From Dehalococcoides sp. JdFR-56 (GTDB lineage Bacteria; Chloroflexota; Dehalococcoidia; Dehalococcoidales; RBG-16-60-22): a DNA stretch of 64,000 bases. The notes under the pieces were generated by a model. It made no database searches. It worked only from the letters and a program-made list of their open reading frames with translations, and was not told the origin of the DNA. The position numbers and the translations under genes are program-made. Position 1 is the stretch's first letter. Each line of letters opens with the position of its first letter. The stretch covers positions 2,131 to 66,130 of the forward strand of contig MTNR01000061.1 of the NCBI GenBank assembly GCA_002011495.1. Reading direction: 5' to 3'. Shown here one piece after another: positions 1 through 64,000 of this stretch.

Positions 1-1150
1 GGGTCCCTCGGGGTGCTTCAACCACACCCACACCGTGTCCAGCACAGGGCGTAACCGCTTGCCTGGTATCGGGGTCCGTGAGCTCTGGGTCATTCAAGAG
101 CTCTACTGCCCTTTCTGCGCAATAAACTAATTCAATCAACCTTGCCCACTGATAAAGCAAGGTTGGCTGGGCTGGGCGACCGAACGTGCCTCTGAATTCC
201 TCCAGTTCTTTCTGGGCCAAAGGTGTCGGAATCCGGTCACACACGTTAATCCTCGCCAAGGCGTTTGTCCGGTATATCCCCACCGGGTGATTTAAGTCCA
301 TAGAGAACTGCCCCATTTTCTTGTAATACGGAAACTTAAGATAAGACCAGGGCTCCACGTGCTCGCCAATATAATCCAGATACTTTTCGGCAGGAAATTC
401 CTCGTATTTGCCATCAGGTGTCATCATGCGCAGGTCACCATCGTAGAGGTTCAGTTCACCGTTCTTAACTGTTCCCAGAAATCCGGTCTCAATGGTAGCC
501 AGCGATTTGACGACGTCCAGATATTTGGGGAAAATCTCCTTTTTGGCGAAATCAATAGCAAAAGTGGCGAAATCTAGGCATTCCTTCGCCATTCCCTTTA
601 GCGATTCAACCTCTTCCTTGGTAACGGGTTTGCTCCAGCCACCGGGAACAGAGACATCAGGATGGATAGCTTTCCCACCCAGAGTCTGCGTCATCATCTG
701 CCCCAAATATCTTACCTTAACCACCTGCTTGGCTATCTCAGGCACCTTCTGCACAATGCCAATCACGTTTCTTACCGAATAATCAGCATCGGGACCTATA
801 ACAAAGTCAGCTCCCGAGAGTATGAAGAAATGCAGCACATGGCTATGAATGAAATGACCCATATAGGCAAGTTCCCTGAGTTTTTTGGCAACCGAGGGTA
901 CATCGACGCCAAAAACAGCATCGCACGCTTTGGAGGAAGCAAGATGATGTGCCCAGGGACATACCCCACAAATACGTGGCACGATGCGCGGTAGCTCCTC
1001 TACCGGTCTGCCGATCGCAAACCTCTCAAACCCCCTAAGTTCCACAACATTTACCCTCGTATCAGCAACATTTCCCTGTTCATCGAGTTGAATCGTTATC
1101 TTGGCGTGACCTTCGATTCGAGTAACCGGTTGAATGACAATCTGTTTCAT
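1..1150 (-). CDS. mvhA: [NiFe] hydrogenase large subunit, Mvh/Vhu-like (group 3); 3' end cut by window edge
   Basis: Own translation of the minus strand from ATG at 1150..1148 gives MKQIVIQPVTRIEGHAKITIQLDE... It contains RICGVCPWAHHLAS (the N-terminal RxCGxCxxxH Ni-binding motif). At the window edge it reads GHGVGVVEAPRGT (EAPRG motif). It is absent from the ORF track because it runs off the window. It lies directly downstream of the small subunit. Confidence 0.85.
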   Translation of the reverse strand, partial: MKQIVIQPVTRIEGHAKITIQLDEQGNVADTRVNVVELRGFERFAIGRPVEELPRIVPRICGVCPWAHHLASSKACDAVFGVDVPSVAKKLRELAYMGHFIHSHVLHFFILSGADFVIGPDADYSVRNVIGIVQKVPEIAKQVVKVRYLGQMMTQTLGGKAIHPDVSVPGGWSKPVTKEEVESLKGMAKECLDFATFAIDFAKKEIFPKYLDVVKSLATIETGFLGTVKNGELNLYDGDLRMMTPDGKYEEFPAEKYLDYIGEHVEPWSYLKFPYYKKMGQFSMDLNHPVGIYRTNALARINVCDRIPTPLAQKELEEFRGTFGRPAQPTLLYQWARLIELVYCAERAVELLNDPELTDPDTRQAVTPCAGHGVGVVEAPRGT

Positions 1151-1165
1151 CTCTTGCCTCCTTGT

Positions 1166-2089
1166 TTATCTTGCCGGCTGTGGCCTCAAGCGACCTACCA
1201 CACCAATGAACCTGTTAAAGGTTGCCATCCTGTCTTCTATCTGTTTGGGATCAAGCCCGATTGAAGACAGGGCACCCATCATATCGACCATGGGATTAGC
1301 TCCAGCCCGTATCGGACCAAAGCAGCCACGACAGGGCATATATGCCTTTATGCACCGAGGAACTCTTTCGGCACCACCGCAACCAGCCCTTGTTGCCGGT
1401 CCCTGACACAGAAAGCCCTGCTCCATATAGCAACGTATCTCCTCAAACTTCTGTCCGGGAGAAAATCCAACCTTTTCTAGTGGTCTTTTCAAATTTGTGA
1501 TCGCCTTTTTCTCCCTTTTCACGGGGCAGTCATCACAGACACTCCGCTCAGGCAGAGAAAATGGCCTCCCCTCCAAGAGGCAGGTTAAAGCTTCAGCGAC
1601 TAACTCAGGAGTAGTTGGGCAACCGGGCAAACCTACGTCAACCTTAATAACCTCACTCACTGAGTACACGCGGTCCCCGAGGGGAGGTACCTCAACCGTG
1701 GGATTGCTAGCAGGGTCTGTGCTTTTGGTTTCCCGGTAAACCTTATCAAATATTTGGTCGATAGTGTACATATTTGCCAGTGCCGGGACGCCACCGAAGT
1801 TAGCACAAGAACCTATGGCAATTATTGTTTTACATTTCTTCCTCATCTCCTCAGCTACTTGCTTGTTCTCCTCAGTCCGTATGCCCCCGCTTATTATCCC
1901 CACATCCGCCTCCGGGATTTCCAACGCTGTCTTTTCTCCAGTTTGCCCATAGTATTTGTGGTCCATCAGGACAGGCATGTGGACAAACTCAAGTTTCGGT
2001 AGCAGGTCTAGAAGCGCCTCTCCCAAGTCCAAGATTGTTACCTCACAGCCACCACAGGTTGACAGCCATTCTTCAGCTACGCGTACCAC
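1166..2089 (-). CDS. mvhG: [NiFe] hydrogenase small subunit, Mvh/Vhu-like
   Basis: 307-aa ORF. GTG start with AAGGAGG 7 nt upstream. N-terminal LSTCGGCEV motif plus further Cys clusters (GSCANFGG, GLPGCP, CDDCP, RAGCGG, CRGCFGP), typical of FeS-carrying group-3 small subunits. A 15-nt gap separates it from the large subunit. Confidence 0.8.
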   Translation of the reverse strand: MVRVAEEWLSTCGGCEVTILDLGEALLDLLPKLEFVHMPVLMDHKYYGQTGEKTALEIPEADVGIISGGIRTEENKQVAEEMRKKCKTIIAIGSCANFGGVPALANMYTIDQIFDKVYRETKSTDPASNPTVEVPPLGDRVYSVSEVIKVDVGLPGCPTTPELVAEALTCLLEGRPFSLPERSVCDDCPVKREKKAITNLKRPLEKVGFSPGQKFEEIRCYMEQGFLCQGPATRAGCGGAERVPRCIKAYMPCRGCFGPIRAGANPMVDMMGALSSIGLDPKQIEDRMATFNRFIGVVGRLRPQPAR

Positions 2090-2103
2090 TTCTTAACCTC
2101 CTT

Positions 2104-2307
2104 CTATATTGGTGGTGCTCCTTCAACCACCACTTCTTTGACTACCCTACGGGTAAACAAGAAGTATTCTCCGCCCTCCTCAATCATCTCAACCTCAAAA
2201 CCGTCATCTTTATATTTCTGCGCCATTTCCCTCCTTTCCTTTTCATCAGTGTACACTCTCCCGTCCCACATAAATTTTTTGCCATCGAATACTCGCGCTA
2301 GCTCCAT
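2104..2307 (-). CDS. small hypothetical protein (67 aa) between mvhD and the hydrogenase small subunit
   Basis: ATG preceded by GGAGGAAG 5 nt upstream. Tightly packed between neighbours (14-nt gaps each side). No family recognised. No Cys residues and no TM segment. Confidence 0.5.
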   Translation of the reverse strand: MELARVFDGKKFMWDGRVYTDEKERREMAQKYKDDGFEVEMIEEGGEYFLFTRRVVKEVVVEGAPPI

Positions 2308-2321
2308 TTAAACTTCCTCCA

Positions 2322-2738
2322 TCAGGTCTTATAAGGATTTGGACCTAGCTCCCTGATTTGCTCCGTCATTTCGGTTACCACCTGAGCGAATCTCGGCCCT
2401 TCGGAGGCTGAAACCCATTCTAACCTAAACCTTTCTTCCTCAAGCCCAAAATCTTGCAGCATGAGCCTAATCGCCTCCGCCCGTTTTTCGGCTTTTAAGT
2501 TACCTTCAAGGTAATGGCAATCACCCGGATGACATCCACAGATTAATACCCCATCAACCCCCTTGGTTAAGGCACCGATTACCAGATTTGGGTGAACCAT
2601 ACCCGAACACATTACCCGGATTATGCGTATATTGGGCGGATATTGTAATCTGGAAACACCAGCTAGGTCCGCCCCGGCATATGAACACCAGTTACAGCAA
2701 AAGGTTAATATCAGTGGCTCAAATGAAGCATCACCCAT
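2322..2738 (-). CDS. mvhD: methyl-viologen-reducing hydrogenase delta subunit (MvhD/FlpD family)
   Basis: The 138-aa ORF carries the family signature FCCNWCSYAGADLAG ... IRIIRVMCSG ... DGVLICGCHPGDCHY. Confidence 0.85.
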   Translation of the reverse strand: MGDASFEPLILTFCCNWCSYAGADLAGVSRLQYPPNIRIIRVMCSGMVHPNLVIGALTKGVDGVLICGCHPGDCHYLEGNLKAEKRAEAIRLMLQDFGLEEERFRLEWVSASEGPRFAQVVTEMTEQIRELGPNPYKT

Positions 2739-2766
2739 ATTACCGCCTCTGGCAAATACTTTCTCC

Positions 2767-5700
2767 TTACACCGCTGCCTCGACCATGGCCATAATCTGG
2801 TCTAAACTGAAGTGTTTAACGAATATCCCTCGCTTGGGACAGGTTGCCTGACACGTCCCGCAGCCCTTGCATTTTAGTTCGTCAACCTCGACCGTCTTCT
2901 TAATCGTGCCGTTTTTCACGTACTCAATTAACGTGATTGCTTTGAACGGACAGGGGTCTATGCAATAAGCGCATCCGTCACAATTTTCGTCAATAACTTG
3001 GGAGATTGCTGCCTCAATCTCTATCTCGTCCTTTGAAATAATTGTGCTTGCCCTTGACGCCGCGGCTGATGCCTGGGCTATACTTTCGTCCACCGTCTTG
3101 GGGAAGTGGGCAAGACCACACAAGAAAACACCATCGGTAGCAAAATCAACTGGACGGAGTTTCATGTGCGCCTCTAGGAAGAAACCATCACTAGTTAGCG
3201 GAACCTTAAGTTTCTGGGCAAGTTCTTTGGCATCATCTCTCGGGATAACGCCTGTGGACAGGACCACAAGGTCTGCCTTAAGGTTAATATCAGCGTCTAA
3301 GACCGGGTCATATACTGTTACCTTTAGCTGCCCATCAAACCGCGCAACCTCTGGCGTTTTATCCCCGTCATAGACAACAAACCGCACGTCCTTCTCCCTC
3401 GCCTCGGTATAATACGACTCATTAAACCCATAGGTTCTCATGTCCCGATAGAGGACGAATACATGGGTCTCCGGACTCAGCTCTTTGATCTTTAGGGCAT
3501 TTTTGATTGCCTGGGGACAGCAGATACGGCTACAATAAAGCCGCGTCCCATTCCGAGAGCCGACACACTGAATCATAACCACTGTTCCCGGTTTAGACTT
3601 AAGGAACTCCCCATTGGCTAATTTTTCTTCTAATTCCAGCTGGGTGATAACCCTCTTATCCTCTCCATACAGATACTCGGTTGGCTTATACTCTTGACCT
3701 CCGGTAGCGACAATGACAACCCCATGCTTAAGGGAATGAACTGCGCCATTATATTTGAATTCCGTGGTGAAATTTCCCACCGAGCCTTCGATGTTTAAGA
3801 TTTGCGAATTGGTATAAATATGAATCTTAGGATGATGCTGTGCCCGGCTAATCAGCGACCTCAACCTTTCCTCAGGATTGTCGCCGTTTAAGAGAAGTTT
3901 CACTCGCCTCAGATTGCCCCCCAGGGCATCGCTTCGCTCAATCAGGTATGTTTCAAAGCCCTGGTCTGCCAGTTCAAGGGCTGATACTACACCAGCCACC
4001 CCACCGCCGATTACCAGAGCATCACGATTAATTTTTACCTTCTTTCGGGGAAGCGGTTCGAGGAGCCGAGCTCTGGCTACTGACATCCTGACTAGGTCTT
4101 TTGCCTTGAGCAGAGCTGCTTCCGGTTCGCTCGTATGGACCCAGGTGCACTGGTCCCGAATATTTGCCATTTCAAATAGGTAGGGATTAAGCCCTGCCTC
4201 GCGAACGACGCTCTGGAACAGAGGCTCGTGCGTCCGCGGGGTGCAGGCAGCAACGACAACACGGTTTAGATTATGTTCCCTTACTAACTGCTTAATTCTT
4301 TCTCCAGAGTCAGTAGAGCAGGTGTACAGAAAGTGTTCGGCACATACCACATTAGGCAGTGTCTTGGCATATTCGGCAACATCAGCAACATCGATCACGC
4401 CACCGATGTTCTTTCCGCAGTGGCAAATAAAAACCCCGACCCTCGGTTCCTCTCCACGAACATCCCTCTCAGGCGGATATACCTTTTCCTTCACCAATTT
4501 ACCCCGCTCCGTGGAAAGAAGGGAAAGTGACCGGGCGGCAGCGGCGCACCCCTGCATCACGCTCTCCGGGATATCTTTTGGTCCGGTGAAGGCCCCGGCA
4601 ACGAAAATCCCCTCCTTGGGAGAACTAACCGGGGTAAACGGGTTGGTCACGCAAAAGCCGTATTTGTTTAGCTCAAGACCAAATTTTTCGGCGATTTCAC
4701 CAGCGCACCTGGGGGATACCAGACCAGCCGATAAAACAACCATTTCATACTCTTCACACCGTTTCCTATCATCCTCGGTCAGATATTCAATTTTAAGATT
4801 CCTTGTTTCAGGCACTTCTGTAATCGTGGGCGGGCGGCATCTTATATAATTTACCCCCAGCGATTTTGCCCTACTATAGTACTCCTCAAACCCTTTGCTG
4901 AATGCGCGCATATCCATGTAAAATATGTCACACCTTAGCTCCTCTCCCAGATATTCCTTGGCAAGGATTGCTTCTTTGGTAGCATACATGCAGCAAACGG
5001 CAGAACAGTAATCCCTCTCGAAATCACGCGACCCCACGCATTGAATGAAGGCCAAGCTTTTGGGTGGCTTTGAATCAGAAAGACGCTGAATCTTCCCCCC
5101 AGTCGGTCCGGTGGGCGAGAGAAGCCTCTCAAACTGGAGGCTCGAGATAACATTGGGATACAGGCCAAACCCCAAATCGGGCTTCAGGTGCAGGTCGAAT
5201 AGCTCAAAACCAGGAGCTATGATTATTGCCCCTACACTTATGGTTACAAATTCCTCCTTATCCACCTCGTGATTTATGGCTTTTGCTTCGCACGCCTCGA
5301 CGCAGAGGAGACACTCGGAGCATATTGCGCAGGCAAGGCATCGCTTTGCCTCTTCTATCGCCTGCTCGGGCGTGAGCCCTCCCTGGACCTCGTTGAAATT
5401 ACGGATTCTCTCCCTCACTGGAAGCAGGGGGGCTGTAACACGCTTTTTCTTCTCAAGCCCTTTGAGTTCTACTTGCGCTCTCTCTGGCTCTTTTTTCTCA
5501 CGCCCAGCCCTGAGGTCCTCGCCCCGCAGATATCTGTCAATAGACTCAGCAGCTCTTTTGCCTGCTTCTATCGCATCGATTGCTCTCGCCGGGCCTGAGA
5601 CAGCATCACCACCAGCGAATACATACGGGACAGCGGTTTGCAGGGTGATGCTATCTACCTCTATCGTTCCTTGCTCCGTAACACGCATATTGGGTGCCAA

Positions 5701-7200
5701 GGGTAAAAGCGAAAGGTCAGGCTGCTGGCCAATCGCCGCGATGACTATATCGGCTGGGATTACGAATTCTGAGCCATTGATAGGTATGGGACGGCGCCTA
5801 CCACTCGCATCGGGTTCGCCAAGCTGCATCCTGACAAGTTTTATCTGCTCGACCTTCCCGTCCTTGGTCAAAATCTCAACGGGGGCGACAAGATACTGTA
5901 TTTTCACGCCCTCCTGCTCTGCTTCCTCAACCTCCCACGGACTTGCCGGCATCTCCGCTCTGGACCTTCGGTAGGCAATTATTACCTCACGGGCTCCGAG
6001 CCGAAGCGCGCTGCGTGCGGCATCAACTGCTGTATTGCCGCCGCCAATTACCACCACCCTCTTACCAGCAAGTTTTACATCTTTTCCGAGGTTAACATCT
6101 CTTAGGAACACTACCGCGTCTATAACCCCTTCCGAGTTCTCCCCGGGGATATCGAGCTTCAATCCTCTATGGGCACCCACGGCAATAAAGATGGCATCGT
6201 ATCCCTTATTTCTTAGCTCATCTAGCGAAGTTACCGGCGTATCGAGTTTTATTTCCACCCCAAGGTCGAGGACTGCGCTCTGGATTTCTTGGTCGATTAT
6301 TTCGCGAGGCAAGCGATATGCAGGCACCCCAACGCGCAACATGCCACCTGCCACCGGGAGTGCCTCGAAGATGGTAACGTTATACCCCCTCACGGCAAGA
6401 TAATGGGCACAGGATAGTCCAGCCGGCCCGGAGCCTATAATGGCCACCTTTTCCTTTCTCGTTTTCAATGTCTCTGGTAAGAGTGGCTTCTTGTCAGGAT
6501 TGGCAATTTCCCAGTCAGCCAGAAACCTCTTGAGCGCCGCGATAGATATCGGCTCATCCAATTCGCCTCGTTGGCATTCTGCCTCGCAAGGATGCGGACA
6601 TATACGCCCACAAATGCCGGGGAATGGATTCTCGCGCCTCTGCACAGCCAGCGCCTCGGCGAATCTGCCTTGGGCTATAAGGGCCACATAGGCATGTGGG
6701 TTAACACCCGCTGGGCAACCGAGCCTGCACGGCGAAACCCCTTGCTTGTCAATAGTAAAAGCGCTTGGGACCGCTTGGGGATACCGCCGATGTATTGCCG
6801 TGCGCTTTATAAGACCCAGGTCATATTCGCTATCAACTTTTATTGGGCATTTTTCTATACAGGCGCTGCATCCGGTGCATTTAGCTACGTCAATATATCT
6901 TGCTCTCTTTTTAAGGGTAACTTGAAAGTTTCCGGCGGAGCCACTAACTTTGTCCACCTCGGCGTTGGTGATAACTTCTATGTTCAGATGGCGGCTGATG
7001 TCGACTAACCTGGGAGCAATGGTGCACATAGCGCAATCCATCGTGGGGAAGGTCTTATCCAGTTGAACCATTGCCCCACCGATAGAGGACTTACTATCAA
7101 CCAGATAAACCTTAAGCCCAGAATCAGCCAAATCTAATGCGGCTTGCATTCCGCTTATGCCGCCGCCAACAACCATTACTGCTCCAATTTTCTCCGACAT
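2767..7200 (-). CDS. hdrA: 1477-aa fusion flavoprotein: HdrA-like FAD domain interrupted by a GltD/NfnB-like NAD(P)H module, followed by a complete second HdrA (HdrL-like)
   Basis: Uninterrupted ORF.
- aa 1-140: VVGGGISGMQAALDLA, DCAMCTIAPRL and CTGCSACIEKCP (HdrA-type).
- aa ~155-560: SPCRLGCPAG...GICGRICPHPCEAECQR, then KVAIIGSGPAGLSCAHYL and KRVVVIGGGNTAVDAA, ending VFAGGDAVSGPA. This is the glutamate synthase small-subunit / NfnB pattern.
- aa ~620-900: CLACAICSECLLCVEAC and FIQCVGSRD..YCSAVCCMYA.
- aa ~915-1477: VGVFICHCGKNIGG, AACTPRTHE, IRDQCTWVH, LVIGGGVAGV, QCVGSRN..YCSRICC, and C-terminal CDGCAYCIDPCP / CKGCGTCQATCP. Confidence 0.85.
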   Translation of the reverse strand: MSEKIGAVMVVGGGISGMQAALDLADSGLKVYLVDSKSSIGGAMVQLDKTFPTMDCAMCTIAPRLVDISRHLNIEVITNAEVDKVSGSAGNFQVTLKKRARYIDVAKCTGCSACIEKCPIKVDSEYDLGLIKRTAIHRRYPQAVPSAFTIDKQGVSPCRLGCPAGVNPHAYVALIAQGRFAEALAVQRRENPFPGICGRICPHPCEAECQRGELDEPISIAALKRFLADWEIANPDKKPLLPETLKTRKEKVAIIGSGPAGLSCAHYLAVRGYNVTIFEALPVAGGMLRVGVPAYRLPREIIDQEIQSAVLDLGVEIKLDTPVTSLDELRNKGYDAIFIAVGAHRGLKLDIPGENSEGVIDAVVFLRDVNLGKDVKLAGKRVVVIGGGNTAVDAARSALRLGAREVIIAYRRSRAEMPASPWEVEEAEQEGVKIQYLVAPVEILTKDGKVEQIKLVRMQLGEPDASGRRRPIPINGSEFVIPADIVIAAIGQQPDLSLLPLAPNMRVTEQGTIEVDSITLQTAVPYVFAGGDAVSGPARAIDAIEAGKRAAESIDRYLRGEDLRAGREKKEPERAQVELKGLEKKKRVTAPLLPVRERIRNFNEVQGGLTPEQAIEEAKRCLACAICSECLLCVEACEAKAINHEVDKEEFVTISVGAIIIAPGFELFDLHLKPDLGFGLYPNVISSLQFERLLSPTGPTGGKIQRLSDSKPPKSLAFIQCVGSRDFERDYCSAVCCMYATKEAILAKEYLGEELRCDIFYMDMRAFSKGFEEYYSRAKSLGVNYIRCRPPTITEVPETRNLKIEYLTEDDRKRCEEYEMVVLSAGLVSPRCAGEIAEKFGLELNKYGFCVTNPFTPVSSPKEGIFVAGAFTGPKDIPESVMQGCAAAARSLSLLSTERGKLVKEKVYPPERDVRGEEPRVGVFICHCGKNIGGVIDVADVAEYAKTLPNVVCAEHFLYTCSTDSGERIKQLVREHNLNRVVVAACTPRTHEPLFQSVVREAGLNPYLFEMANIRDQCTWVHTSEPEAALLKAKDLVRMSVARARLLEPLPRKKVKINRDALVIGGGVAGVVSALELADQGFETYLIERSDALGGNLRRVKLLLNGDNPEERLRSLISRAQHHPKIHIYTNSQILNIEGSVGNFTTEFKYNGAVHSLKHGVVIVATGGQEYKPTEYLYGEDKRVITQLELEEKLANGEFLKSKPGTVVMIQCVGSRNGTRLYCSRICCPQAIKNALKIKELSPETHVFVLYRDMRTYGFNESYYTEAREKDVRFVVYDGDKTPEVARFDGQLKVTVYDPVLDADINLKADLVVLSTGVIPRDDAKELAQKLKVPLTSDGFFLEAHMKLRPVDFATDGVFLCGLAHFPKTVDESIAQASAAASRASTIISKDEIEIEAAISQVIDENCDGCAYCIDPCPFKAITLIEYVKNGTIKKTVEVDELKCKGCGTCQATCPKRGIFVKHFSLDQIMAMVEAAV

Positions 7201-7206
7201 TCCGTC

Positions 7207-8349
7207 TCACCCTTCCAAAGACGTCTTGCCTTCCTTGCCGAGTTCCATCTGGGTTGCCTTTTCTTTGACTGCGTGAAAGTAAACCGCCAGCGGACGATAA
7301 AGAAGGTGAGGCGTCTTGCCAAAGGGCACAATAATCAGTGCCCATGGACTAAGTAGCACTAAGAAGATGACGTATATCCCGTAACCAACTTCTTTAACTC
7401 CCAGGGACAGAGATACATAAGCTAAAAAGAGCATGAAGACAAGGGTGGATAACCATATGGGAAATAGCCAGTCACTGAATTCAGAAAACTTGTGCATTGC
7501 CTCTTGTTTCTTGACACGGTCAACAACCAATATCGCGGTAAAGACGAATAAAACCGCGAGGACTACAATCACGGCTAGCTTGTACGGGTCAATTCCCGGT
7601 TGCTCGAATGGGTGATAGCCCGGGCGGATATAAGTCTTGAACGATTCCACTAATATAACCAAGATCAAAGTAAGTCCATACCCGTAAACAACAAAGAGGT
7701 GTTTGAACCAAAAAGCCTTCTCTTTACACTTTCTAAGCTGCAGCTGACTCAAAGCATGGAGCACCAAGGTTCTAAGCTCGGTAAGGTAAAGCCAAAAAGG
7801 AGGCCTAGGATTACTCCTGCCCAAAGTAAACCAAAACATCCGCAGGATATTGGGAATGAAAACGACCAGCGAGACAGCGAAGACCGCGGAGAGCGAAAAT
7901 AGGCTCCCGAATTCAAGAAGGCGGTGAGGATAGAGGTATAGTATTATTGAGGCGAGCATAGCCAGCCCAATCGTGGCAAGTGCCCCTATCTCCCATACCT
8001 TTGATTTATAGAACTTTGCCGAAAGGCCGGTCCAATCATACAGCGCGGTAAGGTACCGTCTGAGCGTCATCATCGATTCCCCGGTTTCCGTTTGCCGGGG
8101 ACATGAGGTGGCGCAATCGCCGCAGTAATAGCAAAGCCACGGGCCAAGACTGCCACGCAGCTTGTCTTTTAATCCGGCTCGCACATATTGTATATCTCTA
8201 CGGGGAGAAAAGGTGTTGCTATCTGATGTTAGTTTGCAGACAATGGTGCATCCGCCACAATTTAGGCAAGCATTGGCATCAAATTTGCCATAGTTACGGA
8301 CTTCGTCCAACAGGCCTGGGTCAGCCCAATTCTCATGTTTTCTCATCAT
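7207..8349 (-). CDS. QmoC-like protein: N-terminal HdrC-like 2x[4Fe-4S] domain fused to a multi-TM (NarI/HdrE-like) membrane domain
   Basis: 380-aa ORF. The N-terminus has CLNCGGCTIVCK ... FSPRRDI ... WLCYYCGDCATSCPR (HdrC-like spacing). About 6-7 hydrophobic helices follow, with several His residues in or near the helices (e.g. HRLLE, LHALS, KHLFVVYGY, TPHLLYRP). The architecture matches QmoC of sulfate reducers. Orthology was not tested. Confidence 0.6.
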   Translation of the reverse strand: MMRKHENWADPGLLDEVRNYGKFDANACLNCGGCTIVCKLTSDSNTFSPRRDIQYVRAGLKDKLRGSLGPWLCYYCGDCATSCPRQTETGESMMTLRRYLTALYDWTGLSAKFYKSKVWEIGALATIGLAMLASIILYLYPHRLLEFGSLFSLSAVFAVSLVVFIPNILRMFWFTLGRSNPRPPFWLYLTELRTLVLHALSQLQLRKCKEKAFWFKHLFVVYGYGLTLILVILVESFKTYIRPGYHPFEQPGIDPYKLAVIVVLAVLFVFTAILVVDRVKKQEAMHKFSEFSDWLFPIWLSTLVFMLFLAYVSLSLGVKEVGYGIYVIFLVLLSPWALIIVPFGKTPHLLYRPLAVYFHAVKEKATQMELGKEGKTSLEG

Positions 8350-8403
8350 CCATCCCTACTGCTGCTTGGAAGCATTCTCAATTATCAAAGGTAAATCTAC
8401 ATC

Positions 8404-8811
8404 CTAGGGCACTTTCATGGCCCAAATAAGACCGGAGCACGTCCAAATGAAATCGGAAGAGAAGACTTTTGATTTCAAACCCAGGAGTGCCACCTCTATT
8501 GTCTTCCGTGGGTTAAATTTACGGGCAATTTCAGCTATGAGGCGCCTTGCGAAACAAGTTCCACACACAATGCATCTTTTTATCTTTTCGCCACCGGGTT
8601 GAGCGGAAATCTCGTCACAAAATTTGAGATCCAGTTCATCATGAGATAGGACATCTGCTTCGTGTGGCATACGACCTCCGGTTCCAACACCACAAGTAGT
8701 GGCGCTTTTTCTTTCTCTTTTACTACATGCGTTTAATAGGCATCTTTCTCTCAGTGCCCACTCGTCGGGTCTTTCCAACATTTTGGCACCTGTTTCGCTC
8801 ATTCCCTGCAC
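8404..8811 (-). CDS. degenerate or truncated HdrC-like protein (135 aa); possibly a pseudogene
   Basis: It contains KRCIVCGTCFARR...FNPRKTIEVALLGLK...SSDFIWTC. This parallels the HdrC pattern CxxCxxCxxxCP...PRK...LG...W.CxxCxxCxxxCP. However, the fourth Cys-Pro is replaced (RR), and the ORF stops (TCSGLIWAMKVP*) before a second cluster motif. The other two frames do not restore the motif. Confidence 0.4.
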   Translation of the reverse strand: MQGMSETGAKMLERPDEWALRERCLLNACSKRERKSATTCGVGTGGRMPHEADVLSHDELDLKFCDEISAQPGGEKIKRCIVCGTCFARRLIAEIARKFNPRKTIEVALLGLKSKVFSSDFIWTCSGLIWAMKVP

Positions 8812-8858
8812 ATCCTTCCAGTAATCCCCCTAAGAGACCAAGGGTTTCTGTCCAACTA

Positions 8859-9548
8859 CTACGTATCCTGCCTCCTTTCCGTTTTCCATGGCAGCTCTAT
8901 CAGTCCTTTGCCCATGGCATACTTTATTAGCTCGGTACGATTACGGAGACCGAGCTTCTGCATCATGTTCGTCGTGTGCCTAAGCACCGTTTTCACGCTT
9001 ATGAAGAGCGCGTCGGCAATCTGCCGGTTGGTGTGCCCCTCAGCCACCAACTGTAGTATCTCTCTTTCCCTATCTGTGAGCCGCTCATATTCATTTTTTT
9101 CTTCTGCCACCTGCATCAAGTATTCCTGTATCAAAGTCATAGCTGCTGAAGGATAAAGGAACGACTCGCCTCTGTGCACAGCGCGTATGGCCGAAATAAG
9201 GTCTGACGCTGGGGCAGTCTTAGAGATATAACCCCGAGCTCCTGCCCGGAGCATGGAGAGGACATATTCCGGGTCATCGTACTGGGTGAGCACCAGCACC
9301 TTGACGCCGGGATTCTTTTTACGGATGCGCCGGGTAGCCTCAAGACCACCCATGATCGGCATCACGATGTCCATAAGCACTACTTGGGGAGCAAGCCGCC
9401 GTACCTTGTCAATCGCATCCCTCCCCTCACTTGCCTCCCCTACTATCTCAACATCCTCGCAATCCTTGAGCAGGGCACGGATCCCCTCCCTGAACATCGC
9501 GTGATCATCAACCACGAGCACCCTTATCTTAGACACCTCCCTATCCAC
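8859..9548 (-). CDS. NarL/FixJ-family response regulator (REC + LuxR-type HTH), paralog 1
   Basis: IRVLVVDDHAMFREG ... VVLMDIVMP (acceptor Asp) ... LTDREREILQLVAEGHTNRQIADALFISVKTVLRH. The start is uncertain: GTG at 9548, or the GTG 12 nt downstream, which aligns with the paralog's MSKI start. Confidence 0.85.
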   Translation of the reverse strand: MDREVSKIRVLVVDDHAMFREGIRALLKDCEDVEIVGEASEGRDAIDKVRRLAPQVVLMDIVMPIMGGLEATRRIRKKNPGVKVLVLTQYDDPEYVLSMLRAGARGYISKTAPASDLISAIRAVHRGESFLYPSAAMTLIQEYLMQVAEEKNEYERLTDREREILQLVAEGHTNRQIADALFISVKTVLRHTTNMMQKLGLRNRTELIKYAMGKGLIELPWKTERRQDT

Positions 9549-9804
9549 CCTCTACCGGGTCTCGATCCCCGAACTGCTACTGCTAGCTAAGCACCACTGC
9601 TGTGCCCAAGGCGCTGCGCGACAACCCCCATAACCCACGACCCATTGTTTATGCACAATCCCTCGGGACATGGGCTGGTGGTCCGCCGCTAGGGATATCT
9701 ACCTAGATATTAGGCAAATATGCTCTGGAAAAACAGGGAAAACATACTCAAAATTGTGTGCAAAAGTGCGTAATTATGTGGGAAAAATATCCCACTCCAG
9801 CGGT

Positions 9805-9841
9805 CAAAAAGAGGGGGGACTCTCCTGCAGAGAGTCCCCCC
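9805..9841 (-). terminator. rho-independent terminator after response regulator paralog 2
   Basis: Perfect 12-bp stem GGGGGGACTCTC (9813..9824) / GAGAGTCCCCCC (9830..9841) with a 5-nt loop. On the minus strand the stem is followed by TCTTTTTG. It lies 28 nt downstream of the stop at 9869. Confidence 0.75.
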
Positions 9842-9868
9842 TATGCAATTAACTACCTCGCCTGTTGT

Positions 9869-10537
9869 TCAGTCTTTTTCCATTTTACATGGCATCTCAA
9901 TTAACCCTTTGCTAATGGCGTACTTTATTAGGTCAGTGCGATTATGAAAGCCCAGCTTCTCCATAATGTTGGTCCGGTATCTGAGCACCGTTTTGACGCT
10001 GATGGAGAGCCTTTCCGCAATGTCGCGGTTGGTGTGTCCCTCAGCCACCAGCTGGAGAATCTCCCTTTCTCGGTCGGTAAGGCGCTCGTACTCGTTTTTT
10101 TCACCGCCGACCCGTGTCAGGTATTCCTCAATTAGAGCGGTGGCAGCGGAGGGATAAAGGAAGGACTCCCCCTTATGAAGAGTGCGGATAGCAGAAACCA
10201 ATTCTGAGGCGGTGGCGGTCTTGGAAATGTAGCCCCAGGCACCTGCCCTGAGCATGGGGAGGATATACTCGCTGTCTTCATACTGGGTGAGTACCAGCAC
10301 CCTCGCGTTCGGGTTTTCCCTGCGAATACGCCGGGTCGCCTCCAGACCTCCCATGACGGGCATGGCGATATCCATAAGCACAACATGCGGGCCGAGCTGG
10401 CGCATCTTTTCGATGGCTTCCCTACCCTCAGCGGCCTCCCCTACTATCTCAACATCTTCATAACTGTCCAGCAGGGAACGAATCCCCTCTCTGAACATAG
10501 CGTGGTCATCGACCACTAGCACCTTTATCTTGGACAT
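9869..10537 (-). CDS. NarL/FixJ-family response regulator, paralog 2
   Basis: MSKIKVLVVDDHAMFREG ... VVLMDIAMP ... LTDREREILQLVAEGHTNRDIAERLSISVKTVLRY. It aligns colinearly with paralog 1, with roughly three quarters of residues identical by eye. It overlaps the kinase stop by 32 nt. Confidence 0.85.
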   Translation of the reverse strand: MSKIKVLVVDDHAMFREGIRSLLDSYEDVEIVGEAAEGREAIEKMRQLGPHVVLMDIAMPVMGGLEATRRIRRENPNARVLVLTQYEDSEYILPMLRAGAWGYISKTATASELVSAIRTLHKGESFLYPSAATALIEEYLTRVGGEKNEYERLTDREREILQLVAEGHTNRDIAERLSISVKTVLRYRTNIMEKLGFHNRTDLIKYAISKGLIEMPCKMEKD

Positions 10538-12368
10538 CTCCTTCCCCCCACTTTACCGGGATTTCCACTGCCACTCTGGTCCCACCACCTGGTCTAGTAT
10601 CAATGGTGAAAGTTCCTCCCAGCAACTCAGCACGCTCTTTCATGCCCAATAAACCCACTCCCTTGCTGGTGCCGGCTGGGGAACTAAACACATGTGAGGG
10701 GTCAAAGCCAACACCGTCATCTTCAATTTGAAGACCAATGCTCTCATCATTGAACTCCAAGCTAAGATAGGCGCTTTCGGCACGAGCGTGGCAGGCAATG
10801 TTGGTGATTGCCTCCTGGGCGATGCGAAAAAGCGCTATCTCCACCTGCGGTGGCAACCTTCTCTCCTGACCAATGACCTCCAGGTGTACCTCTACTCCAG
10901 CGGCGTCCAGGGCATTATGAGCACATGATCGCAGCGCGGCAGGCAGCCCCAGATCATCAAGCAGACTGGGTCTCAGGTCATAGATTAATCTATGCACCTC
11001 CTTGGAGGTACTAGCCAGCAAAGACTTTATCCCTTCCAGTTGGTTGGCGATGTCCTTGGCCTTTAGCCTCGACTGAGTGGTCAGGGCTTCCAAGCGAACG
11101 GCGAGAGTAGCCAGAGCCTGACTGGTCACATCGTGAAGTTCCCGGGCCACCCGACGACGCTCGTCCTCCTGAGCGGAGATGAGTTGCCGCAAGAGTTCGG
11201 TCCGTATTTGCTCCTTGAGCTGGAGTTCGCGGTACAACTGGGCATTCTCGATAGCAATGCCTAACTGATGCCCCAGCGCAGTCAAGAGCTGCACTTCCTG
11301 CTGGGAAAAGGACCGTACTTTTCGGCTGGCTACATTGAGCACGCCGACCACTCTCTCCTTGGACTTCAAAGGCACACTAACCAGCGCTTTTAACCCTTCT
11401 TCGGCCACTACCGGCCGTGTAATTCTCGGTTCCCGGGAAATATCGTCCACCACCAGGGTTTCGCCCCGCTGGGCAACCTGCCCAGCGATGCCTTCCCCTA
11501 ACGCAAGACCGGAAACTCCCTGGACAAACTGTTCTGACAGACCACGATGAACCTGGTAGGAAAGCGTTTGCGAGTTCTCGTCAAGAAGTAGAATACCGCC
11601 AACTTCAGCATCTACAAGGTCAAGGACTTTATCCAGGGCACTGTTGAGTACGATGTCAAGGCTCATTGATTGGCTCACCGTGCTGGCAACGGCATTCAGA
11701 GCAAGAAGATGGCGGTTAGCCTCTAGGATTCGTTTTTCCAGCTCCTTACTTTCAGTAACATCCCTAATTAGCTCCACGACCTGGGTGATTTTGCCGTCGG
11801 TATCGTATACCGGTGAGGCGCTTACCTCAACATACCTCTCCTGCCTAAAGCCTCCCTTAGCGGTACGGTGCACATGAACTACTCGAACCGGTGTGCCAGT
11901 TTGCCAGACCTTTCTCACCGGACAGGTACAGGAGGGCGAATGACAGGGATGGCTCATCTGGTGGGTTACCTCATAGCAGTAGCGCCCCACGACCTCCTGA
12001 TCTGGGTGCTTAAGGCACAGACTTCGGTTGGCCTGAATGATACGCCATCGTTCATCCAGTACCATCAAGTCTTCGTCAAGACTATCAATAATAGTTTGCA
12101 AGAAATCCCGGGACCTCCTTAGCTGTTCAGCTGATTCGTCTAATAACCGGTTCTTTTGCTCCAACTCTTGTAAGGAATCCCTCAGCCGTTCTCGCATTAC
12201 TTGGTAGGTGTTCGCCGGTAGCCCGGTTTCCGCTCTGGCGAACCGAGCTACTTGACTAACCAGCCTCAGCAAGCTGTGTCGAATCGTCCGGGTCAGAGTG
12301 ACCCAGACCAAGGTGCTAAGGTTGGTCACCAACTGGATTTTGTGTACCACAAGGGCCGCAACACCCAT
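10506..12368 (-). CDS. sensor histidine kinase, apparently soluble: PAS - GAF - HisKA_3 - HATPase_c (NarX/LiaS class)
   Basis: PAS-like region with LMVLDERWRIIQANRS. GAF-like region (LLLDENSQTLSYQVHRGL ... SVPLKSKERVVGVLNV). H-box RVARELHDVTSQAL. ATPase N/G boxes (QEAITNI, DDGVGF, GLLGMKERAELLGG). No convincing TM helix. The N-terminal start is uncertain. Confidence 0.85.
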   Translation of the reverse strand: MGVAALVVHKIQLVTNLSTLVWVTLTRTIRHSLLRLVSQVARFARAETGLPANTYQVMRERLRDSLQELEQKNRLLDESAEQLRRSRDFLQTIIDSLDEDLMVLDERWRIIQANRSLCLKHPDQEVVGRYCYEVTHQMSHPCHSPSCTCPVRKVWQTGTPVRVVHVHRTAKGGFRQERYVEVSASPVYDTDGKITQVVELIRDVTESKELEKRILEANRHLLALNAVASTVSQSMSLDIVLNSALDKVLDLVDAEVGGILLLDENSQTLSYQVHRGLSEQFVQGVSGLALGEGIAGQVAQRGETLVVDDISREPRITRPVVAEEGLKALVSVPLKSKERVVGVLNVASRKVRSFSQQEVQLLTALGHQLGIAIENAQLYRELQLKEQIRTELLRQLISAQEDERRRVARELHDVTSQALATLAVRLEALTTQSRLKAKDIANQLEGIKSLLASTSKEVHRLIYDLRPSLLDDLGLPAALRSCAHNALDAAGVEVHLEVIGQERRLPPQVEIALFRIAQEAITNIACHARAESAYLSLEFNDESIGLQIEDDGVGFDPSHVFSSPAGTSKGVGLLGMKERAELLGGTFTIDTRPGGGTRVAVEIPVKWGEGDVQDKGASGR

Positions 12369-13061
12369 CTTGCCCAGCTAATTAAGCCAGATTTAGAAAA
12401 ATTCTATCACAAGCTGCGACAAATGGCAAAGGATTCTGCTCCCAATGGACGTCAAAAACTGCGCCAGATTTTCGCAAATTTGACACATTTTAACCCTAAA
12501 AGCACGAACTTTTCTTATTGCCACTTAGCGGAAAAAAGATTAAGCTTAGGAACAAGCAAGAGGGAGAGGCTTGCCTTTAGAGAGGGGGACTGGCAGGGGT
12601 GAGGTGAGTGACACGTGGGTCGTGGGAATCTAGGTTAGCTTCGGTTATGCTTTGCTGTGTCGGCGCTAATAGTCACTTCGTTATATCTGGTTTGATGGAA
12701 AGTGTGCGCCCAAGTATTGAGCTAGGTGACAAAAAGACAACAGCGATTATTCTACGTATGCAGCGTGCGCAATGTAAAAACCCGAGTCGAGGGTTGCCCG
12801 ATTTTGGTGATGGCACTCCTGAGAGAGGAGGATCGTGAAACAAGGGTTGAATATTATCTCAGCGATATTTGCCATTATTGTCTCGCCGCTAATGGTCCTT
12901 GTTTGGCCTCTGCTTTTTTGGGTAGGATCAGGTATCGCATTGTACCAGTGGAGAAAATAAGCTAACTGCTTAAGGCAGGCACAGCAAACTCTGGGCGCCA
13001 CCCTTATGGTTGGATAGATGCGGTTAGGAGAGTTTGGCGGGACAATCCCTCGTTCTCCTGA

Positions 13062-13462
13062 TTAAGGACCAATCCCCAAAATGATTCGGTGGCAGGTAAC
13101 CAAGCCCCGAAAGTAGTCTGTTTTGGTATATACTTCTTCGCCGAAATAGGAAAGCATGGTTACCACGTTATGATAAGTCTCGTACTCGCACAGATTCACC
13201 TCCTCATGTTTCAGTGTCTTGGGAAAAAGCTTTGCATCATGGCGTTCTGATAGGGATTGCCGGTGCGCGCCATGCTGATTTCTAATCCGCATCTTTTGAG
13301 CTCGCCCACATATTCACTGGAAGCATACTGTACCTCCTGGTCGGAGTGATGGATAACACCAGGGCCGGGCTGCCTCTCTTTGGTGACAGTTTTCCGAGCA
13401 ACAGTGTCATCTTCGGTGGCTCTCATCATGTCAGTCTGGAAACTTGCAGGTGGCATCAGCAT
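13062..13462 (-). pseudogene. IS3-family transposase (OrfB / rve integrase core) remnant, frameshifted and truncated
   Basis: Two overlapping minus-strand ORF fragments. One reads ...GVIHHSDQEVQYASSEYVGELKRCGLEISMARTGNPYQNAMMQSFF. The second, in another frame, reads ...FPKTLKHEEVNLCEYETYHNVVTMLSYFGEEVY. Together they reproduce the IS3 pattern HSDxGxQYxSxxY...SMSRxGNPxDNAxxESFFxTLKxE...EYxT. The N-terminal half and OrfA are missing. Confidence 0.7.
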
Positions 13463-13533
13463 GGGCTAGACTGACTCAACCTGCCGTTGCTCCGCTCCTC
13501 CCCACAGGTGGCCGGTTTGATCGAAACCGGCAT

Positions 13534-14802
13534 TTATTGCTTCTTTTTGCGCCAGTCATACGGTCTTCTTTTTCTTAAGACTAGATTATGAGCTTTTAGT
13601 CTTATGGCATTGATGTTAATAAATCCTCGCGAATCTGTTGCGTCAAAGCCACCTTCTACTTCCATGCTGGACAATTCAGGATCATAGAGGGAGGTCGGTG
13701 ATTCTCTACCAATTACATTTATATTTCCTTTGTACAAAGAGAGGATAACCTTGCCATCAATGGCCTCTTGGCTTTTGTTGAAAGCACACATGAGGAAATC
13801 CATCTCTGGAGAAAACCAAAATCCATTATAGATAAGCTCAGAAAATTTTGGTGTCAGCATATCCCTTAGGTGCATCACTTCTTTATCCATAGCAATTCCC
13901 TCAATGTCTCTGTGTGCAAGCCAAAGAATAGCTGCTCCCGGCGCCTCATATATTCCTCTGGATTTGATACCAATAAATCTGTTTTCAATCATGTCTACCC
14001 GGCCAATCCCGTTTTTACTTCCCAGCTCATTGAGATACATGAACAATTCTAAAGGCCTGGCTTTTATGGTTCCATCATTTTTGTTCACAACTTGGATGGG
14101 ATACCCGTCTTTAAAATGGATTTCAATTATTGTTTCTTCGTCCGGGGCTCTTTGAGGAGAGGTGGTAACAGTAAACAGGTTCTCTGGCGGCCTGAACATA
14201 GGATCTTCCAAAATTCCCGATTCATGGCTAATATGCATTAGATTCTCATCCTCGCTATATGGCTTTCCCGCTGTGGCTTTGACAGGAATTCTCCATTTTT
14301 TAGCGTAACTAATAAGATCACTTCTCCCTTTGAACTCCGCCAGAAACTCAGGGTCTTTCCAGGGAGAAATGACCTTTATGTTTGGATTCAGCGCGTAGTA
14401 AGTTAGCTCAAATCTTACTTGGTCATTGCCTTTACCAGTTGCTCCGTGAGCCACATATTCGGTCTTTTCTTTTTCGGCTATCTCAACTTGTCTTTTGGCA
14501 AGGAGTGGTCTGGCCAGAGCAGTCCCCAAGAAATATCGCCCCTCATAGCTTGCATTCCCTCGGAGAGCTGGGAAAACAAAATCGGTAACAAACTCTTCTC
14601 TCAGGTCTTCGATATAGACTTTCGACGCTCCAGTCTCCAAGGCTTTCATCTTGATTGCTTCAAAATCATCTTTTTGTCCCACATTGCCAACAAAACAGAC
14701 AACGTCATATCCTTTGTTCACTAACCATTTCAAAATTACGGAGGTGTCCAAACCGCCACTATAAGCCAGCACAACTTTTTTCTTTGCTGTAGTTTTCATC
14801 AT
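13534..14802 (-). CDS. argG: argininosuccinate synthase
   Basis: [12 protein letters not shown] (ATP PP-loop), [47 protein letters not shown]. The start was moved to ATG at 14802 (MMKTTAKKK), which has GGGGAG about 9 nt upstream. The 33-codon upstream extension in the ORF track has no support. Confidence 0.9.
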
Positions 14803-15253
14803 TCGGCAGTCTCCCCTTTTATATGGATAATTGCGGTGGCAACCCTCCAGCGGGCCCGCGTCTAGCCGTCCGCTTTCGCCATCGTCAGCAGGCATGAACA
14901 AAATCTCGAACTAACAATCGCTTGGCGTCACTCCACATCTTCCTGTGTGACTATTATACAATTTATCGTGTCCGGTAGTCTTCTGGAGCCGCTTTGAGTT
15001 CTGTGGCGGTAAAACCGCAGGAACCAGAGGAAAAGCGAGACTACCCCTTGTACTCTAGTTAAGACACGAAGAGACACCCGCTAACTTTCGTCCAGCCGCA
15101 CAATCATAATCTTCTTCAGAAAGGAAACAAGTGGTCGGTCTAGCAGGCGGTTACTAGTTTTTGTCTTTGCCGAGCCTCTTAATCAGCCGGTTGGAGCTTC
15201 GAGCCCTCTGTGGCTCACTTTGGAAGTCCTATCACTTCGCCAGCTTTTGTGAC

Positions 15254-16159
15254 TCATCGGTAGGTTCTTTTTGGAGCTTGGTCCAACTCATGTTGAGGTT
15301 CATAATTCCAAAAGTTGATCGGATAAGTAGGGTTGAAAGTGCACAGATATCTCTTTTCTCTTAAGCTTACACCCATTCCATATTGGTCGCATAGGACTTT
15401 GAATTCTCCCACAAGTTGAAAGCGATTTTGCTTAGTTTTGATAGTTTCGTCTGTCGGCTCTTCGCAAAAGAAGTTAGCGAAACGTAGCTGGTCTTTGTTA
15501 CACCGGGAGTCTAGCCACTTAACGCAGTTTTCACCCTCTCTTCTTGTAAAACAACCCATCCCCGCAAATAGGTCAGCAAGTTGAATAAGTGGTTCTCTGA
15601 CTGAGTTGCGTGGCTCTGTGTTCCTAATCTGAAGCAATTGGCCTACTCGCTCATTTTCGAGAAGTAATAGGGAATTAGCTTGGTACCCACTTAAACGTGT
15701 TCTATCCAAAACCTGTGCAAGTTCATGCCAGCGAATCTGTGAATTTTCGTCTGGGTAGAAATTCCACTCTGCTTGATTCCATCGCCTTGCCGCATGGGTA
15801 AGTACTTTGTAGTACATACGCTCTAGGTTGGCTGCGTCATCTCTTCCTTGGACAGCATGACGTGAATCTTGAACGTCCCAGACAAGAACATCAACCCTTG
15901 CCTTTGCCTTGCTCGCAAACTCCTTGACAAAGCATTGAACAAACTCTTGGGCAGCTTCAATTATTGGGCGATGGGTTCTGATTAAAGCAAATTTTACCTC
16001 AGGGATTCGCTTGTCGGCTAGGATACGTTTGAGGTGATTCGTCAACTGGGACAGCACAATATCCTGACCGGTAACTACTGCGATAGCCTGGAAGCGCTCG
16101 GTAAAAGTACCTGATTCATCACTGTAGGCTGAGAATGTCCCACCTTTCATGCGCGTCAA
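15254..16159 (-). CDS. DUF3800-like hypothetical protein (orphan)
   Basis: 301-aa ORF. N-terminal YSDESG and C-terminal IQLADLFAGM resemble the two signature blocks I associate with DUF3800. Assigned by motif memory only. Confidence 0.5.
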   Translation of the reverse strand: MTRMKGGTFSAYSDESGTFTERFQAIAVVTGQDIVLSQLTNHLKRILADKRIPEVKFALIRTHRPIIEAAQEFVQCFVKEFASKAKARVDVLVWDVQDSRHAVQGRDDAANLERMYYKVLTHAARRWNQAEWNFYPDENSQIRWHELAQVLDRTRLSGYQANSLLLLENERVGQLLQIRNTEPRNSVREPLIQLADLFAGMGCFTRREGENCVKWLDSRCNKDQLRFANFFCEEPTDETIKTKQNRFQLVGEFKVLCDQYGMGVSLREKRYLCTFNPTYPINFWNYEPQHELDQAPKRTYR

Positions 16160-16573
16160 ACACTCCCAGCTAGATACTATTACTAAACGCGCCTATTCGC
16201 AACTTTTGATTCTGTAGAACATCAAGAAGGCCACCTGCGCCTGGACCTCGTGAAGAGTGGGGACTCGTCTAAATCTTAAGACTCTCCATCTGGAAGTTAC
16301 TCTTGCACGAGCCATTCGAAAAACGTAGAGTAGCGGAAGCGATAGGTAAGACCATGCGTGTCCTGATAACAGGTGGAAGCCGTCTTGTCGGCCGAGCACT
16401 TGTAGCTAACTTAGCCCGATTGATAGACTAAACCACCAGGGTAGGGCTGAGCGAATGGCCAAGCTGATCATGAAATAGGGTCTTGTTTGGCTAGAGAAAT
16501 GCAAAAGGTCGAGGTCAATCAGGTTAGCACCACGAAGACAGGGGACTTTTGGCCGGCACGTCAAACAGCGGCA

Positions 16574-16617
16574 CGTGAGCCCCATTCAGGTGCGCTACCA
16601 GGCTGCGCTACACCCCG
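16574..16617 (-). pseudogene. truncated tRNA-Pro(GGG)-like fragment (5' acceptor strand, D-arm and anticodon arm only)
   Basis: The minus strand reads CGGGGTG TA GCGC AGCCTGGTA GCGC A CCTGA ATGGGGC TCACG. The acceptor 5' strand and D-arm are identical to canonical bacterial tRNA-Pro. The anticodon loop is centred on GGG, and the anticodon stem has one mismatch. No T-arm (GGTTCNANTCC) and no 3' acceptor strand follows. Confidence 0.55.
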
Positions 16618-16832
16618 ACGCCCTCTTCGCCAATAACTAGCACAAATTCCCGAGCGCAACAAGCGAATTCCTCACCAATTTCTCTTCATAGCTATCTCCG
16701 AGTCTGCAAATCAGTCTCTTTTGGAACCACCCACGGCAGGACCAATTAAATTCAAAAACTTACAAAAGCACCTGCGGTCATCATCTGGCCGGGGAAGACC
16801 CTGCCAATGAACTGCAAAAGTTATCGGGGGTC

Positions 16833-16861
16833 TTGACAAATTTTGTTCGCGGTAGTAAACT
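16833..16861 (+). promoter_or_regulatory. sigma70-type promoter candidate for the IclR-family gene
   Basis: TTGACA (16833..16838), 17-nt spacer, TAAACT (16856..16861). About 70 nt upstream of the GTG start. Confidence 0.5.
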
Positions 16862-16931
16862 AACAGCACATCGTGCCGAAATAAGGAAATTAATTCCGTA
16901 TTGCGGAAAGATAGGTTCGGGAGGACACCTA

Positions 16932-17771
16932 GTGAAAGACAATAATCTCAACAAATCCTTACTTAAAGCAATGGCAGTGCTGAAGTGCTTTACCTTAGAC
17001 GATCTGGAATTGGGGCCATCGGAGATTGCTCACAAAGTCGAGATACCTTTGACCACAGCGCATCGTATCTTGGCGACTCTGACTAAAGGGGGACTGTTGG
17101 AGCAAGATGCAAAGAGCGGCAAGTATCGAATTGGCCCCACGTTATACGCTCTGGGCAGTTTATATTTGAGTACCACTGACATTTTCCAGGCGGCTGAGCC
17201 AGTGATCAAGGCGTTAAATGACCTAACCGGCGAGGCGGTTTGTACCGCCATCCTGTATCAAGGCAAGGTAGTGATGACCATGAAGGAGGAATCTAGGTAC
17301 GCCTTTAGAATCGCCAACCATGTAGGTTCGATTTTAGTTGCCTATGCCTCAGCGATGGGCAAAGCCTTGCTCAGCGAATTAAGCGAAGAGGAGCTTGACC
17401 GTATCCTTCCGGAGGAGAAACTGCCCCCGAGAACCAAGAACACGGTTCCAACCAAGACGGAATTGAAGCGAGAGCTGGAAGAAATAAGAAAGACTGGCGT
17501 TTCATATGACTTGGAAGGAAACTATGAAGGAGTCGTGGGTATTGCTTCAGTAATACGGGATGCCAGTGGCAAGGCGGTGGCGGCGGTGACCATTGGACTA
17601 CCAGCATTTAGGGCGGATGAGGCTACCCGGGAGCGGATAGCCACCTTAGTCAAGATGGGGGCAAGCCTGATCAGCTATCGGCTTGGCTATCAGGATACGG
17701 TTAATCCGGTTCGTGACATCGAGGAGATACGCTCCTGGTGGGAGCAGAACCAGGTGGCTCTTGGCCATTGA
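16932..17771 (+). CDS. IclR-family transcriptional regulator
   Basis: N-terminal wHTH (LKAMAVLKCF...LGPSEIAHKVEIPLTTAHRILATLTKGGLLEQD..GKYRIGP) plus a C-terminal effector domain. The start was moved to GTG at 16932, preceded by GGAGG 7 nt upstream. The ORF-track TTG start coincides with the -35 box. Confidence 0.85.
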   Translation: MKDNNLNKSLLKAMAVLKCFTLDDLELGPSEIAHKVEIPLTTAHRILATLTKGGLLEQDAKSGKYRIGPTLYALGSLYLSTTDIFQAAEPVIKALNDLTGEAVCTAILYQGKVVMTMKEESRYAFRIANHVGSILVAYASAMGKALLSELSEEELDRILPEEKLPPRTKNTVPTKTELKRELEEIRKTGVSYDLEGNYEGVVGIASVIRDASGKAVAAVTIGLPAFRADEATRERIATLVKMGASLISYRLGYQDTVNPVRDIEEIRSWWEQNQVALGH

Positions 17772-18081
17772 GGAGAGCCGCGAGATATCTCAGAGGAGAA
17801 TAGATTGAGGAGGAGAAGGTAACGAAGCGGGCTCTGCCAGGGGAGAGTCAGTGCAAATGGTGCTGGTGCCCCTCCCATGCGCAGCTTGACGCGAAATTGG
17901 GCAAGTGGCATCCCGCGTAAACCAGTAGAAAATATATGTTGGCATCGTGAAGCTGGGGAATGCCGGCGTTGAGGTACTGAAAGTTAAAAGTGGAATATTT
18001 AATGAGTAGATAGAGGGGGTGGTAGCTTTCAGCAGCATAGATTTTTACCGGCGAGACACCAAAATTTAGGAGGGAGAGAAG

Positions 18082-19251
18082 ATGAAACGAGGAAGGATGC
18101 TAGCGTCTCTGGTTATGGTAGTGGCATTGGGCATGGCGTTGGTCAGTGCTTGTGCCGCCCCGGCGCCGACTCCTGCTCCAGCTCCAGCGCCGGCCCCTGC
18201 CCCAGCGCCAGCTCCTGCCCCGGCTCCTGCTCCAGCTCCAGCGCCAGCCCCAGCACCGACCCCCACGCCAACACCGACACCAGCCCAGCCTCCGAAGGTG
18301 ATTACCTGGAAGGCGCAGTCTCACACTCCTTCTGGGAATCCCATGTATCAAGGGCTTGAGGAGACGGCCAACTTCATTGCCCAGGCCAGCGGTGGGCGTT
18401 TGATTATCGAGGTCAATCCGGCCGGCGCCCTCGTGGAGGCGACCAAGGAGTTTGACGGGGTGCATGGGGGCGTGATTCAGCTTGGCACCGGTGCCGCCAG
18501 TTACTGGCGGGACAAGTTCCCGGCGGCTGGTCTGTTCACCTTCACCGTTGGCGGCCTGAGCCCGATGGAGTCGCTTTACTGGTGGATGACCGGGGGAGGT
18601 AAAGAGCTGCTGCATCGTATGATTGCCGATTACGATGTAAAGGCGTTTGCCGGTGAGATTACCCCTCCAGAGATATTCCTGCAGTCCACGGTACCCTTGG
18701 AAACGCTGGATGACATCAAGGGGTTGAAGATTCGAACTGCTGGTGATGACGGGGAAATCTTCGCCCGCATGGGTGCCTCAGTGGTCTTCCTGCCAGCAGG
18801 AGAAATCTACGAATCCATGCAGCGAGGGGTAATTGATGCAGCTCAGTTGAGCACCCCGGCGCTGGACTGGTCCTTCGGTATGCAGGAGGTTGCTGATTAC
18901 CTCTACCTCTCCGGAGTCCGCCAGCCCGCAGACTGGAGCTTATTCTTTGTCAAGAAATCTGAGTTTGAGGCGCTGCCCGATGACCTAAAGCGGATTGTTG
19001 AGGCGGAGATGGAGGCGCTGACGCCGAGGTTTTACGGCTGGCTGATGACGAGGGACATCGAGGCAATGAAGAACTTCAAGGAGTACGGCACCAATATTGC
19101 CCCAGCCTCCAAGGAAATAGTCGATGAGCTGGTAAGGCAAGCTAGGATCTTCTACGAAGAGAAGGCTGCTGAAGACCCCTTCTTTGCCGAGGTGATCCAC
19201 TCCATCTGGGATTTCCAGAAGCTCTATCGGGAGACCTGGGAGCGTCTCTAG
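18082..19251 (+). CDS. TRAP transporter substrate-binding lipoprotein (DctP type) with a 42-residue X-Pro linker
   Basis: AGGAGGGAGAGAAG precedes the ATG. Signal peptide with lipobox LVSAC. (AP/TP)21 linker. The mature domain begins ITWKAQSH..., typical of the DctP-type (COG4663-like) receptors. It is followed by DctQ/DctM genes. Confidence 0.85.
   Translation: MKRGRMLASLVMVVALGMALVSACAAPAPTPAPAPAPAPAPAPAPAPAPAPAPAPAPAPTPTPTPTPAQPPKVITWKAQSHTPSGNPMYQGLEETANFIAQASGGRLIIEVNPAGALVEATKEFDGVHGGVIQLGTGAASYWRDKFPAAGLFTFTVGGLSPMESLYWWMTGGGKELLHRMIADYDVKAFAGEITPPEIFLQSTVPLETLDDIKGLKIRTAGDDGEIFARMGASVVFLPAGEIYESMQRGVIDAAQLSTPALDWSFGMQEVADYLYLSGVRQPADWSLFFVKKSEFEALPDDLKRIVEAEMEALTPRFYGWLMTRDIEAMKNFKEYGTNIAPASKEIVDELVRQARIFYEEKAAEDPFFAEVIHSIWDFQKLYRETWERL
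18157..18282 (+). repeat. in-frame (GCN-CCN / ACN-CCN)21 low-complexity tract encoding the (Ala/Thr-Pro) linker
   Basis: Codon-by-codon reading gives A26-P27 through T66-P67, 21 consecutive X-Pro dipeptides with mixed synonymous codons. Confidence 0.95.
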
Positions 19252-19261
19252 TTGCCACTCG

Positions 19262-19303
19262 GGGTCCCCTGCTCTAGCACAATATTGCCAGAGCAGGGGA
19301 CCC
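19262..19303 (+). terminator. strong stem-loop between dctP and dctQ (terminator, attenuator or mRNA-stabilising hairpin)
   Basis: Perfect 14-bp stem GGGTCCCCTGCTCT (19262..19275) / AGAGCAGGGGACCC (19290..19303) with a 14-nt loop, followed by TATTTAC. It begins 11 nt after the dctP stop. Confidence 0.6.
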
Positions 19304-19348
19304 TATTTACTAATCAGCAAAGTATGCTAAAATTCCGCTAAGGGCTCG

Positions 19349-19858
19349 ATGCGTAAGTTAGTAAGGATTATTGATTCCATCAGTGGTTACGCTGGCGGCT
19401 TCGCCAAGTGGCTGGCTTACCTCCTGGTTCTGGTGGTCGTCTATGACGTCCTGATGAGATACGTCTTCAACGCACCCCCAATGTGGGCTTATGATTCAGC
19501 GGTTATGCTCGGCGGCACCATCTACGTTCTGGCTTGGGCATATACCCATCGCTACCGTGGGCATGTGAGGGTTGATGTCATTTACACGCATCTTTCCCCC
19601 AGAACCAAGGCGATCATCGATGCTGCCGGTACCTTTTTTCTTCTCTTCCCGCTGCTGGGGATCCTGGTGCATGAATCTTTTGTCTGGCAGTGGCGAGCTT
19701 GGAAGATTGGCGAGAGATTCATGGAAACCTATTTCTATCCACCGGCAGCTCCATTCCGAACCATGGTTCTGCTGGGCTTCTGTTTGCTCTCCCTTCAGGC
19801 GGTGGCCCAGTTCATCCGCGATTTATACTTTTGCCTAAAGAACAAGCCTTATGATTGA
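19349..19858 (+). CDS. TRAP transporter small permease (DctQ type)
   Basis: 169 aa with four hydrophobic segments. It sits between the receptor and the large permease and overlaps dctM by 8 nt. Confidence 0.8.
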   Translation: MRKLVRIIDSISGYAGGFAKWLAYLLVLVVVYDVLMRYVFNAPPMWAYDSAVMLGGTIYVLAWAYTHRYRGHVRVDVIYTHLSPRTKAIIDAAGTFFLLFPLLGILVHESFVWQWRAWKIGERFMETYFYPPAAPFRTMVLLGFCLLSLQAVAQFIRDLYFCLKNKPYD

Positions 19859-21185
19859 ACTGAGTCCAGAGATTATCACTGTATTGATGCTGGGTGGGCT
19901 GCTGATAGGGGTGCTCACAGGTTTCCCCGTGGCCTTTGTCATCGGCGCCGTTGCCCTGCCCTTTGGCTTCTTGATATGGGGTGATACCGTCGCTCAGCTA
20001 CTCTACGGCCGCATTTTTATGATTGTCAAGAATTATATTCTTCTGGCCGTGCCGCTTTTTGTTTTTATGGGGCTGATGCTGGAGCGCTCAGGGATAACCG
20101 AAAAACTGTATGACGCTTTATATCTCTGGCTTGGCGGGTTCAGGGGTGGGCTGGCGATAACTACCGTGCTCATCGGCACCATCCTGGCGGCCTGCGTCGG
20201 CATCATTGCGGCCTCGGTTACCATGCTGTCCATCATCGCTGTGCCCCACATGGTAAAGCGTGGTTATAGCAAAAGCCTGGCCAGCGGTGCTACCTGTGCC
20301 GGGGGCACGCTGGGCATTCTCATCCCGCCCAGTGTGATGCTGGTTTTTTATGGGCCGATGGCTGAGATCTCAGTGGGGAAACTGTTCTTCGCCGCCTTTC
20401 CCGCGGGCCTTCTCCTCTCCACTTTGTATTGTGGCTACATCGCCCTGCACAGTTTAATCCAGCCGGAGGTCGCCCCCGCGGTGCCTATTGAAGAAAGGGC
20501 GGTTCCCTTCCTTAAGAAAACGGTCATGCTTCTCACCTCGCTGGTGCCGCCAGTAATCCTTATCCTAGCGGTGCTGGGTACCATCTTTTTTGGCATAGCA
20601 GCGCCCACTGAAGCCGCCGGCGTCGGCGCCTTCGTCGCCACGCTGCTGGCGCTTGCCTACCGCAAGCTTAACTGGCGAGTCCTCAAAGAGGTGGGGCGGG
20701 ATACGGTAAGGACCTGTGGCATGATATTTCTCTTTGTGGTCATGTCTGTCGCCTTCGTCGGCGTCTTTATTGGTGGTGGGGGTGGGAAGGTAGTCTCTGC
20801 CTTCATCCTGGCTAGCCCCTTTGGCAAGTGGGGCGCCTTTGCCGTTATCATGTTTATTACCTTTATCTTGGGGATGTTTATTGACTGGATGGGGATTGTC
20901 CTCATCATGGTTCCCATAATCACGCCCATCGCGGAAGCACTAGGCTTCCACGAGCTCTGGTTTGCCATGATGATCTGCGTTAACCTTCAGATGTCCTTCA
21001 TGACACCCCCCTACGCTCCGGCCATTTTCATTGCCCGTGGTGCCATTCCTCCGGACCTAGGGGTGACTACGGCTGACATAATCCGTGGGATAACCCCGTT
21101 TGTGTTGCTGGTGGTGGTTGCGCTTGGCTTGTTCGTCATCTTTCCAGAAATACTCCTTTGGCTACCGGCGCAAATGATAAAGTAG
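19851..21185 (+). CDS. TRAP transporter large permease (DctM type)
   Basis: 444 aa and polytopic. The size and context are typical of DctM. Confidence 0.85.
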   Translation: MIELSPEIITVLMLGGLLIGVLTGFPVAFVIGAVALPFGFLIWGDTVAQLLYGRIFMIVKNYILLAVPLFVFMGLMLERSGITEKLYDALYLWLGGFRGGLAITTVLIGTILAACVGIIAASVTMLSIIAVPHMVKRGYSKSLASGATCAGGTLGILIPPSVMLVFYGPMAEISVGKLFFAAFPAGLLLSTLYCGYIALHSLIQPEVAPAVPIEERAVPFLKKTVMLLTSLVPPVILILAVLGTIFFGIAAPTEAAGVGAFVATLLALAYRKLNWRVLKEVGRDTVRTCGMIFLFVVMSVAFVGVFIGGGGGKVVSAFILASPFGKWGAFAVIMFITFILGMFIDWMGIVLIMVPIITPIAEALGFHELWFAMMICVNLQMSFMTPPYAPAIFIARGAIPPDLGVTTADIIRGITPFVLLVVVALGLFVIFPEILLWLPAQMIK

Positions 21186-21215
21186 GGTCAACATAGAAAT
21201 CGGTAAACCTAAAGG

Positions 21216-22256
21216 ATGGAGGTAGTTTTGGCCAGTATGCAGGGGAAACTAGGCATCGCTGTTATCGGTCTGGGGAGAATCGGCGAAAGTCATCTTGATG
21301 GTCTCAGGCAGAATGGGGATAAAGCCTACATTGCCGCGGTGGTTGATATTGATGAGGCCAGGGCCAAGGCCAGCGCGGAGCGCTATCAAACGAAGTACTA
21401 CCTTAGCATTGATGAGGCACTCAATGACCCAAGTGTTCAGGCGGCGGTGGTCTGTCTTCCTCATCATCTTCACAAACCCGTTTCTATCCGGATCATGGAG
21501 GCTGGGCGGCATGTGCTCGTGGAGAAGCCCTGGGCGATAAGCTCAGCCGAGGGAAAGGAGATGCTGGCCAAGGCGCAGGAAAAGGGGGTAGTGCTCATGG
21601 CCGGGCAGTCCTTCCGTTTCATGTGGGCGATGTGGGAGGCAAAGCAACGAGTGATGAGGGGTGAGATTGGCGCGCCTTTCAATCTCCTTTACATCTTCGC
21701 TGCCCCCTTTACCAGGGATACCGCCCCACCATGGTGGCAAGATGAGGAAAAGACGGGAGGCATGGCCTTTACCATGTACGGAGCCCATACTATAGATTAT
21801 ACCCTGTGGATCTATGAGGGGAGAAAACCGGTGCGGGTCTACGCTGAGGCTCGCTCCATCAACCCTGACTTTGAGGGGATGGATGAGATCACCATCACCA
21901 TGCGCTTTGACGATGATTCAATGGCGACGAACATCCTCTCTGTGAACACCCGACCGACCAAGCACGAGTGTCTCATCGTGGGGCCCAAGGGAAGAATAGA
22001 CGTTATCCTGAGGGGTGGCCACGTTCCAGGGCAGTTGGTCGGGGTCTTCTCTGGGGACTTGCTGGTCAATGGCGAGCTAGTGGAGAGCGATTCGCCCAGG
22101 TTTCACCAGTTTGCCGCTCAGATGCGGGAGTTTATCTCCGCCATTTCGGAGCGGCGTGAACCAATTGTGCGCTATGCCGAGATGCTGACCCAGCTGAGTG
22201 TGATCGAGGCCGCCAAGAAATCAGCTGCCATCCATCAGCCGGTGGTTCTATCATGA
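21216..22256 (+). CDS. Gfo/Idh/MocA-family NAD(P)-dependent oxidoreductase
   Basis: N-terminal Rossmann motif IAVIGLGRIGESH and the family motif HVLVEKPWA. The start codon is uncertain (ATG 21216, TTG 21228 or ATG 21237). Confidence 0.8.
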   Translation: MEVVLASMQGKLGIAVIGLGRIGESHLDGLRQNGDKAYIAAVVDIDEARAKASAERYQTKYYLSIDEALNDPSVQAAVVCLPHHLHKPVSIRIMEAGRHVLVEKPWAISSAEGKEMLAKAQEKGVVLMAGQSFRFMWAMWEAKQRVMRGEIGAPFNLLYIFAAPFTRDTAPPWWQDEEKTGGMAFTMYGAHTIDYTLWIYEGRKPVRVYAEARSINPDFEGMDEITITMRFDDDSMATNILSVNTRPTKHECLIVGPKGRIDVILRGGHVPGQLVGVFSGDLLVNGELVESDSPRFHQFAAQMREFISAISERREPIVRYAEMLTQLSVIEAAKKSAAIHQPVVLS

Positions 22257-22272
22257 ATTTGAGGAGGTGTCC

Positions 22273-23292
22273 ATGAAGACTCGTTCCGCAGCGCTGGAGG
22301 GTATTAGGAAGGTAGGCTTGATCGAAAGGGATATTGAGCCAGCCCCAGACCAGATTCTGGTCAAGGCGCACTCAGCGTCAATCTGTCTGGCTGATATTCA
22401 GATGTACCGCCAGGGATATTATTTTTATGCCAAGCGCCACGAAAAACCAAACTTCCCCATGTTCATCGGGCACGAGAGCGGCGGCACGGTGGTCAGCGTC
22501 GGCTCTAGGGTTCATGAATACAAGGAGGGTGATAAGGTCATCCTCATGCATAGCCCCCGGACATCCGGGACAGTCACCCCCGGGGGAATGTCTGACTACT
22601 GGGTAGCCCACCCGCTTGATGTGGTTCCCGTCCCTGAGGGGATGGACATGGACCTGGCCTCATTGGCCGAGACAGTCTGTCCCTTCATCTTCGTCGTTTT
22701 TCGCTCTGGAATCAAGCTCGGCGATACCGTGGCCGTAACCGGCGCCAATTTCATTGGCCAGATCATCGCCCAAGGGTTAAAGAAGAGTGGCGCTCTATCC
22801 GTCACCGTCATTGACAACCGTGATTTTCGCTTGGAGATGGCAAAGAAGCTCGGCGCCGATAATGTCATCAACTCAGCCAAGGTCAATGCATATGAAGCGG
22901 CCATGGAGCTAACCAAGGGCAGAGGCTTTGACCTCGTCGCCCAGACCGCAGCCTATATTGACCCCACTGTTGAGGAGTACATGAACCTGGCCACGGAGAT
23001 CGTGCGGCCTATGGGGATTCTGGTCTTTCAGGGTGATTTCCTCCATCCGATAACGATACACAATTTCCAGCGTTGGCATCACGAGTCTCTAGACATCCGC
23101 AGCGTCGCCTTTCGGCATTATACGCCACAGGAAATTCAGGTCTGGGCTCCAGATTGCCTCAAGGTAATGCAGCACGAGCTGATACAGATAAGGCCGCTCA
23201 TCACCGCCACCTTCCCGCTGGAGAAGGTGGCTGATGCCTTCCGGCTAGCCGATGAGGACCCAGATCAGCTCAAGGTGGTGCTCAAACCCTAA
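22273..23292 (+). CDS. zinc-dependent alcohol/polyol dehydrogenase (MDR family)
   Basis: ASICLADIQ, GHESGGTVVSVG, and the nucleotide-binding VAVTGANFIGQI. The start was moved to ATG at 22273, with GAGGAGG 5 nt upstream. Confidence 0.8.
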   Translation: MKTRSAALEGIRKVGLIERDIEPAPDQILVKAHSASICLADIQMYRQGYYFYAKRHEKPNFPMFIGHESGGTVVSVGSRVHEYKEGDKVILMHSPRTSGTVTPGGMSDYWVAHPLDVVPVPEGMDMDLASLAETVCPFIFVVFRSGIKLGDTVAVTGANFIGQIIAQGLKKSGALSVTVIDNRDFRLEMAKKLGADNVINSAKVNAYEAAMELTKGRGFDLVAQTAAYIDPTVEEYMNLATEIVRPMGILVFQGDFLHPITIHNFQRWHHESLDIRSVAFRHYTPQEIQVWAPDCLKVMQHELIQIRPLITATFPLEKVADAFRLADEDPDQLKVVLKP

Positions 23293-23408
23293 GAGCTTTT
23301 ATCTACCTGGCCCGGGAAAGGCATTGGACAGAGCTAGGCCTATCGGCTTCGGCGGTGGGGACAAACGGGGTGTCAGGATGCTGAATTTACCGGTGTGCCG
23401 GGTTTGTG

Positions 23409-23804
23409 TTAGGCGAGCTTGACCTCTTTCCCGGACTGCCAGAGCCCGTGGATATTGCACAGGGCAGCCGCGTAGATGACGCCCGGCTTATTGACCTTTA
23501 ACCAGGCGGTCACCTCATGGCTAGTGTAGACTGGGCCCTGGTTTGGTCCCTGAGTGGACTCTCCGTGTGCTGAGAAGTCGAAGTGCCCCACCTGGTAGGT
23601 GAACTTCTCCCCCTCTGGCTGGAAGTAAAGGGAAATCCACCTGATATGATGCTCGGTGGTATTGGGATGGGCTATCTCCTTGCCTATGGTAACCTTCACC
23701 GGGAACGGTTCCCCGGATTTCACTTGGTCAGGGCATTCTATAACTGGGACGTGTTTCTCTGTCTTCCAATCAGCGGTCTGATAAAGCTCGCCGAACTCTT
23801 TCAT
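23409..23804 (-). CDS. sor: superoxide reductase (neelaredoxin-type, single domain)
   Basis: KHVPVIE, HPNTTEHHIRWI and CNIHGLW supply the His4-Cys iron ligand pattern of class II SOR. AGGAAGGAGG lies upstream of the ATG. Confidence 0.85.
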   Translation of the reverse strand: MKEFGELYQTADWKTEKHVPVIECPDQVKSGEPFPVKVTIGKEIAHPNTTEHHIRWISLYFQPEGEKFTYQVGHFDFSAHGESTQGPNQGPVYTSHEVTAWLKVNKPGVIYAAALCNIHGLWQSGKEVKLA

Positions 23805-24024
23805 TTCCTGCCTCCTTCCTTCAAGCTGGGTTCTTTACCCAACGGGACATCCTGAATAGCCATATTATCGGCAAAGCGAGCGGTCTCTGTCAAACGAGCG
23901 TGTGTTCCAGTCTTTTATCAGCCCCGCAGATATAGCGGGAGCCAGAATTTTCCAATGGGCTGTGCTTATGGTGCCGGTTGAGCTAGAATGTAGGGAGCGA
24001 ACTAGAGTAAGAGAGGTGAGGAAA

Positions 24025-25740
24025 ATGGACTCGCACTTAAATATTATGGTGGCCGGGGAGGCGGGCCAGGGGGTGCAGTCGGTGGGCTTCATCCTGGCCA
24101 AGGCGTTCGCCCGTGGTGGCTACCATGTTTTTGCTGACCAGGACTACGAATCCAGAGTAAGAGGCGGGCACAACTTCTTCCGCGTCAGGGTTAAGGAGGC
24201 AAGGGTGCGGGCCATTAGCGAGCCTCTGGACATATTGCTTGCCCTAAATGAGGAGAGCCTGGCGCTGCGCCGGGGTGAGCTGGCTACGGGAGGGGTGGCC
24301 ATATTTGATGGAGAAAAGGTGGGGGATATTAGCGATAGCGGCCGGCTCTTCAGCGTGCCGCTGGAGAGGCTCGCCGAGGAGCGGGCGGCTAGTAAGCTCA
24401 TGGCAAACACGGTGGCGCTGGGGAGCGCCCTGGGTCTGGTGGGATATGACTTCGGGATAGCGGAGGGGCTTTTGTGTGAGCATTTTGGCACCGGCGAAAC
24501 CGGTGAGGCTAATGTCAGGGTGGCTCGGGCCGGATATGATTATGTCCGTGAGCATTTTGAAGGGGATTTTGACGTTCACCTGGGTGCCACCAATCCGAGC
24601 CGGCGAATGCTGCTTACGGGCAATGAGGCCATAGCGCTGGGGGCGATAGCCGCTGGCTGCAAATTCGTGGCAGCATATCCCATGACCCCGGCCACTTCCA
24701 TCATGGAGTACCTGGCAGCCAAGGCGGAGGAATTCGGGCTGGTGGTCATGCAGCCAGAGGACGAGATAGCCGCCATAAACATGGTGATCGGGGCCAGCTA
24801 CGCCGGCGTGAGAGCGATGACTGCCACCTCAGGGGGCGGTTTCTGCCTTATGGTGGAGGGCTTGGGTCTGGCTGGCATGACCGAGACCCCCATCGTGGTG
24901 GTTGAGGCACAGCGTCCTGGTCCGGCCATAGGCCTGCCCACCCGGACAGAGCAGGGTGACCTTGAATTTATCCTCCATGCTGCGCACGGGGAGTTCCCCC
25001 GGGCGGTTCTCGCCCCGGGCACAATTGAAGATTGCTTCTGGCTCACTTTCCAGGCCTTCAACCTGGCAGAGAGGTATCAGTTGCCCGTTATCTTGCTGAC
25101 TGACCACCATCTGGCCAGCTCCTACGCCACGGTTGATGAGTTTGACCTCTCCGGGCTGGCCATAGACAGGGGGCTTCTCTTTGAGCCAAATGAAGCCGCT
25201 GGCCTGGAGTATAAAAGGCACAGGATAACCGATTCCGGCATATCACCGAGGGCCTTTCTCGGGGAAGAAGGCGTGCTGGTGGTGACTGATTCTGATGAGC
25301 ACGGTGAGGATGGGCATCTCATCGAAGATGCCGAGACCCGAACTCGGATGATGCAGAAGCGAATGCGCAAACTGCTTGGTTTGCAAAAGGAGATGGCGCC
25401 TCCAGAGCGAGATGGCCCCGAGGGAGCGGACACTTTGCTTATTGGCTGGGGAAGCACTCAAGGCGCCATTCTTGAGGCGGCGGACATCCTGCGCGGGGAA
25501 GGCACCAGTGTCAGCTCCCTGCATCTCTCAGAGCTCTGGCCTTTTCCTGCTGAAGCCGTATCTCGGGCGCTGGGCAGGGCGCGGCGAAGCTACGTCATTG
25601 AGAATAATGCCACGGGACAGCTCGCCAACCTGATCCAGAGGGAGACGGGGCGAAACATCACCGGGCGAATTCTGAAGTATGATGGGCGCCCCTTCACCCC
25701 CGCCCGGATCGCTCAAGAGGTAAGAAAGGAGGGTGGCTAG
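24025..25740 (+). CDS. korA: 2-oxoacid:ferredoxin oxidoreductase, fused gamma-alpha subunit
   Basis: N-terminal gamma-type IMVAGEAGQGVQSVG...YESRVRGGHN, then alpha-type LLTGNEAIALGAIAAGCKFVAAYPMTPATSI. The start was moved to ATG at 24025 (GAGAGGTGAGG upstream). Confidence 0.85.
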   Translation: MDSHLNIMVAGEAGQGVQSVGFILAKAFARGGYHVFADQDYESRVRGGHNFFRVRVKEARVRAISEPLDILLALNEESLALRRGELATGGVAIFDGEKVGDISDSGRLFSVPLERLAEERAASKLMANTVALGSALGLVGYDFGIAEGLLCEHFGTGETGEANVRVARAGYDYVREHFEGDFDVHLGATNPSRRMLLTGNEAIALGAIAAGCKFVAAYPMTPATSIMEYLAAKAEEFGLVVMQPEDEIAAINMVIGASYAGVRAMTATSGGGFCLMVEGLGLAGMTETPIVVVEAQRPGPAIGLPTRTEQGDLEFILHAAHGEFPRAVLAPGTIEDCFWLTFQAFNLAERYQLPVILLTDHHLASSYATVDEFDLSGLAIDRGLLFEPNEAAGLEYKRHRITDSGISPRAFLGEEGVLVVTDSDEHGEDGHLIEDAETRTRMMQKRMRKLLGLQKEMAPPERDGPEGADTLLIGWGSTQGAILEAADILRGEGTSVSSLHLSELWPFPAEAVSRALGRARRSYVIENNATGQLANLIQRETGRNITGRILKYDGRPFTPARIAQEVRKEGG

Positions 25741-25741
25741 C

Positions 25742-26596
25742 ATGGTGAAATTGGCTGATTATGCCGGCCTGGACAGCGCTTGGTGCCCGGGCTGTGGCAA
25801 CTTTGGCATATTGGCGGCGCTAAAACAGGCGCTGGTTGAGCTTGATATTGAGCCGCACCGGGTGCTCATCACCTCCGGCATCGGGCAGGCGGGAAAGCTG
25901 CCCCATTACCTCAGGTGCAACCTGTTTAACTCCCTTCACGGCAGGCCAGTTCCTCCAGCCATTGGCGCCAAAATAGCCAATCCTGACCTTGTAGTTATCG
26001 CGGTCAGCGGCGATGGCGATGCCTATGGGGAAGGGGGAAACCACTTTGTCCACGCGGCGCGGCGCAATCACGATATCACCTATCTCGTGCACGATAACCA
26101 GGTCTATGGTCTCACCAAAGGGCAGGCATCCCCCACCAGCGATGAGGACTTCATCACCAAGACCACGCCTCATGGGGCACCGCTGCCGGTGAATCCCATC
26201 GCTCTGGCGATAGCCGCCGGGGCCAGCTTCGTGGCCAGGGGCTTTGCCGGGGATGTGGAGCATCTCGTCGGTCTCTTGCGAGCTGGCATCACTCACCGGG
26301 GCTTTGCCCTCATTGATGTGCTCCAACCCTGTGTCTCCTTCAACCATAAGAACACCTACCGCTGGTATCGGGAGAGGGTGTATAAGCTGGAGGATGAGCC
26401 AGACTATGACCCGGCTGACAGAATGGCAGCCTTTGCCAAGGCCCAGGAGTGGGGCGAGCGAATACCGACCGGGCTGATATATCGGAAAGTGCGGGCCACC
26501 TTTGAAGAGCAATTGCCTGCGCTGCGCCGGGGGTCGCTGGTCGAGCAAAAGCTTGAGCCGGCGCCAGTCGCAAGGCTGCTCGGCGAGTTCACCTAG
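25742..26596 (+). CDS. korB: 2-oxoacid:ferredoxin oxidoreductase beta (TPP-binding) subunit
   Basis: [11 protein letters not shown] and [12 protein letters not shown] (TPP/Mg motif). ATG at 25742 lies 8 nt after AAGGAGGG. The GTG at 25733 is an alternative start. Confidence 0.85.
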
Positions 26597-27681
26597 GTGG
26601 TAGCGGAAGGTGCCGGCCCGGTGAGGAAAAATTTTCTCCTGAAGTAGAGTGCCACATTCACCAAGCTGATGAGCGCTGGCACCTCCACCAGCGGCCCGAT
26701 AACCGCGGCGAACGCCTGTCCAGAGCCGATGCCGAACACGGCCACCGCCACGGCGATGGCCAGCTCAAAATTGTTACTGGCGGCAGTGAAGGCGATGGTA
26801 GTGGTCACCGGGTAGCTGGCACCGATTTTCTTCCCCATGTAGAAGGAGACGAGGAACATGACTACGAAGTATGCCAGCAGCGGCACCGCGATACGGACCA
26901 CGTCCAGCGGTATCTGCACGATAAGCTCGCCCTTGAGGGAGAACATGACCACAATGGTGAAGAGAAGTGCCGCCAGCGTGACCGGGCTTATCTTGGGGAT
27001 GAACTTACCCTCATACCAATCCCGCCCCTTTCTCTTTATCAGGGCAAAGCGGGTGATCATGCCGCCGAAGAAGGGTATGCCGAGATAAATGAACACGCTC
27101 TTGGCTATCTCGGCCATGGTTACCTCAACGGTGGAGCCTTTCAGGCCAAACCAGCCGGGGAGTATGGTGATGAAAATATAGGCATAAACGGTGTAGAAGA
27201 CGATCTGGAATACGGAGTTGAAGGCCACCAGACCTGCGGCGTACTCATGGTCACCGTGGGCAAGCTCGTTCCAGACGATGACCATGGCAATGCAGCGCGC
27301 CAGCCCAATCATGATCAGGCCCACCATGTATTCGGGTTGGGGCCAGAGAAAACCCAGGAAAAGAATCGCCAGGAAGAACATCAGCATCGGGCCGATGAGC
27401 CAGTTCTGCACTAGTGATAGCCCCAGCACCCTCCAGTTGCGGAACACATCCCCCAGTTCCTCATATTTCACCTTGGCCAAAGGTGGGTACATCATCAAAA
27501 TCAGCCCGATGGCGATGGGGATAGAGGTGGTGTCCATCTTGAAGTAGCCGATGAAATCGGCCACCTGCGGGACGAAGTAGCCCAGTCCCACCCCAAAGCC
27601 CATGGCTAGAAATATCCACAGGGTGAGGAAGCGGTCAAGTACAGATAGCTGGCGGGCGATACTTGGCTCGGTATCATGCAT
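26593..27681 (-). CDS. acr3: ACR3-family arsenite efflux permease
   Basis: [24 protein letters not shown]...[21 protein letters not shown] matches the ACR3 N-terminal signature. About 10 TM segments. GGGAGG lies upstream of the ATG. Confidence 0.85.
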
Positions 27682-27993
27682 GGCTTGCCTCCCTACCGCT
27701 CAAGGCGGGGTGTGGAAAGCTCGCTGTGTTCACTAAATCTGGCATGTCATCCTTCATCCCTTCCTTGGTGTCTAGGGCGTGAACTGACCACAAGCCATCT
27801 TTCCTCAGACCTGAGAAGACCGGCGTCATGCGGAGAGCGCTCAAAGCTGTGGGAAGGCCCTAGTCTGGGATATGATAAGCCCCACGGCGGTGAGCTGTCA
27901 ACGGCTTATTGAGGAGTGCCGAGTGGTATCAGCGAGGTAGGTTGCTGCGGCGTTGGCCTTTACCCTATACTGTTATACCAGAGGAGGGTGGAG

Positions 27994-28689
27994 ATGAGCT
28001 TGAGAAAGATTCTAGTGGTTGAGGATGATGCCACCCTGCTTGACGTCTTGAAGTATAATCTGGAGAAAGAGGGGTATCTGGTCATCACCGCCGCCGATGG
28101 CGCACAGGCGCTGGAATCAGCCCGCGCCGAGCGGCCGGACCTTATCATTCTGGATATCATGCTGCCTGGGCTGAGTGGGTTTGAGGTTTGCCGGATTCTG
28201 CGCAAGGAGATGATCGTCCCCATCTTGATGCTCACGGCCAAGACGGAAGAGGTTGACAAAATAGTCGGGCTGGAAATCGGGGCGGATGACTACATGACCA
28301 AGCCCTTCAGCATGCGGGAGCTGCTGGCCCGAATAAGGGCCATGCTCCGCAGGGCCGAAATCGGGCGACTTGAGCCAGCTGGCGACCAGCAGCGGCTGAA
28401 GGCGGGCGACCTGGAGATTGATATAGCCCGGCATCAGGTCTTTCTCGGAGGGACAAAAACGGAGCTCTCTCCCAAGGAGTTTGACCTGCTTGCTTTCCTT
28501 GCCAGGCACCGTGGGTTTGTCTTCAGCCGGGAGCAGCTTTTGGAGAAGGTGTGGGGCTATGATTACACTGGCGATGCCCGGACCGTGGATGTCCATGTGC
28601 GCTGGCTTCGGCAGAAAATCGAGAGTGACCCGGCCCATCCCAAACGTCTGGTTACCGTGAGAGGGGCCGGTTATAAGCTGGAAGGCTAG
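27994..28689 (+). CDS. OmpR/PhoB-family response regulator
   Basis: [27 protein letters not shown], and a C-terminal winged helix ([15 protein letters not shown]...[14 protein letters not shown]...VRGAGY). The start was moved to ATG at 27994, with GAGGAGGG 5 nt upstream. Confidence 0.9.
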
Positions 28690-28719
28690 AACGCGGCTAT
28701 ATCCAGCTTGAATCTTGGT

Positions 28720-29985
28720 TTAAGACTTGGCAGTGGGAAGGCTGAAGGCAACGGTGGTGCCCTTTCCCTCCTCACTCTCCGCCCAGATACGGCCGCCGTG
28801 AGCCTGCACTATGTGCTTGGCGATGGCCAGCCCCAGCCCGGTGCCCCCGCCCGAGCGCGCTTGGTCAACTTTGTAGAAGCGTTCAAAGATGCGGGGCAGG
28901 TCATCAGCGGGGATACCGATCCCAGTATCGCTGACTGATATCAGCACGTGGTCATCCTCCACCAGTGACGAGATGGTTATCTTGCCCTTCGGGGGCGTGA
29001 ACTTGATGGCATTGTGAATCACGTTGACCAAGACCTGCTCCACCCTGTCCTCATCGCCCATGACCGGAGGCAAATTCGCCGGCATATCCAGAATCAGCTC
29101 AAGCTGCGCCCTTTCCGCCTGCGGCCTGAGCCTCTCCACCACTCGTCTGGCTACTTCAGTCACGTCTAGTGGTTTCAGCTTGAGGGGGGAATCACCGCTC
29201 TCAATGCGGGATAGTTCGCTCAGCTCGCTTGCCATCTGGGCCAGTTTATCCGTCTCAACGTGCATTCGGTGCAGGAAGTCCTGGGCCACGTCCTTGTCGG
29301 CGATGGCGCCATCCTGCAGCGTCTCGACCAGGGCCTTGAGCGAGGCGATGGGCGTGCGTAGTTCGTGCGATATGTTCCCGATGAAGTCCCGGCGCATCTT
29401 CTCCAGACGCCGGACGTTGGTGAGGTCCTGCACCAGCACCAGGGCGCCATGGCTTAACGGGGTGGCGGCAAGCTCAAGGTACCGCCGGCTTCCCGCCACT
29501 TGGACTGCTCCCACCTGCTTCTCGTTTGTTTCCAGACACCTCCGCACTATGCTGTCCATTTCATGGTCGCGAGCTAGACTGATGAAGGGGCGGCCAAGGG
29601 CGGACTCGCCGCTAACCCCAAACAGCCTCTCCGCAGTTTGGTTGAGCATGGTCACCTCGCTGTCCTTGTTGACCAGGAGCACGCCAGCACCGATGGTGGA
29701 CAGGATGGCGGCGAGCTTTTCTCTCTCCTCAGCAAGGTCGCCCGTTATCGATTTAAGCTTGGCTTCCCATAGTTTTAAGGCCTCAGCCAGCTCCTCAACC
29801 TTGCCCCCCGGCGCCATCCGGGCGCTTGAGTCAGCCGGGGTATCTACCGCCCTTCTGGCCATCTCAGTAAGCGCCCTTAAACCCTCTCTGGTGGCGCTTG
29901 CTCGTCTCAGCAGTAGCAGCGTGATGGATATGGAGGCGAGGGTGAGCAGGATGAGCAGAGCCAGAACTATACCTTCCATGCCCAA
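28720..29985 (-). CDS. phoR: PhoR-like sensor histidine kinase (TM - PAS - HisKA - HATPase_c)
   Basis: N-terminal TM helix, H-box FIGNISHELRTPIASL, N box NVIHNAIKFT, and G boxes DTGIGI / GGTGLGLAI. It is the last gene of the pstSCAB-phoU string. Confidence 0.8.
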   Translation of the reverse strand: MGMEGIVLALLILLTLASISITLLLLRRASATREGLRALTEMARRAVDTPADSSARMAPGGKVEELAEALKLWEAKLKSITGDLAEEREKLAAILSTIGAGVLLVNKDSEVTMLNQTAERLFGVSGESALGRPFISLARDHEMDSIVRRCLETNEKQVGAVQVAGSRRYLELAATPLSHGALVLVQDLTNVRRLEKMRRDFIGNISHELRTPIASLKALVETLQDGAIADKDVAQDFLHRMHVETDKLAQMASELSELSRIESGDSPLKLKPLDVTEVARRVVERLRPQAERAQLELILDMPANLPPVMGDEDRVEQVLVNVIHNAIKFTPPKGKITISSLVEDDHVLISVSDTGIGIPADDLPRIFERFYKVDQARSGGGTGLGLAIAKHIVQAHGGRIWAESEEGKGTTVAFSLPTAKS

Positions 29986-30061
29986 AGCCGTCCTTCAAAA
30001 TAGCTGAAACCAAGGGCTTTCATGGTCAGCAATGATGACCTAGTTTCAACTTCATTTGAGA

Positions 30062-30730
30062 CTAGTACTTGGAGGCTCCTATCTCCTCCATCTTCCCGGT
30101 GACGAAGTAGACCACCCTCTCGCAGATGTTGGTCACCCTGTCAGCGCTGCGCTCTAGATTATGGGCAACCCAGATGAGGCGGGTGGCTCGGGTGATGGTC
30201 TTGGGGTCTTCCACCATGAAGCTGATAAGCTCCCGGAAGACCTGGTCGTAGAGGGCGTCCACCTCGTTATCCTCGCTGACCACTTTTCTCGCCGTCTCGG
30301 TATCGCAGGTGACAAAGGCTTCAAGGCTGCGATGCAGCATACTCGCTGTCTTTTCCGCCATCCGAGGGACGTCGATGAGGGGTTTCAGGGGTGGCTCGTC
30401 TCCTATCATGATGACGATCTTGGCAATCCCCTCAGCGTAGTCGCCGATTCGCTCTAGTTCAGTTATGATATTGAGGATGCAGATAATGCTGCGCAGGTCA
30501 CTGGCCATGGGTTGTTGGGTGGCGATAAGCTGGATGCATTTCTCCTCTATATCGAACCGTTTCTCGTTGATCTTCTGGTCTTCGGCGATTATCCGATGGG
30601 CCATTTCCAGGTCTCTGTTTTTCAGCGCCTCAATGGAACGCATGATGGCCTTCTCCACCATGCTGCCCATCGCCAGGATATCATTCTGTATCTCCCGCAA
30701 TCTCTTATGAAAGGCCGTTCTCATTTCCAT
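30062..30730 (-). CDS. phoU: phosphate signalling regulator PhoU
   Basis: Two PhoU repeats, each with an ExxxD metal motif (ELERIGDYAE ... NLERSADRVTN). The start was moved to ATG at 30730 (GGAGG 9 nt upstream). Confidence 0.9.
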   Translation of the reverse strand: MEMRTAFHKRLREIQNDILAMGSMVEKAIMRSIEALKNRDLEMAHRIIAEDQKINEKRFDIEEKCIQLIATQQPMASDLRSIICILNIITELERIGDYAEGIAKIVIMIGDEPPLKPLIDVPRMAEKTASMLHRSLEAFVTCDTETARKVVSEDNEVDALYDQVFRELISFMVEDPKTITRATRLIWVAHNLERSADRVTNICERVVYFVTGKMEEIGASKY

Positions 30731-30753
30731 GCTCACCACCTCCACTTATTTTT

Positions 30754-31524
30754 TTACCCGAACCGCCCGGTGATGTAATCTTCAGTGCGTTTATCTTTGG
30801 GATTGGCGAAGAGCTCAGATGTTGGGCCGTACTCCACGACTATCCCGGCTCTGTCCTCCTCCATGGTCATGAAAGCGGTGGTGTCTGATACGCGCGCCGC
30901 CTGCTGCATATTGTGGGTGACGATGATAATAGTGTAGTCCTCCGCCAGGCTTCTCATCAAGTCCTCAATCTTGAGGGTGGCCACCGGGTCGAGGGCGCTG
31001 CAGGGCTCATCCATCAGGATGACGGCGGGCTCTATGGCGATGGCACGGGCGATGCACAGCCGCTGCTGTTGCCCTCCGGAGAGGGCCAGGGCGCTCTTGT
31101 GCAAGAGGTCCTTCACCTCGTCCCACAGGGCGGCACGCCGCAGTGAAGACTCCACGGCCTCGGCCAGGTTGCCTTGGTAGCCGTTGATGCGTAGCCCAAA
31201 GGCGACATTATCAAAAATGGACTTGGGAAAGGGGTTGGGCTTCTGGAAGACCATCCCCACCCGCGAGCGTATCTCCGTTGGGTCCACGCCCGGGGCGTAG
31301 ATATCCTGACCATCAAAGAGCACTTGCCCAGCTACCCGTGCCCCTGGGATGAGGTCGTTCATGCGGTTGAAGCAGCGCAGGAAGGTGCTTTTGCCACATC
31401 CTGAGGGGCCGATGACCGCGGTAACCTGATGGCGTGGGATGGTCAGGCTGATATTTCTTAAGGCTTGAAAATTGCCGTACCACATGTTAAGCCCTTTTAC
31501 CTCAATAATGCTGGAGCCAGGCAT
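30754..31524 (-). CDS. pstB: phosphate ABC transporter ATP-binding protein
   Basis: Walker [10 protein letters not shown], signature LSGGQQQR, Walker B ILMDEP, and the PstB-typical C-terminus YITGRFG. Confidence 0.95.
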
Positions 31525-31525
31525 C

Positions 31526-32407
31526 TTATCCCTCCGACCTTATCTGATAGCGATTTCTCAAATAAATGGCTATGGCGTTCATGGAGAGAAGAATCACCAG
31601 CAGCACGATGATGCCCGCGGCTGCCAGCCCCCGGAACTCATCTTGGGGCCGCGTCACCCAATTGAAGATCTGAATGGGCAGCACGGTGAACCTGTCCAGC
31701 GGGCTGGTGGGGACGAAGGTAAGATAAACGAGGGCGCTGATGGCGAGGACCGGAGCCGCCTCGCCGATAGCCCGGGACATGGCCAGGATGGTGCCGGTGA
31801 GAACCCCAGGGATGGCTGCAGGAAGCACCACGCCTTTGGTCACCTGCCATTTATCGGCCCCGAGGGCATAGGCGGCTTCCCGGTAGGTCCAGGGCACGGC
31901 GCGAATCGCCTCCCGGGAGGCCATGATGACAATGGGCAGCACCAATAGACCGAGGGTCAGGGCTCCGGCCAAGAGGCTCCGCCCCAGGGCCATCCAGCCA
32001 ACGAAGATGGTGAGGCCGAGGAGCCCATATACAATGGAAGGAACCCCCGCCAGATTGGAGATGTTCACCTCTATTAGTCGGGTCAGCCAGTTCTTGGGGG
32101 CGTACTCCTCCAGGTAGATGGCGGCGCCAACCCCCACGGGCACGGTGAAGGCGGCGGTCAGCACCATGAGCCAGACGGTTCCCACCAGCGCCGATAACAG
32201 CCCCGCCTGCTCTGGGTGCCGGGATGGGTAGCTGGTCAGGAAATGCCAGTTAAGCCAGGGTAGGCCTTGCACCAGCACCTGAACCAGCAGGGTGAGCAGG
32301 CCAGCGATGCCCACGAACACGGCGAGCAGAAACAGAATATGAAAGACGTCCCCCACCCCTTTCCTCAAGCGGAGCCGCCGGTGAAACAGTGTGGTAGCTT
32401 GTTGCAT
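31526..32407 (-). CDS. pstA: phosphate ABC transporter permease PstA
   Basis: Polytopic, with the EAA-loop region [13 protein letters not shown]. Its position between pstC and pstB fits. Confidence 0.9.
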
Positions 32408-33351
32408 CAGTATCTCTCCTGCCAGCGGCGGACCACCCAGTGACCCAGCAGGTTCATCACCAGGGTCATCAGGAAGAGCAGAAGTCCCACCGCAAAGATG
32501 GTGTTATACTCAAGCGAGCCGTGTGGCGTCTCTCCCAGGCTCAGTTGCACGATGAATGCGGTCATCGTCTGGATGCTCTCAAGAGGGTTAAAGGTCATCT
32601 TGGGGGTGGCGCCAGCGGCGATGGTTACCAGCATCGTCTCGCCGATAGCCCGGGAAAGCGCCAGGATGAAGGCGGCGATGATTCCGGAGAGGGCTGCCGG
32701 CACCGTCACGCGCAGGGCTACCTCCAGGCGCGTGGCCCCCAGCGCGTAAGCTCCTTCTCGCAGGGAGCGGGGCACCGCCAGCATGGCGTCCTCGCTGATG
32801 GAAGATACCATGGGGATTATCATCAGCCCCATGACCAGCCCGGCGCTCAGGGCGTTGAAGATGAGCATATCGGGGAACACCTTCTGCAGCAGCGGGCTGA
32901 TGAGGGTGAGGGCGAAGTAGCCGTAGACAACGGTGGGGATGCCAGCCAGAATCTCCAGGCTGGGCTTGATGATACGGCGCACCCGGTCCGGGGCGTATTC
33001 CGAGAGAAAAATGGCAGTGGCTATGCCCACCGGCATGGCCACGGCAGCGGCGATCACCGTCACCAGCAGGGTGCCTGCCACCAAGGGCAGCACGCCGAAG
33101 GACTGGGGAACAAGGATGGGAGCCCAGCGGGTGCCGGTGAGGAACTCCCATATCGAGACCTCTCGGAAGAAGCCCAGGGCTTGCGAGAGCAGGCTGACCA
33201 CGATGCCTAGCGTGGTGGCGATGGAGAGGAGGGCGCAGCCGAACAATAGCCAGTGGACAAGCTTGCTCTCCAAATGCTGCCACCCGCCCCGCATTGCCCT
33301 TGGCCCTGGGGGAAGGGCCGCGTCCCCAGCTTCAGCTAAGTGGCGTTTCAT
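32407..33351 (-). CDS. pstC: phosphate ABC transporter permease PstC
   Basis: Polytopic, with the EAA-loop [13 protein letters not shown]. It directly follows pstS. Confidence 0.9.
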
Positions 33352-33425
33352 CGCGGCTCTCTTGATTTAATATTATCACGGGAAGTGCTGGCCGGTCACT
33401 CCTCTCAAAGCCCGGCGGATAGGCT

Positions 33426-34397
33426 TCATTGGATGCTCGCTAGGTTCTGCTGGTATATCTCAGCTTTCAGCGGGAGGTAACCCACCTCACGAACCAGCTG
33501 GGCCGCGTTCTCCATGTAGAACTCCAGGAAGGCTTTCACCTCGGGCCGCTCCAGGCTTTTCTTGTTGACGTAGATGAACAGCGGCCTGGAGAGTGGGGAA
33601 TACTCGCCGGACTGGATGGTGGCCTCGGTGGGCAGAACTGGGCCGTTCCCGCTATCAATGGCGACCAGCTTGAGCTTGTCCGCGTTCTCTGCGTAGTAGG
33701 CGTAACCGAAGTAACCCAAAGCATTGCGGTCACCGGCAATACCCTGTACCAGCACGTTATCATCTTCGCTTGCCGTGTAGTCTGAGCGGCTGGCGCGAGC
33801 CTGGCCCATGATGGCTTCGGTGAAGTAATCGAAGGTGCCGGAGTCAGTGCCGGGTCCGTAGAGATTGAGCCGCCGGCTCGGCCATTCTGGGCGGACGTCA
33901 TCCCAAGAATCAACCGTTGAGCTCGGCTCCCAGATTCGCTTCAGCTCCTCAACGGTGAGGTAGTCAACAAAGTCATTCTGCGGGTTCACCACCACAGAAA
34001 TGCCATCAAGGGCTACCTGGAGTTCAAGGTACTCGATTCCGTTGGCTTCCGCCTGCTGCGCCTCCAAGGGTTTGATGGGGCGGGAGGCATCGGAGATATC
34101 CGTTTCGCCGATGGTGAAGCGCTTGAAGCCGCCGCCGGTGCCCGAGACCCCCACGTTTACTTGGACGCCGGGATGAACCCTGTGGAACTCCTCGGCCACT
34201 GCTTCCGTGATGGGGTAAACCGTGCTGGAGCCGTCAATCTCGATGACCCCGCTGAGCTCCTGGGTGGCGGGTGACGGGGTGGCCGGTGGCGACTTGGCAC
34301 AGCCCGATACCAAGCTGCTTAAGAGCAGGCAGGATATGGCTAGCGTGGCTATCTTCATTATTTGCTTCTTATGTTTCTTACTCTCATATCTCTTCAT
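33426..34397 (-). CDS. pstS: phosphate-binding lipoprotein PstS
   Basis: Lipobox LVSGC followed by a Pro/Thr/Ser linker. GSSTVYPI and GTGGGF are phosphate-binding blocks. An alternative start at M14 (34358) would give a more canonical signal peptide ([13 protein letters not shown]). Confidence 0.9.
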
Positions 34398-34421
34398 CTC
34401 ACTTACATTATTGAGGATAAG

Positions 34422-34482
34422 GTTTAAGGGCGGGTTATGAACCGGTTAAATCCGGCTAAAAATTAGTTTAAGATTTTGTTAA
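34422..34482 (-). promoter_or_regulatory. Pho-box array: six direct hexamer repeats phased at exactly 11 bp upstream of pstS
   Basis: Read on the minus strand: TTAACA (34482..34477), TTAAAC (34471..34466), TTTAGC (34460..34455), TTAACC (34449..34444), ATAACC (34438..34433), TTAAAC (34427..34422). Each start is 11 nt from the next. This resembles the TT(A/T/C)ACA direct repeats bound by PhoP/PhoB-type regulators. Confidence 0.7.
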
Positions 34483-34545
34483 GCAGGGCAGGGGATGGTA
34501 GCTTAGCTTGCGGTCTGGCGATGTGGCCCGGTGCTGGGCTTGCCC

Positions 34546-35301
34546 TTAGTGGTTAGCCTCTTGAGGTGAGTGGGTGAGGCTTCCTTCGATGTTGGCCAGC
34601 AGCTGGTCGGCGAGGATAGCTAAGATAGCGGCGGGCACGGCCCCCTCAATGATGAAGGCGAGGTTATCCTGTACCAGCCCGGCGATTATCGGTGAGCCGA
34701 GTCCGCCTGCCCCGATAACGGCGCCGATCATCGCCGTGCCGATGTTGATGATGACGGAGATGCGCACTCCCGCCAGGATAACCCGTGCCGCCAGAGGAAG
34801 CTCCACCTTGAGCAGGGCTTGCCTTCGGCTCATCCCCATGCCGTAGGCGGCGTCAAGCAGGTCCGGCGGCACTGCCCTGAGTCCGGCGATGGTATTGCGC
34901 ACCACTGGAAGCAGCCCGTAGAGGAAGAGGGCGACCACCGTGGGCACCAGGCCGAAACCGAGCATGGGCACGGCGAGGGCGAGAACCGCCACCGGGGGAA
35001 AGGTCTGGCCAAATGAGGTGAGGTCATTGACGATGGGCAAGAAGTTGCTGCCACTGGGGCGGGTTACCCATATCCCCACCGGCACCCCAATCAAAATGGT
35101 GAGACTGCTGGAGATGCCGACCAGCTCCAGATGTTCCAGGGTCAAGATGAGAAGGTCAGCCCGGGGGTGCAGCACCTGGGTTTCCCCGGGGAAGAGAAAG
35201 CTCAAGGCCATCTGCCAGAGCTGCATATTGGCGATGAGGGCGATAAAAGCTGCGCTCGCTATCCCCAGAATGAGCCAGCGCCTTATCTTTGGGTTGCGCA
35301 T
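34546..35301 (-). CDS. osmoprotectant (glycine betaine/choline-type) ABC transporter permease, YehW/OpuCD-like
   Basis: 251 aa and polytopic, with an EAA-type loop DAAYGMGMSRRQ. It is the last gene of the four-gene operon. Confidence 0.8.
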   Translation of the reverse strand: MRNPKIRRWLILGIASAAFIALIANMQLWQMALSFLFPGETQVLHPRADLLILTLEHLELVGISSSLTILIGVPVGIWVTRPSGSNFLPIVNDLTSFGQTFPPVAVLALAVPMLGFGLVPTVVALFLYGLLPVVRNTIAGLRAVPPDLLDAAYGMGMSRRQALLKVELPLAARVILAGVRISVIINIGTAMIGAVIGAGGLGSPIIAGLVQDNLAFIIEGAVPAAILAILADQLLANIEGSLTHSPQEANH

Positions 35302-35304
35302 GGA

Positions 35305-36402
35305 CTATGCCTCCGCCTCAGCGGTGGCGGCCTCAACATCGCTGAGCGTCACCTCGCCGATGAGGCGCCTGTTTTCGTCCACCACAGGAATGCTCTTGAA
35401 TCCCTGGCCGAGCATCCTGGAGAGCGCCTCCCTTAAGGTGGCGCTGCTTGAGAGGCTGATTTCCGTCACGTCCTGGGCCACTATTGCCTCCCGAACCGAG
35501 GCGGCTGCTGAGAGGGTGGTCTGGTCTACCCAGCCGAGGAGTTGGCCTTGGTGGTCCACTACCCAAGCTGAGCGGTGGCTTTGAAGTGCCGCCATCGCCT
35601 CGCTGAGCGTGGCATTTACGCCGATTGAAGGGGAGGGGTGGACAAAGCCTTGGATACTGATGCGGGATAGTCGCTTGAGGGCGCGGTCAGCCCCCACGAA
35701 GTCATGGACAAACTTGCTGGCGGGCCTGGAGAGTATCGCCTCTGGGGTATCGTACTGCACCAGCTTCCCCGCCGACATGACGGCGATGCGGTCGGCCAGA
35801 CGGATGGCCTCATCAAGGTCGTGTGTTACCAGAATCACCGTTTTCTTCAGTTCCTGCTGGATGGAGCTAAATTGAGCCTGGAGCCGCTCTCGGGTAAGCG
35901 GGTCAACCGCTCCGAAGGGCTCGTCCATGAGCAGTATCGGTGGGTCGGCGGCCAGCGCTCGGGCCACGCCGATGCGCTGGGCTTCACCACCGGAGAGTTG
36001 GCTGGGGTACTTCTGGGCATATTCCTTGGGGTCAAGGCCAACCAATTCCAGGAGCTCCTCTACGCGGCGGGCGATGCGGGACTTTTCCCAGTGCAGGAGC
36101 TCGGGCACGGTGGCAATATTGGCGCCTACCGTGAGATGAGGAAATAAGCCGACACTCTGAATGGCGTAACCGATGGACTGGCGCAGCCGCTCTGGCCTGA
36201 CCTGGCGGATGTCCTTGCCGTTGACCAAGATGCGTCCTGAGGTTGGCTCGATGAGGCGGTTGACCATGCGCAGAGTGCTGGTCTTGCCGCAGCCCGAGGG
36301 GCCGATGAGAACGCAGACCTCTCCCTCGTTCACCTCAAGGGAAAGGTCATCGACGGCGAGGGTATCTCCGTAAATTTTGGTCACGTGTTCCAGACGAATC
36401 AT
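35305..36402 (-). CDS. osmoprotectant ABC transporter ATP-binding protein with tandem C-terminal CBS domains
   Basis: Walker A GPSGCGKTS, signature LSGGEAQR, Walker B LLMDEP. The C-terminal ~120 aa carry a CBS-pair pattern (SAWVVDHQGQLLGWV ... SIPVVDENRRLIGEV). Confidence 0.9.
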   Translation of the reverse strand: MIRLEHVTKIYGDTLAVDDLSLEVNEGEVCVLIGPSGCGKTSTLRMVNRLIEPTSGRILVNGKDIRQVRPERLRQSIGYAIQSVGLFPHLTVGANIATVPELLHWEKSRIARRVEELLELVGLDPKEYAQKYPSQLSGGEAQRIGVARALAADPPILLMDEPFGAVDPLTRERLQAQFSSIQQELKKTVILVTHDLDEAIRLADRIAVMSAGKLVQYDTPEAILSRPASKFVHDFVGADRALKRLSRISIQGFVHPSPSIGVNATLSEAMAALQSHRSAWVVDHQGQLLGWVDQTTLSAAASVREAIVAQDVTEISLSSSATLREALSRMLGQGFKSIPVVDENRRLIGEVTLSDVEAATAEAEA

Positions 36403-37580
36403 GGCTCTCCTCCCCCTAATCCCTTCGGGGTGGACAGCCTTACCAAGGTGCGCATCACCGTGTCCACCACCAGGGCAAGGCCGATGATGGGGATGGCCCC
36501 GAGAAGGATGAGGTCAGTGGCGGCCTGCCCCAACCCTTGGAAGACAAACCACCCCAAGCCCCCGGCACCGATGAGCGCGGCCACGGTGGTGAGCCCTACT
36601 GACTGAACCGATGCCGTTCTCACTCCCTCCAGGACGAGTGGGGCGGCCAGGGGCGCCTCTATCCTGCGGAATACCTGGGCGCGGCTCATTCCCATACCCA
36701 GGCCGGCGTCAATTACCGCTGGGTCAAGCTGGCGCAGGCCGACGAAGGTGTTCCTGACGATGGGGAGCAGCGAGTAGATAACGAGGGCGATGAAGGCTGG
36801 CGCTGGCCCCACCCCACGGATACCGATTTCCCGCAGGAAGGGGAAGGCGAAGGATAGGGCGGAAAGGGGGGCGATGACCAGTCCAAATAGCGCCAGGCTG
36901 GGTATGGTCTGGGTGATGTTGGCCAGGTAAAATATCGGCTTTTCGGCGCGCCTGCTGCGCACTGCCCAGATGCCCAGCGGGACGCCGATCAGGGTGCCTA
37001 CGGTGACGCTGCCAGCAAAAAGGGAGATATGCCGCACCAGCTCCTGCTGGAAGCGGGCCTCACGCCCGCTGAATTCCTGCACTAGGGAAAGGCTATCCAG
37101 CCAGCCGATAGCGAGCATGATGCCGATGGCGGCTAGCCCCGTCCAGGAGACCAGATGCCGCCAGGCCGGCGCCTCCTGCAGCCCCTGGCGGGCGGCGAAG
37201 ACTAGAATGTAGCTGGCGATGAGGGTAACCCAAATACCAGCACTCGGGGAGACGCGGGCGAAAGTCTCCTCCGCTTCAAGCATCCGGCTGGACTCAAAGC
37301 CAGCCAGCGCCAAGGTGATGATGAGGATGACGTTGGCGCTGATCCCCAGACTGATGGCCTGCCACTTGGTCTTCTTGGTCAGGCTCAAGGTTAGGGCGAT
37401 GAGCCACAGCCCCAGCATGACCATGGTGCCATCCCAGCCCACCACCTGCCATAGACTTAAGCTAGTGCCGGCGGCCAGCCGGCTGGACTTCAGCGTCAGC
37501 CAGCCAAGGGGGAGTGAAGCCAGACCGATGATAGACCCGGTAACGGCCACACTATCGCGGGTGACCAGTTGCCGAATCAT
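36399..37580 (-). CDS. osmoprotectant ABC transporter permease with extra N-terminal TM domain (YehY-like)
   Basis: 393 aa. The N-terminal ~170 aa add extra helices. The C-terminal half has the EAA-type loop DAGLGMGMSRAQ. Confidence 0.8.
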   Translation of the reverse strand: MIRQLVTRDSVAVTGSIIGLASLPLGWLTLKSSRLAAGTSLSLWQVVGWDGTMVMLGLWLIALTLSLTKKTKWQAISLGISANVILIITLALAGFESSRMLEAEETFARVSPSAGIWVTLIASYILVFAARQGLQEAPAWRHLVSWTGLAAIGIMLAIGWLDSLSLVQEFSGREARFQQELVRHISLFAGSVTVGTLIGVPLGIWAVRSRRAEKPIFYLANITQTIPSLALFGLVIAPLSALSFAFPFLREIGIRGVGPAPAFIALVIYSLLPIVRNTFVGLRQLDPAVIDAGLGMGMSRAQVFRRIEAPLAAPLVLEGVRTASVQSVGLTTVAALIGAGGLGWFVFQGLGQAATDLILLGAIPIIGLALVVDTVMRTLVRLSTPKGLGGGEP

Positions 37581-37605
37581 CTCCTCTTTTCATCCTCGGG
37601 CGGAA

Positions 37606-38523
37606 TTACTTAAGAAAGCCATTGGCGGTGAGGTATTCCCGGGCCACATCGGCGGCAGCCTGTCCCTCAAAGGCGATCTTGGCGTTGAGAGTTTGCAGCG
37701 TCTCCAGGTCCAGGGAGGCGAAGACCGGATTGAGGATATCGGCGATCTCCGGGTTCTTCTCCAGTACTTCGCCGCGGACAATGGGCGCTGGCTCATAGAC
37801 CGGCTGAACACCCCTTGGGTCGCTCAAGACCACCAGGCCCAGGGCAGCCAGCCCCCCATCGGTTCCATAGGCCATGGCGGCGTTCACCCCATCGGTGCCT
37901 TCAGCCGCCGCCTTCTCCGTCTGGGCGGTATTGCCGCCGGAGAGCGTTATCAGCTGGTCTTGGCTCAAGGTGAAGCCATATGCCTCCTGGAAGGCGGGGA
38001 GGGCCACTGGGCTGGTGACGAACTCCTCAGAGCCAATCAGCTTGACATAACCACCGCGGTTGACGTAGGCGGCGAAGTCATCCAGGCTGCGTATCCCTTC
38101 TTTTTCCGAGAGCTCCTTGGGGATGGCTATCGCCCAGGTATTGTTGGCTGGTGCTGGCTGGAGCCAGACGATGTTATTGGCCTCCATATCCAGCTGTCTT
38201 ACCCGCTCCCAGCCTTTTTGGGCGTCGTTCCAGACGTCTGACTCGGTCTCATCAAAGAAAAAGGCACCGTTGCCGGTGTATTCGGGGTAGATGTCAATCT
38301 CGCCGCTTAGGACGGCCTTGCGCACCACCTGGGTTGGCCCGGTGCCTGACTTATCAATGACGTTGAAGCCGTTGGCCTCGAGCATCAGTATTATCATCTG
38401 CGAGAGCAGGGCGCCCTCGGTATCTATCTTGGACCCGACGGTGATACCAGGTTTAGCGCAGCCGGCTACTATCAGCGCCAGCATCAGCACCAGAATCGCC
38501 ACCATAGTTAGAGCTTTCTTCAC
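37606..38523 (-). CDS. glycine betaine/osmoprotectant-binding lipoprotein (YehZ/OpuCC-like)
   Basis: GTG start with AAAGGAGG upstream. Lipobox IVAGC. 305 aa. The gene order (binding protein, long permease, ATPase, short permease) matches E. coli yehZYXW. Confidence 0.8.
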   Translation of the reverse strand: MKKALTMVAILVLMLALIVAGCAKPGITVGSKIDTEGALLSQMIILMLEANGFNVIDKSGTGPTQVVRKAVLSGEIDIYPEYTGNGAFFFDETESDVWNDAQKGWERVRQLDMEANNIVWLQPAPANNTWAIAIPKELSEKEGIRSLDDFAAYVNRGGYVKLIGSEEFVTSPVALPAFQEAYGFTLSQDQLITLSGGNTAQTEKAAAEGTDGVNAAMAYGTDGGLAALGLVVLSDPRGVQPVYEPAPIVRGEVLEKNPEIADILNPVFASLDLETLQTLNAKIAFEGQAAADVAREYLTANGFLK

Positions 38524-38605
38524 TTTAGCCTCCTTTGCTATCAGAAGAGAAATGATTTACATTTAACCAAGCTAGCTTCTTCTTGTCAACCCTGGGACAG
38601 GGGTT

Positions 38606-38848
38606 TTAGCCTGGCCAGAAAACGACCAGGGCTAGACTAGCGTGTATTATCACTGAAGCCCAGAACGCCCTCCAGATATAGCAGTGGTATTGATAGAAAC
38701 TTTGGTATGAGTGGTAGCGCATCAATCTGGCGCCTATCTTTGAGCCGGCCAGGCACCGGCATGAGAAGAAGATGAGCAGGCCGCTTGCCAGGTTGATTGC
38801 CCCCAGGGCGAAGATTACGCTTGGCGCTACCGAGTAGAAAGTATCCAT
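38606..38848 (-). CDS. small membrane protein (80 aa, 2-3 TM) with Cys/His pairs
   Basis: Hydrophobic segments flank FFSCRCLAG and YHCYIW..IIHAS. No family recognised. It lies downstream of the cupredoxin gene on the same strand. Confidence 0.4.
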   Translation of the reverse strand: MDTFYSVAPSVIFALGAINLASGLLIFFSCRCLAGSKIGARLMRYHSYQSFYQYHCYIWRAFWASVIIHASLALVVFWPG

Positions 38849-38953
38849 AGCCGCCTCCGTTCAGCAAAGTCTTGGCGGGGAGCAAGTCCCCCTTCGCCAT
38901 GGCTGGAATGCTAAGCTCTCCTTGGCCAGCCGGGGTAGTTAGCCGATATCCCA

Positions 38954-39331
38954 TCACTCCACGGTGATGGTTCCGGTCATCTTGGGATGGATGGTGCAGT
39001 AGTACTGGTAGGTGCCACGCTGGGTGAAGGTGTAGCTGAAGGTGTCTCCCTGGGATAGCCGGCCGCTATCAAACTGGCCATCCCGTGCCGTGACTGTGTG
39101 GGTGGCTGAATCTTTGTTGACCCAGGTGATGGTGGCGCCGGCGGCAATGGTGATGGTGGCTGGCTTGAAAGCGAACCCCGATATTTCTACTTGGGTTGCG
39201 GGGGATGCTGGTGCCGGGGCTGGGCTTGGGGTGGAGCCATAACAGGCTATGCCGAATATAAGGGGCACGGTAAGAAGCAGTAGGCCAAGGGACAAGACCT
39301 TGATTATCTTTGCCTGAATATACCCGCCCAT
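38954..39331 (-). CDS. cupredoxin (type-1 blue copper) lipoprotein
   Basis: Lipobox-like FGIAC followed by the linker TPSPAPAPASPAT. Cupredoxin fold markers ITWVNKDSATHTV and YYCTIHPKMTGTI supply the His...Cys-x2-His-x2-Met copper ligands. Confidence 0.75.
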   Translation of the reverse strand: MGGYIQAKIIKVLSLGLLLLTVPLIFGIACYGSTPSPAPAPASPATQVEISGFAFKPATITIAAGATITWVNKDSATHTVTARDGQFDSGRLSQGDTFSYTFTQRGTYQYYCTIHPKMTGTITVE

Positions 39332-39452
39332 TTTGCTACCTCCTCCCTCTTTTAAGTCTGCTGGCCCTGGGCCGAAGGTTACGCCCTTATTCCCCGATTA
39401 TAAAGGTGCTGGAGTCCCCTTTCTATGACCTGGCTCACATTCGGTGTCCTCT

Positions 39453-40139
39453 TCAGTCTCTCATTTGCTGCGGGTGCTGGGCTAGCCTATCCAATTTCTC
39501 TTTCAGGCGCTGAACCGATAAACGGGCACTGGATATAAGGGGCACCTTGCGGCTGGTAGCGGGGACTTGTTGTATGACTCTCTCTATGGAGGGCTGGGGG
39601 ATTATGACCACCTCTACCGCATCCATCAGCCGGTTTAAGTGCTCCAGAACGATGCGGTCGTGGCCGGCCCAGTCATCGCGGCGCAGAGCGTCAAAGGCCC
39701 CCGGGCAAAGTAGCGTCTTTACCTCGGCTTTTCTACCTCTGCGGAGCGCTTCTTCTTGAATTATCTGCTGGGCGGAGGCTAGCGTGCCGGGATGGGTGCC
39801 CAGGATGCCGATGCGTCCGGCCATGCCCAGTGCCTCATCAACCATGATTTCCAGCACGGCAAGGACCGGAATGTTGAGCGCCACTTTGACCTCATCAACC
39901 AGACGGCCGAAGGCGGTACAGGTGAGCATCACCACCTCTGCCCCAGACTCTTGGGCAAAGGAGGCCAATAGTTGAAGCCGTCGAATGACACGCCCGCGGA
40001 ACTGCTCGCCCGATAGCGCTGGCAACCCCTCGTCAACGAGGTGGACCACCTCAACATCGGGCATGATTTCAGCGACCAGTTCGTTGAATAAGCGAACATT
40101 GAAGCAGCCAGCATGCACCATGCCCGCTTTTCGTCCCAT
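39453..40139 (-). CDS. Asp/Glu/hydantoin racemase-family protein
   Basis: The start was moved to ATG at 40139 (GGAGGT 6 nt upstream), because the ORF-track extension overlaps the upstream gene. The two half-domains each carry a conserved Cys (MLTCTAFG and LLCPGAF). The family assignment is by pattern only. Confidence 0.55.
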   Translation of the reverse strand: MGRKAGMVHAGCFNVRLFNELVAEIMPDVEVVHLVDEGLPALSGEQFRGRVIRRLQLLASFAQESGAEVVMLTCTAFGRLVDEVKVALNIPVLAVLEIMVDEALGMAGRIGILGTHPGTLASAQQIIQEEALRRGRKAEVKTLLCPGAFDALRRDDWAGHDRIVLEHLNRLMDAVEVVIIPQPSIERVIQQVPATSRKVPLISSARLSVQRLKEKLDRLAQHPQQMRD

Positions 40140-40191
40140 TTGGCTACCTCCGCAAACTCCTTTGGGGGAGGTCTCTCCTTCGCTCGGATGG

Positions 40192-41301
40192 CTAGGGTAT
40201 GATGAGCGTTTTGAGCGAGCTTTGCTCCTCCGGGTTCTCCGTTTCCTTCTTGAAGACCTCGGCGATTTGGTCGAGCTTGTAGGACACCGAGTTCTCAAAG
40301 ATGATATCCAGGTTGAAGACCCCCCTCTCCACGGCGCGGTACGCCTCGCGCATATTTTCCACCGAGCGCAGCTTGGTGTAGTGCACCGCGTTCAAGTTTC
40401 TTACCTCCAGCCCGTCCTCATGGAAGCGGTTGAAGCAGAACTCCTTCACCGGGATGTAATTATCCCCGTAGAGCGCCAGGATGCCATTGTGCCTTACCTG
40501 TCCCAGCGCCTGAACGATGCCTATTCCGGTGCCGCCCACTGCCTCCACCGCCACATCAACGCCTTCGCCATGGGTCAGCTCCAGCACCGCTTCCACCGGG
40601 TCAACTTCCTTCGGGTTGATGGTATAATCAGCCCCTAGTTTCCTAGCTATTTCCAGCTTCTTTGGTGACGGGTCTATGGCCATGACCTTTGATGCCCCGG
40701 CCTTGACCGCCCCCTGGAGCATGATATTGCCGGCAAAGCCGACGCCGTTTATCGCCACCGTATCCCCCAATTTCACCCCCATGTAGAGCGCCGCCCAGGC
40801 GGCGCACCCCAGCGCTTCATAGAGGCACCCCACCTCAAAGGACACCCCATTGGGGATGGGCTGAACGTGGGAGGGGTCAGTGACCCAGTAATCGGTATAG
40901 GTTGGATAGACTAGGCTCCCCACTCTATCCCCAACCTTTACCTTGCCACCGCCCAGATATTCCTCAACCGCTGAGCCGACTTCGACAATGGTGCCGCCGC
41001 CCTCATGACCCCAGGGGCCCATGGGGAAGGCGTGCTTTGGCTTGCCCTCAGGGTGGGCAGCGAGCTCATGCTCTGGTCTGGTTCTCGCCTCATCCTGTGG
41101 GCGCACCGTGATGCCGCGGTAGAAGTACCTCTCCGAGCCGCAGATTGATGCCTGGTGCGTCTTGACCAGCACCTGATTCGGCTTCAGTTCAGGGAGAGGT
41201 ATCTTTTTGATGGATATCTTGCCCACGTCCTCCAGAAATACGGCTCTTGTCTCCAGCAATCGCTTACCTCCTTCTAGAATTTTCATGGTTTTAGAAAGCA
41301 A
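40192..41301 (-). CDS. zinc-dependent alcohol dehydrogenase (MDR family)
   Basis: ASICGSE, GHEGGGTIVEVG, and the nucleotide-binding VAINGVGFAGNI. The start is uncertain (TTG at 41301 or ATG at 41286). Confidence 0.75.
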   Translation of the reverse strand: MLSKTMKILEGGKRLLETRAVFLEDVGKISIKKIPLPELKPNQVLVKTHQASICGSERYFYRGITVRPQDEARTRPEHELAAHPEGKPKHAFPMGPWGHEGGGTIVEVGSAVEEYLGGGKVKVGDRVGSLVYPTYTDYWVTDPSHVQPIPNGVSFEVGCLYEALGCAAWAALYMGVKLGDTVAINGVGFAGNIMLQGAVKAGASKVMAIDPSPKKLEIARKLGADYTINPKEVDPVEAVLELTHGEGVDVAVEAVGGTGIGIVQALGQVRHNGILALYGDNYIPVKEFCFNRFHEDGLEVRNLNAVHYTKLRSVENMREAYRAVERGVFNLDIIFENSVSYKLDQIAEVFKKETENPEEQSSLKTLIIP

Positions 41302-41403
41302 ACCCGAGGGTAGATGATACCATCTTTATCCCGCTTGATGCCAACGCCCTATCGTCCCTCTTGAAATGGGGAAATTTCTTGTTTTTGCCGTGTGGGCGCT
41401 GGG

Positions 41404-42066
41404 TCAAGTCCCGGTGAGGGCGGTGCGCAGGCTCTCCTCTGCTTCCGGCGTGGTCAGTGCGATGACCTGGTCCCCTTCACGCAGGATGCTGCTGGGGGTG
41501 GGGATGCGGGGCCGGCGGTTCTTGGGGATGATCAGCGCCAGCCGGCTGCCCGCAGGCAGCGGGATCTCCTTGAGCGGCTTGCCGATACTGGACGAGGTGG
41601 GCGGGATTCGGACCTCGACAAGCTCCAGGCCCCTCTCGGTGAGGGTGAGTAGATGCGTTAGCGGGTGGGTGGGCACCTCTTTTTCAATGGCTTCCAGGAT
41701 GATGTTGGTGGCGCTTACCGGAACATCAACCCCCAGTTTTTTGAAGATGGCTTCATTCTGCGGGTTTCGGATGCGGGCGATGGTGCGCGGGACGTTGAAC
41801 TTATACTTGGCCACCTGGCAGGCGACTAGGTTATCCTCATCATCCCCGGTCACCGCCACCAACATATCGGCGCGGCCAGCGCCGACATCAGCCAGGGTGG
41901 CCGCCTCACAGCCGTCACCACGGATGCAGACACTGCCCATCTCCTCATTGATGATATCGCAGAAGGAGGCATTTTTCTCGATGATGAGCACTTCATGCCC
42001 CTCCTCGAGCAATGCCCGGGCCAGATAGTAACCGACTCTGCCACCACCGACGATGATGATATACAT
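41404..42066 (-). CDS. RCK protein, TrkA-N + TrkA-C domains (KtrA/TrkA family)
   Basis: MYIIIVGGGRVGYYLARALLEEGHEVLIIE (Rossmann fold) plus a C-terminal RCK_C-like segment (LELVEVRIPPTSSSIGKPLKEI). Confidence 0.8.
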   Translation of the reverse strand: MYIIIVGGGRVGYYLARALLEEGHEVLIIEKNASFCDIINEEMGSVCIRGDGCEAATLADVGAGRADMLVAVTGDDEDNLVACQVAKYKFNVPRTIARIRNPQNEAIFKKLGVDVPVSATNIILEAIEKEVPTHPLTHLLTLTERGLELVEVRIPPTSSSIGKPLKEIPLPAGSRLALIIPKNRRPRIPTPSSILREGDQVIALTTPEAEESLRTALTGT

Positions 42067-42073
42067 TTTCCCT

Positions 42074-42472
42074 CTAGCCCTCGATTTTTTCCTTTACCAG
42101 ATGCGCGAATATAGTCGTTGGGCTGAAAGCCTCGATGCCCAGAGTATCATATAGCTCCTGGCGCAGCGGGTCATAGATGCGGCAGATCACCCTGGGCACA
42201 TTGAAGATATGCTTGGCAATCTGCGCCGCCATAACATTGCGGTTGTCCCCCTGAGTTAAGGCGACGAAGACATCCGCCTCCTCAATGCCCGCCCTTCTCA
42301 GCACGGCCTCATCAATGCCATTGCCCAGAAGCGCGGTGCCCTTGAAATCAGAGGGCAGCCGGCGGAAGCTGTAAGCGTCAACGTCCAGGATGGTAACCTC
42401 GTGTCCATCCGCATCCAGTAGCCCAGCAAGCTGAGCGCCCACTCGTCCACAGCCCATAATAACCACTTTCAT
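42074..42472 (-). CDS. RCK N-terminal domain protein (TrkA-N only)
   Basis: MKVVIMGCGRVGAQLAGLLDADGHEVTILD. At 132 aa it has no C-terminal RCK_C domain. Confidence 0.75.
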   Translation of the reverse strand: MKVVIMGCGRVGAQLAGLLDADGHEVTILDVDAYSFRRLPSDFKGTALLGNGIDEAVLRRAGIEEADVFVALTQGDNRNVMAAQIAKHIFNVPRVICRIYDPLRQELYDTLGIEAFSPTTIFAHLVKEKIEG

Positions 42473-42501
42473 CGCTCACCCCAAGCTACAATAATTATAT
42501 A

Positions 42502-42918
42502 TTAAATATGATACAGTATCACCGGACATGGTGAGTTCTTCAGCACATAAGGCACCACATTGCCCAGACTGAACTGGCCAAAGCGTCTTTTGTACTTCGC
42601 CCCCATCACGATCAGGTCAACCCCTCGCTCCACCACCTCATCGATAATGGCTGGGCCGGCTTCACGAGCCTGGAGCACGTCGGTCTCCACCTCATAGTCT
42701 TCCTCTTCCGCCACCCGCTCAATGTGGTCCAGTATCTCCTCGGCCTTTTGAATTTCGGGCTCAATTTCGGCATCCAGAGGCAGGGCGCGCTTTACCGTGA
42801 TGACGTAAACTGACCAGATTTTGCCCTTCTCTTTCTTGGCTAGTCGGCAGGCCAGCTTCATCGCCTCATCATCAGCTTCGGTGCCAACCACGGGGACGAG
42901 GATCTTGCGAAACTCCAT
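42502..42918 (-). CDS. universal stress protein (UspA family)
   Basis: KILVPV..., DLIVMGAKYKRRFGQFSLGNVVPYVLKNSPCPVIL (ATP-binding G-x2-G-x9-G-S/N motif region). Confidence 0.8.
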   Translation of the reverse strand: MEFRKILVPVVGTEADDEAMKLACRLAKKEKGKIWSVYVITVKRALPLDAEIEPEIQKAEEILDHIERVAEEEDYEVETDVLQAREAGPAIIDEVVERGVDLIVMGAKYKRRFGQFSLGNVVPYVLKNSPCPVILYHI

Positions 42919-42982
42919 GGCTCTTTTCCGCCTTTATATTTAGGCTATTATAACCCTCTTCTCTCAACTATACAATACACAT

Positions 42983-44452
42983 CTAATACATTTTTTGATT
43001 TATCTCCCTCTCTTTTTTGGGGGTGTAGCTCAGGGGCAGGCCTTCTTTGCGCCGGTAGAAGTAGTAAATCACCAGCCCGCCAATCATCCAGGCCAGGCCC
43101 ACCCAGCGGCTGTAGGGCTGGCTGATGAGGATGATGACCCATATCAGGGCGAGCACGCTTATGCCCAGGATGGCGGTCAGTGGGAGCTCACGTCCTTTAA
43201 ACCTTATATTCCAGCCAAGCTTGAAGGGGCGGGGGAGATCCGGCCGCTTCAGCCGCAGGCTGATGATGGAGGCGTGAGCGAACATGAAGGCGAGCAGAGA
43301 CCCCACGGCGTAGAGCGCCCCCAGGTTCTTGAAGACATCGGCGGCGAAAAAGCCGGGAACCAGGATGAGGATGGCCACGATGCTGAACAGGACTATGGCG
43401 ATGTAGGGTGTCTTGAACCGGGGGTGTATCCGGCTTAAGGCCGGCGGTATCAGCTTGTGGTTTCCTAAGGAGAAGGCGAGTCTGGAGATGCCGATCAGCC
43501 CGGCATTGGTGGCAATGAGCAGGATGGTGCCCGCCAGTATGGCGATGAGAGGCTTTAACACCTCGCGCAATAGTGGCAGGGGAAGGTTGGCGGCGATGCC
43601 CGCTACCGGGTCACGTGACCATTCCGAAGCCAGCTCCTGGGGGGACATGGCGGATAGTGAGACCAGGGATATACCGGCAAAGATGGTCAAAACGGCCACG
43701 ATCATCATCACCAGCGCCCTGGGGACCCTTTTCTCTGGCTGCCTAGTCTCCTCCGCCATCTGGGACATGGTTTCAATCCCGGTATAGGCGATGGCGGCCA
43801 GAGCAATGCCGATAATCAGGTTCTCTGGCGCTGGCCAGTTATCAAAAATGCGGTGAATCAGAAGCGTCGGGTCAAAGAGGAGGATAAAGCCGATGACCAC
43901 CAGCGAGACTTGCGTGGCCAGGTCCAGCACCGCGGCGCTGATATTAACAAAGGAGGTCTCCTTGATGCCGATGACGTTGATCACCATGAGGAAGACAACG
44001 ATGGCTATTGAGGCTATGGTGCCAACGACTGGTGAGGTCTTGAACGGCTCCCAGAAAAAGCCCAGGTAGGGAGGAATGGTGAAGGCGGAGATGGAGATGG
44101 TGACGATGTAGCTCAGCATCAGCGCCCAGCCGGCGGCAAAGCCGGCCAGGTCATCAAAGGCGTGGCGGGCGAAGCTGGCGGAGCCGCCGGCCTCTGGGAA
44201 CATGGCGGTGCCTTCGGCGTAGGTGAGCGCGGTGAAGATGAAGAGGATGCCAGCGATCCCCAGCGCCACCGGCGTGGCCCCCAGCGCCACTAGGGCGACG
44301 ATGCCCAGGGCGTAGTAGATAGACGAGCCAACGTTGCCGTAGCCAGCACTGAATACCGCGGGGACTCCGAGTACTCGTCTTAAGCGGAATTGCTTGATCC
44401 TTCGGGGGCGAAAGATCCTGTCACCGGGTTTGGGTTGCCACCTAATTTGCAT
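42983..44452 (-). CDS. APC-superfamily amino acid/polyamine permease
   Basis: 489 aa with about 12 TM segments. N-terminal FSAGYGNVGSSIYYALG is typical of APC family members. Confidence 0.8.
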   Translation of the reverse strand: MQIRWQPKPGDRIFRPRRIKQFRLRRVLGVPAVFSAGYGNVGSSIYYALGIVALVALGATPVALGIAGILFIFTALTYAEGTAMFPEAGGSASFARHAFDDLAGFAAGWALMLSYIVTISISAFTIPPYLGFFWEPFKTSPVVGTIASIAIVVFLMVINVIGIKETSFVNISAAVLDLATQVSLVVIGFILLFDPTLLIHRIFDNWPAPENLIIGIALAAIAYTGIETMSQMAEETRQPEKRVPRALVMMIVAVLTIFAGISLVSLSAMSPQELASEWSRDPVAGIAANLPLPLLREVLKPLIAILAGTILLIATNAGLIGISRLAFSLGNHKLIPPALSRIHPRFKTPYIAIVLFSIVAILILVPGFFAADVFKNLGALYAVGSLLAFMFAHASIISLRLKRPDLPRPFKLGWNIRFKGRELPLTAILGISVLALIWVIILISQPYSRWVGLAWMIGGLVIYYFYRRKEGLPLSYTPKKEREINQKMY

Positions 44453-44491
44453 ATTGTGATTTATTTACCTTCTATCAAAGCGCAATCAAGT

Positions 44492-44520
44492 ATTTTAGGC
44501 CTCTTTTGCCTGGCTGTCAA
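44492..44520 (-). promoter_or_regulatory. sigma70-type promoter candidate for the APC permease operon
   Basis: On the minus strand: TTGACA (44520..44515), 17-nt spacer, TAAAAT (44497..44492). About 40 nt upstream of the ATG at 44452. Confidence 0.6.
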
Positions 44521-44546
44521 CTACTAAATTTTAATGGCCATCTATA

Positions 44547-44575
44547 TTGACAAATGACACATTATCATCTATAAT
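44547..44575 (+). promoter_or_regulatory. consensus sigma70 promoter for the small HTH gene
   Basis: TTGACA (44547..44552), 17-nt spacer, TATAAT (44570..44575). 32 nt upstream of the ATG at 44608. Confidence 0.7.
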
Positions 44576-44607
44576 ATGGGACAACTGTCATCACAGGTGA
44601 TGGGCCT

Positions 44608-44901
44608 ATGATTATCAGGACTAGGATCTTTGACCTGTGTGATGGGAGTTACCGCAATCTGTCTGAACTAGCCCGGGCCATGGGCTTATCGGTGAGCCAG
44701 GTTTACCGGGTGCGTGAGGGCAAGCGCGGCATCAATCAGAAATTCATCATCGGGGCAAAGCGGGCCTTCCCCAATTATCGGCTCGATGAGCTCTTTTACC
44801 TGGATGAAGAGATAGCTGGTCATAAAATGGGGACAGATGTCACCAACCGCTATCAATATATCGTGCAGCAATACACTGGCTCAAATTTGCCCGCGCAGTG
44901 A
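44608..44901 (+). CDS. small HTH DNA-binding protein (XRE-like)
   Basis: 97 aa. NLSELARAMGLSVSQVYRVREGKRGI fits a helix-turn-helix. The RBS AGGTGA lies 7 nt upstream. Confidence 0.6.
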   Translation: MIIRTRIFDLCDGSYRNLSELARAMGLSVSQVYRVREGKRGINQKFIIGAKRAFPNYRLDELFYLDEEIAGHKMGTDVTNRYQYIVQQYTGSNLPAQ

Positions 44902-44911
44902 GGCAGCAGCT

Positions 44912-45406
44912 TTAAGGCTGGGTCGGCTCAGGCTCAGCTTCAACTTTGCGTAGCTGGTCTAAGCTTTCCAGATGGTCAAGGTAGAGGGTTCCGTTGAGGT
45001 GGTCTATCTCATGCTCTAGGGCCTGTGCCAGCAGCCCGTCTGCCTTGATGCGTATCTCCTTCCCATTTTGGTCCCGCCCTTTGACGGTAACTGACTCGGC
45101 GCGCTTGATCTGGCCAACATAGCCGGGGACGCTGAGGCAACCCTCATCAACCAGGCGTTCGCCTCTGCGGCGCACAATCTCCGGATTGATGATGACCAGG
45201 TCTTCCTCCTCGGGTAGCCCGATGACGATCACCCGCAGAGGAACGCCCACCTGAGGGGCGGCCAATCCTACCCGCCCCGGTTCGGCGTGCATCGTCTCCA
45301 GCATGTCTCGTATTAGCTTCCTGATGGAGCCATCAACCGTGCCGACCCGTTTTGCCTTTTGCTTTAAGACTGGGTCAGGAAAGGTGCGAATGGGAAGGAC
45401 TGCCAT
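44912..45406 (-). CDS. def: peptide deformylase
   Basis: GLAAPQVG, EGCLS and HEIDHLNG supply the three deformylase motifs. Confidence 0.95.
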   Translation of the reverse strand: MAVLPIRTFPDPVLKQKAKRVGTVDGSIRKLIRDMLETMHAEPGRVGLAAPQVGVPLRVIVIGLPEEEDLVIINPEIVRRRGERLVDEGCLSVPGYVGQIKRAESVTVKGRDQNGKEIRIKADGLLAQALEHEIDHLNGTLYLDHLESLDQLRKVEAEPEPTQP

Positions 45407-45495
45407 ACACTATCACCACCTCTAGCCGGTCAAGCTAAGTTTTTTAAAAGTATCAGCTTGGGAATGGTTCAGGCTGTAATTCGTTTTAAAGTTTA

Positions 45496-47943
45496 CTAAA
45501 GCAGACTCACCGGGTCAATGTCTATCGCCCAGCCCTGGGGGAAGGGGATAGGGGCGAGGAACTTGCTGAGCTCGGTGCCGCGGAGGATGAGCTGCCAGCG
45601 GAATCTGCCGCGCCGCCGGTGGATGAAGGCTGGGGCTGGGCCAATTATGCTCAAGTTAGCCATGCCCTTGGCGTCTCTTTCCGCGGCGAGCTGGCGCTTC
45701 ATTCTCTCCGCCTCCCGTTGGCAGAGGGCGTCACTGGTATGGCTATAGATAAGCAGCGCCAGCTGGCTGAAGGGGGGAAGGCGCAGCTGGCGCCGGTAGT
45801 CAATTTCCTTATTATAGAAGGAGGCGTAATCGTGTTTGGCCGCTGCCTGGATGACATAATGTTCCGGAGAGAAGGTCTGGATGATGACCTCTCCGCCCAG
45901 GGGGCCGCGCCCGGCTCTCCCCGCCACCTGGCTTAGGAGCTGGAAGGTCCTCTCTCCGGCGCGGAAGTCGGGCAGGTTAAGGCTGGTGTCTGCGCTGACC
46001 ACTCCCACTAGGGTGACCTGGGGTAAATCCAGCCCCTTGGCCACCATCTGCGTGCCGATGAGGATATCAGCCTGGCGGGCGCGGAACTTGTTTAAGATTT
46101 GTTGATGGGATTTGGGGTGCTTGGTGACATCGCTATCCCAGCGCAGCAGCCTGGCCTGGGGCAAAAGAAAACCTGCTTCCTGCTCCAGCCTCTGGGTGCC
46201 GAGGCCCAGGAATTTTATCCAGCGGCTTGAGCACTGTGGGCAAATCTGGGGCACCGGCGCTTGGTAGTTACACTGGTGGCAGACCAGGGCGTTTTCGGTG
46301 GGGTGGTGGGTGAGAGTGACCTCGCAGCGCCGGCAGCGCAGCACAAAACCACAGCGCCGACACTGGACAAAGGTGGCGCCGCCCCTGCGGTTGAGGAATA
46401 GAATCACCTGCTCCTCGCTGGCCACTGCCTCGGTGATGGCTTGAGCTAAGGAGCGGCTGAAGATGCTCCGGTTACCGGCTTTGAGCTCCTCCCTTAAGTC
46501 CACCACCTCCACCTCGGGCAGGGGAGAGTTCTGCGCGGGGACAACCCGCTCCGGAAGCTGGAGCAGTTGATACCATCCATTCTGGGCGCGGTGGAAGGTC
46601 TCCACGTCTGGGGTAGCGCTGCCCAGGACAACCACCGCCCCAGTTAGCTCCGCCAGTTTCAGAGCCACATCACGGGCGTGGTAGCGGGGTGATTTATCCT
46701 GTTGCTTATAGGTCCATTCGTGCTCCTCATCGATGACGATGAGCCCGAGCTCAGGCTGGGGGGCAAAGAGGGCGCTCCTGGGGCCGATGACCACATCAAA
46801 TTCCCCCCGCTTAATTCTCCACCACTCATCAAACTGCTCCCCCGGCGAGAGTTGGCTGTGCAATACGGCCACTCTGCCGGGAAAGCGCGCCGCGAACCGC
46901 TCTATCGTCTGCGGGGTGAGGGCGATTTCCGGGACCAGGATGATGCCTCGCTTGCCCAGCTTTATCGCCTCGGCTAAGGCTTGCAGGTAAACCTCGGTCT
47001 TGCCGCTGCCGGTAACGCCATGGAGCAGGAAGACGCTTGGCTTTGCCTTTGCCCCATGCAGGGCATCCCGGATGGAGCTGAGGGCTGCTTCTTGGGCCGC
47101 GGTCAGCTTGAGCGCCGGGGATGGGGTGGCGGCCTTGTGAGGAATCGGCTCACGTTTGACCTCAATCTGCTCAAGCGTGATGAGCCCCTTGCTCACTAGC
47201 GTCTTGAGCACTGAGCTATCGGCGTTGGTCTGCTGCCTTGCCTCCGGCCAGGGCGCTGGCTCAGCCATCTGCGCCAGGAAGTCAAGAAGAGCCGCCTGCT
47301 TATAAGCTCTTTTCTTGCGCAGCTCGGCAGCCACTTCTCGAGCCTGGCTGGGAGGGAGTTTCAGCCGCAAGTAGGGCACCCTTTTCGGGCCGACCTTGGC
47401 TGGCTCCAGCTCGTAGCTTCGCGTAGCCAGGCCCCGCCCCACCAGCTGGGAGACGATGGCCTGGGCTTTCCTCTGGCCCACTTTCTTTTCCAGCTCCTTC
47501 AAGCTGGTGCGGCCTTGTTTTTGGAGTAGCTCTAGTATTTGGTGCTGCGCTGGGGTAAGGGAAGCAAGAATGCGAGCATCCGGGTTTGGCACAGGTGAGA
47601 TAAAGGTGAGCGTCCTCCGCTCGAACCCCGGGGGCAGCATCAAAGCTACGGCGTCGAAGAGCGGTGAGAGGTAGTGCTCGCTTATCCAGCGCGCCAGCAT
47701 CACCTGCTCTGGGGATAGTAGCGGGCGCGGCTCGATAACGCCGATTATCTCCCGGGTTTCCTCGACGGCCGGGCTGGGGCTCAAGGCTAAAACGATGCCC
47801 TGGAGTATTTTTTCGCCAAAGGGGACCCATACCGCCTGCCCCACCTCAAGGTTCAAGCCGGCGGGTATGGCGTAGCTGAAGCTCCGGCGCTGGGCTACTG
47901 GCGAATTGACACTGACCTCAGCGTATCTCATCCTAGGCTCCAT
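45496..47943 (-). CDS. priA: primosomal replication restart helicase PriA
   Basis: Walker A GVTGSGKTEVY, DEEH box, and the Cys-rich zinc region CRRCGFVLRCRRCEVTLTHH...LVCHQCNYQ..PQICPQCSS. The start is uncertain (M1 or M5). Confidence 0.95.
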   Translation of the reverse strand: MEPRMRYAEVSVNSPVAQRRSFSYAIPAGLNLEVGQAVWVPFGEKILQGIVLALSPSPAVEETREIIGVIEPRPLLSPEQVMLARWISEHYLSPLFDAVALMLPPGFERRTLTFISPVPNPDARILASLTPAQHQILELLQKQGRTSLKELEKKVGQRKAQAIVSQLVGRGLATRSYELEPAKVGPKRVPYLRLKLPPSQAREVAAELRKKRAYKQAALLDFLAQMAEPAPWPEARQQTNADSSVLKTLVSKGLITLEQIEVKREPIPHKAATPSPALKLTAAQEAALSSIRDALHGAKAKPSVFLLHGVTGSGKTEVYLQALAEAIKLGKRGIILVPEIALTPQTIERFAARFPGRVAVLHSQLSPGEQFDEWWRIKRGEFDVVIGPRSALFAPQPELGLIVIDEEHEWTYKQQDKSPRYHARDVALKLAELTGAVVVLGSATPDVETFHRAQNGWYQLLQLPERVVPAQNSPLPEVEVVDLREELKAGNRSIFSRSLAQAITEAVASEEQVILFLNRRGGATFVQCRRCGFVLRCRRCEVTLTHHPTENALVCHQCNYQAPVPQICPQCSSRWIKFLGLGTQRLEQEAGFLLPQARLLRWDSDVTKHPKSHQQILNKFRARQADILIGTQMVAKGLDLPQVTLVGVVSADTSLNLPDFRAGERTFQLLSQVAGRAGRGPLGGEVIIQTFSPEHYVIQAAAKHDYASFYNKEIDYRRQLRLPPFSQLALLIYSHTSDALCQREAERMKRQLAAERDAKGMANLSIIGPAPAFIHRRRGRFRWQLILRGTELSKFLAPIPFPQGWAIDIDPVSLL

Positions 47944-48001
47944 TTCGCCCAGCGCTACGAGAGAAGGTTGCTATTACGGCCTTGGCCGGAGTGGCGCGCG
48001 A

Positions 48002-48637
48002 TTATTCTGCTTTGTTCTTTGGCGCTTCCTCAGGCGGTGCTTCCTCAGACGGTGCAGCTTCTTCCGGAGCTTGTTCCCCTTGGGCCTGCACCGGTTCTGG
48101 CTGTGGAGCTTGCTCCTCCTCGGCCTGCGCTTCCTCTGGTGCTTCTTGAGCCTCTACCGGCTCCGCTGCCTCTGGAGCTTGCGCTTCCTGAACTTGCGCC
48201 GCCTCCGGCGCTTCCTGAACCAGCTCTTCCTGAGCTTCTACTGGCTCTGGTTCGGGCTCGGGCTCAAGCTCAACTTGGGCCAGTTTCTTTTCCCTGTCAA
48301 CGCGCCGCTCTTTAATGCGGGCTGCCTTGCCACTGCGCCCTCGCAGGTAGTAAAGCCTGGCCCGGCGGACTTTGCCGTGCCGGATTACCTCTACCTTCTC
48401 TATCCGTGGCGAATACAGGGGGAAGGTGCGCTCCACGCCGACGCCATAGGCGATGCGCCTCACGGTGAAGCTGGCGCCAACTCCGCCACGCCGCACTTTG
48501 ATTACCACCCCTTGAAAGGGCTGAATGCGCTCCTTACCGCCCTCAACGACCCTGATGCTGACCCTTACCGTGTCACCGGGGGCAAGCTCAGGGATTTTGG
48601 GATTTGGTTTGGCCAGTGTTAGAGATTCCATAGTCAT
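48002..48637 (-). CDS. rplS: 50S ribosomal protein L19 with a ~90-aa acidic C-terminal extension
   Basis: The core (aa 1-~115) reads [26 protein letters not shown]...[43 protein letters not shown]. The tail (aa ~121-211) is E/A/P/Q-rich. Confidence 0.9.
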
Positions 48638-49407
48638 TCTCCAGACTCCTTATCCAGATTAGGCTCTCTCTTCAGACGCTCAACTAGCTGTCTTTCTTCT
48701 AAGCACAGATTGGTCTTCTTGAGCAGGTCCGGGCGGCGCTCCAGAGTGCGCCGGATGACCTGCTCCCGGCGCCACTTGGCGATCTGGGCGTGGTTGCCGG
48801 AAAGCAGAACCTCCGGCACTGCCCAGCCCCGATATTCCGCGGGGCGGGTGTACTGTGGGTACTCCAAGAGTCCGCTTACGTGGGAATCATCCCGCGGTGA
48901 CTCCTCCGAGCCCAGGACCCCAGGTAGTAACCTGACCACGGCATCTATTACCACTAGGGCGGGAAGTTCCCCGCCAGTGAGCACGTAATCACCGATGCTG
49001 ATCTCATCGGTGACCAGGTACTCCCGCACCCGCTCGTCAACGCCTTCATAGTGACCGCAGAGCAGGATGAGATGGCTCTGTTTGGCCAGCTCCTGCGCCA
49101 TTTGCTGGGAGAAGAGACGCCCCTGGGGGGTGAGCAGGATAACTGGGGGCTCGCTGACCTTGTCCTTGGCCAGGATGTCTGCCTTTATCGCCTCCACCGC
49201 CTCAAAGATAGGCTCGGGCTTGAGCACCATGCCCGGGCCACCACCGTAAGGGTAGTCATCCACGGTTTTGTGCTTGTCATGGGCGTAGTCCCTGATGTTA
49301 TGTATCTTGATGCTCACTAGCCCCCGGTCAATCGCCCGTTTGAAGATGCCGAAGCTGAAAGGGGCTTCAAACAGCTGGGGGAATAGTGTCAGTACGTCAA
49401 TGCGCAT
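48634..49407 (-). CDS. trmD: tRNA (guanine37-N1)-methyltransferase
   Basis: [14 protein letters not shown]..., [45 protein letters not shown]. Confidence 0.95.
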
Positions 49408-49429
49408 GGCTCGTCCTCTGCCACCCTCC

Positions 49430-49915
49430 TTAACTGTGTTCGGTTACCTCCCCCTTGATGATCTCCACGGCGTGGGGAATGGCGGGCAGTATCACCTCAA
49501 GGCATTCCCTCACCGCCCTGGGGCTGCCGGGCAGGTTGACGATCAAACACTCTCGCCTCACCCCAGCGGTGGCGCGGCTGAGCATGGCCATCGGTGTTTG
49601 AGCAAGAGTTTTGGCCCTCATCGCCTCCGGGAGGCCGGGCACCACCTTGTCCACGATGGCCAAGGTGGCCTCTGGAGTGACGTCACGCTGGCTGAGCCCG
49701 GTGCCTCCGGTGGTGATGATAACGTCCACATCGCCTCTGTCAGCCCACTCCATCAGCCGGCGGCTGATGATGTCAATCTCATCCGGGACAATCTCATACT
49801 TGGCGACCTGACTCTCCAGAGAGGAAAAGCTCTCCCTGATCACCTGGCCGCTCTCATCTGAGCGCTGCCCTTGGGCTCCTTTATCGCTGATGGTGAGTAT
49901 GCCTATCTTGAGCAT
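49430..49915 (-). CDS. mog: molybdenum cofactor biosynthesis protein (MogA/MoaB family)
   Basis: [34 protein letters not shown]. The start was moved to ATG at 49915 (MLKIGILT). The 35-codon upstream extension is unsupported. Confidence 0.85.
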
Positions 49916-50144
49916 GATACCGGCGCTCTCAAGATTTCGCTCAAAATCCCCCTTTTTGTCCTTCTCTCTTGGGAAGAGGGAACTCTTTAAGGGGTAAGAT
50001 AAGCCCCTTGCCCACTCCATCCTCTACCTTGAAGGGGAGGGGAGAGAGCACACTTCAAAGCGAATTTATTTTACCACAAATGGAGAAGAGATGGCAAAGT
50101 AGAGGTGAATTTCAAAAATTTTTGGCAAATTGCTGGCAAAGGTA

Positions 50145-50173
50145 TTGACAAAAGGGGATACCCGTGTTATAAA
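50145..50173 (+). promoter_or_regulatory. sigma70-type promoter of the mraZ operon
   Basis: TTGACA (50145..50150), 17-nt spacer, TATAAA (50168..50173). Confidence 0.65.
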
Positions 50174-50174
50174 T

Positions 50175-50208
50175 GGTGGAAAGTGGTAGATAGTGGTAAA
50201 TAGTGGTA
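50175..50208 (+). promoter_or_regulatory. candidate MraZ operator: direct GTGG repeats between the -10 box and mraZ
   Basis: AGTGGTA occurs at 50182..50188, 50192..50198 and 50202..50208 (exact 10-nt period). A degenerate GGTGGAA lies at 50175..50181. This resembles the GTGG-type direct repeats with ~10-nt periodicity known to be bound by MraZ upstream of its own operon. Confidence 0.65.
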
Positions 50209-50229
50209 GAATGGCCCAAGGCGTAAGCG

Positions 50230-50655
50230 ATGTTTTTTGGTGAATATAGCTACAAAATTGATGAGAAGGGCAGGGTACCCATTCCGCCCCGCTTCAGGAA
50301 AGAGCTGAAGGATGGCGTGGTCCTCTCACCGGGGGCGGAGAAGTGCATCAACGTCTACTCCCTGTCCGAATGGAAGAAGCTGGCGGCCTCGCTCACCAGT
50401 GGCCCGCTTACGCCCAACAAGCTGAGAAGGCTAAACCGGGCGATCTTTGCCACCGCCTTCAACGTCAACCTTGACGGGCAGGGTAGGATTGCCCTCCCGG
50501 TACCGCTGCGCGAATATGCTGAGATCGTGGAAGACGTAGTCATTGCCGGAGCCAACACCTATCTTGAGATCTGGAACCAGGTACTTTGGGAGGAAGAGAA
50601 GGCTATCAGCCAACAGCAAACCTGGCAGATTATTGAGAGCTTGGAGAAACACTGA
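50230..50655 (+). CDS. mraZ: division/cell-wall cluster transcriptional regulator MraZ
   Basis: [21 protein letters not shown] and [17 protein letters not shown] form the duplicated SpoVT-AbrB/MraZ repeats. Confidence 0.95.
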
Positions 50656-51707
50656 TGAGCCCAGGTATGCCGTCCTCTGGCCATGTTCCGGTTTTGCTTG
50701 AGGAGACGATGAGGGCGCTGGCGGTACAACCCGGGGGGCGCTACATTGATTGCACCCTGGGGGGAGGCGGACACGCCCTCGCCATTCTGGAGCGCAGCGC
50801 TCCTGGTGGGCAGCTGCTGGGCATTGACGCTGACCCTGAGGCCATAGCGGTGGCCCGAGAGAGACTGGCGCCGTATGCTGACTGCGTCCGTCTCATCAAT
50901 GACAACTTCGCTAGCCTGCAGGCTATCTGTCTTAAGTATGATTTCTTCCCGGTGCATGGCATCCTCTTTGACCTTGGGCTTTCCTCTCTTCAACTGGAGA
51001 GCGCCAGAGGTTTCAGCTTTCAGCATGATGCCCCTCTGGATATGCGGTTTGACCCGGCGCAAGAGGTCACTGCCGCCGATATCGTCAACACCTGGGCAGA
51101 GGCTGAGCTGGCTCGTCTGATAAGAGCCTACGGGGAGGAAAGCTGTAGTCAGCGCATCGCCCGGGAGATCGTGCGGGAGCGCCCGATACGCTCCACGCTT
51201 CATCTGGCGCGGGTGGTGGAGCGGGCCGTTGGCCGCAGGCGGGGCAGAATCCATCCCGCGACCAAAACCTTTCAGGCGCTGAGGATCACGGTCAACCGGG
51301 AGCTGGAGAATCTGGAGCTGGCGCTGAAGCAGGCGGTTGAGCTCCTCGGCTTTGAGGGGCGGCTGGTGGTGATCAGCTACCATTCCCTGGAGGACCGCAT
51401 CGTGAAGCAGTTCATGCAGCGGGAGGCTAGGGACTGCATCTGCCCTCCGAATACCCCTACTTGTGTCTGCGGCCATAAAGCCCAATTGAGGTTGATCAGT
51501 AGACGGGTGATTACCCCTTCGGCTGCCGAGATTGAGCGCAACCCGCGCAGTCGCAGCGCCAGGTTGAGAGCTGCCGAGCGCACCATGGTTCAGGATGACT
51601 GCTATGAAATCCCTGAGCTGGAGAACCTTTTGACCGAGGTCAAGGCCAAGGCCTGGAGAAGGCCGGCTTTGTTAAAAAAGCTGCAGATGGTCTTCACCAT
51701 GGCCTAG
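50655..51707 (+). CDS. rsmH: 16S rRNA (cytosine1402-N4)-methyltransferase RsmH with a ~40-aa C-terminal appendage
   Basis: [52 protein letters not shown] (the usual C-terminal end). The ORF then continues in frame for another 40 codons from ATG at 51585. Confidence 0.9.
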
Positions 51708-51762
51708 TCAGGCCATGGTTTTAAGAAAAGAAAGCAAAAGGAGCTTGTGAAGGAGGGGCCAG

Positions 51763-51978
51763 ATGAGAGAGCAGATTATCGGTGCTGGCAGGGCCGGAGC
51801 TGCCAGGATGGGCCTGACCCTGGCTGACCTGAGGTTGAAGGTAGCCGAGCACATCATCGCTCACGATGTTGGCCACCGGCCCGATGAGGTGTGGAGCATC
51901 CTAGCCGAGACCAAGGTTGGCGCGTGGAGGAGGCAGGCTCTGGTGGAGAAGCTGAGAATGGTCTTCTCCACGTCCTAG
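51763..51978 (+). CDS. small hypothetical protein (71 aa) at the ftsL position
   Basis: GAAGGAGGGG lies 4 nt upstream of the ATG. No hydrophobic helix. The C-terminus (KVGAWRRQALVEKLRMVFSTS) is paralogous to the RsmH appendage. Confidence 0.6.
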   Translation: MREQIIGAGRAGAARMGLTLADLRLKVAEHIIAHDVGHRPDEVWSILAETKVGAWRRQALVEKLRMVFSTS

Positions 51979-52073
51979 GTCTCTGGGTCTGATAACTTGG
52001 GCAAAGGAGGTTATGGAAATGTGAAGGATGGCCAGACTTGGGTGGCGCATAATCTCGTGAAAAGGAGGGCTAG

Positions 52074-53288
52074 ATGAAAAATCGGATCATCGCTTCGATT
52101 GATGTTGGCACCACCAAGGTGTGTACCACCATCGCTGAGATCAATAATGGGGGCAGCCTGCGGGTTATCGGGGTTGGCATTACCCCATCGGTGGGGCTGC
52201 ACAAGGGCCTGGTGGTCAACATCAATGAAGCCAGGGAGTCAATTCGTGAGTCGGTGAAGAAAGCGGAACAGGCGAGCAACTATAAGATAGAGTCGGCCTA
52301 CGTGGGGGTTACCGGAAGACATGTTTCCTCAATGAATAACCGGGGCGTGGTGGCCATCACACGGAACGACCGCGTAGTGCGCTCGGATGACCTCAAGCGC
52401 GTCCTTGCCTCTGCCCAGAGCATCAAGGTTCCCAATGACCGCAAGGTGCTTCACGTTATTCCTCGCTCTTACGCCGTTGATGGCCAGGCAGGGGTCAAGA
52501 ACCCGGTGGGGATGCATGGCTTCCGGCTTGATGTGGAGACCCATGTCATTACCGCCGCCGTAACCTCAATCCAGAACCTGGTCAAGTGTATTCGCAGCAT
52601 TGGCATTGATATTGAGGACCTGGTCCTCGAGCCCCTGGCCAGCAGTGAAGCCATACTGACCCAGGATGAAAAGGAGGTGGGGGTTATCTTGGCGGACATC
52701 GGTGGCGGGACGACTGACATCGCCGTTTTCAAGGACGGCAGCATCTGGCATACCTCAATCCTGCCCGTGGCCGGGTATCAGCTGACCAGAGACGTTTCCA
52801 TTGGTCTGGGGCTTCCCTTTGACGTCGCTGAGGAGATGAAGAAGCGGTATGGCAGCGTGATGCCGGTCTACGAAAGCCGGACCGAGGCCAGCATGGCCAT
52901 CTCTCAGGATGGACATGGTGTCTCCTATCAGGACCTGTGTGATATCATCCGGGCCCGAGTTGAGGAAATACTGAAGCTCATCTTGCTCGAGTTGCCCAGC
53001 TCCGAATATGAGACGGTGGTCCCGGCGGGTCTGGTGCTCACCGGCGGCAGCTCCAATCTGGCTGGCATCGCCACCCTGGGGCGCGAGATACTGCAGCTCC
53101 CGGTGAGGGTGGGCGCGCCGACCAGTATGGAGGGCATTGGGGATACCCTTTGTGACCCGGCCTATGCCACCAGCGTGGGCCTGTTGCTGTGGGGGGCCAA
53201 GCATGAGGGTACCCGCAGCTGGCAGCCCTGGAGGCTGGGCTCGCTGATACAGCGTCTGGCCTTCCGCATCAGGAACCTGTTCCGCTAA
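52074..53288 (+). CDS. ftsA: cell division protein FtsA
   Basis: Actin-fold motifs IASIDVGTTKV, LADIGGGTTDIAVF, LTGGSSNLAGI. AAAGGAGGG lies upstream. Confidence 0.95.
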   Translation: MKNRIIASIDVGTTKVCTTIAEINNGGSLRVIGVGITPSVGLHKGLVVNINEARESIRESVKKAEQASNYKIESAYVGVTGRHVSSMNNRGVVAITRNDRVVRSDDLKRVLASAQSIKVPNDRKVLHVIPRSYAVDGQAGVKNPVGMHGFRLDVETHVITAAVTSIQNLVKCIRSIGIDIEDLVLEPLASSEAILTQDEKEVGVILADIGGGTTDIAVFKDGSIWHTSILPVAGYQLTRDVSIGLGLPFDVAEEMKKRYGSVMPVYESRTEASMAISQDGHGVSYQDLCDIIRARVEEILKLILLELPSSEYETVVPAGLVLTGGSSNLAGIATLGREILQLPVRVGAPTSMEGIGDTLCDPAYATSVGLLLWGAKHEGTRSWQPWRLGSLIQRLAFRIRNLFR

Positions 53289-53321
53289 AAGAAAGATAAA
53301 CTACCGAAAAAGGAGGAGGAG

Positions 53322-54461
53322 ATGGCAAAAACAAGTTTTGTGGCCAATCCAGCCAAGATTAAGGTTATCGGCCTCGGCGGTGGTGGCAGCAACGCGATAA
53401 CCCGTATGGTCCGAGAGGAGATCAAGGGCGTTGAATTCATCGCCATGAATACTGATGCCCAGGCTCTGGCCGTCACCGAAGCTCCCATCCGCATTCAGCT
53501 TGGCGAGAAGCTGACCAAGGGGCTGGGGGTTGGCGGTGACCATAATCTGGGGCAACGGGCCGCCGAGGAAAGCCGAGACGAGCTGAAAGAACTGGTCAGC
53601 GGGGCGGACATGGTGTTTGTCACCTGCGGCATGGGCGGCGGTACCGGCACCGGGGCGGCACCGGTGGTGGCCGAGATCGCCAAGCAGAGCGGAGCCCTTA
53701 CCATCGCTGTGGTCACCAAGCCATTCAGCTTTGAGGGTGTCCACCGCAGTCAGGTGGCCAATGAGGGTATTAACCGCCTGCTGGGCAAGGTTGATACCCT
53801 GATCATCATCCCCAATGACCGGTTGCTGGCGCTCTGTGACCAGAAGACGGGCGTGGATAGCGCCTTCAAGCTCGCCGATGATGTGCTCAGACACGGCGTG
53901 CAGGCGATCGCTGAGGTCATCACCACTCCTGGGCTGATCAACCTTGACTTTGCTGATGTCAAGGCGATCATGAAGGACGCCGGGCCAGCCTGGATGTCCA
54001 TCGGCACTGGGTCAGGGCAGAACCGAGCAGTGGAGGCCGCCAAGCAGGCGCTGGCCAGCCCGCTGCTTGATGTTTCCATCAATGGCTCAAAGGCGGTGCT
54101 CTTCAACGTGGTTGGTGGCAGCAGCCTCACCCTGTTTGAGGTCAATGAGGCCGCCGACATCATCAGGCAGGCGGTTGACCCCGAGGCCAACATCATCTTC
54201 GGCGTGGCCCATGACCCGGAGATGGATAACACGGTCAAGATCACCCTGATTGCCACCGGGTTCACTGCCAAGCTGGGGATGACCGGAGCCGACCAGGAGG
54301 ATGAGCTGACCCAGCTTCTCAAGGGCATCAAGAGCGAGGACGAGCTGGATATGCCTTCCTTCCTGCGCCGTCCGCTCTTCAGCCATCGGCGCCAGGCGAC
54401 TATGCCCGGTAAACCGGTGCAGCCACCCTTGATGACCACCCCGATGGAGCAGAGTCGCTAG
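53322..54461 (+). CDS. ftsZ: cell division GTPase FtsZ
   Basis: GLGGGGSNA, tubulin signature [31 protein letters not shown] lies upstream. Confidence 0.97.
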
Positions 54462-54510
54462 TCAGTGGCGTGAAGCACCGCTTGAGGGAGAGGAGGCGGC
54501 GGAGTTTGTC

Positions 54511-54711
54511 GTGAGGGAGTATGCTGGCGTGGCATCTGATATAGCTGCCAGTGGGCAGAATAGCAGGGGCAAGAATCGTAATGGCAATGGGATAAAGTTT
54601 GCCCGCTGCCCGTATTGCAGCAAGAAGGGATTTTACAAGGTTTCCCGCCGCTATGAGCATTGCCGCTGCTGTGGCTTGCACCGGCTCCTTTTGCCGGGGC
54701 AGGACTTCTAG
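54511..54711 (+). CDS. small zinc-ribbon-like protein (66 aa), hypothetical
   Basis: GTG-initiated ORF 50 nt after ftsZ. It carries the paired motifs CPYC ... CRCC. Coding status is uncertain. Confidence 0.35.
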   Translation: MREYAGVASDIAASGQNSRGKNRNGNGIKFARCPYCSKKGFYKVSRRYEHCRCCGLHRLLLPGQDF

Positions 54712-54731
54712 GCCTGTGGTAATTGACTTTA

Positions 54732-54760
54732 TTGACAATTCTCTCTCCAGTAGTTATGCT
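54732..54760 (+). promoter_or_regulatory. sigma70-type promoter candidate for rsmD-coaD
   Basis: TTGACA (54732..54737), 17-nt spacer, TATGCT (54755..54760). Confidence 0.5.
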
Positions 54761-54887
54761 AATATTAGGATTGGTTGATTTCGGCGTTGGAGAGTGGGGG
54801 CATATCCTGGCAGGGAAAAGGCGAACTTAAGCTAGGGGTTGCCTTTGCCTATGTGGATTTCCGCCGGAGAAGTGGTTGACACCAGGC

Positions 54888-55436
54888 ATGCGAGTTATTG
54901 CGGGCAAGGCGAAGGGACACTATCTCAAGGTACCAAAGGGAACGGTGACCCGCCCGGCGACAGATCTGGTCAGGGGGGCCATTTTCTCTATCTTGGAAAA
55001 TATCACCGATAGCTGGGCACAGGTGCTTGACCTCTTTTCCGGTAGCGGTGCCCTGGGTATCGAGGCGCTGAGCCGCGGTGCTGGCTGGGTGGATTTTGTG
55101 GAGCGGGAACCACGGTGTTGTGCTATAATTAAACAGAATCTGGAGAAAACTGGGTTTAGTGCTCAAGCACATGTTTATTGCTGTAGCGTAGCCAGAGCCA
55201 TTTCCTTTCTCGATAAGGAGTATGATATCATACTTATGGACCCGCCCTACTCTGATTCGTCAATAGGGAACTTGATAACCGAGCTGGCATCCTCTAAATT
55301 GGTCGGAGCAAACTCCATCGTTGTGGTGACGCATTCTCCCCGCCTGCCTTTAGCTTCCGCTTACGCTGCTCTCAACCTCATCAAAGAACACCGCCATGGT
55401 GATAGCTGTGTTGCCATCTACCGGAAGGGAGGCTAA
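54888..55436 (+). CDS. rsmD: 16S rRNA (guanine966-N2)-methyltransferase RsmD
   Basis: MRVIAGKAKG..L.VP....RPATDLVRGAIFSIL, DLFSGSGALGIEALSRGA, DPPY. The start was moved to ATG at 54888. Confidence 0.9.
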   Translation: MRVIAGKAKGHYLKVPKGTVTRPATDLVRGAIFSILENITDSWAQVLDLFSGSGALGIEALSRGAGWVDFVEREPRCCAIIKQNLEKTGFSAQAHVYCCSVARAISFLDKEYDIILMDPPYSDSSIGNLITELASSKLVGANSIVVVTHSPRLPLASAYAALNLIKEHRHGDSCVAIYRKGG

Positions 55437-55438
55437 CT

Positions 55439-55921
55439 TTGACCATCGCTGTCTACCCGGGCACCTTTGACCCGGTAACCAATGGGCACCTTGATATTGT
55501 CACCAGAGCCGCCAAGCTTTTTGAGCGGATAATCATGGGTGTCTATGAAAAGTCCAATAAACACCTTGTCTTTACCACTGAGGAACGAGTGGCGCTGGCG
55601 AAGAAGGCGGTGGCTCATCTTCCCAACGTTGAGGTGAAATCTTTTGGCGGACTGGCGGTTGATTTTGCCCGGCAGGAGAAGGCAAAAGTCATGATCCGTG
55701 GGCTCAGGATGAACGCCGACTTTGAGAAGGAATTTGAGATGGCGATGATGAACCGCAAGCTAGCTCCGGAACTGGATATGCTTTGTCTCATGGCCAGTCA
55801 GGAGTATCAATTCCTTAGTTCCAGCCTGCTCAAGGAGGTAGCCTGCCTGGGTGGCGACATCAGTGACCTGGTTCCTGAGCATGTGGCTGAGGCTTTAAGA
55901 AGGAAGGTTCGTAAGATGTAA
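55439..55921 (+). CDS. coaD: phosphopantetheine adenylyltransferase
   Basis: IAVYPGTFDPVTNGHLDI, RGLR, and SSSLLKEV-type C-terminal block. TTG start. Confidence 0.93.
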   Translation: MTIAVYPGTFDPVTNGHLDIVTRAAKLFERIIMGVYEKSNKHLVFTTEERVALAKKAVAHLPNVEVKSFGGLAVDFARQEKAKVMIRGLRMNADFEKEFEMAMMNRKLAPELDMLCLMASQEYQFLSSSLLKEVACLGGDISDLVPEHVAEALRRKVRKM

Positions 55922-55986
55922 GACATTTTTCTGGGTTACGGGCTTTGCTCAAAAGATTCTCTTTTTAAAAGCAAGGAGGTAAATTT

Positions 55987-56253
55987 ATGGCGTACAAGAT
56001 CACGGAGGAGTGCATTAGCTGCGGAGCTTGTGAACCGGAGTGCCCCAACCAGGCGATTAGCGAGGGGGAGACCATCTACGTGATTGACCCTAGTAAGTGC
56101 AGTGAGTGCGTTGGGGCGCATGAATCTTCGCGATGCGCTGAAGTTTGCCCCGTTGATGCCTGCGTGCCTGACCCGGAGCATAAAGAGAGCCGGGAGCAAC
56201 TGCTGGAGAAGTGGAAAAGGTTGCACCCTGGGGAAACTCCATCGGTCACCTAG
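55987..56253 (+). CDS. 2x[4Fe-4S] ferredoxin (YfhL-like)
   Basis: [12 protein letters not shown] and [25 protein letters not shown] lies 8 nt upstream. Confidence 0.85.
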
Positions 56254-56436
56254 CCTGGGGGCTTTAAAGCTTTAACCAATATAGCGCCGGGACTATAAAT
56301 TGCATATAGGCTAGGGCCACTCTCGCCGGCGGTATCTCGCCCGGCCGAGCGCACTGCCTAGAGGTAGGAAGGTTATTTGCCTCTGGGCCTTAAAGCGAAT
56401 GCTTTCTCCGTGCTGGCAGTGCTGCGGAGGGTGGGG

Positions 56437-56925
56437 TTACTGAAAGAAAGCGCGTATTGAGCCGAACTCTCCGGGGAGCAGCGCCAGCACCATGGGGAAG
56501 CGCTCCAGGAGAAAGCCGGCCAGGGCTGACTCGCTGATTGGCCCGGTTATGCCCAGGAACTTGGTCCAGATGGCAAGCAGGGCGCTGCAGAACAGGGCTC
56601 CCAGGACAAGGCCAAAGACAGCCCCGCCCAGGCGGTTAATCCAGCCCAGCATCATGATTGAGACCAGCCACCTCAGCACCGAGGCGAGGATACTGGCCAT
56701 CAGCATCACCCCGATGAGAATGATGGCGAAGGCAGCGATTCGGGCCAGATTTTCCTGTGGGATGAAGGTGAGCTGCTCGGCGAGGGCGGGGTAGAGGCGC
56801 CCCGCCAGAAGCACCCCGATGATCACCCCGGCCAGGGACAGGACCGCTTTGATAATGCCGATCCGCAGGCCAATCAGGGTGGCGATGCCGATGATGACGA
56901 TAATGCCGATATCAAGCCAGTTCAT
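56437..56925 (-). CDS. cvpA: CvpA-family membrane protein
   Basis: 162 aa. MNWLDIGIIVIIGIATLIGLRIGIIK matches the CvpA N-terminal pattern. Four TM segments. Confidence 0.7.
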   Translation of the reverse strand: MNWLDIGIIVIIGIATLIGLRIGIIKAVLSLAGVIIGVLLAGRLYPALAEQLTFIPQENLARIAAFAIILIGVMLMASILASVLRWLVSIMMLGWINRLGGAVFGLVLGALFCSALLAIWTKFLGITGPISESALAGFLLERFPMVLALLPGEFGSIRAFFQ

Positions 56926-56986
56926 AGGCTATCCCCCTGAGGTTTCTCCTTTTCTTTCCTCATCTTCAATTTTACCACATCCGGGA

Positions 56987-58237
56987 TTACTCGTAGTGCA
57001 GGGCATCTATGGGGTTTAATCTGGCCGCCCTCAGCGCCGGATACATGCCGGAGATGAGCCCGATGATGACCGAGACCATAAAGGCCAGGATGATGACGTC
57101 TGGGGAGACCACCGCCGCCAGTCTGAAGCCACCAACATCTATCTGCGAAATGACATAGGATATCAGCCAGCCGCCGGCGATGCCGATGCCCCCGCCGATG
57201 AAGCTCAGCGTGGCCGCCTCAAGCAGGAATTGCAGCAGGATATCCCGCCGTTTGGCCCCCACCGCCTTGCGGATGCCGATCTCTCTGGTGCGCTCAGTCA
57301 CCGAGACCAGCATGATGTTCATAATGCCGATGCTGCCCACCAGCAGCGAGATGCTGGCGATGGCCCCCAGAAAGATGGAGAAGATGGTGGTCACCTGACC
57401 GACGATCTCCAGCACCTGCTCCTGACTGACCACGGCGAAGTCATTCTTATCATCGCCTGTCAGCCGGTGACGCTTGCGTAAGATAGCTTCAATCTCATCG
57501 CTTACCTCATCCATGCGCTCGGCGCTGGTTACCTTGACGCTGATTGAGGCGATGGCGTCCTCCCCGGTGGCGGTTTTATCTGGGAAGAGCCTGGTCTGAT
57601 AGGTGGTTATGGGCACGATGACCACGTCATCAAAGCTGACGCCGAAGAGCGCGCCACCCTTGGGCGCAAGCACGCCGATGACGGTGAAGCGCAGCTTCTT
57701 CATCTTCACCTTCTGCCCGACGGGGTCATCGGAGCCAAAGAGCTCGGTGGCCACCTTGTGGCCCAACACCACCACGTTGGCGCGCTGGGCCACATTCTGG
57801 TCGGTGATGAAGCGTCCGGAGGCTACCGAGTAGTTCAGCACGTCCAGATACTCCGGGGTGGCGCCGTGGAGCAGTCCCCGCTTGCTTTCACCGTCTGCGG
57901 TGACGTTGATGAAGTTCTCGTTTATCGGGGCGATCGCCTCCACCCAGCGCAGCTTCGCCAGTGCCCGGGCGTCATCCATGGTGAGGGTGGGTGGAGCGTA
58001 GGCCGGGGAGAGCGAGAACCCTCCCTCCACCTCGGGATTGCGCGGCATCACCGAGAGGACGTTGGTGCCCAGTTGCTCGTAGGCTGAGGTGATGGTGGCC
58101 TCTGCTCCTCTGCCCACCGAAACCAGGGTGATCACCGAGCCCACCCCGATGATGACGCCCAGCATGGTCAGCGCCGAGCGCAGCTTGTTGGCCAGAAGCG
58201 ACCTTATCGCAATGACGATGGAATCAATGAACTTCAC
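56987..58237 (-). CDS. ABC transporter permease, MacB/FtsX type
   Basis: 416 aa. One N-terminal TM, a large periplasmic domain, then a C-terminal FtsX-type 3-TM bundle (VTERTREIGIRKAVGAKRRDIL). Confidence 0.85.
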   Translation of the reverse strand: MKFIDSIVIAIRSLLANKLRSALTMLGVIIGVGSVITLVSVGRGAEATITSAYEQLGTNVLSVMPRNPEVEGGFSLSPAYAPPTLTMDDARALAKLRWVEAIAPINENFINVTADGESKRGLLHGATPEYLDVLNYSVASGRFITDQNVAQRANVVVLGHKVATELFGSDDPVGQKVKMKKLRFTVIGVLAPKGGALFGVSFDDVVIVPITTYQTRLFPDKTATGEDAIASISVKVTSAERMDEVSDEIEAILRKRHRLTGDDKNDFAVVSQEQVLEIVGQVTTIFSIFLGAIASISLLVGSIGIMNIMLVSVTERTREIGIRKAVGAKRRDILLQFLLEAATLSFIGGGIGIAGGWLISYVISQIDVGGFRLAAVVSPDVIILAFMVSVIIGLISGMYPALRAARLNPIDALHYE

Positions 58238-58263
58238 CTGTCATCTCCCGCCGCAAAACCTTG

Positions 58264-58986
58264 TCATTCACTTTTCTTGCTCTTGCTTATCGTCTTAGCG
58301 TTGCTGGTCGGCTTCTCATCGCTGATAACCCGGCCATCCAGCAGGCGGATGATGCGCTGAGCTTGCGCGGCGATATCCATCTCATGGGTGACCAGGATGA
58401 CGGTGATGCCCTCGCGGTTGAGCTGGCAGAAAATGGAGACGATATCCTCGGTGGCGGCGCTGTCCAGGTTGCCCGTAGGCTCATCTGCCAGGATGAGCGA
58501 TGGGTTGTTCACCAGCGCCCGGGCGATGGCCACCCGCTGCTGCTCACCACCGGATAGCTCCGTGGGCTTGTGGTTGGCCCGCTCGGCCAAGCCCACCCGC
58601 GCCAGCGCCTCCAGGCTCCGCTTCCGTTTCTGGCTGTCACCACTGTAGATGAGGGGTAGCTCCACGTTGGCCAATGCCGTGGCGCGGGGCAATAGATTAA
58701 ACGTCTGGAAGACAAAGCCGATCTTCTTGTTTCTCAGCTCGGCCAGCTTGTTATCGTTGAACCGGCTGACGTCAACCCCTTCCAGCAGGTACCTGCCGGA
58801 GGTGGGTTTATCCAGAAAGCCCAGGATGTTCATCAGGGTGGACTTGCCCGAGCCGGAGGCGCCCACGATGGCCACCATCTCTCCCTCTTTGATGGAGAGG
58901 GTGATGCCCCGCAGCGCCGGGACCTCCACCTTGCCCATCTGGTAGACCTTGGTGATGTCCTCAAGTTGAATCAGGGTATCGGCCAT
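58264..58986 (-). CDS. ABC transporter ATP-binding protein, MacB/LolD type
   Basis: Walker [10 protein letters not shown], signature LSGGEQQR, Walker [12 protein letters not shown]. Confidence 0.9.
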
Positions 58987-58987
58987 C

Positions 58988-60490
58988 TCAGAATATTCCT
59001 GGTGAGGATGAGCGTACCTTGACCTCGGTCACCACCTTCTCCCCCTCCTGAAGGCCGCTGATAACCTCGGTGTTGAAGCCATCGCTGATGCCAATAACCA
59101 CTGGCCTTTCTTCTATCTTGTCGTTTACCATGACCTCAACTATGGTTCTGCCTTGGCTATCCTTCTTGATGGCCCGGTCCGGCACGAGCAAAACGTTGCT
59201 CCGCCTCTCCACGATGATGTCCGCTGAGGCGCTCATGCCCACCTTTATCCCCGAATCCTGCGGGACTTCAAGCTCTATCTTGACCCGGTAAACCACCACT
59301 CCTCCCACCTCAATGGGCCTGGGGTAAATGGTGGTGACCACCCCGGTGAACTCGGCATCGGGTAAAGCGTCCAGGGTGATGACCGCCTCCTGGCCCACTT
59401 TCACCTGTGGTATGTCGATCTCATCCACCTCCACCACCAGCTCCATGGTGCCGGGGTCAATCAGCTCAATGACCGGCACGGAGGCCACTGATGGGGAGGG
59501 GATGATATCCCCCTCCTTGGCATTGACGCTGGCCACCACCCCGTGGGTGGGGGCGGTGATGGTGGCCTCCTTTAAGTTCTTCTCCGCCTGGGCTAGAGAC
59601 TGCTCCGCCAGCTCCACTGACTGCTGGGCCACCTGCAATGCCTCCCTGGCCTGCGCCACCGCCTCTTTGGCCAGCTCCACCTGTTGCTCTTTGATGGCCA
59701 CCTCCTCGGTCACCTTGTCTAGGTTCCTCTGAGCCTGCGCCTCCGCCATCTCGGCAGCATCGAGCTGCATCTTGGCGATGGCCACCTCCTCGGTGTCATA
59801 GCTTTGGGTTATGGCGTCCAGCTTGGCTTCAGCGGCGGCCAGCCTGGCCTGAGCATAGGCCAAGGTTCTGGTCCACTTTTCTTGCTCTTGTGTGGTATTG
59901 GCCGCGTTCAGGTTCTCGTTGGCATAATCAACGTAGGCCTTCCACTGGTCAACCTCTTTCTGCGCCGTCTCAATATCCGGCCAGGTGTAGATGTCCCGGG
60001 TTTCATCCAGGTGGTGTTTGGCTGACCTCACCTCTATCTGGGCTTTGAGCAGAGCTAGTTCCATGGCCTCTTTTTTATCCTGCGCGGACTCTAGCTCAAA
60101 TTCAGCCGTGCGCAGGGCCACTTCCTTCTGATCTAGGGCCGTTTTAGCCTGGGTGAGGGCTAGTTTTGCCTGGGCGAGGGAGACCTCCGCCTGCGTTTTG
60201 GCCAGCTCCAGGGTATCAGTCTCAAGCCTGGCCAGCACATCTCCTTGACGAACCACATCGCCCTCCTCCACGTATATCCTCTCGATGCGCCCGCCACTGC
60301 CGAAGCTCAACCTCGTCTCTTTGGAGGTCTCGATATTGCCGCTGCCACTGACGCTGAGCACTAGATCCCCTCTCACCACCTCGACCATCTGCTGGGTGGT
60401 TTTGCCTTCCTCACCAAGGGGATTGCAGCCGGCAAGGCTGACCAGACCAAGGCTGAGAAATAAGCTGGTGATAACTAGCCACTTTCGCAT
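58988..60490 (-). CDS. HlyD/MacA-family periplasmic adaptor lipoprotein with long coiled coil
   Basis: The start was moved to ATG at 60490 (GGAGG 8 nt upstream; [22 protein letters not shown] lipobox). The ORF-track extension overlaps the upstream regulator. There is a long Ala/Glu/Gln-rich coiled-coil hairpin and a C-terminal beta-barrel region. Confidence 0.8.
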
Positions 60491-60524
60491 TTTCCACGCC
60501 TCCGCAAGCAAAATGAAAGACATC

Positions 60525-61010
60525 TCATCTACCGCTTTTCCTCTTATGTTCTTCCTCCCAGCGTTGGAGCAGGGTGGGGAATTCTCTCTCCAGAAAGGCG
60601 TAGACGTCACGCATCTCCTCCAGCCACTTCCTGGCTAGAGGGGTTTTGTCCGCCAGCAGCTCTAGCCCACGCTCGGCAAGCTGGCGCACCATTCTGATTT
60701 CGTCTTCAAGGCCGCGCCTTATCATGTGCTGCCAGGCATCAGGGCGCAGCCGGAAGTAATCACCCCGCACCCCAGGCAGGCTGAGCCGCTCTATCAGGCC
60801 AATTTGAATGAGAAGCCGGGTCATGGTGCTGACCGAGCCCTTGCTGGCCATGAGGTCGGTAACCAGCTGCTTCATGGACTGATGAGGGGGGTCAGAGATG
60901 AGCAGCCGGCCCAGGATGCGGCCGGCCATGCGGGGGAGCCCGGTCTGCTCAAGGACAATGCCTACCTCTTCCACAAACTTCTGCTCTTCCGCTTGGCGTT
61001 TATCGTCCAT
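60525..61010 (-). CDS. GbsR/MarR-family winged-helix transcriptional regulator
   Basis: GLPRMAGRILGRLLISDPPHQSMKQLVTDLMASKGSVSTMTRLLIQIGLIER matches the GbsR-type wHTH pattern. Confidence 0.7.
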   Translation of the reverse strand: MDDKRQAEEQKFVEEVGIVLEQTGLPRMAGRILGRLLISDPPHQSMKQLVTDLMASKGSVSTMTRLLIQIGLIERLSLPGVRGDYFRLRPDAWQHMIRRGLEDEIRMVRQLAERGLELLADKTPLARKWLEEMRDVYAFLEREFPTLLQRWEEEHKRKSGR

Positions 61011-61047
61011 GCTGCCCCACCCCTAAGAGATAACTGCTTTTAAAATA

Positions 61048-61076
61048 GAGTATAATAGATGCTGTTTGTTTTGTCA
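61048..61076 (-). promoter_or_regulatory. sigma70-type promoter for the regulator/efflux operon
   Basis: On the minus strand: TTGACA (61076..61071), 17-nt spacer, TATACT (61053..61048). About 38 nt upstream of the ATG at 61010. Confidence 0.6.
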
Positions 61077-61129
61077 AGACTGAACAAACTGAATGTTATG
61101 AATTCTTTTAAAGAGGTTTTGCCCGTCGT

Positions 61130-61369
61130 CTAGGGTAGCAGGTTGGCGATGAGCTGAAGCAGTATCACGGCGACCATTGGGGTGAGGTCAAACATGCCCA
61201 CTCGGGGGACGATGCGGCGCAGGGGAGCCAGGATAGGCTCGGTGAGCTTATCCAGAATAATGGTCAGCGTATTGGGCCGGGTGAGAAACCAGGAGAGGAT
61301 AGCCCGAATGATAATGGCGAAGGTGAGCACATCGCAGACAAGGCGGATGAAGGAAAAGAGAATGTCCAT
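61130..61369 (-). CDS. yggT: YggT-family membrane protein
   Basis: 79 aa with two TM segments. AIIIRAILSW...L..LTEPILAPLRRI is the YggT signature region. It lies downstream of proC, a commonly seen arrangement. Confidence 0.8.
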   Translation of the reverse strand: MDILFSFIRLVCDVLTFAIIIRAILSWFLTRPNTLTIILDKLTEPILAPLRRIVPRVGMFDLTPMVAVILLQLIANLLP

Positions 61370-61372
61370 GGT

Positions 61373-62182
61373 TTACTTGCCCAATTCCTTGGCTTTATTA
61401 TAGGCGGCGGTTACCGCTTGGCTCACCAGGCTGGCTAACCCTCCTTTTTCAAACTGAGCCAAGGCCTCGGCGGTGGTGCCGCCGGGTGAGGTGACCTGGC
61501 GGCGTAGTTCAGCTGGAGATTTGCCTGACTTCTGGAGCAGCTGACTTGAGCCCAGCATGGTCTGGAGCACTAGCTCCTCAGCCACCTCCGGCGCCAGACC
61601 AATTTTCACCGCGGCTTGAGTTAAGCACTCAACGAAGAGGAAGAAGTAGGCCGGCCCGCTGCCGCTTACCGCCGTGGCCATATCAAGGTATTTTTCCTCA
61701 TCAAGGTAGATTTCCTTGCCCATGGTAGCCAGGATGGCGCGGGCCCATTCCTTCTGCTGGTCGCTGACCTCGGCGGTGGCGGTCCAGACGCTGATGCCCT
61801 GGCCAATCTGGGCGGGGGTGTTGGGCATCACCCGGACGATGGAGCGGTGGCTGAGCCCTTGACATAAAGTAGCAATTCTGGCCCCGGCGATGATGGATAG
61901 AACTAGCTGGGAGGATTCGAGCTGGCCGTTGAGGGTGGCGAGCACCTCAGACAAATTCTGCGGCTTGATCGCCAGAACCACGATGTCGCTTTTCTCCGCC
62001 GCCTCTTGGTTATCTGGGGTGGTGGCCACGCCGTATTTCTGCTGGAGGTGGTGGCGGCGTTCCTCTTTGACATCGCTCACCCAGACATTCTCCGCGGTGC
62101 TCAAATTCTTGCTCAGAATCGCGGAGAGCATCGCCTCTCCCATGGCCCCGCCGCCAATGAAGGCTATCTTCATCTTCTCCAT
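61373..62182 (-). CDS. proC: pyrroline-5-carboxylate reductase
   Basis: KIAFIGGGAMGEAM, RVMPNTPA, and the C-terminal VTSPGGTTAEAL. Confidence 0.95.
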   Translation of the reverse strand: MEKMKIAFIGGGAMGEAMLSAILSKNLSTAENVWVSDVKEERRHHLQQKYGVATTPDNQEAAEKSDIVVLAIKPQNLSEVLATLNGQLESSQLVLSIIAGARIATLCQGLSHRSIVRVMPNTPAQIGQGISVWTATAEVSDQQKEWARAILATMGKEIYLDEEKYLDMATAVSGSGPAYFFLFVECLTQAAVKIGLAPEVAEELVLQTMLGSSQLLQKSGKSPAELRRQVTSPGGTTAEALAQFEKGGLASLVSQAVTAAYNKAKELGK

Positions 62183-62193
62183 CTTGGCGCTTT

Positions 62194-64000
62194 TCAGCGC
62201 GCTACCAGGTTTATCAGTCTCCCCGGGACGTAGATTATCTTGGCCAGCTCCTTGCCGTCAAGGTGGGGCTTTACCCGCTGGCTCTGCAGGGCTAGCTGTT
62301 TGGCCTCGTCTTCGGTGATTGACACTGGAACAGTGATGCGGTCGCGCAGCTTGCCATTGACCTGAACCACCAGAGTTATCTCCTCAGCTCTGGCCAGCTC
62401 AGCATCCCACTCCGGCCAGCGCTGGTTATGGATGCTGTACTCACCTCCCGTCCTCTCCCAGAGCTCTTCGGCGAGGTGAGGGGCGGTGGGGGCGAGGAGC
62501 CGGAGCAGGATATTTATCGCCTCTTCCCAGGCCGGGGAGGTGACCGCTGCGCTCTCTTTAACTTTGCCCAGATAGTTGGTGAACTCCATGAGCGAGGAGA
62601 TCATGGTATTGAAGTGGAGCCTTTCCAGGTCCTCGGTCACTCTCTTTATGGTCTGGTGGGTAAAGCGGGATAGCTCACGCTCGGCTTTCTTGGTGGTGTC
62701 AAGGTTAACCTTTTCGTCCTGGCGGTATCCTTCCAGCACCAGATGCCAGACGCGGTTGAGCCAGCGGCTTATCCCGCTGATGCTGCTGTCATTCCACTCG
62801 CCACCCTGCTCCCAGGGTGCCAGGAACATAAGGTAGGCCCGGACCGTATCCGCGCCCAATTCAGCCACATATTCATCGGGAGTGATGACATTGCCCCGCG
62901 ATTTGCTCATCTTCTGCTTCTCGGCGATGATGATGCCCTGGTTGAACAGGCGTTTGAAGGGCTCATCAAAGTCAACCAGCCCCATATCCCGCAGCGCCTT
63001 GATGAAGAAGCGGGAGTAAAGTAAGTGCATCACGGCGTGCTCGGCGCCGCCAGTGTAGAGGTCCACCGGCATCCAGTATTTCACCTTGTCGGCATCAAAG
63101 GGGGCATTGTCACAGTGAGGGCTGGTGTAACGCAGGAAGTACCAGGAGGAGCACATGAAGGTGTCCATGGTATCCGTCTCCCGCTTGGCGGGGGCGCCGC
63201 AGCGGGGACAGGTGGTGTTGACGAACTGCTCGTGGTATTTCAGTGGAGATTCGCCGGTGGGCCTGAACTCGGCATCTTCGGGCAATAGCACGGGTAGGTC
63301 TTCCTCAGGGACGGGGACAATGCCGCACTTCTCACAATAAATCATGGGAATGGGCGCCCCCCAGTAGCGCTGGCGGGAGATGAGCCAGTCACGGATGCGG
63401 TAGCTCACCGTGCGCTTGCCCCAGCCCTTCTCCTCGAGAAAGACAGAGACAGCTTCCATCCCCTGCTCGCTGGGTAGCCCGTTGAACTGCCCCGAGTTCA
63501 CCATAATTCCCGGCTCAACATAGGCCTCCTCAAGCTCCTCGCCCTGCCAGCCGGGCGGAGCCACCACCACCCGTATGGGCAAGTTATACTTCTTAGCGAA
63601 GGCGAAATCGCGCTCATCATGGGCGGGCACGCCCATCACCGCCCCGGTGCCGTAGCTCAGCAGCACGTAGTCAGCAATCCAAATAGGCACCTTCTCCCCG
63701 TTGAGCCGGTTAAGACAGTAGGCGCCGATGAATACCCCGTCCTTCTCCTTCTCCGTTGACAGCCGCTCTATTTCACTTAATCTCCTTGATTTGGCGATGT
63801 ACTCCTCAACCTCGGCCTTTTTCTCGGGTGAGGTCAGCACCGGCACCAGCGGGTGCTCCGGAGCCAGCACCATAAAGGTAACGCCAAAGGTGGTATCGGG
63901 ACGGGTGGTGAAGACCCTGATCTCTTTCTCTTCTACGCCCGGATGGTCAAGGGTGAAGGAAATCTCGGTGCCGTGGCTTTTGCCTATCCAGTTGGTCTGC
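62194..64000 (-). CDS. leuS: leucyl-tRNA synthetase, C-terminal ~600 aa (5' end beyond window)
   Basis: The reading frame is open to the window edge, upstream of the ORF-track internal Met. It contains the KMSKS loop (QKMSKSRGNV), the zinc-knuckle region CEKCG...CPRCG, and the LeuS C-terminal anticodon-binding region. Confidence 0.95.
   Translation of the reverse strand, partial: QTNWIGKSHGTEISFTLDHPGVEEKEIRVFTTRPDTTFGVTFMVLAPEHPLVPVLTSPEKKAEVEEYIAKSRRLSEIERLSTEKEKDGVFIGAYCLNRLNGEKVPIWIADYVLLSYGTGAVMGVPAHDERDFAFAKKYNLPIRVVVAPPGWQGEELEEAYVEPGIMVNSGQFNGLPSEQGMEAVSVFLEEKGWGKRTVSYRIRDWLISRQRYWGAPIPMIYCEKCGIVPVPEEDLPVLLPEDAEFRPTGESPLKYHEQFVNTTCPRCGAPAKRETDTMDTFMCSSWYFLRYTSPHCDNAPFDADKVKYWMPVDLYTGGAEHAVMHLLYSRFFIKALRDMGLVDFDEPFKRLFNQGIIIAEKQKMSKSRGNVITPDEYVAELGADTVRAYLMFLAPWEQGGEWNDSSISGISRWLNRVWHLVLEGYRQDEKVNLDTTKKAERELSRFTHQTIKRVTEDLERLHFNTMISSLMEFTNYLGKVKESAAVTSPAWEEAINILLRLLAPTAPHLAEELWERTGGEYSIHNQRWPEWDAELARAEEITLVVQVNGKLRDRITVPVSITEDEAKQLALQSQRVKPHLDGKELAKIIYVPGRLINLVAR

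Follow-up and report, generated by a model that had tools for sequence, protein, structure and literature searches.

HdrL of a Dehalococcoidia genome, a tandem HdrA protein with an inserted NADPH module, lies in a conserved operon with a hydrogenase and a QmoC-like membrane protein

Here, we report that a Dehalococcoidia MAG, JdFR-56, encodes HdrL, a single polypeptide in which two HdrA modules share one chain and an NfnB/GltD-like NADPH:FAD module is spliced into the first of them. This architecture is already described, as HdrL (2009) and as type II/III HdrA (2022, 2025); the newer part of the finding is the conserved operon around it, which includes a QmoC-like membrane protein and lacks HdrB (Table 1), along with a cassette swap that distinguishes it from a twin operon. 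The product is very probably an HdrL-type protein working with MvhD and Mvh, and the operon probably connects hydrogen and NADPH with a membrane electron carrier. A three-substrate bifurcating mechanism, in which H2, NADP(H), and quinone would meet at an HdrA flavin, is put forward tentatively. All coordinates refer to the window, the 64,000-nucleotide (64-kb) stretch of DNA that was analysed.

Table 1. Features of the hdrL operon in the window
Feature	Coordinates	Strand	Evidence
mvhA: [NiFe]-hydrogenase large subunit	1..1150	-	RICGVCP motif in translation
mvhG: [NiFe]-hydrogenase small subunit, 307 aa	1166..2089	-	VhuG 233 bits, Oxidored_q6
orf67: small conserved ORF between mvhD and mvhG	2104..2307	-	
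mvhD: [2Fe-2S] electron-transfer subunit, 138 aa	2322..2738	-	Pfam FlpD 188 bits
hdrL: tandem HdrA with inserted NADPH module	2767..7200	-	ORF, Pfam, NCBIfam, Cys conservation
Module 2 C-terminal 2x[4Fe-4S] ferredoxin domain, aa 1391-1477, plus stop	2767..3030	-	
Module 2 FAD core, aa 1051-1390 (GGGVAG, HA4, K1233)	3031..4050	-	
Linker and module 2 N-terminal HdrA domain, aa 906-1050	4051..4485	-	5ODC_A match, Cys conservation
Module 1, aa 627-905 (second ferredoxin Cys motif, FAD core remainder, HA4, K742)	4486..5322	-	
NfnB/GltD-like NADPH:FAD module, aa 154-626	5323..6741	-	phmmer, Foldseek, model
Module 1, aa 1-153 (GGGISG FAD start, C56/C59, first ferredoxin Cys motif)	6742..7200	-	
QmoC-like membrane protein, 380 aa	7207..8349	-	NCBIfam qmoC, conservation
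orf88: short HdrC/QmoC N-terminal-like ORF	8404..8670	-	Weak NCBIfam qmoC, HdrC matches

The hdrL reading frame starts at an ATG, spans 1477 aa with no internal stops, and is real. It is unbroken in three other assemblies from different samples, the identical protein is present on four contigs that differ in sample and assembler, and NCBI lists it as HEY82658.1, 1477 aa long and encoded on a 442-kb contig. At least 597 species genomes from many phyla encode the full-length architecture, end-to-end alignments are obtained with more than 120 clusters of proteins 1470-1540 aa long, and the junction regions are conserved among homologues. Given these independent assemblies and relatives, the possibility that an assembly error or frameshift fused separate genes into one long frame, for which supporting evidence was looked for and none found, can be dismissed. 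The first-pass annotation, which had raised this possibility, was thus right in proposing a single uninterrupted polypeptide, though it omitted the minus strand; its description of an unusual device does not hold given this breadth of occurrence and the earlier literature.

The four dinucleotide-binding motifs lie exactly where first annotated (GGGISG at aa 12-17, GSGPAG at 256-261, GGGNTA at 386-391, and GGGVAG at 1065-1070), and their glycines are invariant across 26 homologues. These are not chance motifs, as they fall inside matches to the Pyr_redox_2 (E 2e-66), HdrA2 (993 bits), and GltD-type PRK12771 (574 bits, cut-off 516) models; HdrL scores under the NCBIfam HdrA cut-offs. Invariance in the same homologues extends to 40 of the 48 Cys, and the predicted cofactors are three FAD, nine [4Fe-4S] clusters, and a Cys56/Cys59 pair. 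Both HdrA flavin sites look intact, with GxGxxG, the four HA4-cluster Cys, and the Lys409-equivalents (K742, K1233) invariant in both modules. An AlphaFold model of aa 1-915 (pLDDT 87.6, pTM 0.82) retrieves HdrA cores in Foldseek outside the insert, with TM scores of 0.85-0.90 normalised to the target.

Module 1 is indeed split by the insert: HdrL aa 33-153 match residues 171-291 of the solved HdrA 5ODC_A, aa 627-804 match residues 293-471, and once the insert is removed the module matches the HdrA2 profile in a single stretch (positions 141-562). The insert (aa ~154-626) measures 473 aa rather than the ~450 first estimated, and it lies inside the HdrA inserted ferredoxin domain, the location that the annotation had singled out for checking, between the two cluster motifs of that domain (C108, C111, C114, C118 and C627, C630, C633, C637). 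The HA4 cluster of this module comprises C721, C732, C736, and C737. Residue C59 corresponds to Cys/Sec197 of methanogen HdrA, and an in-frame TGA stands exactly at its position in 23 of 80 species loci; many HdrL relatives thus carry Sec there, in line with the annotation, whereas the JdFR-56 protein has Cys throughout.

The insert itself holds an FAD site (GSGPAG), an NADPH site (GGGNTA plus YRRS), and eight Cys for two [4Fe-4S] clusters (C158, C162, C197, C201, C205, C209, C621, C624). Six of these are at its start, in line with the Cys-rich N terminus annotated earlier, but the other two (RC621LAC624) are at its end, the insert being a circular permutation of the NfnB and GltD arrangement (HdrL aa 596-625 pair with NfnB residues 14-43). 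Matches in phmmer (9bov_A, 458 bits; 8oh5_C, 376 bits; 4ylf_B, 339 bits) and Foldseek (9bov_A, rmsd 1.8 A, 47% identity; 5jca_L, TM 0.81) support the proposed HdrL-type fusion of HdrA with an NfnB/GltD-like unit, and the insert is closest to the non-bifurcating StnC/NfnABC class. The GltD-like domain of StnC/NfnABC, as well as NfnB (8OH5, 9BOV, 9N5U, 4YLF, 5JCA; PMC10482914), has the same fold, FAD and NADPH sites, two [4Fe-4S] clusters, and conserved Arg (R296), and StnC/NfnABC additionally shares the circular permutation and a CPHPCE motif. Their domain sits on a NuoG/FdhF-like scaffold, however, whereas the insert is embedded in HdrA, and no NfnA, StnA, or StnB partner is found in the 64-kb window. 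GGGNTA conforms to GxGxxA, an NADP-type motif by the rule in PMC12054007, and a YRRSxxEMPA stretch is common to the insert and the NADPH-binding StnC and NfnB, both of which argue for NADPH rather than NADH.

Module 2 matches 5ODC_A over HdrL aa 917-1096 (residues 2-181, 237 bits) and 1290-1475 (residues 467-648). Its N-terminal domain carries C926, C928, C961, and C986, plus C1018 (present in 19 of the 26 homologues), its HA4 cluster comprises C1212, C1223, C1227, and C1228, and its C-terminal ferredoxin has eight invariant Cys. The first-pass annotation had described residues ~915-1477 as a complete second HdrA; the N-terminal Cys domain, FAD core, and C-terminal ferredoxin are borne out, but completeness is not. 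In blastp against module 1 and in the HdrA2 profile, module 2 lacks the Cys/Sec pair, the ~85-aa inserted ferredoxin domain, and DKTFPTxDCxxC: ~86 aa of module 1 are replaced by ~10 aa, and the profile skips positions ~230-320. The two modules thus read as complementary partial HdrAs, and the single chain probably mimics an HdrA dimer or a QmoA/QmoB pair.

The most likely role of HdrL is determined by its operon context, with Mvh hydrogenase, MvhD, a QmoC-like protein, and no HdrB. The genes are tightly spaced in the order QmoC-like, HdrL, MvhD, orf67, MvhG, MvhA, protease; the operon is identical in the three other assemblies, and the same gene set recurs in relatives of 56-67% identity from Acidobacteriota, Syntrophorhabdus, and metagenomes. 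Directly downstream of hdrL, mvhD is found in 71 of 80 species loci, and the QmoC-like gene adjoins hdrL in relatives. Only the first 383 of 478 aa of MvhA are present before the gene runs off the window; a full copy in L001 matches VhuA at 503 bits. The QmoC-like protein, with an HdrC-like 2x[4Fe-4S] domain and six hydrophobic segments, aligns over its whole length to NCBIfam qmoC at 116 bits, far under the cut-off of 300. Eight Cys, H217, and H348 are invariant in it, but a His found in the last transmembrane segment of 17 of 21 homologues is Phe here, which leaves haem and quinone binding uncertain. No family match was found for orf67, which has homologues (42-76% identity) in related operons, while orf88, called as a gene in L001 too, retains only a CxxCxxC remnant and is possibly a decayed hdrC. 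HdrB, MetF/V, and NfnA-like genes are absent from the 64-kb window; genes for HdrBC or a different acceptor may lie in other parts of the genome.

A twin operon (L084) encodes an HdrA backbone ~86% identical to HdrL, without the NADPH module and with an ordinary inserted ferredoxin domain. Its other genes are 64-95% identical, and both the hydrogenase and the pairing of HdrA with a QmoC-like protein are kept. The similarity of the backbones points to a recent cassette swap, and, judging by the ordinary domain of the twin, the NADPH module fills the ferredoxin port.

Complex formation, the nature of the substrates, and bifurcation are inferences drawn from positional homology with Mvh-HdrABC. 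Methanogen MvhADG-HdrABC (5ODC; Hdr-Vhu-Fwd, PMC13518236) has homologous HdrA domains, MvhD, MvhG, and MvhA, shares the Cys/Sec197 pair and HA4 cluster, and uses the inserted ferredoxin as its low-potential exit (PMC13518236). In the HdrL operon, by contrast, HdrB and HdrC are missing, one asymmetric chain replaces the HdrA homodimer, and an NADPH module fills the ferredoxin port. QmoABC of sulfate reducers likewise has two HdrA-like flavoproteins, a membrane protein fusing an HdrC-like to a cytochrome-b-like domain, and an MvhD-type element with a proposed hydrogenase partner, and coupling of quinol with hydrogenase via the MvhD-like domain has been proposed (PMC3333476). Unlike HdrL, QmoA and QmoB are separate and lack an NADPH module; MvhD has its own gene in the HdrL operon, the QmoC-like protein falls short of the qmoC cut-off, and no aprAB was seen near hdrL.

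In the proposed mechanism, HdrL would form the centre of a complex whose other members, all encoded in the operon, are MvhD, the MvhAG [NiFe]-hydrogenase, and, in place of HdrBC, the QmoC-like membrane iron-sulfur protein; the StnC/NfnB-like NADPH:FAD:2x[4Fe-4S] module interrupts the inserted ferredoxin domain of module 1. An HdrA flavin would split electrons into a high-potential branch, through an HA4 cluster and the QmoC-like protein to quinone, and another that passes first the clusters of the inserted ferredoxin, then both clusters of the NADPH module, and last the module FAD, which would reduce NADP+. Overall, the mechanism would give 2 H2 + quinone + NADP+ -> quinol + NADPH + H+, a reversible reaction; if true, NADPH could be made at H2 pressures too low for H2 alone to drive the step. 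No purification, assay, or structure of HdrL was found in the searched literature.

It is also conceivable, if rather unlikely, that the same complex is wired in the opposite direction, with NADPH as the middle-potential donor, hydride passing to the insert FAD and electrons through four [4Fe-4S] clusters to a bifurcating HdrA flavin, whose outlets would be quinone (high potential) and protons, the latter reached through MvhD and Mvh (2 NADPH + 2 H+ + quinone -> 2 NADP+ + quinol + H2); in reverse, H2 and quinol would be confurcated to make NADPH. At standard potentials H2 (-414 mV) lies below NADPH (-320 mV) and NADPH below menaquinone (-74 mV), which favours this direction by making NADPH the middle-potential partner, and relatives occur in syntrophs (Syntrophorhabdus, Syntrophales) that need such reactions. 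StnC and NfnABC, the closest solved relatives of the insert, use their module as an NADPH entry toward a distant bifurcating flavin, the StnC module being a non-bifurcating wire into an iron-sulfur chain (PMC10482914). However, the insert takes the position of the HdrA branch to the low-potential acceptor ferredoxin, and the insert-less twin keeps the hydrogenase, the donor branch by homology; sequence does not separate the two directions.

Energy coupling may be absent altogether, HdrL acting as a long iron-sulfur/flavin wire between Mvh and NADP(H) in an NADP-linked hydrogenase, with the QmoC-like protein a mere membrane anchor or separate outlet. Under standard conditions H2 can reduce NADP+ exergonically without any bifurcation, the homologous StnC flavin module is non-bifurcating, and the three ways in which related operons bring a pyridine-nucleotide module (GltD insert, NuoE/F-like genes, or a PyrK-like gene) suggest a generic NAD(P)H link. 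We nevertheless consider such a wire unlikely: invariance across phyla of two HdrA flavin/HA4 sites, the Cys/Sec pair, and the Lys409-equivalents would be costly for it, the three-port topology is conserved, and the characterised HdrA complexes in the cited literature are all described as bifurcating. Quite improbable is a thiol/disulfide or methylene-tetrahydrofolate partner (HdrBC, DsrC, MetFV) of the kind typical of most other HdrL loci but encoded elsewhere, with the local QmoC-like gene incidental. HdrB-like (at least 34), MetF (39), and MetV (38) genes do neighbour hdrL in the 80 species loci, HdrABC/HdrL are abundant in sulfate-grown Syntrophobacter, and orf88 resembles an hdrC remnant, but HdrBC, DsrC, and MetFV genes are absent from the 64-kb window, the QmoC-like gene ends 6 nt before hdrL begins, and the QmoC-like/HdrL pairing persists in the closest relatives and the insert-less twin.

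Finally, HdrL of Desulfobacterium autotrophicum HRM2 and Syntrophobacter fumaroxidans (Strittmatter 2009; PMC2702500; PMC5947623) is by description, like ours, a large, soluble HdrA-derived chain that is rich in iron-sulfur centres and includes an NAD(P)H module of the glutamate-synthase type; its function is predicted only, and mvhD follows its gene. These HdrL genes belong to sulfate reducers and neighbour DsrABC, Fdh, or HdrABC, in contrast to the Mvh hydrogenase and QmoC-like protein in this Dehalococcoidia MAG. In the group of type III (GltD-inserted) and type II (tandem) HdrA and ANME-1 HdrA9-11, too, an NfnB/GltD-like unit of ~470-500 aa interrupts the inserted ferredoxin, with a proposed role of letting NAD(P)H take the place of ferredoxin, and tandem archaeal HdrA has, as HdrL does, a second thioredoxin-reductase-like domain (PMC12054007; PMC9012536). 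Whereas type II/III HdrA proteins come from methane-metabolising archaea and pair with HdrBC, JdFR-56 HdrL is bacterial, unites the two features in a single chain, has a QmoC-like partner, and carries the NADP-type GxGxxA rather than the GxGxxG of archaeal type III proteins (PMC12054007).

The hdrL gene is a single minus-strand ORF with an ATG start and no internal stop, whereas the plus strand of the same interval translates into many stop codons. All four glycine-rich dinucleotide-binding motifs reported in the first-pass annotation are present at the residues it named, and their glycines do not vary among 26 aligned full-length homologues. These motifs lie inside strong profile matches and so are not chance occurrences: Pfam identifies Pyr_redox_2 (E 2e-66), Fer4_20 (the GltD/DPD cluster domain, E 2e-23) and a C-terminal dicluster ferredoxin, and among NCBIfam models HdrA2 matches in four stretches (993 bits) and the GltD-type PRK12771 matches aa 151-648 (574 bits against a cut-off of 516), which together bear out the proposed identity as an HdrL-type fusion. 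The concern that separate genes had been joined by an assembly artefact can be set aside, as four contigs from different samples and assemblers encode an identical HdrL protein, and the same 1477-aa protein is already deposited from a Dehalococcoidia MAG, on a 442-kb contig (HEY82658.1), named only "FAD-dependent oxidoreductase." In addition, HdrL aligns end to end, at 55-67% identity, with over 120 protein clusters whose members are 1470-1540 aa long. When each species was represented by one genome, at least 597 genomes encoded relatives, the best 80 of which are nearly all full length. The arrangement is therefore not the rarity that the annotation took it for; the HdrL described here belongs to a known, widespread and biochemically uncharacterised kind, which hundreds of genomes of anaerobes from many phyla encode. 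In sulfate reducers, syntrophs, acetogen-like Chloroflexi and ANME archaea, such proteins have repeatedly been called on to supply the missing connection from NAD(P)H to low-potential metabolism.

Alignment to the solved methanogen HdrA (5ODC_A; see table) places the insert between the two Cys motifs of the HdrA inserted ferredoxin domain (C108/111/114/118 and C627/630/633/637), at a point between 5ODC_A residues 291 and 293. When the insert is deleted in silico, module 1 matches HdrA2 as a single stretch (positions 141-562, 476 bits), and the same ferredoxin domain is uninterrupted in P0089, an insert-less tandem HdrA encoded by a closely related twin operon. Structure prediction, proposed earlier as a check on the position of the insert, agrees: in a confident AlphaFold model of aa 1-915 (pLDDT 87.6, pTM 0.82), Foldseek superposes the model outside the insert on HdrA cores (target-normalised TM 0.85-0.90), and the insert is looped out. 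A model of P0089 is likewise confident (pTM 0.86).

[quoted passage not shown] Module 2 had been described as a complete second HdrA, and this description is incorrect because the module covers positions 1-229 and then ~304/321-649 of the HdrA2 profile, passing over the inserted ferredoxin domain (some 86 aa in module 1 against ~10 aa in module 2), and carries unrelated sequence at the place corresponding to DKTFPTMDC56AMC59 of module 1. The two cores share 31% identity (E 2e-24), and both retain GxGxxG, the HA4 cysteines and an equivalent of 5ODC Lys409 (K742 in module 1 and K1233 in module 2, both invariant), a residue that we take to contact the flavin. The modules are complementary, jointly holding two FAD cores and one copy of each accessory domain. 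Forty of the 48 HdrL cysteines are invariant among the 26 homologues, and from these we predict nine [4Fe-4S] clusters; the chain is further predicted to have three FAD sites. The inserted ferredoxin domain, the insert and the C-terminal ferredoxin would each hold two of the clusters, the N-terminal domain would hold one, and each module would have one of HA4 type. NCBIfam searches with each module separately, comparing likeness to QmoA and to QmoB, matched HdrA models only and no QmoA or QmoB model.

Sequence searches with the insert score highest against GltD-like domains of the NfnABC/Stn class (9bov_A 458 bits, 9n5u_A 427 bits, 8oh5_C 376 bits), followed by NfnB (4ylf_B 339 bits, 5jca_L 337 bits) and GltD (~235 bits). 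It is circularly permuted relative to NfnB, whose N-terminal residues 14-43, ending RCLQC, align past the nucleotide-binding core to HdrL aa 596-625, ending RC621LAC624. StnC and NfnABC have the same permutation and share the cluster motif CPHPCE with the insert, whereas NfnB has CPQEVQCE. Eight ligands for two clusters are present (C158, C162, C197, C201, C205, C209, C621 and C624), and Foldseek superposes the insert on 9bov_A with an rmsd of 1.8 A over 479 columns at 47% identity, and on NfnB-type structures with target-normalised TM 0.80-0.81 (0.81 for NfnI-L, 5jca_L). The second nucleotide motif of the insert, GGGNTA, reads GxGxxA, an NADP-type motif by the rule quoted in PMC12054007, and is followed by a YRRSxxEMPA sequence common to the insert and the NADPH-binding StnC and NfnB. 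The homologous module of StnC has been found experimentally to be a non-bifurcating NADPH entry wire (PMC10482914). The arginine discussed in that study is kept in all three proteins (R296 in HdrL) and hence does not discriminate on bifurcation. We consider it less likely that the insert flavin bifurcates, as in NfnB, since the window encodes no NfnA-like high-potential branch and the permutation and cluster motif are of the type found in the non-bifurcating StnC.

HdrL C59 occupies the position of Cys/Sec197 in methanogen HdrA, where a 2026 structure implicates a Cys-Sec relay near the flavin (PMC13518236). The window copy has Cys, and 23 of 80 hdrL loci (the best 80 of at least 597 relatives) have an in-frame TGA at this codon, which probably encodes selenocysteine, in keeping with the first-pass remark that relatives are often selenoproteins. 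The first residue of the DCxxC pair is Cys in 68 of 68 sequences, and a scan for in-frame stops placed the putative Sec at the second. The TGA-containing loci (L010, L019, L031, L035, L038 and 18 further) are mostly from Desulfobacterota and carry the codon at the second Cys of FPTxDCAM-C; standard gene callers would split or truncate such genes.

The neighbours of hdrL in the operon are tightly spaced and all on its strand, in the transcription order orf88, QmoC-like gene, hdrL, mvhD, orf67, mvhG, mvhA and a maturation protease gene, the last taken from a complete copy of the operon in another assembly (L001) since mvhA continues past the window start. As in Mvh-type (group 3c) [NiFe]-hydrogenases, MvhA, MvhG and MvhD are encoded together, with VhuA (503 bits), VhuG (233 bits) and VhuD/FlpD as best families; these scores fall below the methanogen equivalog cut-offs, and the window proteins are therefore bacterial relatives, not strict orthologues. 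The QmoC-like protein is colinear with the qmoC model (aa 14-357 on positions 6-359 of 360) at 116 bits against a cut-off of 300, and has eight invariant Cys, six hydrophobic segments and invariant His217 and His348. Its Phe329, in the last transmembrane segment, takes the place of a His that 17 of 21 homologues have. Phe also stands here in the QmoC-like protein encoded by the twin operon, and a haem ligand may have been lost in the lineage of the two proteins.

Features of the operon and its surroundings, and HdrL segments with their matches in 5ODC_A
Feature	Position	Strand	Details
Two paralogous NarL/GerE-type response regulators and a PAS-GAF-HisKA_3 histidine kinase	8859-12368	(-)	229, 222 and 620 aa; directly upstream
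orf88	8404-8670	(-)	short putative HdrC-like remnant; longer GTG-started ORF to 8811
QmoC-like gene	7207-8349	(-)	380 aa; stop 6 nt before hdrL start
hdrL	2767-7200	(-)	1477 aa
mvhD	2322-2738	(-)	VhuD/FlpD 134/188 bits; 28 nt after hdrL
orf67	2104-2307	(-)	67 aa; between mvhD and mvhG; no Pfam/NCBIfam match
Putative solute-binding protein	18082-19251	(+)	followed by two membrane-protein ORFs
HdrL module 1	aa 1-905, less the insert
HdrL segment	aa 33-153		5ODC_A 171-291
HdrL insert	aa ~154-626
HdrL segment	aa 627-804		5ODC_A 293-471
HdrL module 2	aa ~906-1477
HdrL segment	aa 917-1096		5ODC_A 2-181
HdrL segment	aa 1290-1475		5ODC_A 467-648

Two small ORFs accompany these genes. The gene immediately preceding the QmoC-like gene is orf88, and three further assemblies have an identical copy. 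Its product resembles the N-terminal half of HdrC/QmoC, with CxxCxxC kept and the fourth Cys and second motif lost; it may be a decayed hdrC, left when the QmoC-like gene replaced hdrCB. The orf67 product is kept at 42-76% identity in related Mvh operons of several phyla, in the same position or beside the QmoC-like gene; it may represent a small subunit, or an assembly factor, that has gone unrecognised. Within the 64-kb window we found no HdrB-, MetF-, MetV- or NfnA-like genes, and the only HdrC-like sequences in it are the N-terminal domain of the QmoC-like protein and orf88. The locus offers a compact, self-contained context of hydrogenase, HdrL and membrane module without HdrB in the window, which leaves H2, NADP(H) and a carrier in the membrane as the likely substrates.

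Partner genes were counted in 80 species loci, the best 80 of at least 597 relatives, after a single-linkage "HdrB" neighbour cluster that mixed HdrB, HdrC, HdrCB fusions and QmoC-like proteins had been re-split by CCG motifs, ferredoxin motifs and hydrophobic segments. The mvhD gene lies directly 3' of hdrL at 71 of the 80 loci, HdrB-like genes are nearby at 34 or more, and MetF, MetV and Mvh hydrogenase occur at 39, 38 and 11, respectively. QmoC-like proteins are confined to the closest relatives, from four Acidobacteriota and one Syntrophorhabdus, and one Chloroflexi locus with Mvh has HdrC and HdrB at the QmoC-like position. In the two nearest insert-containing metagenomic relatives, the gene set matches that of the window.

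For the HdrA backbone, the nearest relative is not itself an HdrL: P0089 (1014 aa) has no insert and an ordinary inserted ferredoxin domain. Its operon (L084, a contig from Logan SRR11308169) has the same layout as that of the window, with the other shared genes 64-95% identical (MvhG 89%, MvhA 95% over its first 99 aa, MvhD 81%, orf67 76%, QmoC-like protein 64%). The backbone outside the inserted ferredoxin domain is 83-88% identical (about 86%), in contrast to 55% for that domain (aa 101-153), a pattern that speaks for the swap of a cassette and against mere deletion. The window backbone shares only 59-66% identity with any insert-containing HdrL, and the cassette of inserted ferredoxin domain plus NADPH module is 71-78% identical to that of the insert-containing relative P0002. 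In a neighbour-joining tree of the backbone columns, built without bootstrap, insert-containing and insert-less forms are interleaved, and the window HdrL groups with P0089 and then P0260, both insert-less. On these grounds hdrL is a mosaic gene, for which recent gain of the cassette is the most parsimonious history.

Some insert-less relatives share the same QmoC-like/Mvh operon. Another, L087, has a PyrK/NfnA-like gene downstream instead of a hydrogenase, and the insert-less tandem HdrA of a Bacteroidales genome (L090, GCA_035529055.1) has an N-terminal [2Fe-2S] domain and upstream NuoE/F-like genes. Together with the insert, these point to at least three ways of supplying a pyridine-nucleotide link. 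At a further locus (L089, 14210-15584), TusA, DsrE and DsrH sulfur-relay genes adjoin an insert-less QmoC-like/HdrAA/Mvh operon, which hints at a tie to sulfur metabolism for some members of the operon family.

The name HdrL dates from 2009, when it was given to a fusion of heterodisulfide reductase and glutamate synthase that has mvhD after it and is in some copies a selenoprotein (Strittmatter 2009, PMC2702500), and the window protein shares the HdrA-related chain, the glutamate-synthase-type NAD(P)H module and mvhD directly downstream. HdrL has since been detected in Syntrophobacter proteomes (PMC5947623) and invoked in a sulfur disproportionator. For HdrA9-11 of ANME-1, an inserted ferredoxin domain interrupted by an NfnB-like insertion has been described (PMC9012536), and type III HdrA, to which this insertion belongs, was formalised in 2025 alongside tandem type II (PMC12054007); the window protein shares the GltD-type insert in that domain with type III, and the second thioredoxin-reductase-like FAD domain in one chain with type II. 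Unlike canonical HdrABC, with HdrB and HdrC partners, the window has no HdrB-like match within 64 kb, and its HdrA scores lie below the curated equivalog cut-offs (993 vs 1100, 736 vs 1400 and 697 vs 1300 bits). QmoABC has separate QmoA and QmoB and is linked to aprAB, whereas here both HdrA-like modules are fused in one ORF, and the ORFs inspected around hdrL include no AprAB-like product. The NfnB-type fold, FAD, NADPH site and two [4Fe-4S] clusters of NfnAB are matched by the insert, but its NfnA partner ([2Fe-2S]/FAD, PyrK-like) has no match in the window and the native NfnB topology is permuted. We found no purification or assay of any HdrL in the literature searched, nor any description there of an Mvh/HdrL/QmoC-like operon or of an Mvh-HdrA-QmoC or H2/NADPH/quinone complex; an acidobacterial homologue locus has been annotated only as group 3c hydrogenase (peat Acidobacteria paper). 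What the present locus adds is twofold: an operon context, and an insert-less twin, comparison with which opens the function of the NADPH module to testing and gives a direct experimental handle on the role of the insert.

Our analysis establishes the cofactor-site architecture of HdrL, its three "ports" and their conservation. Electrons from H2 could, by positional homology with Mvh-HdrABC, enter via MvhD into the branch of C-terminal and N-terminal clusters; an HA4 cluster would pass electrons to the HdrC-like domain of the QmoC-like protein in place of HdrBC; and the inserted ferredoxin branch, whose usual exit is to ferredoxin, would here end in the NADPH module. It is conceivable, though we would not call it probable, that these proteins form an uncharacterised membrane-anchored Mvh-HdrL-QmoC-like complex coupling H2/H+, NADP+/NADPH and quinone/quinol by bifurcation, with quinone standing in for heterodisulfide and NADPH for ferredoxin, and with the NADPH port recently swapped in. 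Since that port would have arrived as a cassette, the near-identical operons with and without it would then be a natural pair of ferredoxin and NADPH types.

The reaction that we prefer for such a complex would be 2 H2 + quinone + NADP+ -> quinol + NADPH + H+, coupled reversibly at an HdrA flavin. The relevant potentials are -414 mV for H2, -320 mV for NADPH and -74 mV for menaquinone, from which the reaction is calculated to be exergonic at standard conditions and to remain so when H2 is at ~1 Pa and the NADPH pool is reduced, conditions under which H2 by itself could not reduce NADP+. In the main rival scheme the roles are exchanged: NADPH would be the donor of middle potential, and the products would be H2 and quinol; the analogy with Stn and the standard potentials favour it, but the sequence is compatible with either direction. 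Were the coupling real, it would allow NADPH to be made from trace H2, or NADPH electrons to be shed as H2, with the quinone pool as thermodynamic lever. HdrL might also be a non-bifurcating wire, or might work with partners encoded elsewhere.

The response regulators and histidine kinase encoded directly upstream are candidate regulators of the operon. The remainder of the window is ordinary chromosome, with PriA, FtsA, LeuS and a 2-oxoacid:ferredoxin oxidoreductase among its genes. The putative solute-binding protein has a long N-terminal low-complexity linker of (Pro-Ala)n/(Thr-Pro)n repeats after a signal-like sequence.
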